NCBI GenBank assembly: GCA_026770705.1 | Contig: JANJGN010000071.1 | Location: forward strand, 2,294,001-2,358,000 | Source: Isurus oxyrinchus | Taxonomy: Eukaryota | DNA: 64,000 nucleotides | Direction: 5' to 3' | Part shown: positions 1 through 64,000 of the stretch, piece by piece | How positions within the stretch are numbered: position 1 is the first letter of the stretch | Layout: every line of letters begins with the position of its first letter | Translations under genes and position numbers: made by a program | Notes under the pieces: generated by a model | What the model was told of the DNA's origin: nothing | Database searches by the model: none | The model's input: the letters and a program-made list of their open reading frames with translations, nothing else

Positions 1-339
1 ACATCCAGTCAGCCTCCGGAAACCTTTTGTATCGAACAAACATAGATTCTTTGCTGTCTCAAAAGGACAATAGCCAGTCTCTGCCCTGTAATTACTGTAC
101 AAGAACACAATTATCAGCCCACCGGAGGATCATTGTGCTGTGGCCTTTGTCTAACTAATACCATTACCTTGTAACTGAGAGTAAAAAATATATAAACTGT
201 GCTCATTTGAACCTCGGTGGAGAAGCACCTGTACTGCCCAGCGTTTGCTCCCCACATGCCTAATAAAGGAACCACTTGAATATTGCATCTGGTGTCCGAG
301 TGTTGAAATTTTGTACCAGAGTATCCCACAGACCATTCA

Positions 340-660
340 TAACCATCGCCCCTTGGCATTCAATGGCATTACCATCAATGAATCCCCCAATATCAACATC
401 CTGGGAGTTACCATTGAGCAGAAACTGAACTGGACCAGCCATATAAACACTGTGGCTGCAAGAGCAGGTCAGAGGCTGGGAACCCTGCAGACAGTAACTC
501 ACCTCCTGACTCCCCAAATCCTGTCCACCATCTACAACGCACAAGTCAGGAGTGTGATGGAATACTCTCCACATGCCTGGATGAGCACAGCTCCAACAAC
601 ACTCAAGAAGCTTGACACCATCCAGGACAAAGCAGCCCGATTGATTGGCTCCCCTTCCAC
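340..660 (+). mobile_element. LINE (CR1/L2 superclade) reverse transcriptase C-terminal fragment
   Basis: ORF 245..712 reads LGVTIEQKLNWTSHINTV...YNAQVRSVMEYS...LKKLDTIQDKAARLI, typical of the LINE ORF2 end; same family at 26615-27040 and 45075-46110. Confidence 0.85.
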
Positions 661-810
661 AGAGCTAGATAGATTCTTGATTAACAAGGGGGTGAAAGGT
701 CATTGGGGGTAGGCAGGAATGTGAGGTTGAGGTGACAATCAGATCAGCCATGATCTTACTGAATGGCGGAGCAGGTTCGAGGGGCTGAGTGACCTACTCC
801 TGATCCTAAC
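661..810 (+). mobile_element. CR1-type LINE 3' end fragment
   Basis: gagctagatagattcttg...gatcagccatgatcttactgaatggcggagcagg...ggggctgagtgacctactcctg, a CR1-type 3' tail. Confidence 0.7.
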
Positions 811-2062
811 TCAGATATCCAGATGTTCTCAAAGGCAAATGGGGATGGGCAACAAATACTGGCCTAGTCAGCGACACCAACATCCCTGAAATGAATAAGA
901 AAAAAATGTATCAATCAATTAAATTTATTGATTAATCGAATTGAAATTCCTCCAGCTGCCGTGGTGGGATTTGAACCCGTGCCTTCAAAGCATTCACCTG
1001 GGCCTCTGGATCACTGGCCTAGTGCCATTCCCATTGTGCGACTGTCTGCTATCATCATGGCTCTTTCACATCGATGTGGAAGTCCTGATAACAGAAGCAT
1101 TGGACGAGGTACAGAAAGGTGACAAATCAGGAGCTCCATGGCTCAATATGAACGGATAATAAAGATAAATGAACATAAACCTTCCAGTCGCTAATTAGGG
1201 AGTCACTGTGGAGCCCATGAGTCCCTCGCAGCGCTATTGCAACCTTCTGGATCCCCAGTAGGGGACTCGGGGTGCAGCTGTGTCTTCCTCATCATTTGGA
1301 AAAGCCGGAATTGTTCGGGTGCCCCTTCAAACAGGCCGAAGATGCAGTGGGTGATGTCTCCCACAGGCCCTGGGAGACCTCCCCTGCCAATTTGTTTTGT
1401 AGCTTATTCTTCAACTGCGACATTGGATCAGCTTGAAAAAGGGTGAGCCTGAGGCAATACCACCAGGTAAGCGTCTATCCCCTCAAACATCACCCCCCCC
1501 CCCCCACCCCCGTAACCATCACAGTCCCTCCCATCGTGCTGGAGGAGCATAATGTGCACATTCCCCTCCTTCCAATCAGTCTCCTCCCTTCCTCTCTAAT
1601 CCTTGATCTTATTGTGTTCGGGGTTGACATCCCAGTCCTCCTCCCTAGACTGTCTGATGTTGACATCCCAATGCCCCATGTAGACCTGACCTCTCTCCAA
1701 CTAGAGGCCCATTGTACTGTGACTTACAGAGACCACCGGCCCCCCTCTTTTCCATCCCCACCCCTACCCTCTATATTAACTGCTCCCCATTGACCGGCTG
1801 CAGATGCCTCCCCTGACTGGGATTGTGCCACCTGCGGCCTAGTATCAAGCCACCCACCCCCAGGACCGACGTGTGTGAGGGACTGACCACGTCCTGCACA
1901 CCATGCTGGGCACCACCAACCCAGGACTGCCAGGCTGTCCCCACCACACTGGACTGGGACTAGAATAGGCGTGCCAAGCACAGCTCTCTAAATCGTGGCG
2001 CAGACCCACAGCACTCGCAATGTTTTGTGGCCCGAATCCTTGCTGAGGAACTGCCCAGCACT

Positions 2063-2152
2063 AAAAGCAAAAAAACTGCGGATGCTGGAAATTCAAAACA
2101 GAAACAGAAATACCTGGAAAAACTCAGCAGGTCTGGCAGCATTGGCGGAGAA
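2063..2152. mobile_element. Penelope-like element terminal fragment
   Basis: actgcggatgctggaaat...aaaactcagcaggtctggcagcat motif, recurring at about 35310-35395 and 59078-59210; family assignment from recall. Confidence 0.55.
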
Positions 2153-2154
2153 GA

Positions 2155-2506
2155 ACTGAGGTAGTGCGGCACTGTCGGAGGTTCAGTACTGAGGGAGTGC
2201 TGCACTGTCGGAGGGTCTGAGCTGAGGGAGTGTTGCACTGTCAGAGGGTCTGAACTGAGGGAATGCTGCACTTTCGGAGGCTCTGAACTGAGGGAGTGCT
2301 GCACTGTCGGAGGCTCTGAAATGAGGGAGTGCTGCACTGTCGGAGGGTTTGAACTGAGGGAGTGCTGCACTGTCGGAGGGTATGAACTGAGGGAGAGCTG
2401 CACTGTCGGAGGGTTTGAACTGAGGAAGTGCTGCACTGTCGGAGGGTCTGATCTGAGGGAGTGCTGCGCTGTTGGAGGGTTTGAACTGAGGGAGTGCTGT
2501 GCTGTC
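2155..2506. repeat. 30-bp minisatellite array
   Basis: Tandem units ACTGAGGGAGTGCTGCACTGTCGGAGGG; responsible for the spurious QHSLS/RECCTV ORFs. Confidence 0.95.
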
Positions 2507-2908
2507 TAAAGAACATTGTACAAATTGCACAAAATTTCATCTGATGCCTGTGTTAGATTTCAGGAAGGTTCTTAAAGTAGGATAGAGAGTTGGAGAGGCA
2601 GAGAGTATCTGTGAGTATCTCTGTGCATCTGAGTGTCTGTAATAGACTTTGCAATTTCTATATTCTTCCATAAATATGAAAGGGAACACAAATCCCAGAA
2701 TCCAGGTCAACTCTCCGGTGCAGCACTGAGGGAGGTCAGGTAATCCACAGGGGAGTATGTGCTAGTGTGTTTGTTTGTGAGTGTGTCTTTGTGTGTGCTC
2801 ATAGATGTGGGATTGTTTGTCTGCAGGTGTCTATTTAAGGCTGGATATTTATGTGTGTTTTTGTAGTGTTTCAATCTGAGAGAGATGTTGAAGTTTGCCT
2901 TAACTAAC

Positions 2909-3060
2909 GTTCCACAGTGATGGTTATGAACCCCTCCACTGCTCCATGTTCATTCTCTGAGCACACTGATAGTCTCCAGTGTCCCTGGATGTAACGTGAG
3001 GAATCCCCAACCACAGCTCATTGTTGGAACTTGTTCTGTTCATTGTGATATTCAGATGTC
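2909..3060 (-). pseudogene. Gene A: broken copy of the repeated Ig exon (3' half only, 1-nt deletion)
   Basis: Matches the 3' half of the gene B 282-bp exons (..NRTSSNNELWL..DTGDYQC..NEHGAVEGFITITVE) with donor kept; ctctgagcacactg versus ctctgccacacactg shifts frame; 5' half replaced by unrelated sequence. Confidence 0.85.
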
Positions 3061-3383
3061 AGGACCGGACTCAACAAGGCAGATTGCAGGTTTACCAACA
3101 GAAAGTGAACAACAATTTATATTTAAAGGGAAGAGAGTGCTGGTTAATCAGCAAGTGGTCTCTGATTGGAGGAGGTGTTGCCATGGAAAATAATGTGTGT
3201 GAGATGTAAAGTTTAGACAGCTTGTCTCTTCATTCAGCAATAATCAAATAAAGATCAGTTAACTTCTATTGACTGTGAAGCACTTTGAGAGGCATGAGAA
3301 TGTGGACACTGAGAACGGGCTGCACTGTCAGAGGGTCAGCGCTGAGGGAGTGCTGATGTAGAATGAAGGGTGTCCGTTCTTAC

Positions 3384-3671
3384 CTTGCACAGTTAGTATG
3401 AGGGTCCGCTCCGATGAAACAGATGGATATCTCACTCTGCAGCTGAGAGTGTGTCCGTGGTGTTTGAGTGATGGGATCAGGGTCAGAACAGAAGTATAGG
3501 TCAGAGTGACACCATGCTGAGTTACAGTGTTTGAGACTGATCCAGGTACGTCAGTGGGAGTGTCCCAGGTTAAGACAGGTGCTGCTGTTCCATTGCACGT
3601 TGTGTTGAAGGTGCAGCTTACATCCACACGCTTTCCTGCAATAATTTCAGCAGGGAATATCGTGGGTTTAT
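3384..3671 (-). CDS. Gene A: Siglec C2-set domain exon (cryptic in-frame acceptor)
   Basis: DKPTIFPAEIIAGKRVDVSCTFNTTCNGTAAPVLTW...LSCRVRYPSVSSERTLILTVQ; CAG acceptor, GTAAG donor, phase 1-1; near-identical to 58530..58826. Confidence 0.85.
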
Positions 3672-4138
3672 CTGTGACACATGTGGAGATATTAGTGACA
3701 GCTGGCCAGAAGAGGTCGGTGTTATGGAAAGACAGAGAGAAAGAGACAGAGAGACACAGCGAGAGAGAGAGAGATAGGGAGAGGAAGAGGGAGAGGGAGA
3801 GGTTTAGGGTGGGAACTCTAGGGTGGTGAAAGGCGCTGTAGAAATGTAAATCTTTCTTCTGTCGATATGTCAGACTTCAAGACAGGATTTGAGAGATTGA
3901 TGGGAGTGGATAAACTGATAACATTGATAGACACAGTCAACACATTTAATCATTGATATTAAAGTAAGTATTAGAGGTTGCTTTAGGACTGAACTGGAAG
4001 CTATCATCAGGTTATTGAGAATCAGACAGTGTGTTATAATAACCTGTGTTTTGTGTTAATATGTAAACATCACAGTTTGTGTTATTTCCCATTGAGTGTT
4101 GAATGTGAATTGTTGAGTAATTATAACACAGCACTTAC

Positions 4139-4507
4139 CAGAAACGTGAAGCTGGGTTACAGGGTAATAGTTATAGCTCGGACCATTGTCAAATTCTATT
4201 CTGAAAAAATAAGGTCCTGCATCTTCCCGTCTGATGTTGTTTATAATCAGGGAACAGTCGCCATCTTTCAGGTCTCCAGACAGCCGGATCCGATGGTGGA
4301 ACCGTGGTAACTCGTGACTGTGATCCTTGGAGTGAAAGGCAATGGGAGCCCAGGGAATCTGTTTCTCATTATTAAACCAGACTCCACCTCGCGGTTGGTT
4401 TTCCAGACACGATGGATAACTGTAATGACATGGAATCTGTACACAGGAACCTTCCTGAGCTGTCACCTCTCGTGGAGTGTCACCTTTCCACTCTTGTGAC
4501 AGTCCAA
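4139..4507 (-). CDS. Gene A: Siglec V-set exon V1 (essential Arg present)
   Basis: 369 bp, AG/GT, phase 1-1; SCVQIPC, GDLKDGDCSLII, DAGPYFFRIE motifs. Confidence 0.93.
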
Positions 4508-4559
4508 CTGGGGAGAGAAATCTCAATATTTATCTCTGGATGGCTTGTGGATCCACTAG

Positions 4560-5350
4560 ACTCAAAATTTACAGATGAGGCTGAATTGGGGGATGGTCAA
4601 TACTGAGGAGAATGGCAACAAATTATTTTGGCAGGAAGAATAGAAAATCAGAATATTATTTAACTGGAGACAGGCTGCAGAATGCAGTACAGAGGGATCT
4701 GGGTGTCCTTGTACATGAATCACAGAAAGTCAGCATTCAGGAAAACCATGGAATGAGGAAGGCAAGTGGAATGTTGGCCTTTATTGCAAAGGGATGGAGT
4801 ATAAAAGGAGGGAAGTCTTGCAACAGCTGCACAGGGCGTTAGTGAGATTTTAACAGGATCATTGTGTGCAGGCAGTTCAGAGAAGCTACACTGGGCTGAT
4901 TCCTGGGATTAAAGGGTTTGTCCTGTGAGGAAATGTTGAGCAGGTTGGGCCGGTATCCATTGGAGTTTAGAAGAATGAGGGCTGACCTTACTGAAACATA
5001 TCCGATTCCGAGGGGGCTTGACAGGGTGGATGCTGGGAGGATGTTTCCCCCTCGTGGGGGAATCTAGAACCAGGGAGCACAGTTTTGGAATGAGTGCTCT
5101 CCCATTTAAGACTGAGATGAGGAGGAATTTCCTCTCTCAGAGGGGCGCTAGCCTGTGGAATTCTCTTCCCCAGAGAGCAGTGGAGGCTGGGCCATTGAAT
5201 AGACTCAAGGCTGAGTGAGGCAGGTTTTTGATCGACAAGGGAGTCAAGGGTTTGGGGGACAGGCAGGAAAATGGAGTTAAGGCAACAACCAGATCAGTGA
5301 GAGCATGCTCGAGGGGCCGAATGGCCTGCTCCTGTCCCTGTTTCTTATGT
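4560..5350 (+). mobile_element. CR1 LINE 3' fragment
   Basis: QRDLGVLVHESQKVS...MLAFIA...FKTEMRRNFLSQR..SLWNSLPQRAVEA plus 3' tail. Confidence 0.9.
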
Positions 5351-6418
5351 TCCTACATTCTTACCATCTTAAAATATTAAAGCTGCAGAATAAACATGCA
5401 AGTGACTGACCCGCTCGACCCACCTTCCATCTGGGGGTCCCATGGGGAGGACCCTTCCTGAGCCAGATCCACCAGCCAACATGGTCTAGATCTGAGCACA
5501 GGAGACACTGGGGGGAGTGACTAACAGGCTCCTTGTGACAGGCCCCGTCTGTCCAATGGCTGGCTTTCAGCTGCCAAGGCCAGAGTGGTCCTTGCTAAAA
5601 CCGGCTCAGGACAGGCCAGGACCCCTGTGCAGACCCCCTCCAGCGCTGCAGCCTCTGTACAAACCCCTCATGCGCTTGTGGAGAGACACAAACAAGGCTG
5701 CACATTACCGAGGAGAATCCCCTCTACAGACTAAGGTGCTGACTCATCACCCTAAACTCGGCAAATGAGGAGGCTCTCGCTCGGTATCGGGGCGTGGCAT
5801 TCGCTCAATAAAAATAATCAAATGACATTTGGTCAGAAATCTAAGGAGGTTGTACATTCCCTCAAAAATAAGACTCGATCTGGGGTCGAGAGTCAAAGGG
5901 CAACAACTTATATTTTCACAACAACTTTAACATGACAAATCACCCCAAGGTGCTACACAGGAGCGTCATAAAACAAAGTATGTCACCCAGACACGTGTAG
6001 ATATTAGCGACAGCTGACCAGAAGAGGTCGGTGTTATGGAGAGACAGAGATAAAGAGACAGAGAGAGAGAGAGAGGGAGAGATTTAGGGTAGGAACTCTA
6101 GGGTGGTGAAAGGCGCTGTAGAAATGTAAATCTTTCTTCTGTCGATATGTCAGACTTCAAGACAGGATTTGAGAGATTGATGGGAGTGGATAAACTGATA
6201 ACATTGATAGACACAGTCAACACATTTAATTATTGATATTAAAGTGAGTATTAGAGGTTGTTTTAGGACTGAACTGGAAGCTATCACCAGGTTATTGAGA
6301 ATCAGACAGTGTGTTATAATAACCTGTGTTTTGTGTTAATATGTAAACGTCACAGATTGTGTTATTTCCCATTGAGTGTTGAATGTGAATTGTTGAGTAA
6401 TTATAACACAGCACTTAC

Positions 6419-6787
6419 CAGAAACGTGAAGCTGGGTTACAGGGTAATAGTTATGTCTCGGACCATTGTCAAATTCTATTCTGAAAAAATAAGGTCCTGC
6501 ATCTTCCCGTCTGATGTTGTTTATAATCAGGGAACAGTCGCCATCTTTCAGGTCTCCAGACAGCCGGGTCCGATGGCGGAACCGTGGTAACTCGTGACTG
6601 TGATCCTTGGAGTGAAAGGCAATGGGAGCCCAGGGAATCTGTTTCTCATTATTAAACCAGAGTCCACCTCGCGGTTGGTTTTCCAGACACGATGGATAAC
6701 TGTAATGACATGGAATCTGTACACAGGAACCTTCCTGAGCTGTCACCTCTCGTGGAGTGTCACCTTTCCACTCTTGTGACAGTCCAA
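6419..6787 (-). CDS. Gene A: Siglec V-set exon V2 (essential Arg present)
   Basis: Duplicate of V1 with intact splice sites, DAGPYFFRIE. Confidence 0.93.
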
Positions 6788-6839
6788 CTGGGGAGAGAAA
6801 TCTCAATATTTATCTCTGGATGGCTTGTGGATCCACTAG

Positions 6840-7632
6840 ACTCAAAATTTACAGATGAGGCTGAATTGGGGGGATGGTCAATACTGAGGAGAATGGCAAC
6901 AAATTATTTTGGCAGGAAGAATAGAAAATCAAAATATTATTTAACTGGAGACAGGCTGCAGAATGCAGTACAGAGGGATCTGGGTGTCCTTGTACATGAA
7001 TCACAGAAAGTCAGCATTCAGGAACACCACAGAATGAGGAAGGCAAGTGGAATGTTGGCCTTTATTGCAAAGGGATGGAGTATAAAAGGAGGGAAGTCTT
7101 GCAACAGCTGCACAGGGCGTTAGTGAGATTGTAACAGGATCATTGTGTACAGGCAGTTCAGAGAAGCTTCACTGGGCTGATTCCTGGGATTAAAGGGTTT
7201 GTCCTGTGAGGAAATGTTGAGCAGGTTGGGCCTGTATCCATTGGAGTTTAGAAGAATGAGGGGTGACCTTATTGAAACATATCCGATTCCGAGGGGGCTT
7301 GACAGGGTGGATGCTGGGAGGATGTTTCCCCCTCGTGGGGGAATCTAGAACCAGGGAGCACAGTTTCGGAATGAGGACTCTCCCATTTAAGACTGAGATG
7401 AGGAGGAATTTCCTCTCTCAGAGGGGCGCTAGCCTGTGGAATTCCCTTCCCCAGAGAGCAGTGGAGGCTGGGCCATTGAATAGACTCAAGGCTGAGTGAG
7501 GCAGGTTTTTGATCGACAAGGGAGTCAAGGGTTTGGGGGACAGGCAGGAAAATGGAGTTAAGGCCACAACCAGATCAGCGAGGGCAGGCTCGAGGGGCCG
7601 AATGGCCTGCTCCTGTCCCTATTTCTTATGTT
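6840..7632 (+). mobile_element. CR1 LINE 3' fragment (duplicated copy)
   Basis: Copy of 4560..5350 within the tandem unit. Confidence 0.9.
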
Positions 7633-8182
7633 CCTACATTCTTACCTTCTTAAAATATTAAAGCTGCAGAATAAACATGCAAGTGACTGACCCGCTCGAC
7701 CCACCTTCCATCTGGGGGTCCCATGGGGAGGACCCTTCCTGAGCCAGATCCACCAGCCAACATGGTCTGGATCCGAGCACAGGAGACACGGGGGGGAGTG
7801 ACTAACAGGCTCCTTGTGACAGGCCCTGTCTGTCCAATGGCTGGCTTTCAGCTGCCAAGGCCAGAGTGGTCCTTGCTAAAACCAGCTCAGGACAGGCCAG
7901 GACCCCTGTGCAGACCCCCTCCAGCGCTGCAGCCTCTGTACAAATCCCTCATGCGCTTGTGGAGAGACACAAACAAGGCTGTACATTACCGAGGAGAATC
8001 CCCTCTACGGACTAAGGGGCTGACTCATCACCTTAAACTCAGCAAATGAGGAGGCTCTCGCTCGGTATCGGGGCTTGGCATTCGCTCAATAAAAATAATC
8101 AAATGACACTTTGGTCAGAAATCTAAGCAGGTTGTACATTCCCTCAAAAATAAGACTCAATCTGGGGTCGAGGGTCAAAGGG

Positions 8183-9945
8183 CAACAACTTATATTTTCA
8201 CAACAACTTTAACATGACAAATCACCCCAAGGTGCTACACAGGAGCGTCATAAAACAAAGTATGTCACGCAGACACATGTGGAGATATTAGCGACAGCTG
8301 ACCAGAAGGGATCGGTGTTATGGAGAAACTTAAAAGAGGGATGAAATGGTTAGTGAGAGAGAGAGAGTGAGTGTGAGGGATGGAGAGGGCTTAAGGCAGG
8401 GTATTACGGAGCTCGGTCCCCAGGCAGCTGAAGGCATGGCCACCGATGTTAGAGTGTTGAGATCGGGGGATGGTCAAGAGGCTGGAATTGGAGGAGCGCA
8501 GAGACCTCAGAGGGTTGGAGGGGCTGGAGGAGGTTACAGAGATAGGGAGGGTTGTAGGGTCTGGAGGAGGTTACAGAGATAGCGAGGTTTGTAGTGATTG
8601 GAGGAGTTATAGCGATAGGGAGGTTTGTAGGGGCTGGAAAAGTTAAGAGAGATTGGGAGAGTGTAGGGTCTGGAGGAGTTTGCAGAGGTCGGGAGGGTTG
8701 TAGTGACTGGGGCAGGTTACAGGGGCAGGGAAAGTTGTCGGGACTGGAGCAGGCTACAGAGATAGGGAAGCTTTTAGGGGCAGGAGGAAGTTACAGAAAT
8801 AGGGAGGTTTGTAGTGGCTGGAGGAGGTTGCAGAGATTGGTAGGTTTGTTGGGCAGGATGAATTTACAGATATAGGGAAGCGGTAGAGGCTTGAAGAGGT
8901 TACAGAGAATGGGATGGTTGTAGGTACTGGAGGAGGACAAGGAGATTACAGAGATAGTGAGGAAACAAAGATGAAAATTTGGACATTGAGACTTTGCTTG
9001 ACCAGGAGCCAGTCTCGGTCATCGAGCAGAGCGGGTGATAAGGGAACGGGACTTGGTGTGAGTAAGGATGTGGTCAGCAGTTTTGGATGGCCTCAAGTTT
9101 ATGGAGTGTAGAGCGTGTGTTGGAACAGTCGAGACTGGAGGTAATGAAGGCGTGGATGAGGGTTTCAGCAGCAGATGAGCTGAGACAGGGTGACGTCGTG
9201 CGATGTTACGGAGGTGGAAATAGACGGTGTTAGTGAGGGCGCAGATAGGAGGCCGGAAGCTCATCTCAGGATCAAATGGGACAACAAAGCTGTGAACAGA
9301 TTGGCTTCAATCTCAGAGAGCTGCCAAGGAGAGGAATGGAGTTGGTAGCGAGGGAACAGAGTTTGGAGCGGGGAATGAAGACAATGGCTTCAGTCTTTCC
9401 AATATTTAATTGGAGGGAATTTCTGCCCATCCAGTACTGGATGTCGGATAAGCAGCCTGATAATTTAGCAGCAGTGGAGGAGTCGAGAGAGGTGGTGGTG
9501 AGGTAGAGCTGGGCATCCTCAGTGGACAGGTGAAAACTAACACTGTTCAGATGATGCTGCAATGCCATTGCAAGTGATTCTCTGGCTACGATGAGATGGA
9601 TAAGAATGGAGCCAGGGGAGAGCAGTCCCACCCAGCTGGACGACAGTGGAGAGGTGTTGGAGGAGGATGGTGTGGTCGAGCGTGTCAAAGGCTGCAGACA
9701 GATCGAGAAGGACAAGGAGGGAAAGTTGACCTTTGTCACAGTCACACAGGATGCCATTTGTGACCTTGATAAGAGCTGTTTCAGCACAGTGGCTGGGGTG
9801 GGAACCTGATTGGAGGGATTCAAACATGGAGTTCCGGGAAAGATGGGAACAGATTCGGGAGATGGAAACAGGTTGCAGGACTTTGGAGGGGAAAGAGAGG
9901 CTGGAGATGGGACGGGGGTTTACACGGACAGTGTGAGGGGTGGAA
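8183..9945 (-). mobile_element. L2-clade LINE, decayed RT and 3' end, with internal ~34-bp minisatellite (about 8510-8955)
   Basis: RPISSLSFPSKVL, AETALIKVTN, LLVLLDLSAAFDTLDHTILL, QLNIGKTEAIVF, YFHLRNIAR motifs in minus-strand ORFs. Confidence 0.9.
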
Positions 9946-10191
9946 GGTGTAGTGGGGAGGAGATACTTCACTCAGGGGGCAGGTGTCATCACCCCTCAGC
10001 TCGGTTTATGTTACAGCTATGATGTGGATACAATCACACACAATAAGCTTATGGATCTGGGAGCAGAAATAGACAAATCATTAAAAATAGTGGCGCTGGT
10101 TAACACGGCCAAAAAACAAGCAGATCAAACACTATTATTTCCCATTGAGTGTTGGATGTGAATTGTTGAGTAATTATAACACAGCACTTAC

Positions 10192-10566
10192 CAGAAACGT
10201 GAAGCTGGGTTTCAGGACGGTCGTTGTATCTATTCCTGTTGTCAAATTCTAGGCTGAATAAATAATATCCTGCATCTTCCCGTCTGATGTTGTTTATAAT
10301 CAGGGAACAGTCGCCATCTTTCAGGTCTCCAGACAGCCGGGTCCGATGGTGGAACTGTGGTAACTCGCGATTATGATCCTTGGAGTGAAAGGCTATAGAC
10401 CGTTCATTCCATTTTTCCCAATTCCTTCTCATATACCAGATTCCGACTGGTGATCTCGCTACTAAATATGATGGATAACTGTAATTACATGGAATCTGTA
10501 CACACGAACCTTCCTGCGCTGTCACCTCTCCTGGAGTGTCACCTTTCCACACTTGTGATAGTCCAA
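10192..10566 (-). CDS. Gene A: Siglec V-set exon V3 (essential Arg replaced by Ser)
   Basis: 375 bp, AG/GT, phase 1-1; DAGYYLFSLE where paralogs have DAGPYFFRIE. Confidence 0.9.
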
Positions 10567-10969
10567 CTAGGGAGAGAAATATCAATATTTAACTCTGAAT
10601 GTTTTCTCAATCCACTAGACTCAATATCCAACCCCTCCATCACTGGGGCACACAGGCTGCAGTCTGGATAATCCACAGGTCACACAATGAATGCCCCAAG
10701 GTTTCACAACAGATTGAAGAGAATTCCGGACACAGGAGTGGACAAATTCATTCTAAATTGGCTCATGACCCTCAGGTACCTATTTAGTGAAGTCAGTCTG
10801 CCACCCAACACAGTGTCTACAAGACACACTAATTGAAGTGAGTTCACTGCTGATTTACAACGTAGGACAATGGATTAGGAGCCTTCAGAATTCCCCCATT
10901 ATCACCATCATGAATCATGAATTGGCCTAGCTGTCCTAGATCCTCAGTGTCTAAGGCAGTGGTTCCTAT

Positions 10970-11895
10970 TGTGATGTAAGTATAATAATTTTCATAATAT
11001 TTTATAGTATATTGTGAAATAGGTTTATGGGGGTACGCGTGATGGGTCTGCATGTGATTTAAGTACATTTGGAGTTAATTAGATTGGAAGTTTAAAATGA
11101 TCAAAAGGAGCTAGGTGCTTGACATGCTATTGAGGAAACATGGATGCTGCTTAGCATGGAAGGTATGAAGAGAATTTGCATTTTTCTATCAATGAAGGGG
11201 TTGTTGGATTTCAAAGGAATCTTAGCTTGTTTACAACTAGCCAGATAAGCAAGACTAAGGAATGTGTTTATTTTTCTCAAAGGCTCCTGGCAATATGGGC
11301 ACCACAAAAGAGTTTGTTATGTGGAAGATACAGTTTCAAAAACATATGGAACAATAGAATTTTCATGTTACAAAGAGAGAAATATATATCTATCAGGGAG
11401 AATGAAAGGCTATGTGTCAGAATGCCATGTAAGATCTAACACGAGTGTGTGATATAGTCTTAATGAAACCTCTAGCATTTGTGCACAAGCCTGCTATCCA
11501 ACAGAACTGAAGTTGGGGAAAAGCCACTTGGAATTCCTCTGTGGCAGGGTATTGCTTTTATATTGTGTTAACTTGCTGAGTTGTTTTAAATATAAAGTCT
11601 ATTTTTGGACCGTTGCCTTAAAGGGAGTGTAACTGGGAGTCAGTTTAATTCGGAATTTTAAGAATTATTATAGTGGTAATTGTAGAGTTATGTATGTGCT
11701 TCAAATCATTTATTTTGAGAGCAAGTATTTTAATTTAATTTTTAAATCTCTAAAGGTCTTGGTGTAATTATTGCTTCTGAATTCAGTGCACACATCTCAT
11801 AATAAATACAAATTGCAAAATCATTATGATCATGTGACCACCTTTCTCTCATGGACTTGGTCTGCCTGGCACACATCACCTGCCAAGTGATAACA
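10970..11895 (+). mobile_element. Solo LTR-like element
   Basis: TGTGATG...ATAACA termini, AATAAA near the 3' end, layout similar to the elements at 21057 and 25509. Confidence 0.6.
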
Positions 11896-11899
11896 CTGT

Positions 11900-13216
11900 T
11901 GTAATATGCCTTTCAGGGACAGCAGCATGACATCACTCGAGGGGAAGTGTGTCATGTGATTTTAGGAATTGGGTATAGCTTAAGTAAGTTCTATGTGTAT
12001 TTGTGTGTGTTAGGCATAAGGTATATGTTTAAGTTCAAGTTTAGTTTGATTTCTGTATTTGTGTGTTAAGAAAGGGGAAAACTTCAGTTTTGGTTTCATT
12101 TTCGTTTAGCAATCTAATGGGGTTTGATGTCTCTTGAAGGAAAGTCAAAACAAACACAAGGTGTAAGAAACTGTGCTATTGCTAAGCAACAGTGATCCAG
12201 AGGGACGGACCCATAGAGACAGAGAAAAACAGAAATGTGCTTTCAGTTCTGTTGAAAGGAGTTGCCAGGAGAAGCAGCAAAGGAGCGGGACAGATAGTCA
12301 GTCCCAAAGTAAAGAAGAAGCCAAAACTATCGAGTGGAACAGGAGAAAGAGCCAAGAAGACCTTCTACTCCAAAGAAGATCAGGAATCTGAAAAAGGTCC
12401 TGTTAAGTCGAGATAAGATTGAGGAGCAGAGGAGGGATCCAAGCTAAAAGAGAAAAAGCAAAAGGACACAGACCTAAAGCAAAAAAGGCTGATTAGAAGC
12501 CAGAAGATCATAGGAGACAGCTAAATGTTGATGTCTTCTTACTATGACCATGTGAAGCCATGGTGTTCCATTGGCATGACTGAGCATTGGAGAGACAACG
12601 CGTAGAAGGAAGGCTGAATGCATGTGGCGATCCAGGGGGCAGGAACATGGGAAGGAGAGTTTGAAATCGTGGAAGTGGACCCTTGTGGAAGGTCTCTGAG
12701 TGAAAGTGTCATGTTAGAGAAGATTCCAAAGAGAGCACTTGGTGAGTAGAGATTGGAAACTCTCATGTGAAAGATACAGTTTTGTAAGACCAGTTGCCTC
12801 ATGGTGAAACAAGTGTCTGGAGTCAGTTGAGCTGAAACCCATAGCATTTGTTCCAATTGGGGTCTATCACTTGGTTACAGAATGTGGTGTCCCTGACACC
12901 AGGTCGTCTATTGGTTTGCATGAACTGTGTACTTAGTGTGAACATGAGAGTATAAGATAGTTATTGTAACTTGTATTCTACTTATGAATCTGTAAATGTA
13001 TAGGTCTGGGTGAAGGAGTAATGTAATATAGTTTGTCTTTCCTAGTTTAATAAATGTTTTATTCTTTTGTTAGAAGGTCATCAGATGATTCCTGTGACTC
13101 TGTTCAGTAGCAGCACTCCACATTCCTAAATAAAAAATAAAAGTTAGGACATATCAAGCTGAGTTCCACCCTGGGATCTGACTTGCCCAGTAGTAACATC
13201 AGCTGGGATGATAACA
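11900..13216 (+). mobile_element. Second solo LTR-like element abutting the first
   Basis: TGTAATA...ATAACA termini, AATAAA at about 13049. Confidence 0.55.
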
Positions 13217-13289
13217 CCATCCAGTCCAAGTTTCACTTTGGCCTGTGAGCAGAACACAGCTCACACAGTTTGGCTGCAGGTGTCTCCCA

Positions 13290-16200
13290 GCTTTCTATCC
13301 TTGTACATCTGTTCTCATGTCCCCATTGTAAATAATTGAACCCACAATGTATTTACCCAATTCCGTATCAGTGGCTGGTGCCTTTATATCATTATAAAAA
13401 CACAACATGGTGATCAGCGGTGGCCAAACATTCTGGCCGCAAGATTCAGTACAGGTATGACATGGTGAACAGCCTGAGATCGAGCTACATGACATGAGAT
13501 GACCCTCGACGCTTTGGTCAGACCACAACAGAGACACAGCATCAGAGAGGGTTGAAATCGCAGTGTACTGACTCTCAGGAAACCTTTGAAGACACAGTGA
13601 CGGGAAAGAGCTCAAGTAAAGAGCTGGGGAGCAGACGGATCCCTCGTGGTGGGATTACAGCACACGGCCTGTAGGTCAGTGAGTGGGATAGTGTGTATCG
13701 CCAGGACCAGCAGCGGGTTAGCTCAGTCAGGGAAGGCGAGTGACCAGGGTGTGGGCTGGATCGATAGTGAGCGAGGGAGATTCAAACACACAAAAACCAT
13801 TATAAAAATCAGCCCAGAGAAGTTAGTGATTATAACGGGCGGCTTCGAGATTGCTGAACAGCAAATTGAATAAAAAACAAAGACTCCATTACTCCGTGGT
13901 GTGTTCCTGCCGCAACCCATCTTCGTGGGCGGAGCTTCGGAAAAGCACGTGAAAGGGGCTAAAGCGACACTCATCCCAGGTCCTGTAGGAGAAGGAAGGT
14001 CAAAGGAATATTGTCAGAATGTCCACAAAATTCCCCAGTTTGAACTGGGATGTAGCTGACCGACTATCTGAATTCAGAATGTTTAAACAGCGTACAGAAC
14101 TCTGGTTTCCTGATTCTGGTGTGACTGAACCAGACGAACCACCCATAAAAATTCACCTCGCGATTGGGAATGAAGGTCTACACAGGCTGAAGACATCAGG
14201 ATTAACAGCAGAAGAGCGAAAGGATCCCAATAGACACGGACGGTATTGGAAGACAGGTTCAGAATCAGGTGAAACTCCAAATTCATCAACTAGAGTTTAT
14301 GTCATTTCATCAGCCGACACAATCCATAGACCACTTCATCAGCTGATGTAGAGAAAAGGGTACGCACTGTGATTTCAAACACAGAGCCTGCAGACAGAGT
14401 TGTTGAGTTGGCAATCGCATCCACTCCCATGGAAGCCTTCCAGAAAGATCTGCTAGATAAGACCAAAACCTATAGCATTGAAGAGCTACTCAAGGATGGA
14501 CATAAATACGAAGTAATCCTTGCAGGTCAACGAAGCTTACAGGTCCTCAGTACAACATCAATTGTTGACACACTCACTAGCACATCCAAACCTAGTGAGA
14601 CGTGTGGCAGGCACCAAGGAAATCCCCAGCTTTCCACCAATCCTGCAAGGCTTGTAGCAGAAAGGGCCATTGACAGCGGCAGGGCACTAGAGCAAAGGCT
14701 GATGCAGCTACAAAGAGCCGTGCGCTGATCCAAACAGACCCTACACAACGGGGAACCTTCAAGCAATAAGAATGACCATCCGCTATCCCATCAGGAACAT
14801 ATACATGTGGTGACTGACAAGCCAGGAAATGGCGATGATGTGCATGACGAGACGAGGTGCGGTGATCGATATTCCACCTCTCACACATATCCTGACGTGG
14901 CTTGCCAATAAATTGTGGATTGTTGTCCTTAATGATATCTCTGGGCACATCAAAGAAACTGAAAATGTCCCATAGGTGTTAGATTTTCTGGCCCCACCCA
15001 CTGCCAGGATTGTCCGGTCCGGCCGAAAGCCAATGGATTTATATTTGTCCCAATCTCCCACGGCAGGTCCCACCATGACTGGGCCGGAAAACCCCGGCTT
15101 AGAGTTTTTGCAACACTTGTGCTCAACGTATTGTGCAACTGTTGAACAATTTCACACCTATTACACCATCAATCTCATGGAGAACAGATGCCGTCACTTC
15201 ACCCGCACTATTGGCCAAGATTCCAATTATCTGCCCTGAGAAAGTTTCTACCTCCCCTTTATTGGCCAAGATTGATACAGGGACAAGTGCCAACATTCCC
15301 CTCCCCCAGCCCACCCCAGCAAATTTTCAAAGACATATATCCAAGGACATGGAATTCCATGGGGAAACCTACTGCTGTGTACAACACTTCACCAACTCCA
15401 TGTGCAGAATCCATAGTCCTAGAGTGCAAGTACAATCAATCTTCCTGGGTGTCACAGATGTTCTACATCGTGCAGAATAAAGGCTGAGCAATTGCAAGTC
15501 TACTGGCATGTGGTGACCTCACACTAGTGACAATCCATGGAATCTGTCAGACCTCACATGGGTCAACATCAGAAACTACCCCATCACCTCAGTTCATTGA
15601 CATAACATTGAAATATGCAGAAAGTTTCAACAATATTGGCAGTTTCAAGGGAGCTGCAACATTACACCTGCAGGAGAATGCAAGTCTGTCAATTGATCCA
15701 GTATATTTAGCACAACAGAAATGACAGCAGCTACAAAAGGGAACAGTGAAAAATTCTACAGGACCTGGGGAAATATCATTGAAAGGGTGGCCTGATTCAG
15801 CTTGACCTCATCGGGATAAGTGAGGCATCTCCCAGGGAACCATTTTTAATGGCAGGCAGGGCATCATACCGGAGCCTTTGTGATCCTATATTCTTCAACA
15901 ACTTCATCCCTCACACATTGGCACAGATCAGACAAGGAGACTCACAAGAGATATACTCCCTGGCCGGTTATGAAGAATGACCTTGAAGTCGTTGTAGGGA
16001 AGTACGAGGCTTGTCAAGAGGATGAGCCAAGTCAGCACAAAGAACCACTGATTCCACAGGAAATTCCTGCCCATTCTTAGTCCAAAATCAGGTCTGAATC
16101 CTTTCATTTCCATGTCACTGACTTCATCATCATCGTCGACAGCTTTACCAGATATCCCGTTATTCAAAAATAGCACAACACAACAAGCACAACTGGTGCA

Positions 16201-17200
16201 CACACTCTAAGCACTATTTTCAGTTTATTTGGTGAGCCTAGGGACATGATTACAGATAATCTGGAATATCAATCACACTACTTCTTCTCCTCATTACCCC
16301 AGATCTAACAGCCTCGCTGAATGAATGATTCACACAGTGAAATCCCTAATTCTCAAATGTAGACAGGCCAAGCAAGATCCACACATTGCAATGTTACATC
16401 TGAGATCGACACCTACAACTGCAACTTTGTTAAATTCATTCATGGGATGTGGGAGTCACTGGCCAGGCCAGGATTTATTACCCATCCCTAATGTAAGAGT
16501 CAACCACATTGACGTGGAGTCTGGAGTCACATGTCGGCCAGACAATTTTGTTCCCTAAACGGCACTGGTGAACCAGGTGGGATTTCCAACAATGGTTTTG
16601 TGGTCATTGCTAGACTTTGAATTTCATATTTTTATTAAATTCAAATTCCATCATCTATTATGGTCGGATTTGAACCCATATTCTCAGGCCATTACCCTGG
16701 GTCTCTGAATTACTCATCCAGCAACAATACCACTACACCATCACCTCACCTTATTCCATCACTGACAGAGAGCATGTTTGGTGGGCCAGTAGTGACCAAT
16801 TTCGCTACTCTTACCCATTCTACTCTCTCAGAAACCAGAGGGCAACTTTTAAAACTACAAGAGAAGATAAGGAATGTTCATGATAAAAATGGAGGTGCAG
16901 AGTTGCCAAGTTTACAGTTGGGACAAGTTCACATCCAGCATCCCACAGAAGGTTCATGACCACCAGCCGAGGTGACGAGGATTTGTTCAGAACCAAGGGC
17001 CTATGGAGTCAAACACACAAGGGCACAGCGGTGAGGCGGAACCGAGGATAAATCAGATCCATTCCCGCTCCTATTCCATCGAGGAGAAGATCCCACATGA
17101 AATCAGGAACAACATCCAAGGATGACAATCCCACAGATCACTGTGAGCAGTTAAAGACACCTCCGGACAAGGGAACCAGCACAAGATCTGGGTGGACAGA
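13290..17200 (+). mobile_element. Decayed Ty3/Gypsy LTR retrotransposon (gag, protease, integrase remnants)
   Basis: LTR-end CAACA followed by TGG PBS-like sequence at about 13408; gag MSTKFPSLNWD..RMFKQRTELWF; protease AKIDTG; integrase EACQ..KEPLIP and TVKSLILKC..DPHIAMLHLRSTP; many stops and frameshifts. Confidence 0.85.
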
Positions 17201-18162
17201 AGGTTGAATCCACACTTTAGAGACTCAAATATTCAACAGTTCCATGCACTTATGTAATTGTCAATAAATATGAACATGATATGAGAAACCGCTTGTTCCC
17301 TGCCCTTCTGAAAGAGCCATTCCTGCAGCAGGAGCCTGAAGAGTTACTGATAAGAGATTTAATTTATTGGATTGTAGAATGATCCGGAACTGAAGGAAGC
17401 CATTTGGCCCATCGAGCATGTGCTGGGCCTTTGAACGATCTGTCCAATTAGTCCCACTCTCACCTCTGATCTCTCCCCCACAGCCCTGCAAAATGTCCCC
17501 TTCAAATCAAATCAAATGTATACAACATAATAAAGCCTCTGTGGACACTATACAATTATTTTGAATTCCAGCTTTTCTAAGCTCATTAAAGCTGTTTTCA
17601 GGTTTGAACTAGAGTTAGACAATCAGCCCAATGTTGCTTCACAGAATGATTTGAAATTCAAGGTGAGAATGGACAGGAAGTGTGACACTGAACAGCCTGT
17701 CTATTCTAGGAGCTGCTGTGTTGTCTTCATGGGAAATTCTTTTTAAAATCAGCAAAAGACACAAATTTCAGATTATTGCTATCAGGATCCTAGAACCTGG
17801 ATCGATTTCATCCCCCAGTTTTTATCCCTGATTTTCAGCTCAACCCATCCCTCCCCATCTCTCACTGACCAACACCCGACATCACCTGAAGTTTAAGATT
17901 CTGCTCTCGCTGCTACAATTCTGCTAACCCTGTAACCTCCTCCAGCCCCTACAACCCTCTGAGATCTCTGCTCTCCTCCAATTCTGCTGTCAGACAGGGA
18001 GTCAGTGTATATCAGTGAGCACAGGGGTGATGGGTGAATGGGACTTGGTATGAGTTAGTACACTGGCTCACTGCTGAATCAGTTCCCAATCACAGCTCAA
18101 TAAGAATGATCTTTTACGAAGACTATTGACCATAAATCTGTCCAAGCTGACGATGATATTAC

Positions 18163-18202
18163 CTTGGAAAAGTGACAGGAAGAAGTAAGATTTCCCGATC
18201 AT
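18163..18202 (-). CDS. Gene A leader exon, copy 1 (MIGKSYFFLSLFQ, phase 1)
   Basis: 40 coding nt ending CAAG|GTAAT; upstream acceptor ctcctttctctttcag; in phase with the V exons. Confidence 0.85.
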
Positions 18203-18646
18203 TGTCCACTCATAGATATTCCATCAGCTTCTCACTCTGAAACTCTGAAAGAGAAAGGAGTTAATGAGACTTCAACTCTTGTCCGACAGCTCTCGAGAGA
18301 TCAGAACTGCTTTTAGACAATGTCTTCACAGACTAATTTGATTCTCGGTGGGATGATAGATGCTCTGCAGAGAGTTACAAGGTTTTAAGGAAGAAAAACA
18401 ATGAAGGATTTGCATTTCTATGCAACCTTTCACCTCCTCAGGGCATCCCAAAGCTCATGTCACTCCACTTCCCTCGCCCCTTGAGCTAGAAGGATGTTCT
18501 GTATGACAGACTTGACCCTCACACCCAGATCTCAATAATCATTAGAAATCTTTCAAAGGCATCAATCATTGGAATCTGTCTTCATAAAGTCACAACATCA
18601 ACAAAGGACGGTGTTGGAAGTGAATTCCAATCATTCCGTTACTTAC

Positions 18647-18800
18647 CCAGGAGCTGTCCGACTGCTCGCCTGGGGAGGAACTGCCCACACGCTCTGCTTG
18701 GGCTGAATGACCTCTTCCTGTGCTGCTCCCTCTGTGTATTTAATTAGAAAGAGCTGATATGTCACTGTGAGACAAAATGAGGAAGTTGGAACAAAGTGAG
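18647..18800 (-). promoter_or_regulatory. Gene A non-coding exon 1 and proximal promoter, copy 1
   Basis: Donor CTGG|GTAAGT at 18646; AT-rich TAAATA element at about 18740; GAGGAAGT (PU.1/ETS-type) at about 18779. Confidence 0.6.
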
Positions 18801-19923
18801 AGAACAGCACTTAGCTGTGCACTGTCAGTAAACCCTGTGTATGTATAAGAATATAAGAACAGAACAAGTAGGATCAGCTGGACACCCTGATATTTTCATT
18901 CCTTATATTCCATCAACTCATTTTTTTATCTACTCACTGAAACTATTTATCTCTGTCTGCAGCCTCTTTGTGTCCTCCTCACAACTTGCTTTCCTGCCCA
19001 GCTTATATATTTCCTACCTATCTTCACCATACAGTCAGAAAATCTGCCGACAGTACAGTCAGTCTCTTCATCCAAGTCACTAATGTAGATTGTGAATAGT
19101 TGAGGCTTTGAAATATCTGTCTAATTATTCCCACGCTCAGCTCTACTCTCTCCTCCAAAGCCCTGCAAAATGTCCCCTTCAAGTATTTATCTAGTTCCCC
19201 TTCTGAAAGTTCCTGTTGAATCTGCTTCCACCGCCCTTTCAGGCAGTGAGTCAATGGTCTCTCTCTGAGCTGCAAAGTGCTCAGATTCTGTGAAATTTAA
19301 ACTCTGCAGCAGGTCAGAGACACTCATGATAACTCAGAATATTTGACAGTTCTACACACAGACAGCTTTGCCTCCCTTCTCTCTTTCAGTTATCTTGCTC
19401 CCTTATCAAAGTATCTAGCATGGTGAGAATGGACAGGAAGTGTGACACTGAACAGCCTGTCTATTCTAGGAGCTGCTGTGTTGTCTTCATGGGAAATTCT
19501 GTCTAATATCAGCAAAAGACACAAATTTCAGGATATTGCCATCAGAGTCCTAGCACCTGGATATATTTCATCCCCCAGTTTTTATCCCTGACTTTCTGCT
19601 CAACCCATTACTCCCCGTCTCTCACTGACCAACACCCGACATCACCTGAAGTTTAAGATTCTGCTCTAGCTGCTACAATCCTGCCTAATTGTGTAACCGT
19701 CTCCAGCCCCTACAACCCTCTGAGATCTCTATTCTTCTCCAATTCTGCTGTCAGACAGGGAGTCAGTGTATATCAGTGAGCACAGGGGTGATGGGTGAAT
19801 GGGACTTGGTGTGAGTTTGTACACTAGCTCACTGCTGAATTAGTTCCCAATCAGAGGTCAATAAGAATGATCTTTTACGAAGACTATTAACCATAAATCT
19901 ATCTGAGCTGACGATGATATTAC

Positions 19924-19963
19924 CTTGGAGAAGTGACAGGAGGCAGTAAGATTTCCCGATCAT
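19924..19963 (-). CDS. Gene A leader exon, copy 2 (MIGKSYCLLSLLQ, phase 1)
   Basis: 40 coding nt ending CAAG|GTAAT; the upstream acceptor reads ctttcaa (AG lost), though a nearby AG may substitute. Confidence 0.75.
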
Positions 19964-20399
19964 TGTCCACTCCCAGATATTTCAACAGCTTCTCACTCTC
20001 AAACTTTGAAAGAGAAAGGAGTTAATGAGACCTCACCTCTTGTCCGACAGCTCTCGTGAGATCAGAACTGCTTTTAGACAAGACTTACTTGATTCTCCAT
20101 GGGATGATAGGTGCTCTGCAGAGAGTTACTAAGCTTTCAGAAAGAAAAACTATGTAGGGTTTGCATTTCTGTAGCACCTATCACCACCTCAGTATGTCCC
20201 AAATCTCATGACCCTGCACTTCCCTCATCCCTTGAGCTAGAAAGATGTTCTGTACAACTTGAGCCTCACACCCAGAACTCAATAATCAGTAGAAATCTTT
20301 CAAAGGCATCAATCATTGGAATCTGTCTTTATAAAGTCACAACATCAACAAAGGACAGTGTTGGTGGTGGAAGTGAATTCCAATCGTTCTGTTACTTAC

Positions 20400-20560
20400 C
20401 CAGGACCTGTCCGACTGCTCGCCTGGGGAGGAACTGCCCACACGCTCTGCTTGGGCTGAATGACCTCTTCCTGTGCTGCTCCCTCTGTGTATTTAATTAG
20501 AAAGGGTTGATGTGTCACTGTGAGACAAAATGAGGAAGTTGGAACAAAGTGAGAGAACAG
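20400..20560 (-). promoter_or_regulatory. Gene A non-coding exon 1 and proximal promoter, copy 2
   Basis: Donor GTAAGT at 20399; GAGGAAGT at about 20532. Confidence 0.6.
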
Positions 20561-20859
20561 CACTTTGCTGTGCACTGTCAGTAAACCCTGTGTCTGTATA
20601 AGAATATAAGAACAGAACAAGTAGGATCAGCTGGACACCCTGATATTTTCATTCCTTATATTCCATCCACTCATTTTTTTGTCCCCTCTCTGAAACTATT
20701 AATCTCCCTCTGCAGCCTCTTTGTGTCCTCCTCACAGCTTGCTTTCCTGCTCAGCTTATATATTTCCTACCTATCTTCACCACACAGTCAGAAAATCTGC
20801 CTACAGTATAGTCAGTCTCTTCATCCAAGTCACTAATGTAGTTTGTGAATAGTTGAGGC

Positions 20860-23545
20860 CTCAGCACTGATCCCTGTGGCTCTCCACTAGTTACAGTTTA
20901 CCATGCTGAAAATCACCCATTTATCCTGGCTCTCTGTTTCCTGTCAGTTAGCCAGTCCTCTATCCATATTAATATATCCCCCCCAACACCATCCAATTTC
21001 ACCCTGTGCAGTATCCTTTGATGTGGCACCTTATCGAAAGCCTTTTGGAAATGCAATGTCATGAAGAGATATTTGTGTGTAAAATGTCCTTGGAAATTAT
21101 TTTTTAAAATAGAATTCTAGTGGTGGTCCATGTATAGGTGTGTGTCTGGGTGTGTCTTAATTGGATTAAAGCCAGCTGGTCTGTGTGCTTTGATGTTTAA
21201 TATTTTTGAGATGTTAATTGGGTGAATTGTGAGGAGAACAGTTAAGTGTTCATTTGCAATTGTTGAATAAACCATTCCAGACTGGGGGTAAAATCTTGCA
21301 CCTAGTTAGAAGGAGCCAAAAGATGTGTTTTTTCTTGAACTTACTAATGAAATTGGTGCTATGAAAGGGGGTTTTATTGTTCGAAGAGCTGGAGTTCAGA
21401 AGACCGAGTGATACAATGGAAAATTTACATTCAAAGGGAAAGCTAGCTATATAAAGGAAGGAGTTTGTGTGTGTGAGGCAGGAGCATTTCAGACCTAACC
21501 AGCCTGTAGCCTCCAACCAACTTCTAAAGGAACCTCATTCGGAATTCATAATGTCAAATGTGCTTTGCCTGGTGTCTACATTATGTCAATGGTTCATTGT
21601 TGCCTTAGGAGAGATTTATGTACGGGTGATTAATTTGGGGATTTGTTAAAATGTTATTATAGTAGTTATTTGTAGCCAATGTGTATGTGTTAAATTTGTT
21701 GTTAAATTAATAAATGGTTTATTTAGTTTTATATAAAAAACCCACAATCCTCGGTGGTCTTATTCCTACTGAATTCAAAGTCTTCATCTCGAAATTACAA
21801 ATAGCAAAATTAGGTTATGACAGTTATTTCAATTTTCCCTCTGGGATTTGAACAACTCAGCCTTTACCCTTGGCTGTGTCATAGTCCCTAATACACCACA
21901 TCTACAGGTTCCCCTTTATCCAATCCACTTGTTACATCCTCGAGGAAATCTAATTATTTTTTCAAACATGATATCCCTTTCACAAACCCATGTTGACTCT
22001 GTCTGATTGAATTATGGATTTCTAAATGTCCTGCTGCTCCCTCCTTCATAATGAATTCTGGTATTTTCCCAATGACAGATATTAGACTAACTGACCTGTA
22101 GTTTCTTGCTTTCTACCTCCCCCCTTTATTGAACAGAAATGTTTTATTTATGTTTTTCCAATCCACTGGGACCTTCCCATAATCTAAGGAATTCTGGAAG
22201 ATTACAACCAATGCATCCACCGTCTCTGCAGCCATTTCCTTTCAGACCCTCACATTCAGGCCGTCTGCTCCATGGGACTTGTCAGCATTTGTCTCATTAG
22301 TTTTCTTAATACTTTTTCTCTGGTGATAGTGATTGTTTTATGTTCCTCCCTCCTTGTTGCACCGTGACTTTCTCCTGCTATTGGGATGGTTTTAGAGATT
22401 TTTACTGTGAAGACAGACACAAAATTCTTGTTGAAAGTATCTGTCATTTCCTGTTTCCCATTATTAATTCCCCAGTCTGATTTTCTATGTGTCCCATTAT
22501 TACTGGATCTTCTCTCTTATTTTAATGTACAACATCTCACTGTCATTGTTTATGGTTCTTGCTAGTTTACTCTCATATCATCATTTCTGCCTCCTTATAT
22601 TTCTCCCCTCACTTTTCTGGTTTCTCAAATATTCCCAATCTCCAGCCTATCACTAAGCATCCCAACATTGCCGGCTTTATCTCACAATTGGATACCGTCC
22701 TTAGCTTCCTGAGTTAGCCACCGATGCTCCATCCTTTTTATAGATTCTTTCTTTCTTACTGGAAAATATCTTCATTGGAATTTATGAAACATCTCTTTAG
22801 ACGCCTGTTACTCCTCATCTACACACCCCCCCCCCCCCACTTTAACCTGCTGTCCCACTCTACTTGGGCCGACTCTACTTTTAACCCTTGTAATTGCCTT
22901 TAGTTAAGTTTATGACACTAGCTTAAGAAGCAAGTTTCTAAACTGAATATTAAATTTCAACACCGTATGATTACTCTTCCCTTGAGGGTCCTTTACAACG
23001 AGATGTTAATTAGTCTTGTCTCATTAAACATTGCCAGGACTAAAACAGCCTCTTCCCTGGTTGGTTCCATGTTGGATTGTTCTAAAATACTGTCCTGAAT
23101 ACAATCTGTATAACCTCGCTGAAAGCTACATTTGCTAATCTGATTTGGCTAATCCATATGACGATTGAAAACTCCCATGATTAATGTGGTGCCTTTCTCA
23201 TAAACCTCCTCATGTATTGATTTATAATCTACCCCTGCAGTGTAACTACATTCAGGGGGGAGTATAAACCAACCCACCAGAGATTTCTTTCCCTTGCAAT
23301 TCCTTATGTTCACCCAAACTGACTGTGCATCTTGACATTTGAGCCAAGATCATTTCTCACTACTTTACAGGTCTCATCTTTTATTAAGAGAGCGACCCCA
23401 CCTCCTTTTCATTTTTCCTATCCTTTCAAAGATTCCAAATATCCTTCAATTTTCAATTTCCAACCTTGGTCACTTTGCAACCAACTCTCTGCAGTGTCCA
23501 TCTTATCGTACCCATTAATCTCTATTTGTGCTATAACTTCATTCA
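20860..23545 (-). mobile_element. Decayed CR1 LINE ORF2, interrupted by an LTR-like insertion
   Basis: MTDTFNKNFVSVFTV..ITITREKVLRKLM ORF and CR1-like RT/endonuclease nucleotide motifs on the minus strand. Confidence 0.75.
21057..21885 (+). mobile_element. Solo LTR-like element inserted in the CR1
   Basis: TGTCATG start, TATA (ctatataaag), AATAAA; similar to 25509..26266. Confidence 0.7.
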
Positions 23546-24323
23546 TTTGTTCCAACTTTATATTTTATATATTCATTCTTCCATGGGAAGTGGGCATCAC
23601 TGGCTAGGCCAGCATTTATGGCCCATCCCTAATTACCTTGAGAAGGTGGTGGTGAGCTGCCTTCCTGAACCTCTGCAGTCCATGTGGTGTAGGTACACCC
23701 ACAATGCAGTTAGAGAAGGAAGTCCAAGATTTTGACCCTAGTGGCAGTGAAGGAATGGCGATATATTTCAAAATCAGGATGATGTGTGTCTTGGAGGCGA
23801 ACTTCCAGGTGGTGGTGTCTGGGCATTTCAATCCCTTGTGACAATAAATGTAATATTATAGAAAATGCAAAGGCTTCTTGTAATCTATCACAGAATAAAC
23901 AAGTTGCAGAATTCAGAAAGCACTTTCTGAAATGTCAACAAAGTTCAGTGACATCACATTTCTGCTAATTACTATTCGGCCATGTTGGCTGCACGCAGTC
24001 AGGCAGTCCCTCGGTTGTGATGTGTCCACACAGCAGTACTGGGATGCATCAGCATCAAAGGACATGCTTAGTTGTTGCCGTGCAATGCATTTATTGCGAG
24101 GCTGTTGCACACACGCCCTGTCGATGGACCCTCCGAATTACCATTCTGAATCGAGGCAGATCAACTTTCCTGCAACAACTTGCATTTATATGGCACACTT
24201 AATGTAACAAACTGTCCCCAATCTCTTCAGGGGATTGTTACCTACATATAAATCCATCTCAGAGACACATAATGAGGTATTAGGGACAGGTGACAAAAAG
24301 CTGATTTCACAAAGCCAGTTAAT

Positions 24324-24505
24324 NNNNNNNNNNNNNNNNNNNNNNNNNNNNNNNNNNNNNNNNNNNNNNNNNNNNNNNNNNNNNNNNNNNNNNNNNNNNN
24401 NNNNNNNNNNNNNNNNNNNNNNNNNNNNNNNNNNNNNNNNNNNNNNNNNNNNNNNNNNNNNNNNNNNNNNNNNNNNNNNNNNNNNNNNNNNNNNNNNNNN
24501 NNNNN
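24324..24505. other. Assembly gap (others at 39593-39811, 41060-41199, 42418-42595, 43513-43762)
   Basis: Runs of N. Confidence 1.
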
Positions 24506-24704
24506 ACTGAATCTCTGTCCCCAATGACTCAGCATCAAGTCGTCACTGGGGAAACATTTCATTCCAAACCACACCAACCACAGACCCATTCAGTCCCTTC
24601 CTCCCTCTCTCCCCCTCTCCCCCAGTGGGTTGTCTCATGTTCCCAAGAATCTTCATCCCTGCCACCATCCACAAACCTCCTGACCACCTCTGCCTTTTTC
24701 ACGC

Positions 24705-24953
24705 TCAGTTTCTCTTGAATCTGATCTGTGCGTATTCCGTCTGCTCTTCCCTGTGGACAGACCCATCACCACTGGGCACCCTGAAGACTTGGGGATTGGC
24801 GTAGAGAAGCTCGTCGGGATTGTCAGGGTTCCCATGTCCAGCATCGCCTCCCACTGCACATTCAGAGACACCCCGGGGAGCTGGGGTCTCCCCCTCGCTA
24901 GTTGTGTCTCTGGTTGTGTTCCGGGGCTCAGTAATCAGCACGTTCTGTTTACC
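24705..24953 (-). CDS. Siglec terminal cytoplasmic exon, orphan copy (LLYANP, TEYAQI)
   Basis: 249 bp, acceptor tttctctgtag, phase 0, ends in stop; AATAAA at 24090-24095; paralog of 47302..47550. Confidence 0.88.
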   Translation of the reverse strand, partial: GKQNVLITEPRNTTRDTTSEGETPAPRGVSECAVGGDAGHGNPDNPDELLYANPQVFRVPSGDGSVHREEQTEYAQIRFKRN

Positions 24954-25099
24954 CTACAGAGAAATGGAAACAGAAGGCATCCTCACATCATTTACTGGCA
25001 CTGATAGGGTTAAAATATTCTGCAGCCTCGTTAGTGTCAGTCGTGGGTCAGTGGGTTTAACCCTCTCTCACATGTCTTATGAAAGAAAACACCTATGGC

Positions 25100-25378
25100 A
25101 GTGCAGTGCTCCCTCAGTACTGACCCTTCGATAGTGCAGCACTTCCTCAATGCTGACCATCCAACAGTGCAGCACTCCCTCAGTACTGACCCTCCGACAG
25201 TGCAGCGCTCCCTCAGTACTGACCCTCCAGCAGTGCAGCACTCCCTCAGTACTGACCCTCCGACAGTACAGGTCTTCCTCAGTACTGACCCTCTGACAGT
25301 GCAGCACTCCCTCAGTACTGACCCTCTGACAGTGCAGCACTCCCTCAGTACTGACCCTCTGTCAGTCTTGCACTCCCT
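25100..25378. repeat. 30-bp minisatellite array in the last Siglec intron
   Basis: CAGTGCAGCACTCCCTCAGTACTGACCCTC units. Confidence 0.95.
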
Positions 25379-25508
25379 CGGTAATGGCTCTGGCCAGTGT
25401 CGGCTTGGATTCTGCACTCAGGTGCCTGGTGTGAGGCTCAATAACATGAATCTTGTAATCAGAGAGAGGATGAGAGAGAGAGAGAGAGATGAAGGGTCAG
25501 AGACTGAG

Positions 25509-26266
25509 CGTTATGAATCTATTAATGCATGTATTGTAATTGGAAATTGTCTTTTTAAACAGCGGTTTAGTCTGTGGGTGTGTGTGTGTGTGTTTTAATT
25601 GGATTAAAGACAGCCGGTCTGAGTACTTTTATGTATAGTAGTTTTGAGATGTAAACAAAGAGGTAAAGAGGCATATTGCATTTTTAAAAGGAGGATTCAA
25701 AGCCTGGGAGTGAATTCTTAAACCAATCAATGTTTATATTACTAATAAAATTGATACTATGAAACGGGATTTATAGTTAGAAGAGATGGAGGTCAAAGGT
25801 CCTGATGATACAATGAGAATTTACATTCAAAGAGAAGAGCTGGGTATAACTTGAGCAGTTTTGTGTGTGCAGAGCAGAGGCTTGTAACATCAAAGCAGCT
25901 GTAAGCCTACACCTGTCTGCAAAGGAACCAAAGTGAAAGGAACCTCATTTGGAATTTCTGAGGTGAAAATGCTTCGCTTGGAATCTGCTTAAAGTCTATG
26001 GGTTGTCTTAGAGGACGTTAGTTTGGGAATTTGTTAAATAGTTATGATAATACTAGTTTGTAGCCATGTGCATATGATTAACTTGTGAAAATTAATAAAT
26101 GTCTCATGTAGTTTGATATAAACCCATCTCAAGAACTGATGGTCTTATTCCTGAATTTAGAGCTGCATCTCAAACATTCCACTGGGAAATATAGGTTATG
26201 ACAGTTGTTTAAAGTTTCCCTCTGGGATTTTAAACAACAGCCTTTACCAGTTGCTGTGTCATAACA
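25509..26266 (+). mobile_element. Solo LTR-like element in the Siglec tail intron
   Basis: Similar to 21057..21885, ends ATAACA; absent from the paralogous gene B intron. Confidence 0.7.
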
Positions 26267-26401
26267 GAGAGACAGCATGATACTGAACCATTGCTGACTC
26301 CACAGGTACAAATCAGTGGGTAACTGGGCTGGGAATCTGGGACATGTGTTGTCTACACACTGAGATTGAAGCTTTGGAGTGAGTGTAAACAGCTCCTGTA
26401 C

Positions 26402-26483
26402 CTGGTGTTTCACAGAGAGTGGACTGGGGGTCAATGCAATGTCACTGGTCCCTGAAACTCTCTCCTCCATCGCTGTCTTTCTC
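26402..26483 (-). CDS. Siglec membrane-proximal cytoplasmic exon, orphan copy (RKTAMEERVSGTSDIALTPSPLSVKHQ)
   Basis: 82 bp, phase 2-0, paralog of 48476..48557; no TM exon seen upstream of it. Confidence 0.8.
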
Positions 26484-26614
26484 CTGTAATAACAAAATAT
26501 CACACTGTGGTTATCATATAGCAGAGAGTCAGTGTAGCACAGACACAGAGCCCACTGTAATCTTAGACCAACGACTGGGACTGTCTCTTTAAATCAGTTC
26601 TATACAAAGCACAG

Positions 26615-27075
26615 AATCAAGAAGCTTGACACCATCCAGGACAAAGCAGCCCGATTGATCTACACCCCATCCCCCACATTAAACATTCACTCCCTCCACA
26701 ACGAACACACAGTGGAAGCAGTGTGTGTACCATCTACAAGATGCACTGCAGCAACTCAGCAAGGCTCCTTCAACAGCACCTTCCAAACCCACGACCTCTA
26801 CCATCTAGAAGGACAAGGGCAGCAGACACATGGGAACACCACCACCTGGAAGTTCCCCTCCAAGCCACTCACCATCCTGACTTGGAAATATATCATCGTT
26901 CCTTCACTGTCACTGGGTCAAAATCCTGGAACTCCCTCCCTAACAGCACTGTGGGTGTACCTACACCACATGGACTGCAGCGGGTCAAGAAGGCTGATCA
27001 CCACCACCTTCTCAAGGGCAATTAGGGATGGGCATTAATGCTGGCATCACCAGTGACAGCCACATTCGATGTAAG
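26615..27075 (+). mobile_element. LINE 3' fragment (same family as 340..660)
   Basis: KLDTIQDKAA..TIYKMHCSNS..KSWNSLPNSTVG..HHHLLKGN. Confidence 0.85.
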
Positions 27076-27402
27076 AATTAAAAATCTCACAGCTCAATGT
27101 ATTTATTGGGATCCTCCTGCACACACGCCCTGTCGAAGGAGCCTTTGTGGTTCCATTGTTAATCGAAGCAGATCAGACTTACTGCAACTACTTGCATTTA
27201 TATAGGACCTTTAATGTAGCAAAATGTCCCAAGGCTCATCCGGGAATTGTTAGTCACATCTTCACCTGACTCTGAGGCACATGAGGAGATATAAGGGACA
27301 GGAGACCAACAGCTGAGTCAACAAAGTCAGTTATTAACGGGCATCTTAAAGGAGGAGCTGGAGATAGAGAATGAGTGACAGACACAGAAAGAAAGACAAA
27401 GA

Positions 27403-27441
<39 letters not shown>

Positions 27442-27638
27442 TGAATCTCCATCCCCAGTGGCTCAGCATCCAGTCCTCTCTGGAGAAGCATTTCATTCCA
27501 AACCACAGCAACCGCAGCCCAATCGCATCCCTTCCTCCCTCTCTCCCCCTCTCCCCCAGTGGGTTGTTTCCTGTTCCCAGGAATCTCAATCACTACCCCC
27601 ACCCTCACACCTCCTCACTCCCACTCCCCATTTCTCAT

Positions 27639-27887
27639 TCAGTTATGCTCGAACCTGATCTGTGCGTATTCCGTCTCCTCTTCCCTGTGGACAGACCCAT
27701 CATCACTGGACATCCTCAATACTTGGGGATTGGCGTAGAGAAGGCCGTTGGGATTGTCGATGTGCCAATGTCCAGCATCGCCTCCCAATGCACCTTCAGA
27801 GAGACCCCGGGGAGCTGGGGTCTCCCCCTCACTAGTTGTGTCTCTGGTTGTGTTCCGGGGCTCAGTAATCAGCACGTTCTGTTTACC
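27639..27887 (-). CDS. Siglec terminal cytoplasmic exon (LLYANP, TEYAQI), downstream of the hepcidin-like exons
   Basis: 249 bp, phase 0 acceptor, stop codon, AATAAA at 27102-27107. Confidence 0.88.
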   Translation of the reverse strand, partial: GKQNVLITEPRNTTRDTTSEGETPAPRGLSEGALGGDAGHWHIDNPNGLLYANPQVLRMSSDDGSVHREEETEYAQIRFEHN

Positions 27888-28034
27888 CTACAGAGAAATG
27901 GAAACAGAAGACATCCTCACATTATTTACTGGCACTGATAGGGTTAAATTATTGAGCAGCCTCATTAGTGTCAGTCTTGTCTCAGTGGGTTTAACCCTCT
28001 CTCTCATGTCATCTGAAAGAAACCACCTATGGCA

Positions 28035-28440
28035 GTGCAGTGCTCCCTCAGTACTGACCCCCCCGACTGTGCAGCACATCCTCAATAGTGACCTCACACT
28101 CCCTCTGTACAGTGCAGCACTTCCTTAGCACTGACCCTCCAACAGTGCAGCACTCCCATAACACTGACCCTCTGACAGTGCAGCACTCACTCAGTACTGA
28201 CCCTCCATCAGTGCAGCACTCCCTTAGCCCTGACCCTCTGACAGTGCAGCACTCCCTCAGTACTGACCGTCTGACAATGCAGCACCCCCTCAGTACTGAC
28301 CCTCCGACTGTGCAGTCCCCCGCCGGTACTGACCCTCTGACAGTGCAGCACTCCAAGACTGACCGTCTGACAATGCAGCACCCCCTCAGTACTGACCCTC
28401 CGACTGTCCTGCCCCCCCGCCGGTACTGACCCTCCGACAG
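28035..28440. repeat. 30-bp minisatellite array at the Siglec/hepcidin-like junction
   Basis: Tandem 30-mers; similarity to the Siglec intron ends here. Confidence 0.95.
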
Positions 28441-29973
28441 CTCGGTAATTTCTCAATTATGCCTGGTGGTCCTTTTAACTCAGAGCTGAGAGTTGCAGAG
28501 AATCGAGCACACATCCTGAACTGACACTTGCAGGGCAAGTACTGGGAGCGCGCTGGTCATTATCATGCTGCTGTCTGTGGGATCTTACTGTGCGCCAATG
28601 GCTGATTCTTTTCCCACAGTACATCAGTGACCTCACATGAAAGAAAAAAAGCACTTGATTGTCTGCGAAACACTTTGGGACGTCCTGATGTGTTGGAAGG
28701 CGCTAGAGAAATGCAAGTCCTCTTTGTCTTTCACTTGATCCTCTAAGGTGTCTGTTGATTAACCAGCCTCTCGGTGTTTGATGTAGGCCTGGTTATAAAC
28801 AGTTAGAAGGATCAAATATCAAAAGTGCTTTGGCTGACAGTCAAACCGATTGTGCATTCGGAGAGATTAGATACGGTCTGCACACAATGACTCCAGTCTC
28901 TGGCACTGACTGCCGCCTGGGGTCTCCCTTCCACATAACACTCACAACTTGCATTTACACAGCGCCTCTGATATTGCAAAATGTCCCAGCCCACATTACC
29001 GGAGCGTAAATCAGAGAGAAGTCTAACACTGAGTCACATATGGAGATATTAGGGATAGGTGACCAAAAGCTTGGTCAAAGATGTCAGTTTTTAAGGAGCG
29101 TCTTAAAGGAGAGAGAGAGAGAGAGGCAGAGAGGTTAAGGGAGGGTATTCCGGAGCTCAGGGCCCCAGGCAGCTGAAGGCACGGCCACCAATGGTGGAGC
29201 GATGGGAATCAGGGGGACCCGGGAGATGCAGTAATGTCAGAGATTTTGGAGGAACATCGGGACCGGAGGAGGTGTTCTCCTGCTCCATATCTCTCTCTCT
29301 CTTCCTCTCATCCACTCCTCCTCTCCCTGTCTCTCTCTCTCCTACTCTTCCTCTCAATTGCCCTCTCTCCCAATCTTTCTCTCCTCTCTCCCTTTTCCTG
29401 TCTCTCTCCCTCTCTCTCCCCTGTCTCCTTCTCCCACTCTGTATCTCTCCCTCTCTCTCACACTATTTTTGTAACTTTCGCTCACTCTGTAACTCTCCCT
29501 TTCCTGTTAATTTCTCTCTCTTGGACAATCTCTCTTCCCTTTTCACTTTCCCTCACTCTGCATCTCTTCTTTAATTTCTCCCTCTGTCACTCTCTCCCAC
29601 CTATGTTCTTTCCCTTTCACCCCTCCCTGTCCCACTCTCTGTCTCTCTCTTCCAATCCCTCCCTCCCCCATTCCATCCCTCTCTCCGACTCTCGACTCCC
29701 AGCCTCTCTTTAACCCACTCCCAGGCTGGATCAGTCTCCCTCTCACTATTCCCGGCGTGGGTTACATTTAAAATTCCTGTGGGGATATGTTCACTTCCTT
29801 GGAATTGCCTCTTCCCAGCTTTGCAAAAAAATTGAGGGGGGGTTCGATTTCAAACATGCCTCCTGAGTATAACCGAGACAGACTGCCACTGAAATCAGCT
29901 TGAAATCAGAAAACTTTCTGTGGAAGAAACGAGCAGGGAGAAACCTTAAAATAAGGAATGAATTTCCACCTAC

Positions 29974-30030
29974 CGTGTCCGGGGAATCCACAGATTTCTC
30001 AATCGTCGAAGAACCTAAAGCAGTGTCAAC
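29974..30030 (-). CDS. HAMP: Hepcidin-like exon 2 (prodomain VDTALGSSTIEKSVDSPDT)
   Basis: 57 bp, acceptor ctttctttttgcag, donor ACG|GTAGGT, phase 0-0; size, phase and an E-x-SVDS motif resemble hepcidin exon 2. Confidence 0.65.
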
Positions 30031-30132
30031 CTGCAAAAAGAAAGAATTTATCAGGGAGAAAGTGAGAGGAGGATTGAGGGAGAGGGAGAGAGAGAGAGAG
30101 AGAGGTACAGGAGAGAGAGGGGGAGGAGGACA

Positions 30133-30430
30133 GACTTGCATTTCTCTAACGCCTTTCACCACATCCCAAAGCATTTCACAGCCACTGAAGGATGTTTTTG
30201 AAGTGCACTCACACTGTAGGAAATGTGGCAGCTGATTTGTGCACAGCAAGATCCCACAAATAGCAATGTGATCATGGCCTAGATCATCTGTTTTTGGTGA
30301 TGTTGGTTGAGGGATAAATATTGGTCCCAGGACACCGGGGAGAACACCCCCTGCTCTTCCTCCAAATAGTGGCTGTGGGATCTTTCACACCCGCCGAGAG
30401 GGCAGACGGGGGACTCAGTTTAATGTCTCA
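30133..30430 (-). mobile_element. Deu-domain SINE (SacSINE1/AmnSINE1-like)
   Basis: Reverse complement of ggtgtcctgggaccaatatttatccctcaaccaacatcac...cacattgctatttgtgggatcttgctgtgcacaaat and an L2-type tail. Confidence 0.75.
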
Positions 30431-30442
30431 TTCAACATTGAT

Positions 30443-30655
30443 GTGCTCCCTCAGTACTAACCCTTTGACACTGCAGCACTCCCTCAGTACTGACCCTCCG
30501 ACAGTGCAACACTTCCACAGTACTGACCCTGTAACAATGCAGCACTTCCTCAGTACTGACTTCCGACAGTATAGCACTCACTCAGTACTGTCCCTCCAAT
30601 AGTGCAACACTTCCACACTACTGACCCTCTGACAGTGCAGCACTCCCTCAGCACG
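30443..30655. repeat. 30-bp minisatellite array
   Basis: Same unit as 28035..28440. Confidence 0.9.
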
Positions 30656-30719
30656 GAGTGTTGACCTACGTTATGGGACTGAATTCCCTGGAGTGAGACT
30701 CAGACCAGAGATTTAGGTA

Positions 30720-31460
30720 GGGTTGTTCCGGCTGGAGGAGGTTACAGAGATAGGGAGGGTTGTAGAGGCTGTAGGAGGTAACAGAGATAGGGAGGATTCT
30801 AGAGGCTGTAGGAGGTTACAGAGATAGGGAGGGTTGTAGGGGCTGTAGGAGGTTACAGAGATAGGGAGGTGAGTAGGGGCTGTAGGAGGTTAAAGAGATG
30901 GGGGGGTTGTGGGGGCTGGAGGAGGTTACAGAGGTAGGGAGGGTTGTAGAGGCTGGAGGAGGTTACCAAAATAGATACTGTTGTAGGGGCCACAGTAGGT
31001 TACAGAGATAGGGAGAGTTATAGTGTGGAGAGGACGTTATAGAGTTCATGAGCATTGTAGGGGCTGGAGGAGGTTACAGTGATTCTGAGGGTCGTGGGGC
31101 CTGGAGGAGGTTACAGAGATAGGGAGGGTTGTAGGGTCTGGAGGAGGTTACAGAGATAGGGAGGGTTGTAGGGGCTGGAGCAGGTTACAGAGATAGGGAG
31201 GGTTGTAGGGTCTAGAGGAGGTTACAGTGATCATGAGGGTTGTGGGGCCTGGGGGAGGTTACAGAGATAGGTAGGGTTGTAGGGGCTGGAGGAGGTAACA
31301 GAGATAGGGACAGTTGTAGGGGCTGGAGGAAGTTACAGAGATAGGGAGGGTTGTAGGGGCTGGAGGAGGTTACAGAGATAGGGAGGGTTGTAGGGGCTGG
31401 AGGAGTTTACAGAGATAGGGAGGGTTGTACGGGCTGGAGGAGGTTACAGAGATAGGGAGT
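30720..31460. repeat. ~34-bp G-rich minisatellite (GGCTGGAGGAGGTTACAGAGATAGGGAGGGTTGTA)
   Basis: About 20 tandem units; inverted copies at 32203-32425. Confidence 0.95.
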
Positions 31461-31660
31461 CGCTGAGGAGGGATTGAAAACAAGAATGAGAATTTCAGGG
31501 GAAACGACAGAAGGAAATGATGTTAAATTCATAGAGGGCGACAATATTAAAGGCACGAACATAATAATATCAACCTGCAGAAGAGACCAGTCTATCTGGG
31601 TGGTAGACGTAGAGTCATGTGCAAGAAACACCTCACCCAGAGGGACATCTCTTAGCTTAC

Positions 31661-31753
31661 CCTCGACAAGGAGAAGAAGTGACTCAGCTGCAGGGAGAGC
31701 AGCAAAGTCAGAGTGAACAAGACAAGTCGCCATTTCATCTGGGAGCTTCCCAT
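31661..31753 (-). CDS. HAMP: Hepcidin-like exon 1, signal peptide MGSSQMKWRLVLFTLTLLLSLQLSHFFSLSR
   Basis: 93 bp from ATG to AGG|GTAAGC (phase 0), hydrophobic core; resembles human HAMP exon 1 (MALSSQIWAACLLLLLLL..., 30 codons, phase 0); HAMP is adjacent to MAG and CD22 in mammals. Confidence 0.7.
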
Positions 31754-31822
31754 CTCTGCCTGTCTCTTCTGATCTTCTGGCTCTGCTTTGATGCTTTGGT
31801 TTGTAACTAGAGGAGCTTCCTG

Positions 31823-32040
31823 CTCTTATACCTGAAACACTTGAAGGGGACAGCCGGGGGCGGGTTGCTGTGTGGTATCACACCCATTTCTGGATATTGC
31901 AGTGTCGATGTTCCCTGTCCCACTGGCCTGGGACCAGCAGTAAGGTCACTGGGACATTGACTGTCTGGCGCCGAGAACTATCAGTCCCTCCGCAACGCCC
32001 TTCACCTTGTGCAAATATGTGTTCATATTGACGCAACACA
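31823..32040 (-). promoter_or_regulatory. Hepcidin-like promoter: TATA box, BMP/Smad element, C/EBP-like and FoxA-like sites
   Basis: TATAAGAG at 31823-31830, 70 nt upstream of the ATG; GGCGCC (31967-31972) abutting GTCT/AGAC (31963-31966); TTGTGCAA, GCAAATA and TTGACGCAA at about 32007-32036. Confidence 0.65.
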
Positions 32041-32202
32041 ACATAGCAAAAACAGAGGGGCTGGTTCTTATGTCGGCAAATCAGGTGAAGCGCACGCCCC
32101 CTAACCCCTTACTCCTCTCATTGCTACACTTACTATTTTACAAATTGTGTGCGTTGCTTTTATTTTGGACAAGGGGCCTCGAGGGGGAACTGATTTACAA
32201 TT

Positions 32203-32425
32203 TGTAACCTCCTCCAGCCCCTACAACCCTCCCTATACCTGTAACCTCCTCCAGCCCCTACAACCCTCCCTATCTCTGGAACAGCTTCCAGCACCTACAA
32301 CCCTCCCTATCTCTGTAACCTCCTCCAGCCCCTACAACACTCCTTATCTCTGTAACCTCCTCCAGCCCCTACAACCCTCCCTATCTCTGTAACCTCCTCC
32401 AGCCCCTGTAACCCTCCCCATCTCT
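32203..32425. repeat. Inverted copy of the ~34-bp minisatellite
   Basis: TGTAACCTCCTCCAGCCCCTACAACCCTCCCTATCTC units. Confidence 0.9.
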
Positions 32426-32807
32426 TGAAGGGTTCTCAAAATTTCCAACTGTCAAGGAACCCTGGGTTGGTGAGCGTGACCCCTGACCTCTCCTAGTGCA
32501 ATTTAGTTAGGGTTTGGGGGTGGGACAAGGGTAAGGGCATTAGTAGCGTGATTCTCCCTCGTTATGCCGTGTGTTCCCCATTCTTAACTCAGTGTACTTT
32601 GTAAGTCTGTATAATCTCAGTGTCATCCTAATGTTAGAAGTTCATTTGTGACTTCAGTAAACTCAGTTTTTGTCTTGCACCAAAACCAGTTGTCTGCTGC
32701 ACTTTGTGACAAGCCCCGAATAAGTCCAAGGTCTAGAACCCAGGGAGTGGGAGTGATTCAGATGGCTCAGAAGTCGCAGGTGAAGCTGACACACACCACC
32801 ACACCCT

Positions 32808-33090
32808 ACAAGGGGCTGAATGGCCTCCTCCTGTTCCTGTGTAATGGGCTTCAGTGGCTGAATGGCCTCCTCCTGTTCCTGTATAACGGACATAAGTGGC
32901 AGAATGGCCTCCTCCTGTTTCTGTGTAACAGTCTTGAGGGGGCTGAATGGCCTCCTCCTGTTCCTGTGTAACAGTCTCGAGGGGACTGAATGGCCTCCTC
33001 CTGTTCCTGTGTAACAGGCTTGAGGGGGCTGAATGGCCTCCTCCTGTTCCTGTGTAACAGGCTCAAGGGGCTGAATGGCCTCCTTCTGCA
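32808..33090 (+). repeat. ~40-bp tandem repeat derived from a CR1-type 3' tail
   Basis: About 7 units of GGGGCTGAATGGCCTCCTCCTGTTCCTGTGTAAC; compare the CR1 tail at about 5312-5345. Confidence 0.85.
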
Positions 33091-33099
33091 CTGTAAACT

Positions 33100-33365
33100 T
33101 GTTGTGATACTGTAACTGCCTCTTTGGTTTCATTCAGCTGAATCTTCAGCTCTTCAGTCTCTTCCTTGTATCTCTTGCCTTCCTCCTGGAACATTGGACA
33201 TGGTTGGGTCTTCCCTGCCAACTGTTTCTTCAGTTTGCTCAGAGCGGCACAGAATTCGCTTTCTTTCTCTTCAGGATTTTCCAGTGGAACCAACTCTGAC
33301 CTGAGGGACACTTGCAGCCTGTGAGGATGCTTCAATTCTTCAAACTCATTCCGAGATACACTCTC
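33100..33365 (-). pseudogene. Coiled-coil gene fragment, UACA/ANKRD24/RAI14-like
   Basis: VPLENPEEKESEFCAALSKLKKQLAGKTQ...EEGKRYKEETEELK resembles the UACA-family coiled-coil repeat as recalled; no own start or clear splice sites. Confidence 0.5.
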
Positions 33366-34462
33366 ATATTCCCCCAGCAACTCAGCAACTCCTCCAGTGA
33401 AACATTTCAGAGCAGCTGAGCTTGGTTTTCTGGAACCAGTCTCGGCCCAGAAGACTAGGGCCCTCACCTGTCGCTATGATCACTGGAAGCTGGGCTGTCT
33501 GCTGCCTGTAGGACACAGGTACTGGGATGAGGTCCTTTCCCTGTATGGATTCTCCAGTGTGTGTCTTCAGCTGATCCATTGTTGGCTCTAAATTCAGCGT
33601 CTGGGTTCCTTCATTTAGCTGTTTAAATGTGGGCTCTTCCACCACTGTGTCTGAGGCTCCCGTATCTGCCCCATTACTAGTGGCTGCCCATTCACTTGGG
33701 TTGTGATGGTTATAGGTTCAGTTTTTACCGCTGTGACATTGGACAGGGAATAGACATCGGTATCAGCAGCTTCAGGCTCTGTGATATTATTCACTTCCAT
33801 CATGTTGGTGCACTGTCTGATGGGCTGTCTCGATTTCACCCTGCATTGCTTTATTACCCACCCCTTTCTTGTGGCAGTGATGGCATTCTGCTCCCTTGAA
33901 CCTGCAGGTGTCCGGTACGAGCTCACTCCCCCCCACATCGAGAACAGGCCAACTTCGGAGTTGCTGCTGAAATACTCCCACGAAGCCTTTTAGTTTCTGG
34001 AGCGGCAGAGACTGTCTCTCGCTTGGCGGCTGTCTCTCTCTCTCTCTCTCCAGTTTGAGCCTCACGCCCGGTGGTTGTTTCCTGTCCCAGCTGAGGACTG
34101 GCGCCATGTTGCACATCCTGTAAATCCCGCCAGTCTCTCCCAGCACTTTCCATGCCTGGCGCTATTTCCATGGTGCGCTTCAAATCGATGTCGGCTTCTG
34201 CGAGTAAACGGCTCTGAATGGCGTTGGGGTGAACGACACAAACCAATCGGCCCCGCAACATGTCATTGAGTGTGTCTCCGAGGTCCCAGTGCTCAGTCAC
34301 CTGCTTCCACTTCACTGTATAGGTTGCGATGGACTCACCCGGCGCCCTTACTCTGGAGTTAAACTTAAACCTTTTCATTATTACCCACGGCTTCAGCTGA
34401 AAACACATCTTCATGAGGTCGACTAATTGGTGAAAAGATTTAGAATTGGGTGCAATGCACGT
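33366..34462 (-). mobile_element. Ty3/Gypsy gag-protease fragment
   Basis: KRFKFNSRVRAPGESIATY..LNDMLRGRLVC..IQSRLLAE; zinc-knuckle CSRCGG..CHHCHKKG; protease region VNGQPLVM..GPSLLGRDW. Confidence 0.9.
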
Positions 34463-34726
34463 CACTGTCTTCAGCTCTGAGACTGTCAATCCTCACCAAA
34501 CAATTCTTCCCTTCCAAGTCGCCGATTATTTTAGCACGTCCCACGAATGTGGGATCTTTGGTGTATGTGATGGTATATTTCCATCTATACCAATATTTAT
34601 ACCAAGCTCCGTGCAGTGCTGTGTAAGAGTGGGAAGGAAAGTCAAAGCTACACGGAATAACCACACAAGAGCTGCTGATGGCCCTCCGAGGCAGCGCCTT
34701 CATAGACCATCCCTCTGACTTGACTC
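34463..34726 (-). pseudogene. Gene C: MAG/sialoadhesin-like V-set exon truncated by Gypsy sequence
   Basis: Acceptor ctttcag, phase 1; SCVVIPCSFDFP..LHGAWY..FVGRAKIIGDLEGKNCLVRIDSLRAEDS then runs into gag before the F-strand Arg. Confidence 0.85.
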
Positions 34727-34789
34727 CTGAAAGGCAACAAGGGAGGGGACTGAACATCAAAAAGCAGAATATTACTTCAATGGAGAGAA

Positions 34790-35226
34790 GTATGCGGTAC
34801 AGAGGGATCTGGGTGTCCATGTACATGAATCACAGAAAGTCAGCATTCAGGAACACCACGGAATGAGGAAGGCAAGTGGAATGTTGGCCTTTATTGCAAA
34901 GGGATGGAGTATAAAAGGAGGGGCGTCTTGCTACAACTGTACAGGGCGTTGGTGAGATTGTATCAGGAGCAGTGTGTACAGTTCTGGTCTCCTTACTTAG
35001 GGAGGGATAGACTCTGCATTGGAGGCAGCTCAGAGGAGGATCACTGGGCTGATTCCTGGGATGAAGGGGGTTTGTCTTATGAGGAAATGTTGAGCAGGTT
35101 GGGCCCTGTATCCATTGGAGTTTAGAAGAATGAGAGGTGATCTTATTGAAACATATAAGATTCTGAGGTGGTGGGGGGTTTGACAGGGTGGATGCTGAGG
35201 GGATGTTACCCCTTGTGGGGGAATCC
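34790..35226 (+). mobile_element. CR1 LINE fragment
   Basis: MEYKRRGVLLQLYRALVRLYQEQCVQFWSPYL. Confidence 0.9.
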
Positions 35227-35540
35227 TGTGAAGCAATAAGGATGTTTTACTGCATTAAAGGTGCTGTATAAATGCACTGTCATTCCTATTGAAACAAGCT
35301 CTCTGATGCACAAACAGAAAATGCTGGAAAAACTCAGCAGGTCTGACAGCATCTGTGGAGAGAGAAACAGAGTTGGTGTTTCGAGTCCGTATGAGGCTTT
35401 TGCTTTTGCTATATTCTCTGACTCGCTATTCACTCACTCTCTGTGTGATCACTAACCCTGTTCTCTAAAATTAAATGTTCACTTCCTCACTCCAGGAAAG
35501 AATCCAATTCCCTGAGTTCCGATCAGTAATGAATTTGTAC

Positions 35541-35586
35541 CTTGCAGCAAGCTGATGAAGATCACTATCAGACCGACCTCTCCCAT
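35541..35586 (-). CDS. Gene C leader exon (MGEVGLIVIFISLLQ, phase 1)
   Basis: Acceptor at 35601, ATG in GAAGATGG context, donor CAAG|GTACAA, in frame with the exon starting at 34726. Confidence 0.8.
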
Positions 35587-35849
35587 CTTCAGTTCCTCAT
35601 CTAAATGGAAATGATAAAGACAGAGACTTTTTCAGAAATTGTCCCCAGTGTTTCTTCCTCAAACAACAACTTGTGGTTAAATGGCACCTTTCAGTGAGTT
35701 AAACAGCCCCAGGGAATAAACTAATGTCAAGACAAGGAAGGAGAGATTGAGAAGGGACATCGCAAACCGATTCACCAAACACGGCAAAAATTCATTGTTC
35801 CCTCAATCCCTGTGCTGGGTGTCCAGCTTTTTCTCTCAGTGAGTTTAGT

Positions 35850-62608: not shown

Positions 62609-63466
62609 CAAGGGTCTTAAATTGTCTGATTGTTGAATGATACAACACAGGAGGAGCTTGTTTGACCCATCGTGCATGTGCTGACTCTCTCCCAATTCCT
62701 CTCCAGCACCTTTCGCACATCCCTGCAAATTTCCCTTCAAGTATTTATCCAGTTCCCCTTCTGAAAGTTCCTGTTGAATCTGCTTCCACCGCCCTTTCAG
62801 GCAGTGAGTCAATGGTCTCTCTCTGAGCTGCAAGGTGCTCAGATTCTATGAAATTTATACTCTGCAGCAGATCAGAGACAATCATGATAACTCAGAATAC
62901 ACAGACAGCTTTGCCTCCCTTCTCTCTTTCAGTTATCTTGCTCCCTTATCAAAGTTTCTGGCATGGTGTGAATGGACAGGAAGTGTGACACTGAACAGCC
63001 TGTCTATTCTAGGAGCTGCTGTGTTGTCTTCATGGGAAGTTTTGAATAAAGGCAGCAAAGGACACAAATTTCAGGTTATTGCTATCGGATAACTCTCATT
63101 AGGATAGGCTTCACCCACCAGGTTTTATCCCTGCTTCTCTATTCAATCCATCAATCCCGATTGCTCACTGACCAACGTCTGACAGCACCTGAATTTTGAG
63201 ATTCTGCTCTCGCTGCTACAAACCTGCCTATCCCTGTACACTCCTCCAGCCCCTACAACCCTCCAAGGCCTCTGCTGTCCTCCAATTCTGCTGTCAGACA
63301 GGGTGTCAGTGTATATCAGTGAGCAGAGGAGTGATGGATGAATGGGACATAGTGTGAGTTTGTACACTGGCTCACTGCTAAATCAGTTCCCAATTAGAGG
63401 TCAATAAGAATGATCTTTAACAAAGACTATTAACCATAAGTCTGTCCGAGCTGATGATGATATTAC

Positions 63467-63506
63467 CTTGGAGAAGTGACAGGAGGAAGTAAGATTTCCC
63501 GATCAT
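63467..63506 (-). CDS. Gene B leader exon (MIGKSYFLLSLLQ, phase 1)
   Basis: 40 coding nt, donor GTAAT, acceptor ctcctttctctttcag at about 63549. Confidence 0.88.
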
Positions 63507-63938
63507 TGTCCACTCCCAGATATTCCTTTAGCTTCTAACTCTGAAGTTCTGAAAGAGAAAGGAGTTAATGAGACTTCACCTCTTGTCCGAATGCTCTCGA
63601 GAGATCAGAACTGCTTTTAGACAATATCTTCACAGACTAATTTGATTCTCTGTGGGATGATAGGTGCTCTGCAGAGAGTTACAAGGCTTTCAGAAAGAAA
63701 ATCAATGAAGGACTTGCATTTCTATAGCACCTTTCACCACCTCAGGATGCCCCAAGCTCATGTCCCTTGAGCTAGAAAGATGTTCTGTACAACAGACTTG
63801 AGTCTCACACCCAGATCTCAATAATCAGTAGAAATCTTTCAAAGGCATCGATCATTGGAATCTGTCTTTATAAAGTCACAACATCAACAAAGGACGGTGT
63901 TGGTGGTGGAAGTGAATTCCAATCGTTCCGTTACTTAC

Positions 63939-64000
63939 CCAGGACCTGTCCGACTGCTCGCCTGGGGAGGAACTGCCCACACGCTCTGCTTGGGCTGAAT
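63939..64000 (-). other. Gene B non-coding exon 1 (continues beyond the window)
   Basis: Donor GTAAGT at 63938; paralog of the exons ending at 18647 and 20400. Confidence 0.65.

Follow-up and report, generated by a model that had tools for sequence, protein, structure and literature searches.

The textbook Siglec has a single lectin V domain at its N-terminus and a stalk of C2 domains behind it. In Ig domains of both the V and the C2 set, the BC loop is found at the N-terminal end. In MAG, CD22, and CD33, the first two domains (D1 and D2) are joined by a disulfide whose donor Cys stands at the start of strand B of the V domain and whose acceptor Cys stands in the BC loop of the domain that follows. 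Excerpts of the respective articles report that the C37-C165 interdomain bond of MAG has been solved in a structure (PMC5150538), that the C39-C167 disulfide of CD22 is highly conserved among Siglecs (PMC5624926), and that C169 of CD33 is noted in the context of an interdomain disulfide (PMC7426717). General Siglec features are given in excerpts of PMC13358205 and PMC13324755, the excerpt of PMC8455134 mentions Siglecs once, and tandem V domains are already known from Siglec-12 (excerpt of PMC6288428). In paired Siglecs (Siglec-5/14 and Siglec-11/16), V domains that are nearly identical sit either on inhibitory tails of ITIM type or on short charged activating anchors.

The shark genes described here share the donor and acceptor positions of the D1-D2 bond, but their additional acceptor lies in a V-set domain (seven rather than six residues after the B-strand Cys, behind a longer linker), the arrangement is repeated in up to 10 V domains, and the bond is predicted whereas that of Siglecs is solved. 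They also resemble paired Siglecs, although the shark family has hundreds of V exons, homogenized also between positions within a gene, and its anchor residue is Arg. In a literature search that covered mainly open-access papers, we found nothing on shark tandem-V Siglecs or on a V-V disulfide. The D1-D2 bond and tandem V domains are known; the predicted V-V placement of a Siglec-type disulfide would be new, and the cysteine pattern is real and conserved. We consider it probable that the Siglec D1-D2 disulfide has been reused at V-V junctions, with as many as ten V domains in an array; the bond itself we infer.

On the minus strand of the stretch analyzed (64,000 nt of Isurus oxyrinchus, hereafter the window) lie gene A and gene B, both of them Siglec-like. 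Exon V1 of gene A (4139..4507, minus strand) encodes a Siglec-type V-set domain with the F-strand Arg and, as in Siglecs, Cys residues in strands B (IPC) and E (DCSL) and none in F (YFFRI). Its first Cys (GSCV, 4443..4445, minus strand) aligns with MAG C37, and the predicted partner is the Cys at +6 in the first C2-set exon (3384..3671, minus strand; VSCTFNTTC, Cys at ~3595-3597). An extra Cys in the BC loop, seven residues after the B-strand Cys (Cys+7; TGT, 4407..4409, minus strand), has the first Cys of V2 as its predicted partner. Exon V2 (6419..6787, minus strand) is a tandem duplicate of V1, with Cys+7 (TGT) at 6687-6689 and the first Cys at 6723-6725. The first V exon of the gene, V3 (10192..10566, minus strand), has its first Cys at 10502-10504, Tyr at +7 (TAT, 10466-10468), Ser where the essential Arg would stand, and a longer CC′ loop; the loss of Arg from an outer V domain recalls human Siglec-XII. 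For comparison, the single V exon of gene B (59686..60051, minus strand) has His at +7 (CAT). These codons agree with the earlier note, which had read IPCHYSYPSC in V1 and V2, PSY in V3, and PSH in gene B, and had placed the extra Cys at +7 and the C2 Cys at +6. Matches to the Pfam profiles V-set and Ig_CD22 exceed the cut-off. Upstream, the leader exon with ATG nearest to V3 lies at 18163..18202 (minus strand) and has a second copy at 19924-19963; the leader/promoter region (17659-20859) is duplicated with 91% identity, which gives gene A two ATG leader exons.

V1 and V2 (369 nt each, AG/GT, phase 1/1, open) differ at 5 nt and are carried by a 2.28-kb tandem duplication (3761..8326; 97% identical), which rules out two independent gains of the Cys. 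Because they represent one local duplication event, the window alone could not tell a pattern from chance.

Gene A is itself damaged. A 1.58-kb deletion with its junction at 2552..2553 removed the Arg-containing transmembrane exon present in close paralogs, and a second deletion took the usual acceptor of the first C2 exon, an altered context seen in 2 of the 106 C2 exons read, leaving an in-frame internal AG. The second C2 exon is a 5′-truncated and frameshifted remnant (2907..3060, approximate ends, minus strand). Three types of transmembrane exon were sought in the 26 kb downstream of gene A and none was found; its paralogs have either an ITIM-type tail or a charged transmembrane segment. 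Read-through from C2 reaches a stop after 16 more codons, and the 1.9 kb beyond that stop contain no poly(A) hexamer. We rejected gene A as an intact membrane receptor because the transmembrane exon and the C2 acceptor are deleted; it is most likely a pseudogene or otherwise nonfunctional, or at best a secreted copy of an activating-type member. Gene A lacks two Siglec features, namely the outer-V Arg (Ser in V3) and the type I anchor with an ITIM-type tail or charged transmembrane segment, and is filed as Siglec-like. The adaptation to tandem V architecture suggested by the earlier note is thus supported for the family and not for gene A, whose two deletions that note did not include. Elsewhere in the window, orphan cytoplasmic-tail exons lie at 24700-27910 (two ITIM-type, one short), with no transmembrane exon or intact ectodomain upstream of them in the window.

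A protein search of the I. oxyrinchus genome returned 1049 candidates and 150 scored matches (94-100% identity). V exons with the exact pattern number at least 448, comprising 246 with Cys, 162 with a first base other than T, and 40 with TH at the +7 codon. The exons in the window are members of a hugely expanded shark Siglec-like family. We read every V exon in context, 223 in total, over 1.43 Mb of DNA taken from the surroundings of the listed arrays of contig C52 and from 200 kb about the window; a V exon was called downstream if it follows another V within 5.5 kb. Cys+7 is present in 109 of 110 downstream V exons, in none of the 68 first-of-tandem V exons (leader out of view for 48 of them), and in 10 of 45 single V exons, counts that set the pattern apart from chance and confirm the earlier observation well beyond the window. 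Arrays reach 7 and 10 V exons, and in every case a single exon without the Cys comes first and all later ones carry it. The essential F-strand Arg is found in 107 of 109 downstream V exons and in 40 of 68 first-of-tandem V exons (missing in 28). The longest array, at ~2280500-2299900 of contig C52 (G000:C52; L051, L104, and L105), has at least 10 tandem V exons at ~2-kb spacing, and seven-exon arrays occur at C52 1871376 and 3539140. CC′ loops of first V domains are very variable and rich in Trp and Arg. The pattern lists also contained 30 "single Cys" and two "first Cys" arrays on C52, which we discarded as mostly an artifact of missed upstream exons; re-reading of these 32 found a non-Cys V upstream in 23, a leader in 8, and neither in 1.

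The earlier note had held that a common PSC motif in single-V paralogs would refute its proposal, but the Cys is uncommon among intact single-V genes. Nine of the 10 single-V carriers are broken: five have a stop in the V exon, three have lost the ATG, and one has a stop and a frameshift with no leader within 17 kb. Where the leader is in view, lesions occur in 8 of 9 Cys carriers vs. 10 of 42 noncarriers (Fisher's exact test: P = 0.0005, an overstatement since the carriers fall into three groups; 6 of the 10 noncarrier lesions are leaders unreadable by the search pattern and counted as lesions). The tenth carrier, a seemingly intact single-V gene (L010:3960-4340), has an additional Cys before strand F and four ITIM-type tail exons.

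Cys+7 offers a clean case of a single codon that resists exon homogenization. Among 107 close exons, differentiation between downstream and other exons peaks at nt 0-7 and nt 97-101 and does not exceed 0.31 at the other exon positions. The former peak reflects the end of the signal peptide vs. a polar linker, the latter the Cys codon and two silent neighbors. The polar linker, marked by a Pro codon at nt 5-7, has replaced the signal-peptide end in 75 of 109 downstream exons, and the signal-peptide end GLSQEW still opens the downstream exons of gene A. In 10 genes, the first and second V exons are 94-97% identical (11-22 of 369 nt differ) and are told apart consistently by just two short stretches, the exon start and the surroundings of the Cys codon, with nt 97, 98, and 101 differing in all 10 pairs and nt 99 in 9, although these pairs fall into four upstream-intron groups and hence represent few events and nonindependent copies. 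One pair retains 99.2% protein identity outside the exon start and the Cys spots. From this we infer exchange by gene conversion or by unequal crossover, combined with selection for the Cys. In a ranking of invariant codons, Cys+7 has one change in 109, and ~55 other codons are at least as conserved.

The association extends to other sharks and to rays. In 103 database proteins (automatic gene models, after removal of duplicates and nine partial domains), Cys+7 occurs in 34 of 45 V domains that follow a V, in none of 74 leader-adjacent V domains, and in 1 of 13 of unclear position. The survey of other sharks proposed in the earlier note thus finds Cys+7 together with tandem V in 11 species, i.e., Carcharodon, Cetorhinus, two Scyliorhinus, Mustelus, Chiloscyllium punctatum, Hemiscyllium, Rhincodon, Pristiophorus, Mobula hypostoma, and Hypanus. 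The Cys is kept among shark and ray domains that are only ~50-55% identical. Among 27 further proteins, none has Cys+7 in a V domain not preceded by a V; as a weak control, it is also absent from four V domains of one ray model in which a C2 comes directly before the V. The 11 after-V domains without Cys+7 comprise four ray domains that have a Cys in the CC′ loop instead, three in one seven-V model that may represent merged genes, and four without explanation.

Cys+7 is absent at two of the three V-V junctions of the ray four-V proteins. In Mobula and Hypanus (P0010 and P0013), V2 and V4 lack Cys+7 and have the CC′-loop Cys, which is missing from all 74 leader-adjacent V domains and from the ray V domains of the further set. 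Once this Cys is included, the Mobula V1-V4-C2 chain has an even number of Cys. The CC′-loop Cys could form a second, folded-back link between domains, or serve in dimers.

We also built a quick tree of elasmobranch V domains alone, with the +7 column removed. Domains group largely by lineage, and those with Cys do not form one group and change state at least 18 times, on a poorly supported tree in which 83 of 163 inner branches are open. A test on independent pairs yielded five supported pairs, with ~3 changing the same way and none the opposite way (P = 0.25).

Tandem V domains in tetrapods are a different case. A wide profile search added 133 new proteins, seven of them tetrapod Siglec-like proteins with two or three V-set domains before C2 (Xenopus, Pelodytes, Hyperolius, Leptobrachium, Bufo, Terrapene, and Rhinopithecus Siglec-12; names like "Siglec-12" are assigned automatically in the databases). 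They share the tandem V arrangement with the shark genes, but a BC-loop Cys is found in none of their 10 downstream V domains, so a tandem V does not need Cys+7. An eighth tandem-V protein, that of a lungfish, has the first Cys in none of its V domains and is excluded from the count. In the three-V protein of Bufo bufo (P0258), the first Cys is retained only in the V adjoining C2 and is lost from the two outer V domains; this loss would be the opposite way of avoiding a free Cys.

Both Cys of the Siglec pair are present here: in the alignment, MAG C37 corresponds to the first Cys of V, and MAG C165 to the Cys at +6 of C2. The solved relatives closest in sequence are MAG, CD33, and Siglec-5, with MAG the top PDB sequence match, and the shark V-C2 pair aligns with MAG, CD33, Siglec-5, and Siglec-10 both in sequence and in the model (3.5-5.0 Å on the same Siglecs). 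For the V-V pair, the AlphaFold model of a V-V protein with a transmembrane segment (P0017; mean pLDDT 65.8, pTM 0.47, linker 141-144 with pLDDT <50) superposes on D1-D2 of Siglec-10 with 4.4 Å over 208 residues (Z 13.9), on CD33 with 5.5 Å over 205 residues (Z 14.6), and on Siglec-5 with 5.1-5.5 Å over 200 residues. The fit to MAG D1-D2 is worse than to other Siglecs (8.0 Å). JAML and pIgR likewise have tandem V domains, but they lack the Siglec cysteine pattern and superpose with 7.8 Å; PD-L1 gives 11.2 Å and antibody pairs give 13-17 Å. The modelled V-V arrangement thus resembles Siglec D1-D2 and is compatible with the predicted bond, although in both models (V-V and V-V-C2) the V-V linker has pLDDT <50 and pTM is 0.47-0.49, and AlphaFold may take the Siglec pose from sequence likeness. 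In the V-V-C2 model, matches to Siglec structures span V-C2 only and not V-V, and a Foldseek search with the V-V model gave a listing filled by scFv matches. The V-V linker is ~4-6 residues longer than that of V-C2, and the Cys stands at +7 rather than +6.

Splicing was followed in four runs, i.e., contigs guessed to be RNA from two organisms. Among the matches listed, leader-to-V junctions occur in all four runs and V-to-C2 junctions in three, and a first alignment, which was swamped by repeats, showed the V-C2 joint only among its listed matches. One contig (run X1) links the end of a V exon of divergent sequence to the start of another V exon, precisely at their splice sites; its short side has 30 letters (the tool's bar is 31) and stops before the Cys codon, and it could be a circle formed by back-splicing. 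V-V spliced transcripts, on whose existence the earlier note had made its proposal depend, are represented by one short contig, next to V-V gene models annotated in 11 or more species.

From these observations we envisage the following arrangement. Where a Siglec has one V domain, the first Cys of that domain is engaged by the +6 Cys of C2, and another V domain inserted between the two would leave the first Cys of the upstream V free. Cys+7 lies in the corresponding loop of the domain that follows, at its N-terminal end, and would bond to the first Cys of the preceding V, while the first Cys of the last V would bond with C2 +6, such that a V(n)-C2 chain would pair every spare Cys. Each exon would then be a repeatable module, stapled to its neighbors, in arrays of up to 10. 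Cys+7 in the outermost V would have no partner and must therefore be missing there, and selection would remove it.

The exposed BC loop would equally allow Cys+7 to join two receptor chains, as covalent dimers or oligomers, rather than neighboring domains. The intact-looking L010 carries Cys+7 on a single V, and inner V domains of rays have another spare Cys, in the CC′ loop, away from the end of the domain that meets the preceding V. A dimerizing Cys, however, needs no V in front of it, yet Cys+7 is found in 0/68 first-of-tandem and 0/74 leader-adjacent V domains, and the first Cys of every upstream V would stay unpaired; bonding between chains is unlikely. A functionless Cys, derived from one old substitution in an internal exon and spread by duplication through drift or hitchhiking, requires a single base change. 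The copies found in this genome arose very recently and do not count as independent, the silent neighbors at nt 97 and 101 also track position, the tree test is not significant, and tetrapod tandem-V proteins manage without the Cys. Against drift, the Cys has been kept across sharks and rays despite their divergence, within lineages the rest of the exon has moved back and forth between the first and the later positions, and first-position carriers are mostly broken, and we give drift or hitchhiking only a slender chance. The tandem V exons might instead be alternative cassettes or relics that are never joined head to tail, with the Cys serving, e.g., a bond to another partner. The signal-peptide end kept by the downstream exons of gene A fits this, as does the detection of leader-V and V-C2 junctions in several runs but of V-V in a single contig. 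Most downstream exons, however, have exchanged that end for a polar linker, all downstream exons are of phase 1/1, and V-V gene models and one V-V junction exist, which makes alternative cassettes very improbable.

A disulfide between consecutive V domains, which we prefer, leads to a wider and more tentative proposal. One exon carrying both disulfide halves, multiplied by unequal crossover, might have produced covalently stiffened rods with up to ten Arg-bearing lectin domains and an unstapled, hypervariable tip often without the sialic-acid Arg, and rays might have a second, CC′-loop staple; as a whole this is possible, though we would not yet favor it. With its hundreds of V exons, its arrays of as many as ten, and a Cys tied to position and retained in sharks and rays, this family would illustrate how a multi-V lectin receptor is assembled and lengthened, and it could inform the design of multivalent lectins or of stacked V-domain proteins.

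Gene B (47300-63510) looks intact at the exon level, with a leader, a single V, a C2 exon, a second-C2 exon repeated seven times in tandem (~1 kb apart), a transmembrane exon, and an ITIM-type tail. At 34440-34720 lies a truncated, more distant kind of V exon, which resembles the first V of protein P0033. The remaining features of the window include what we take, by eye, to be decayed retroelement-like reading frames and LINE/SINE-like fragments, at ~13900-16600, at 33000-34500, and in the introns at 4560-10100.

What the first reader, a model, noticed from the sequence alone, without database searches (positions are those of the whole stretch)
27639..31972. Hepcidin-like promoter and exons 1-2 placed in frame with a Siglec tyrosine-motif tail exon (candidate chimeric gene)
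Seen: TATA box, a 93-bp phase-0 signal-peptide exon, a 57-bp phase-0 exon, then as the next clear exon a phase-0 Siglec terminal exon with its own AATAAA (27102). I found no RxxR plus 8-Cys mature-peptide exon on the minus strand downstream. Known: HAMP has three exons (about 30 codons, about 20 codons, then the mature peptide), phase-0 introns, and neighbours MAG and CD22. Inference: exon 3 was lost in a rearrangement, and splicing would give a 132-aa secreted protein (31+19+82) carrying a normally cytoplasmic Siglec tail under hepcidin-type control. It could equally be a hepcidin pseudogene. The ORF track misses exon 1's reading frame.
Basis: partly seen in the sequence, partly recalled or inferred. 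Interest (0 to 1): 0.9.

Follow-up and report, generated by a model that had tools for sequence, protein, structure and literature searches.

The report
Truncated shark hepcidin spliced onto Siglec tails
A duplicate of the iron-hormone gene hepcidin in a shark genome has lost the exon for the hormone itself, and its first two exons are spliced in frame onto leftover cytoplasmic-tail exons of neighbouring Siglec immune-receptor genes; this is a real chimeric transcript and most likely a by-product of rearrangement, not a working new gene.

Summary
Exon 1 (31753-31661), exon 2 (30030-29974) and the tail exon (27887-27639) have canonical splice sites, phase-0 joins and a 132-codon frame.

- **Hepcidin origin:** exons 1-2 are 29/31 and 16/19 identical to basking-shark LOC144671611 isoform X2, an 88-aa protein that passes Pfam's hepcidin threshold.
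- **No hormone exon:** the window holds no furin site plus 8-Cys exon, so this copy cannot make hepcidin.
- **Siglec tail:** the tail exon is one of three paralogous terminal exons of the local Siglec cluster.
- **Transcripts:** contigs from one sample that behave as RNA carry 31661>30030 and the predicted 29974>27887 joint. The latter is a single contig in one run.
- **Unforeseen splices:** 29974>28788 gives a 59-aa frame. A donor inside the tail exon (27655) joins a Siglec juxtamembrane exon (26483-26402) and then another tail exon, giving an in-frame 237-aa product.
- **Product:** no isoform has a transmembrane segment, so the tyrosine motifs would lie in the secretory lumen.

Best reading: an expressed truncated hepcidin paralog capturing orphan Siglec exons, probably without function.

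The scan noted the same arrangement on two other pieces of this genome.

The parts
31754..31972 (-). Promoter and 5'UTR of the hepcidin-derived unit: TATAAG at 31830-31825, GGCGCC at 31972-31967 followed by AGAC at 31966
   Evidence: Direct reading and motif scan. RNA-like contigs cover 31726-31900. Regulation was not tested.
31661..31753 (-). Exon 1 coding part, 93 nt, 31 aa, signal peptide, ends in phase 0
   Evidence: 29/31 identical to residues 1-31 of Cetorhinus maximus hepcidin P0002. Hydrophobic core with KD(15) of 2.06. Joint 31661>30030 in runs X1-X3.
30714..31459 (.). 37-bp minisatellite array (20 copies) in intron 1. An inverted partner array lies at 32203-32425 upstream of the promoter.
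   Evidence: arms up to 223 nt, 89% complementary.
30446..30651 (.). 33-bp minisatellite array in intron 1, same unit and orientation as the arrays upstream of the tail exons
29974..30030 (-). Exon 2, 57 nt, 19 aa, hepcidin pro-region, phase 0 at both ends
   Evidence: 16/19 identical to P0002 residues 32-50. Its donor at 29974 is used in three different joints.
28704..28788 (-). Alternative exon entered from exon 2 (acceptor AACCAG|G at 28788). It reads 9 codons to a stop, giving a 59-aa frame.
   Evidence: Joint 29974>28788 with CT..AC ends in X1 and X3; translation.
28101..28440 (.). 33-bp minisatellite array just upstream of tail exon A. Homology between the tail-A and tail-B segments ends here, so it is the likely recombination breakpoint.
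   Evidence: blastn 27442-28060 versus 24508-25126 at 88% stops at the array.
27639..27887 (-). Siglec tail exon A, 82 codons plus stop. Carries LLYANP (ITIM position, Pro at +3), TEYAQI (ITIM-like/ITSM-like) and an NTT sequon. Internal donor CAG|GTTCGA after 27655 (phase 2).
   Evidence: 90.7% nt identity to tail B and 82% to tail C. Joints 29974>27887 (X1) and 27655>26483 (X1-X3); an A-specific contig at 27656-27818 has no differences.
27102..27107 (-). AATAAA after tail exon A. A second signal lies at 27215-27210.
   Evidence: Only a few low-depth contigs lie on 27009-27349.
26402..26483 (-). Siglec juxtamembrane cytoplasmic exon (cyt1-B), 82 nt, acceptor TTACAG|G (phase 2), donor CAG|GTACAG (phase 0). 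In this locus no transmembrane exon precedes it.
   Evidence: 80% aa identity to the equivalent exon of the complete Siglec gene at about 48.4 kb. Joint 27655>26483; the loose end at 26401 reads into the start of a tail exon.
24705..24953 (-). Siglec tail exon B, the probable last exon of the 237-aa frame
   Evidence: Linked only through the 17-nt loose end at 26401, which fits tails A and B equally.

Best explanation
This locus is a partial duplicate of a shark hepcidin gene. It keeps the promoter, the signal-peptide exon and the pro-region exon, but has lost the exon for the furin site and the 8-cysteine hormone.

The loss most likely came from unequal recombination inside the hepcidin/Siglec tandem cluster, with a breakpoint in a 33-bp minisatellite array. 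That placed the hepcidin 5' half upstream of orphan Siglec cytoplasmic exons that have no Ig or transmembrane exons of their own.

The promoter is active, or at least the unit is transcribed. The free exon-2 donor joins the next usable acceptors: a cryptic one at 28788, or the Siglec tail exon at 27887. Both introns are phase 0, so the frame stays open. From a GT inside the tail exon, splicing continues to a Siglec juxtamembrane exon and a second tail exon, again in frame.

The predicted products are 59, 132 and 237 aa. All have a signal peptide and no membrane anchor. They would therefore be soluble, acidic polypeptides in the secretory pathway, and their tyrosine motifs could not meet cytosolic kinases or SHP phosphatases. 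I take them to be non-functional by-products.

Shown: hepcidin homology of exons 1-2, absence of exon 3, paralogy of the tail, the splice joints and the open frames. Inferred: the recombination mechanism, that the runs are RNA, which copy the exon 1-2 depth comes from, and the lack of function.
For: - Exon-1 frame: E 2.8e-7, 94% identity to Cetorhinus maximus LOC144671611.
- The X2 isoform of that gene is a typical prepro-hepcidin with a REKR site and 8 Cys and passes Pfam PF06446.
- Exons 1 and 2 align with it colinearly.
- No exon-3 remnant in the window.
- No Ig or TM exon between 24 and 34 kb except a truncated V-set at 34443-34826.
- Tail A is paralogous to tails B and C, and the homology ends at the 33-bp array.
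- The V-set of the gene that owns tail C matches Siglec-5, MAG, Siglec-8 and CD33 at E about 1e-15 and Pfam Ig_CD22.
- Canonical joints 31661>30030, 29974>27887, 29974>28788 and 27655>26483, plus near-continuous intron-2 contigs at 98-100% identity from 30002 to 28375.
- Frames of 132 and 237 codons.
- No hydrophobic segment outside exon 1.
- Tail dN/dS about 1.
- The basking-shark gene also makes isoforms in which exons 1-2 join foreign terminal exons (P0001, P0004), so this donor is promiscuous.
Against: - The e2>tail joint is one contig in one of three runs of a single sample, with 26 nt on its shorter side. The first 56 nt of tails A and B are identical, so it could be e2>tail B.
- The runs are RNA only by inference, and tissue and species are coded.
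- Loose ends at 29973 lead from an identical exon-2 end into a real hepcidin exon 3 that begins GSLLQRQKRM. Much of the exon 1-2 signal may therefore come from intact paralogs, or an allele of this locus may still have exon 3.
- All three frames are intact, and the scan noted the same arrangement on two other pieces. That could mean retention by selection rather than decay.
- dN/dS rests on 23-44 substitutions and is also about 1 between tails B and C, so it does not discriminate.
Confidence: 0.7

Rival explanations
1. The chimera is a functional, lineage-specific new gene: a liver-secreted polypeptide under hepcidin-type control, built from Siglec tail sequence and kept by selection.
For: Open frames of 132 and 237 aa survive two independent in-frame splices. 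Junction contigs are present. The same arrangement was noted on two other pieces of the genome. Tail A keeps an NTT sequon that would be usable in the ER lumen.
Against: The tyrosine motifs have no known role outside the cytosol. The ITIM position already has Pro at +3. Tail dN/dS is about 1. No annotated protein of this kind was found in any species. A phase-0/phase-0 match has a one-in-three prior. The other pieces may be haplotigs of one locus.
Confidence: 0.08
2. Assembly artefact: the window misjoins or collapses repeats, so that a normal hepcidin gene appears to lack exon 3. The joints come from other loci.
For: The candidate breakpoint lies in a 33-bp minisatellite array, which is hard to assemble. 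A 130-nt length difference inside that array is seen in X1. Loose ends show exon 2 joined to a real exon 3. The genome has many near-identical hepcidin copies.
Against: Contigs from an independent sample follow the window from exon 2 through 1.6 kb of unique intron 2 into the array (29781-30001, 29188-29742, 28760-29099, 28424-28733). The e2>tail joint needs both exons on one pre-mRNA.
Confidence: 0.07
3. Exons 1-2 of this copy are silent. The tail A, cyt1-B and tail B transcript belongs to a degenerate Siglec gene that starts further upstream (for example at the V-set at 34.8 kb). The exon 1-2 signal and the e2>tail joint come from another, similar copy elsewhere in the genome.
For: Short contigs cannot phase the joints. 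The laid stretch ended at 31900, so joints from upstream exons into 27887 would appear only as loose ends, most of which are not listed. A truncated Siglec V-set lies at 34443-34826.
Against: No other-letter row falls inside exon 1 or exon 2, so contigs laid there agree with the window. Unspliced contigs of intron 1 and intron 2 of this copy are present. The upstream V-set is cut by a retroelement, and no C2 or TM exons follow it. Even if true, a hepcidin::tail chimera would still exist in the genome.
Confidence: 0.1

Closest known systems
Shark hepcidin, e.g. Cetorhinus maximus LOC144671611 isoform X2 (XP_078389754.1, P0002) and Heptranchias perlo hepcidin-1 (XP_067831448.1, P0003)
   Same: Signal-peptide exon (31 codons) and pro-region exon (19 codons) with phase-0 ends, 94% and 84% identical to P0002. 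TATA promoter. Position inside a Siglec (MAG/CD22-type) cluster, as for human HAMP (synteny from general knowledge).
   Different: The third exon is absent: no RX(K/R)R site and no 8-Cys peptide. This is the only part that the Pfam hepcidin model covers in P0002 (residues 53-87). The locus cannot make hepcidin.
Cetorhinus maximus LOC144671611 isoforms X1 and X3 (XP_078389753.1 = P0004; P0001)
   Same: Hepcidin exons 1-2 are spliced in frame to a foreign terminal exon, giving 131- and 87-aa models with no hepcidin domain.
   Different: That gene still has its true exon 3. Its foreign exons are a reverse-transcriptase fragment and a stretch that in this window lies antisense to Siglec 5' regions, not a Siglec coding exon. 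Here the chimera is the only outcome the locus allows.
Cytoplasmic tails of inhibitory Siglecs (CD33-related Siglecs, CD22)
   Same: A terminal exon with a membrane-proximal ITIM position and a distal TEY-x-x-I/V motif. It is a paralog of the last exon of a complete Siglec gene in the window: V-set, C2, Ig repeats, TM, juxtamembrane exon, tail C.
   Different: There is no V-set, no C2 domains and no TM in this transcript. The ITIM position reads LLYANP and so fails the consensus. The tail would be lumenal or secreted.
Chimeric genes made by exon shuffling or partial duplication, such as jingwei in Drosophila or TRIM5-CypA in monkeys (from general knowledge, not tested here)
   Same: The 5' part of one gene, with its promoter, is joined in frame to exons of an unrelated gene and transcribed.
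   Different: Those arose by retroposition and have shown functions. Here the join is a DNA-level rearrangement between neighbours, and no function is evident.

Membership tests
Hepcidin (HAMP, Pfam PF06446) | Signal-peptide and pro-region exons homologous to hepcidin genes, 31 + 19 codons, phase-0 introns | tested here: met
   29/31 and 16/19 identical to P0002, with the same exon boundaries.
Hepcidin (HAMP, Pfam PF06446) | Proprotein-convertase site RX(K/R)R ahead of the mature peptide | tested here: not met
   none in exon 1, exon 2, tail A or cyt1-B. The only R-x-K/R-R match is at the C-terminus of tail B.
Hepcidin (HAMP, Pfam PF06446) | Mature peptide with eight cysteines (C-x-x-CC-x-CC ... 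C-x-x-CC) | tested here: not met
   no such exon on either strand of the window. Pfam finds nothing in the exons.
Hepcidin (HAMP, Pfam PF06446) | Liver expression under BMP/SMAD and inflammatory control | not testable with these tools
   Only a GGCGCC + AGAC motif and a TATA box were seen. The tissue of runs X1-X3 is coded.
Siglec (sialic-acid-binding Ig-like lectin) | N-terminal V-set domain with the sialic-acid-binding arginine, followed by C2-set domains | tested here: not met
   no Ig exon between exon 2 and the tail exons. The neighbouring complete gene has them.
Siglec (sialic-acid-binding Ig-like lectin) | Single transmembrane segment ahead of the tail | tested here: not met
   there is no homolog of the TM exon at 49529-49431 elsewhere in the window, and no hydrophobic stretch in tail A, cyt1-B or tail B.
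Siglec (sialic-acid-binding Ig-like lectin) | Tail with an ITIM ([ILVS]-x-Y-x-x-[ILV]) and a distal ITIM-like motif | tested here: inconclusive
   TEYAQI is present. The proximal site is LLYANP, with Pro at +3, in tails A and B, whereas tail C has LFYANI.
Siglec (sialic-acid-binding Ig-like lectin) | Exon-level paralogy to the terminal exon of a bona fide Siglec gene | tested here: met
   82% nt identity to tail C and 91% to tail B, including the intron flank.
Chimeric (fusion) gene | Exons of two unrelated parent genes joined in one transcript at canonical splice sites | tested here: met
   joint 29974>27887 with CT..AC ends. It is one contig in X1, and the runs are RNA by inference.
Chimeric (fusion) gene | Open reading frame across the joins | tested here: met
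   132 and 237 codons.
Chimeric (fusion) gene | Evidence of translation or purifying selection | tested here: inconclusive
   dN/dS is 0.9-1.6 among the tails, on few sites. There are no protein data.

The most novel reading that the evidence does not exclude
The hepcidin::Siglec-tail fusion is a retained new gene, possibly present in several copies. Its product would be a liver-secreted, iron- or inflammation-regulated, glycosylated disordered polypeptide derived from what used to be a cytoplasmic signalling tail. That would be a coding sequence moved to the opposite side of the membrane and given a new role.
Probability: 0.07. Interest if true: 0.75.

Novelty: new variant of a known kind. 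Interest (0 to 1): 0.5.

Why it matters
- **Exon shuffling between old neighbours.** Hepcidin and MAG/CD22-type Siglecs have been neighbours since before sharks and mammals split. Here a phase-0/phase-0 match keeps the frame open, and a strong promoter exposes the product.
- **Annotation.** Shark hepcidin copy counts will be inflated if copies are counted from exons 1-2 alone. Expression measured on those exons mixes true hepcidin with chimeric transcripts.
- **Mechanism.** The minisatellite arrays may drive rearrangement in this cluster.
- **If the product were functional.** It would be a rare case of a cytoplasmic tail reused outside the cell. Current evidence makes that unlikely.

Tried and rejected
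- **Pfam on each exon and on neighbouring ORFs:** nothing for exons 1-2 or the tails, which are too short.
- **The search for homologous proteins with tail A:** blank. It covers only proteins of 45-143 aa, so it says only that no 132-aa model with this tail is on record.
- **The search for homologous proteins with the open frame around exon 2, region 60-100:** blank. P0002 and P0004 share seven 5-residue words with it and have eligible lengths, yet were not returned, so this blank is uninformative.
- **Run X4 (organism B):** only repeats were covered, with no depth on exon 1 or tail A. This is no evidence either way.
- **Search for a TM exon:** the protein query was in the wrong frame, so only the nucleotide search of 49300-49700 counts. 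It found no second copy.
- **Literature:** nothing on shark hepcidin gene structure or on hepcidin-Siglec fusions. One paper lists hepcidin among nurse-shark plasma proteins (PMC9207270).
- **Joined spliced models:** they were not built for, or sent to, any search or folding tool. Only lengths and phases were computed.
- **Structure and complex prediction:** not tried, because the pieces are short, acidic and probably disordered.
- **An earlier misreading:** I first read the X2 loose end as ...QRQRREW. That contig runs into an Illumina adapter, and X3 gives GSLLQRQKRM.
- **N runs:** left untouched.


Full report
**Context**

The window is a shark-type genome segment that carries a tandem cluster of Siglec-like genes on the minus strand. 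The exons seen are:
- V-set exons at 4056-4526, 6336-6806, 10100-10585 and 59603-60070;
- C2-set exons at 3328-3627 and 58495-58773;
- a run of near-identical Ig exons at 50-58 kb;
- a TM exon at 49529-49431;
- a juxtamembrane exon near 48.4 kb;
- three paralogous tail exons at 24705-24953 (B), 27639-27887 (A) and 47302-47550 (C).

The V-set at 59603-60070 passes Pfam V-set and Ig_CD22. Its best solved relatives are Siglec-5, MAG, Siglec-8, CD33 and sialoadhesin, at E 1e-15 to 1e-12. The cluster is therefore Siglec.

**The observation**

On the minus strand I confirm the following:
- TATAAG at 31830-31825;
- ATG at 31753;
- a 93-nt coding exon with donor G|GTAAGC after 31661;
- a 57-nt exon at 30030-29974 with a good polypyrimidine-AG acceptor and donor G|GTAGGT;
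- a 249-nt exon at 27887-27639 with acceptor CTCTGTAG|G and a stop at 27641-27639;
- AATAAA at 27107-27102.

All joins are phase 0, and the sum is 132 codons plus stop. No assembly gap lies in the interval.

**Exons 1-2 derive from a hepcidin gene**
- The 57-aa open frame around exon 1 found two proteins among 5.8 billion, both from Cetorhinus maximus LOC144671611, at E 2.8e-7 and 94% identity over the exon.
- Isoform X2 (P0002, XP_078389754.1, 88 aa) is a typical prepro-hepcidin with a REKR site and an 8-Cys, 29-aa mature peptide. It passes Pfam PF06446.
- The window's exons align with it colinearly, at the same exon boundaries: 29/31 and 16/19 identical.
- The Pfam model covers only residues 53-87 of P0002, which is exon 3.
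- That part is missing here. Six-frame pattern scans and tblastn with P0002 find nothing but minisatellite and (TG)n translations.
- The locus is therefore derived from a hepcidin gene but is not a hepcidin.

**The third exon is a Siglec tail**
- Tail A matches the tail B segment at 88% over 619 nt, including 170 nt of upstream intron and part of the 3'UTR. It matches tail C at 86% over 402 nt.
- In the coding part it is 90.7% identical to B and 82% to C.
- Tail C closes a complete Siglec gene. There the TM exon ends in phase 2. An 82-nt juxtamembrane exon follows (acceptor in phase 2, donor in phase 0), and then the tail exon in phase 0.
- Tail A carries TEYAQI and an ITIM-position motif LLYANP. 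Tail C has the canonical LFYANI.
- Between 24 and 34 kb there is no Ig exon and no TM exon. The only exception is a V-set at 34443-34826, most like sialoadhesin and MAG at E 1.6e-7, and an overlapping retroelement gag-like ORF cuts it short.
- The hepcidin 5' half therefore sits among orphan Siglec exons in this order: tail A, juxtamembrane exon B (26483-26402), tail B.

**Transcripts**

One search of public runs found no holder on record as RNA. It did find three small runs of one sample (X1-X3, organism A) that hold 36-58% of the words of 27080-31860.

Laid on 26100-31900, their contigs show exon-exon joints with CT..AC ends, which are GT..AG on the minus strand. That is why I treat them as cDNA. 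This is an inference, and it rests on one biological sample. The joints are:
- 31661>30030, in all three runs;
It is one contig in X1, with 26 nt on the shorter side and 2 ambiguous bases;
- 29974>28788, in X1 and X3. This is an alternative acceptor that gives nine codons and a stop, so a 59-aa frame;
- 27655>26483, in all three runs. It runs from a GT inside tail A, five codons before its stop, to the normal acceptor of juxtamembrane exon B.

A loose end at 26401 reads into the first 17 nt of a tail exon, so the chain continues, presumably to tail B outside the laid stretch. The phases fit: 233 + 82 nt is 105 codons, and the whole chain is 237 codons plus stop.

A contig at 27656-27818 with no differences is specific for tail A, since tails A and B differ at many places there. 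Only a few low-depth contigs lie on the tail-A 3'UTR. This suggests the tail exon is used mostly as an internal exon, but contig depths cannot rank forms.

Unspliced contigs follow the window at 98-100% identity from 30002 to 28375 and into the 33-bp array. An independent sample therefore has the same order from exon 2 to the array.

**Caveats on assignment**
- Loose ends at 29973 in X2 and X3 run from the end of exon 2 into a sequence that translates GSLLQRQKRM. That is a true hepcidin exon 3 with its convertase site, and it is absent from the window.
- Paralogs share the last 11 codons of exon 2. The scan's notes describe many hepcidin copies in this genome that differ almost only in the mature peptide. 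Part of the exon 1-2 signal may therefore come from intact copies.
- The first 56 nt of tails A and B are identical, so the e2>tail contig may not tell them apart.
- Neither point removes the chimera. It needs a hepcidin exon 2 and a Siglec tail exon on one pre-mRNA.

**How it probably arose**

Homology between the tail-A and tail-B segments stops at a 33-bp minisatellite array (28101-28440 and 25099-25383). The same array precedes tail C, and another lies in hepcidin intron 1 at 30446-30651, all in one orientation. Unequal recombination between such arrays would replace hepcidin exon 3 by a tail exon.

**What it does**
- None of the predicted products has a hydrophobic segment after the signal peptide. 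They would be soluble, acidic and probably disordered, with an NTT sequon, and would be in the ER lumen or secreted.
- Tyrosine motifs that work by recruiting cytosolic SH2 phosphatases (established knowledge of Siglecs) have no evident role there.
- Tail dN/dS is about 1, at 0.9-1.6 on few sites.
- The basking-shark hepcidin gene has annotated isoforms in which exons 1-2 join a reverse-transcriptase fragment (P0001) or a stretch that here lies antisense to Siglec 5' regions (P0004, 131 aa). Neither has a hepcidin domain. The exon-2 donor of a highly expressed gene readily captures foreign acceptors.
- I therefore rate the chimera as a by-product of a truncated but still transcribed paralog. 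A functional new gene remains a minority reading.

**Is it known**
- An all-length HMMER search of 1.84 billion cluster representatives with P0002 found 13 relatives. Those matching through exon 3 are ordinary shark and fish-type hepcidins. The only ones matching exons 1-2 alone are P0001 and P0004.
- No protein joins hepcidin exons to a Siglec tail.
- The held literature has nothing on it.
I could not check either.

**Limits**
- Exons were searched one by one by reference.
- N runs were left alone.
- The retroelement fragment was only observed.

Noticed in passing
window 30714-31459 and 32203-32425: Two arrays of the same 37-bp minisatellite (20 and 6 copies) lie in inverted orientation on either side of the hepcidin-type promoter and exon 1, with 743 bp between them. 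The arms are up to 223 nt long and 89% complementary. This layout could allow inversion or hairpin formation around the promoter.
   Followed up: partly
window 33923-34826, minus strand: A Siglec V-set exon, most like sialoadhesin and MAG at E 1.6e-7, stops short of its F strand. A gag-like ORF (33923-34489) overlaps it, followed by further retroelement-like ORFs down to about 33.0 kb. It is probably a Siglec pseudogene disrupted by an LTR retrotransposon.
   Followed up: partly
window 24705-24953, 27639-27887, 47302-47550: Tails A and B have Pro at the +3 position of the proximal ITIM (LLYANP), while tail C keeps the consensus (LFYANI). All three keep TEYAQI. Tail C also has the GT that serves as the internal donor in tail A; tail B has AT there.
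   Followed up: partly
window 60110-60271, 10619-10798, 11479-11541, plus strand: The non-hepcidin C-terminal part of basking-shark LOC144671611 isoform X1 (P0004) matches these stretches at 58-90% identity. They lie antisense just upstream of Siglec V-set exons. It is either a repeat or a conserved antisense exon.
   Followed up: no
window 26682-27069: Very many contigs of all four runs pile up here, including the other species. Back-joints occur at 26970>26915 and 26970>26919. It is an abundantly transcribed repeat, with copies at 23572-23653 and about 45055-45115.
   Followed up: no
window 31861-31866: RNA-like contigs of X1 and X2 extend upstream of the TATA box and differ from the window at two places (C>T, T>A). 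This suggests an upstream start site, or contigs from a near-identical paralog.
   Followed up: no
window 50080-58320, minus strand: Eight to nine near-identical Ig exons sit in units of about 1.1 kb, each followed by a (TG)n-rich stretch. Two units are internally deleted (58066-58320, 50080-50400). This is a recently expanded exon array in the Siglec gene that owns tail C.
   Followed up: no
window 28293-28424: A contig of X1 skips 130 nt inside the 33-bp array. This is a length difference of about four repeat units between the sampled animal and the assembly.
   Followed up: no
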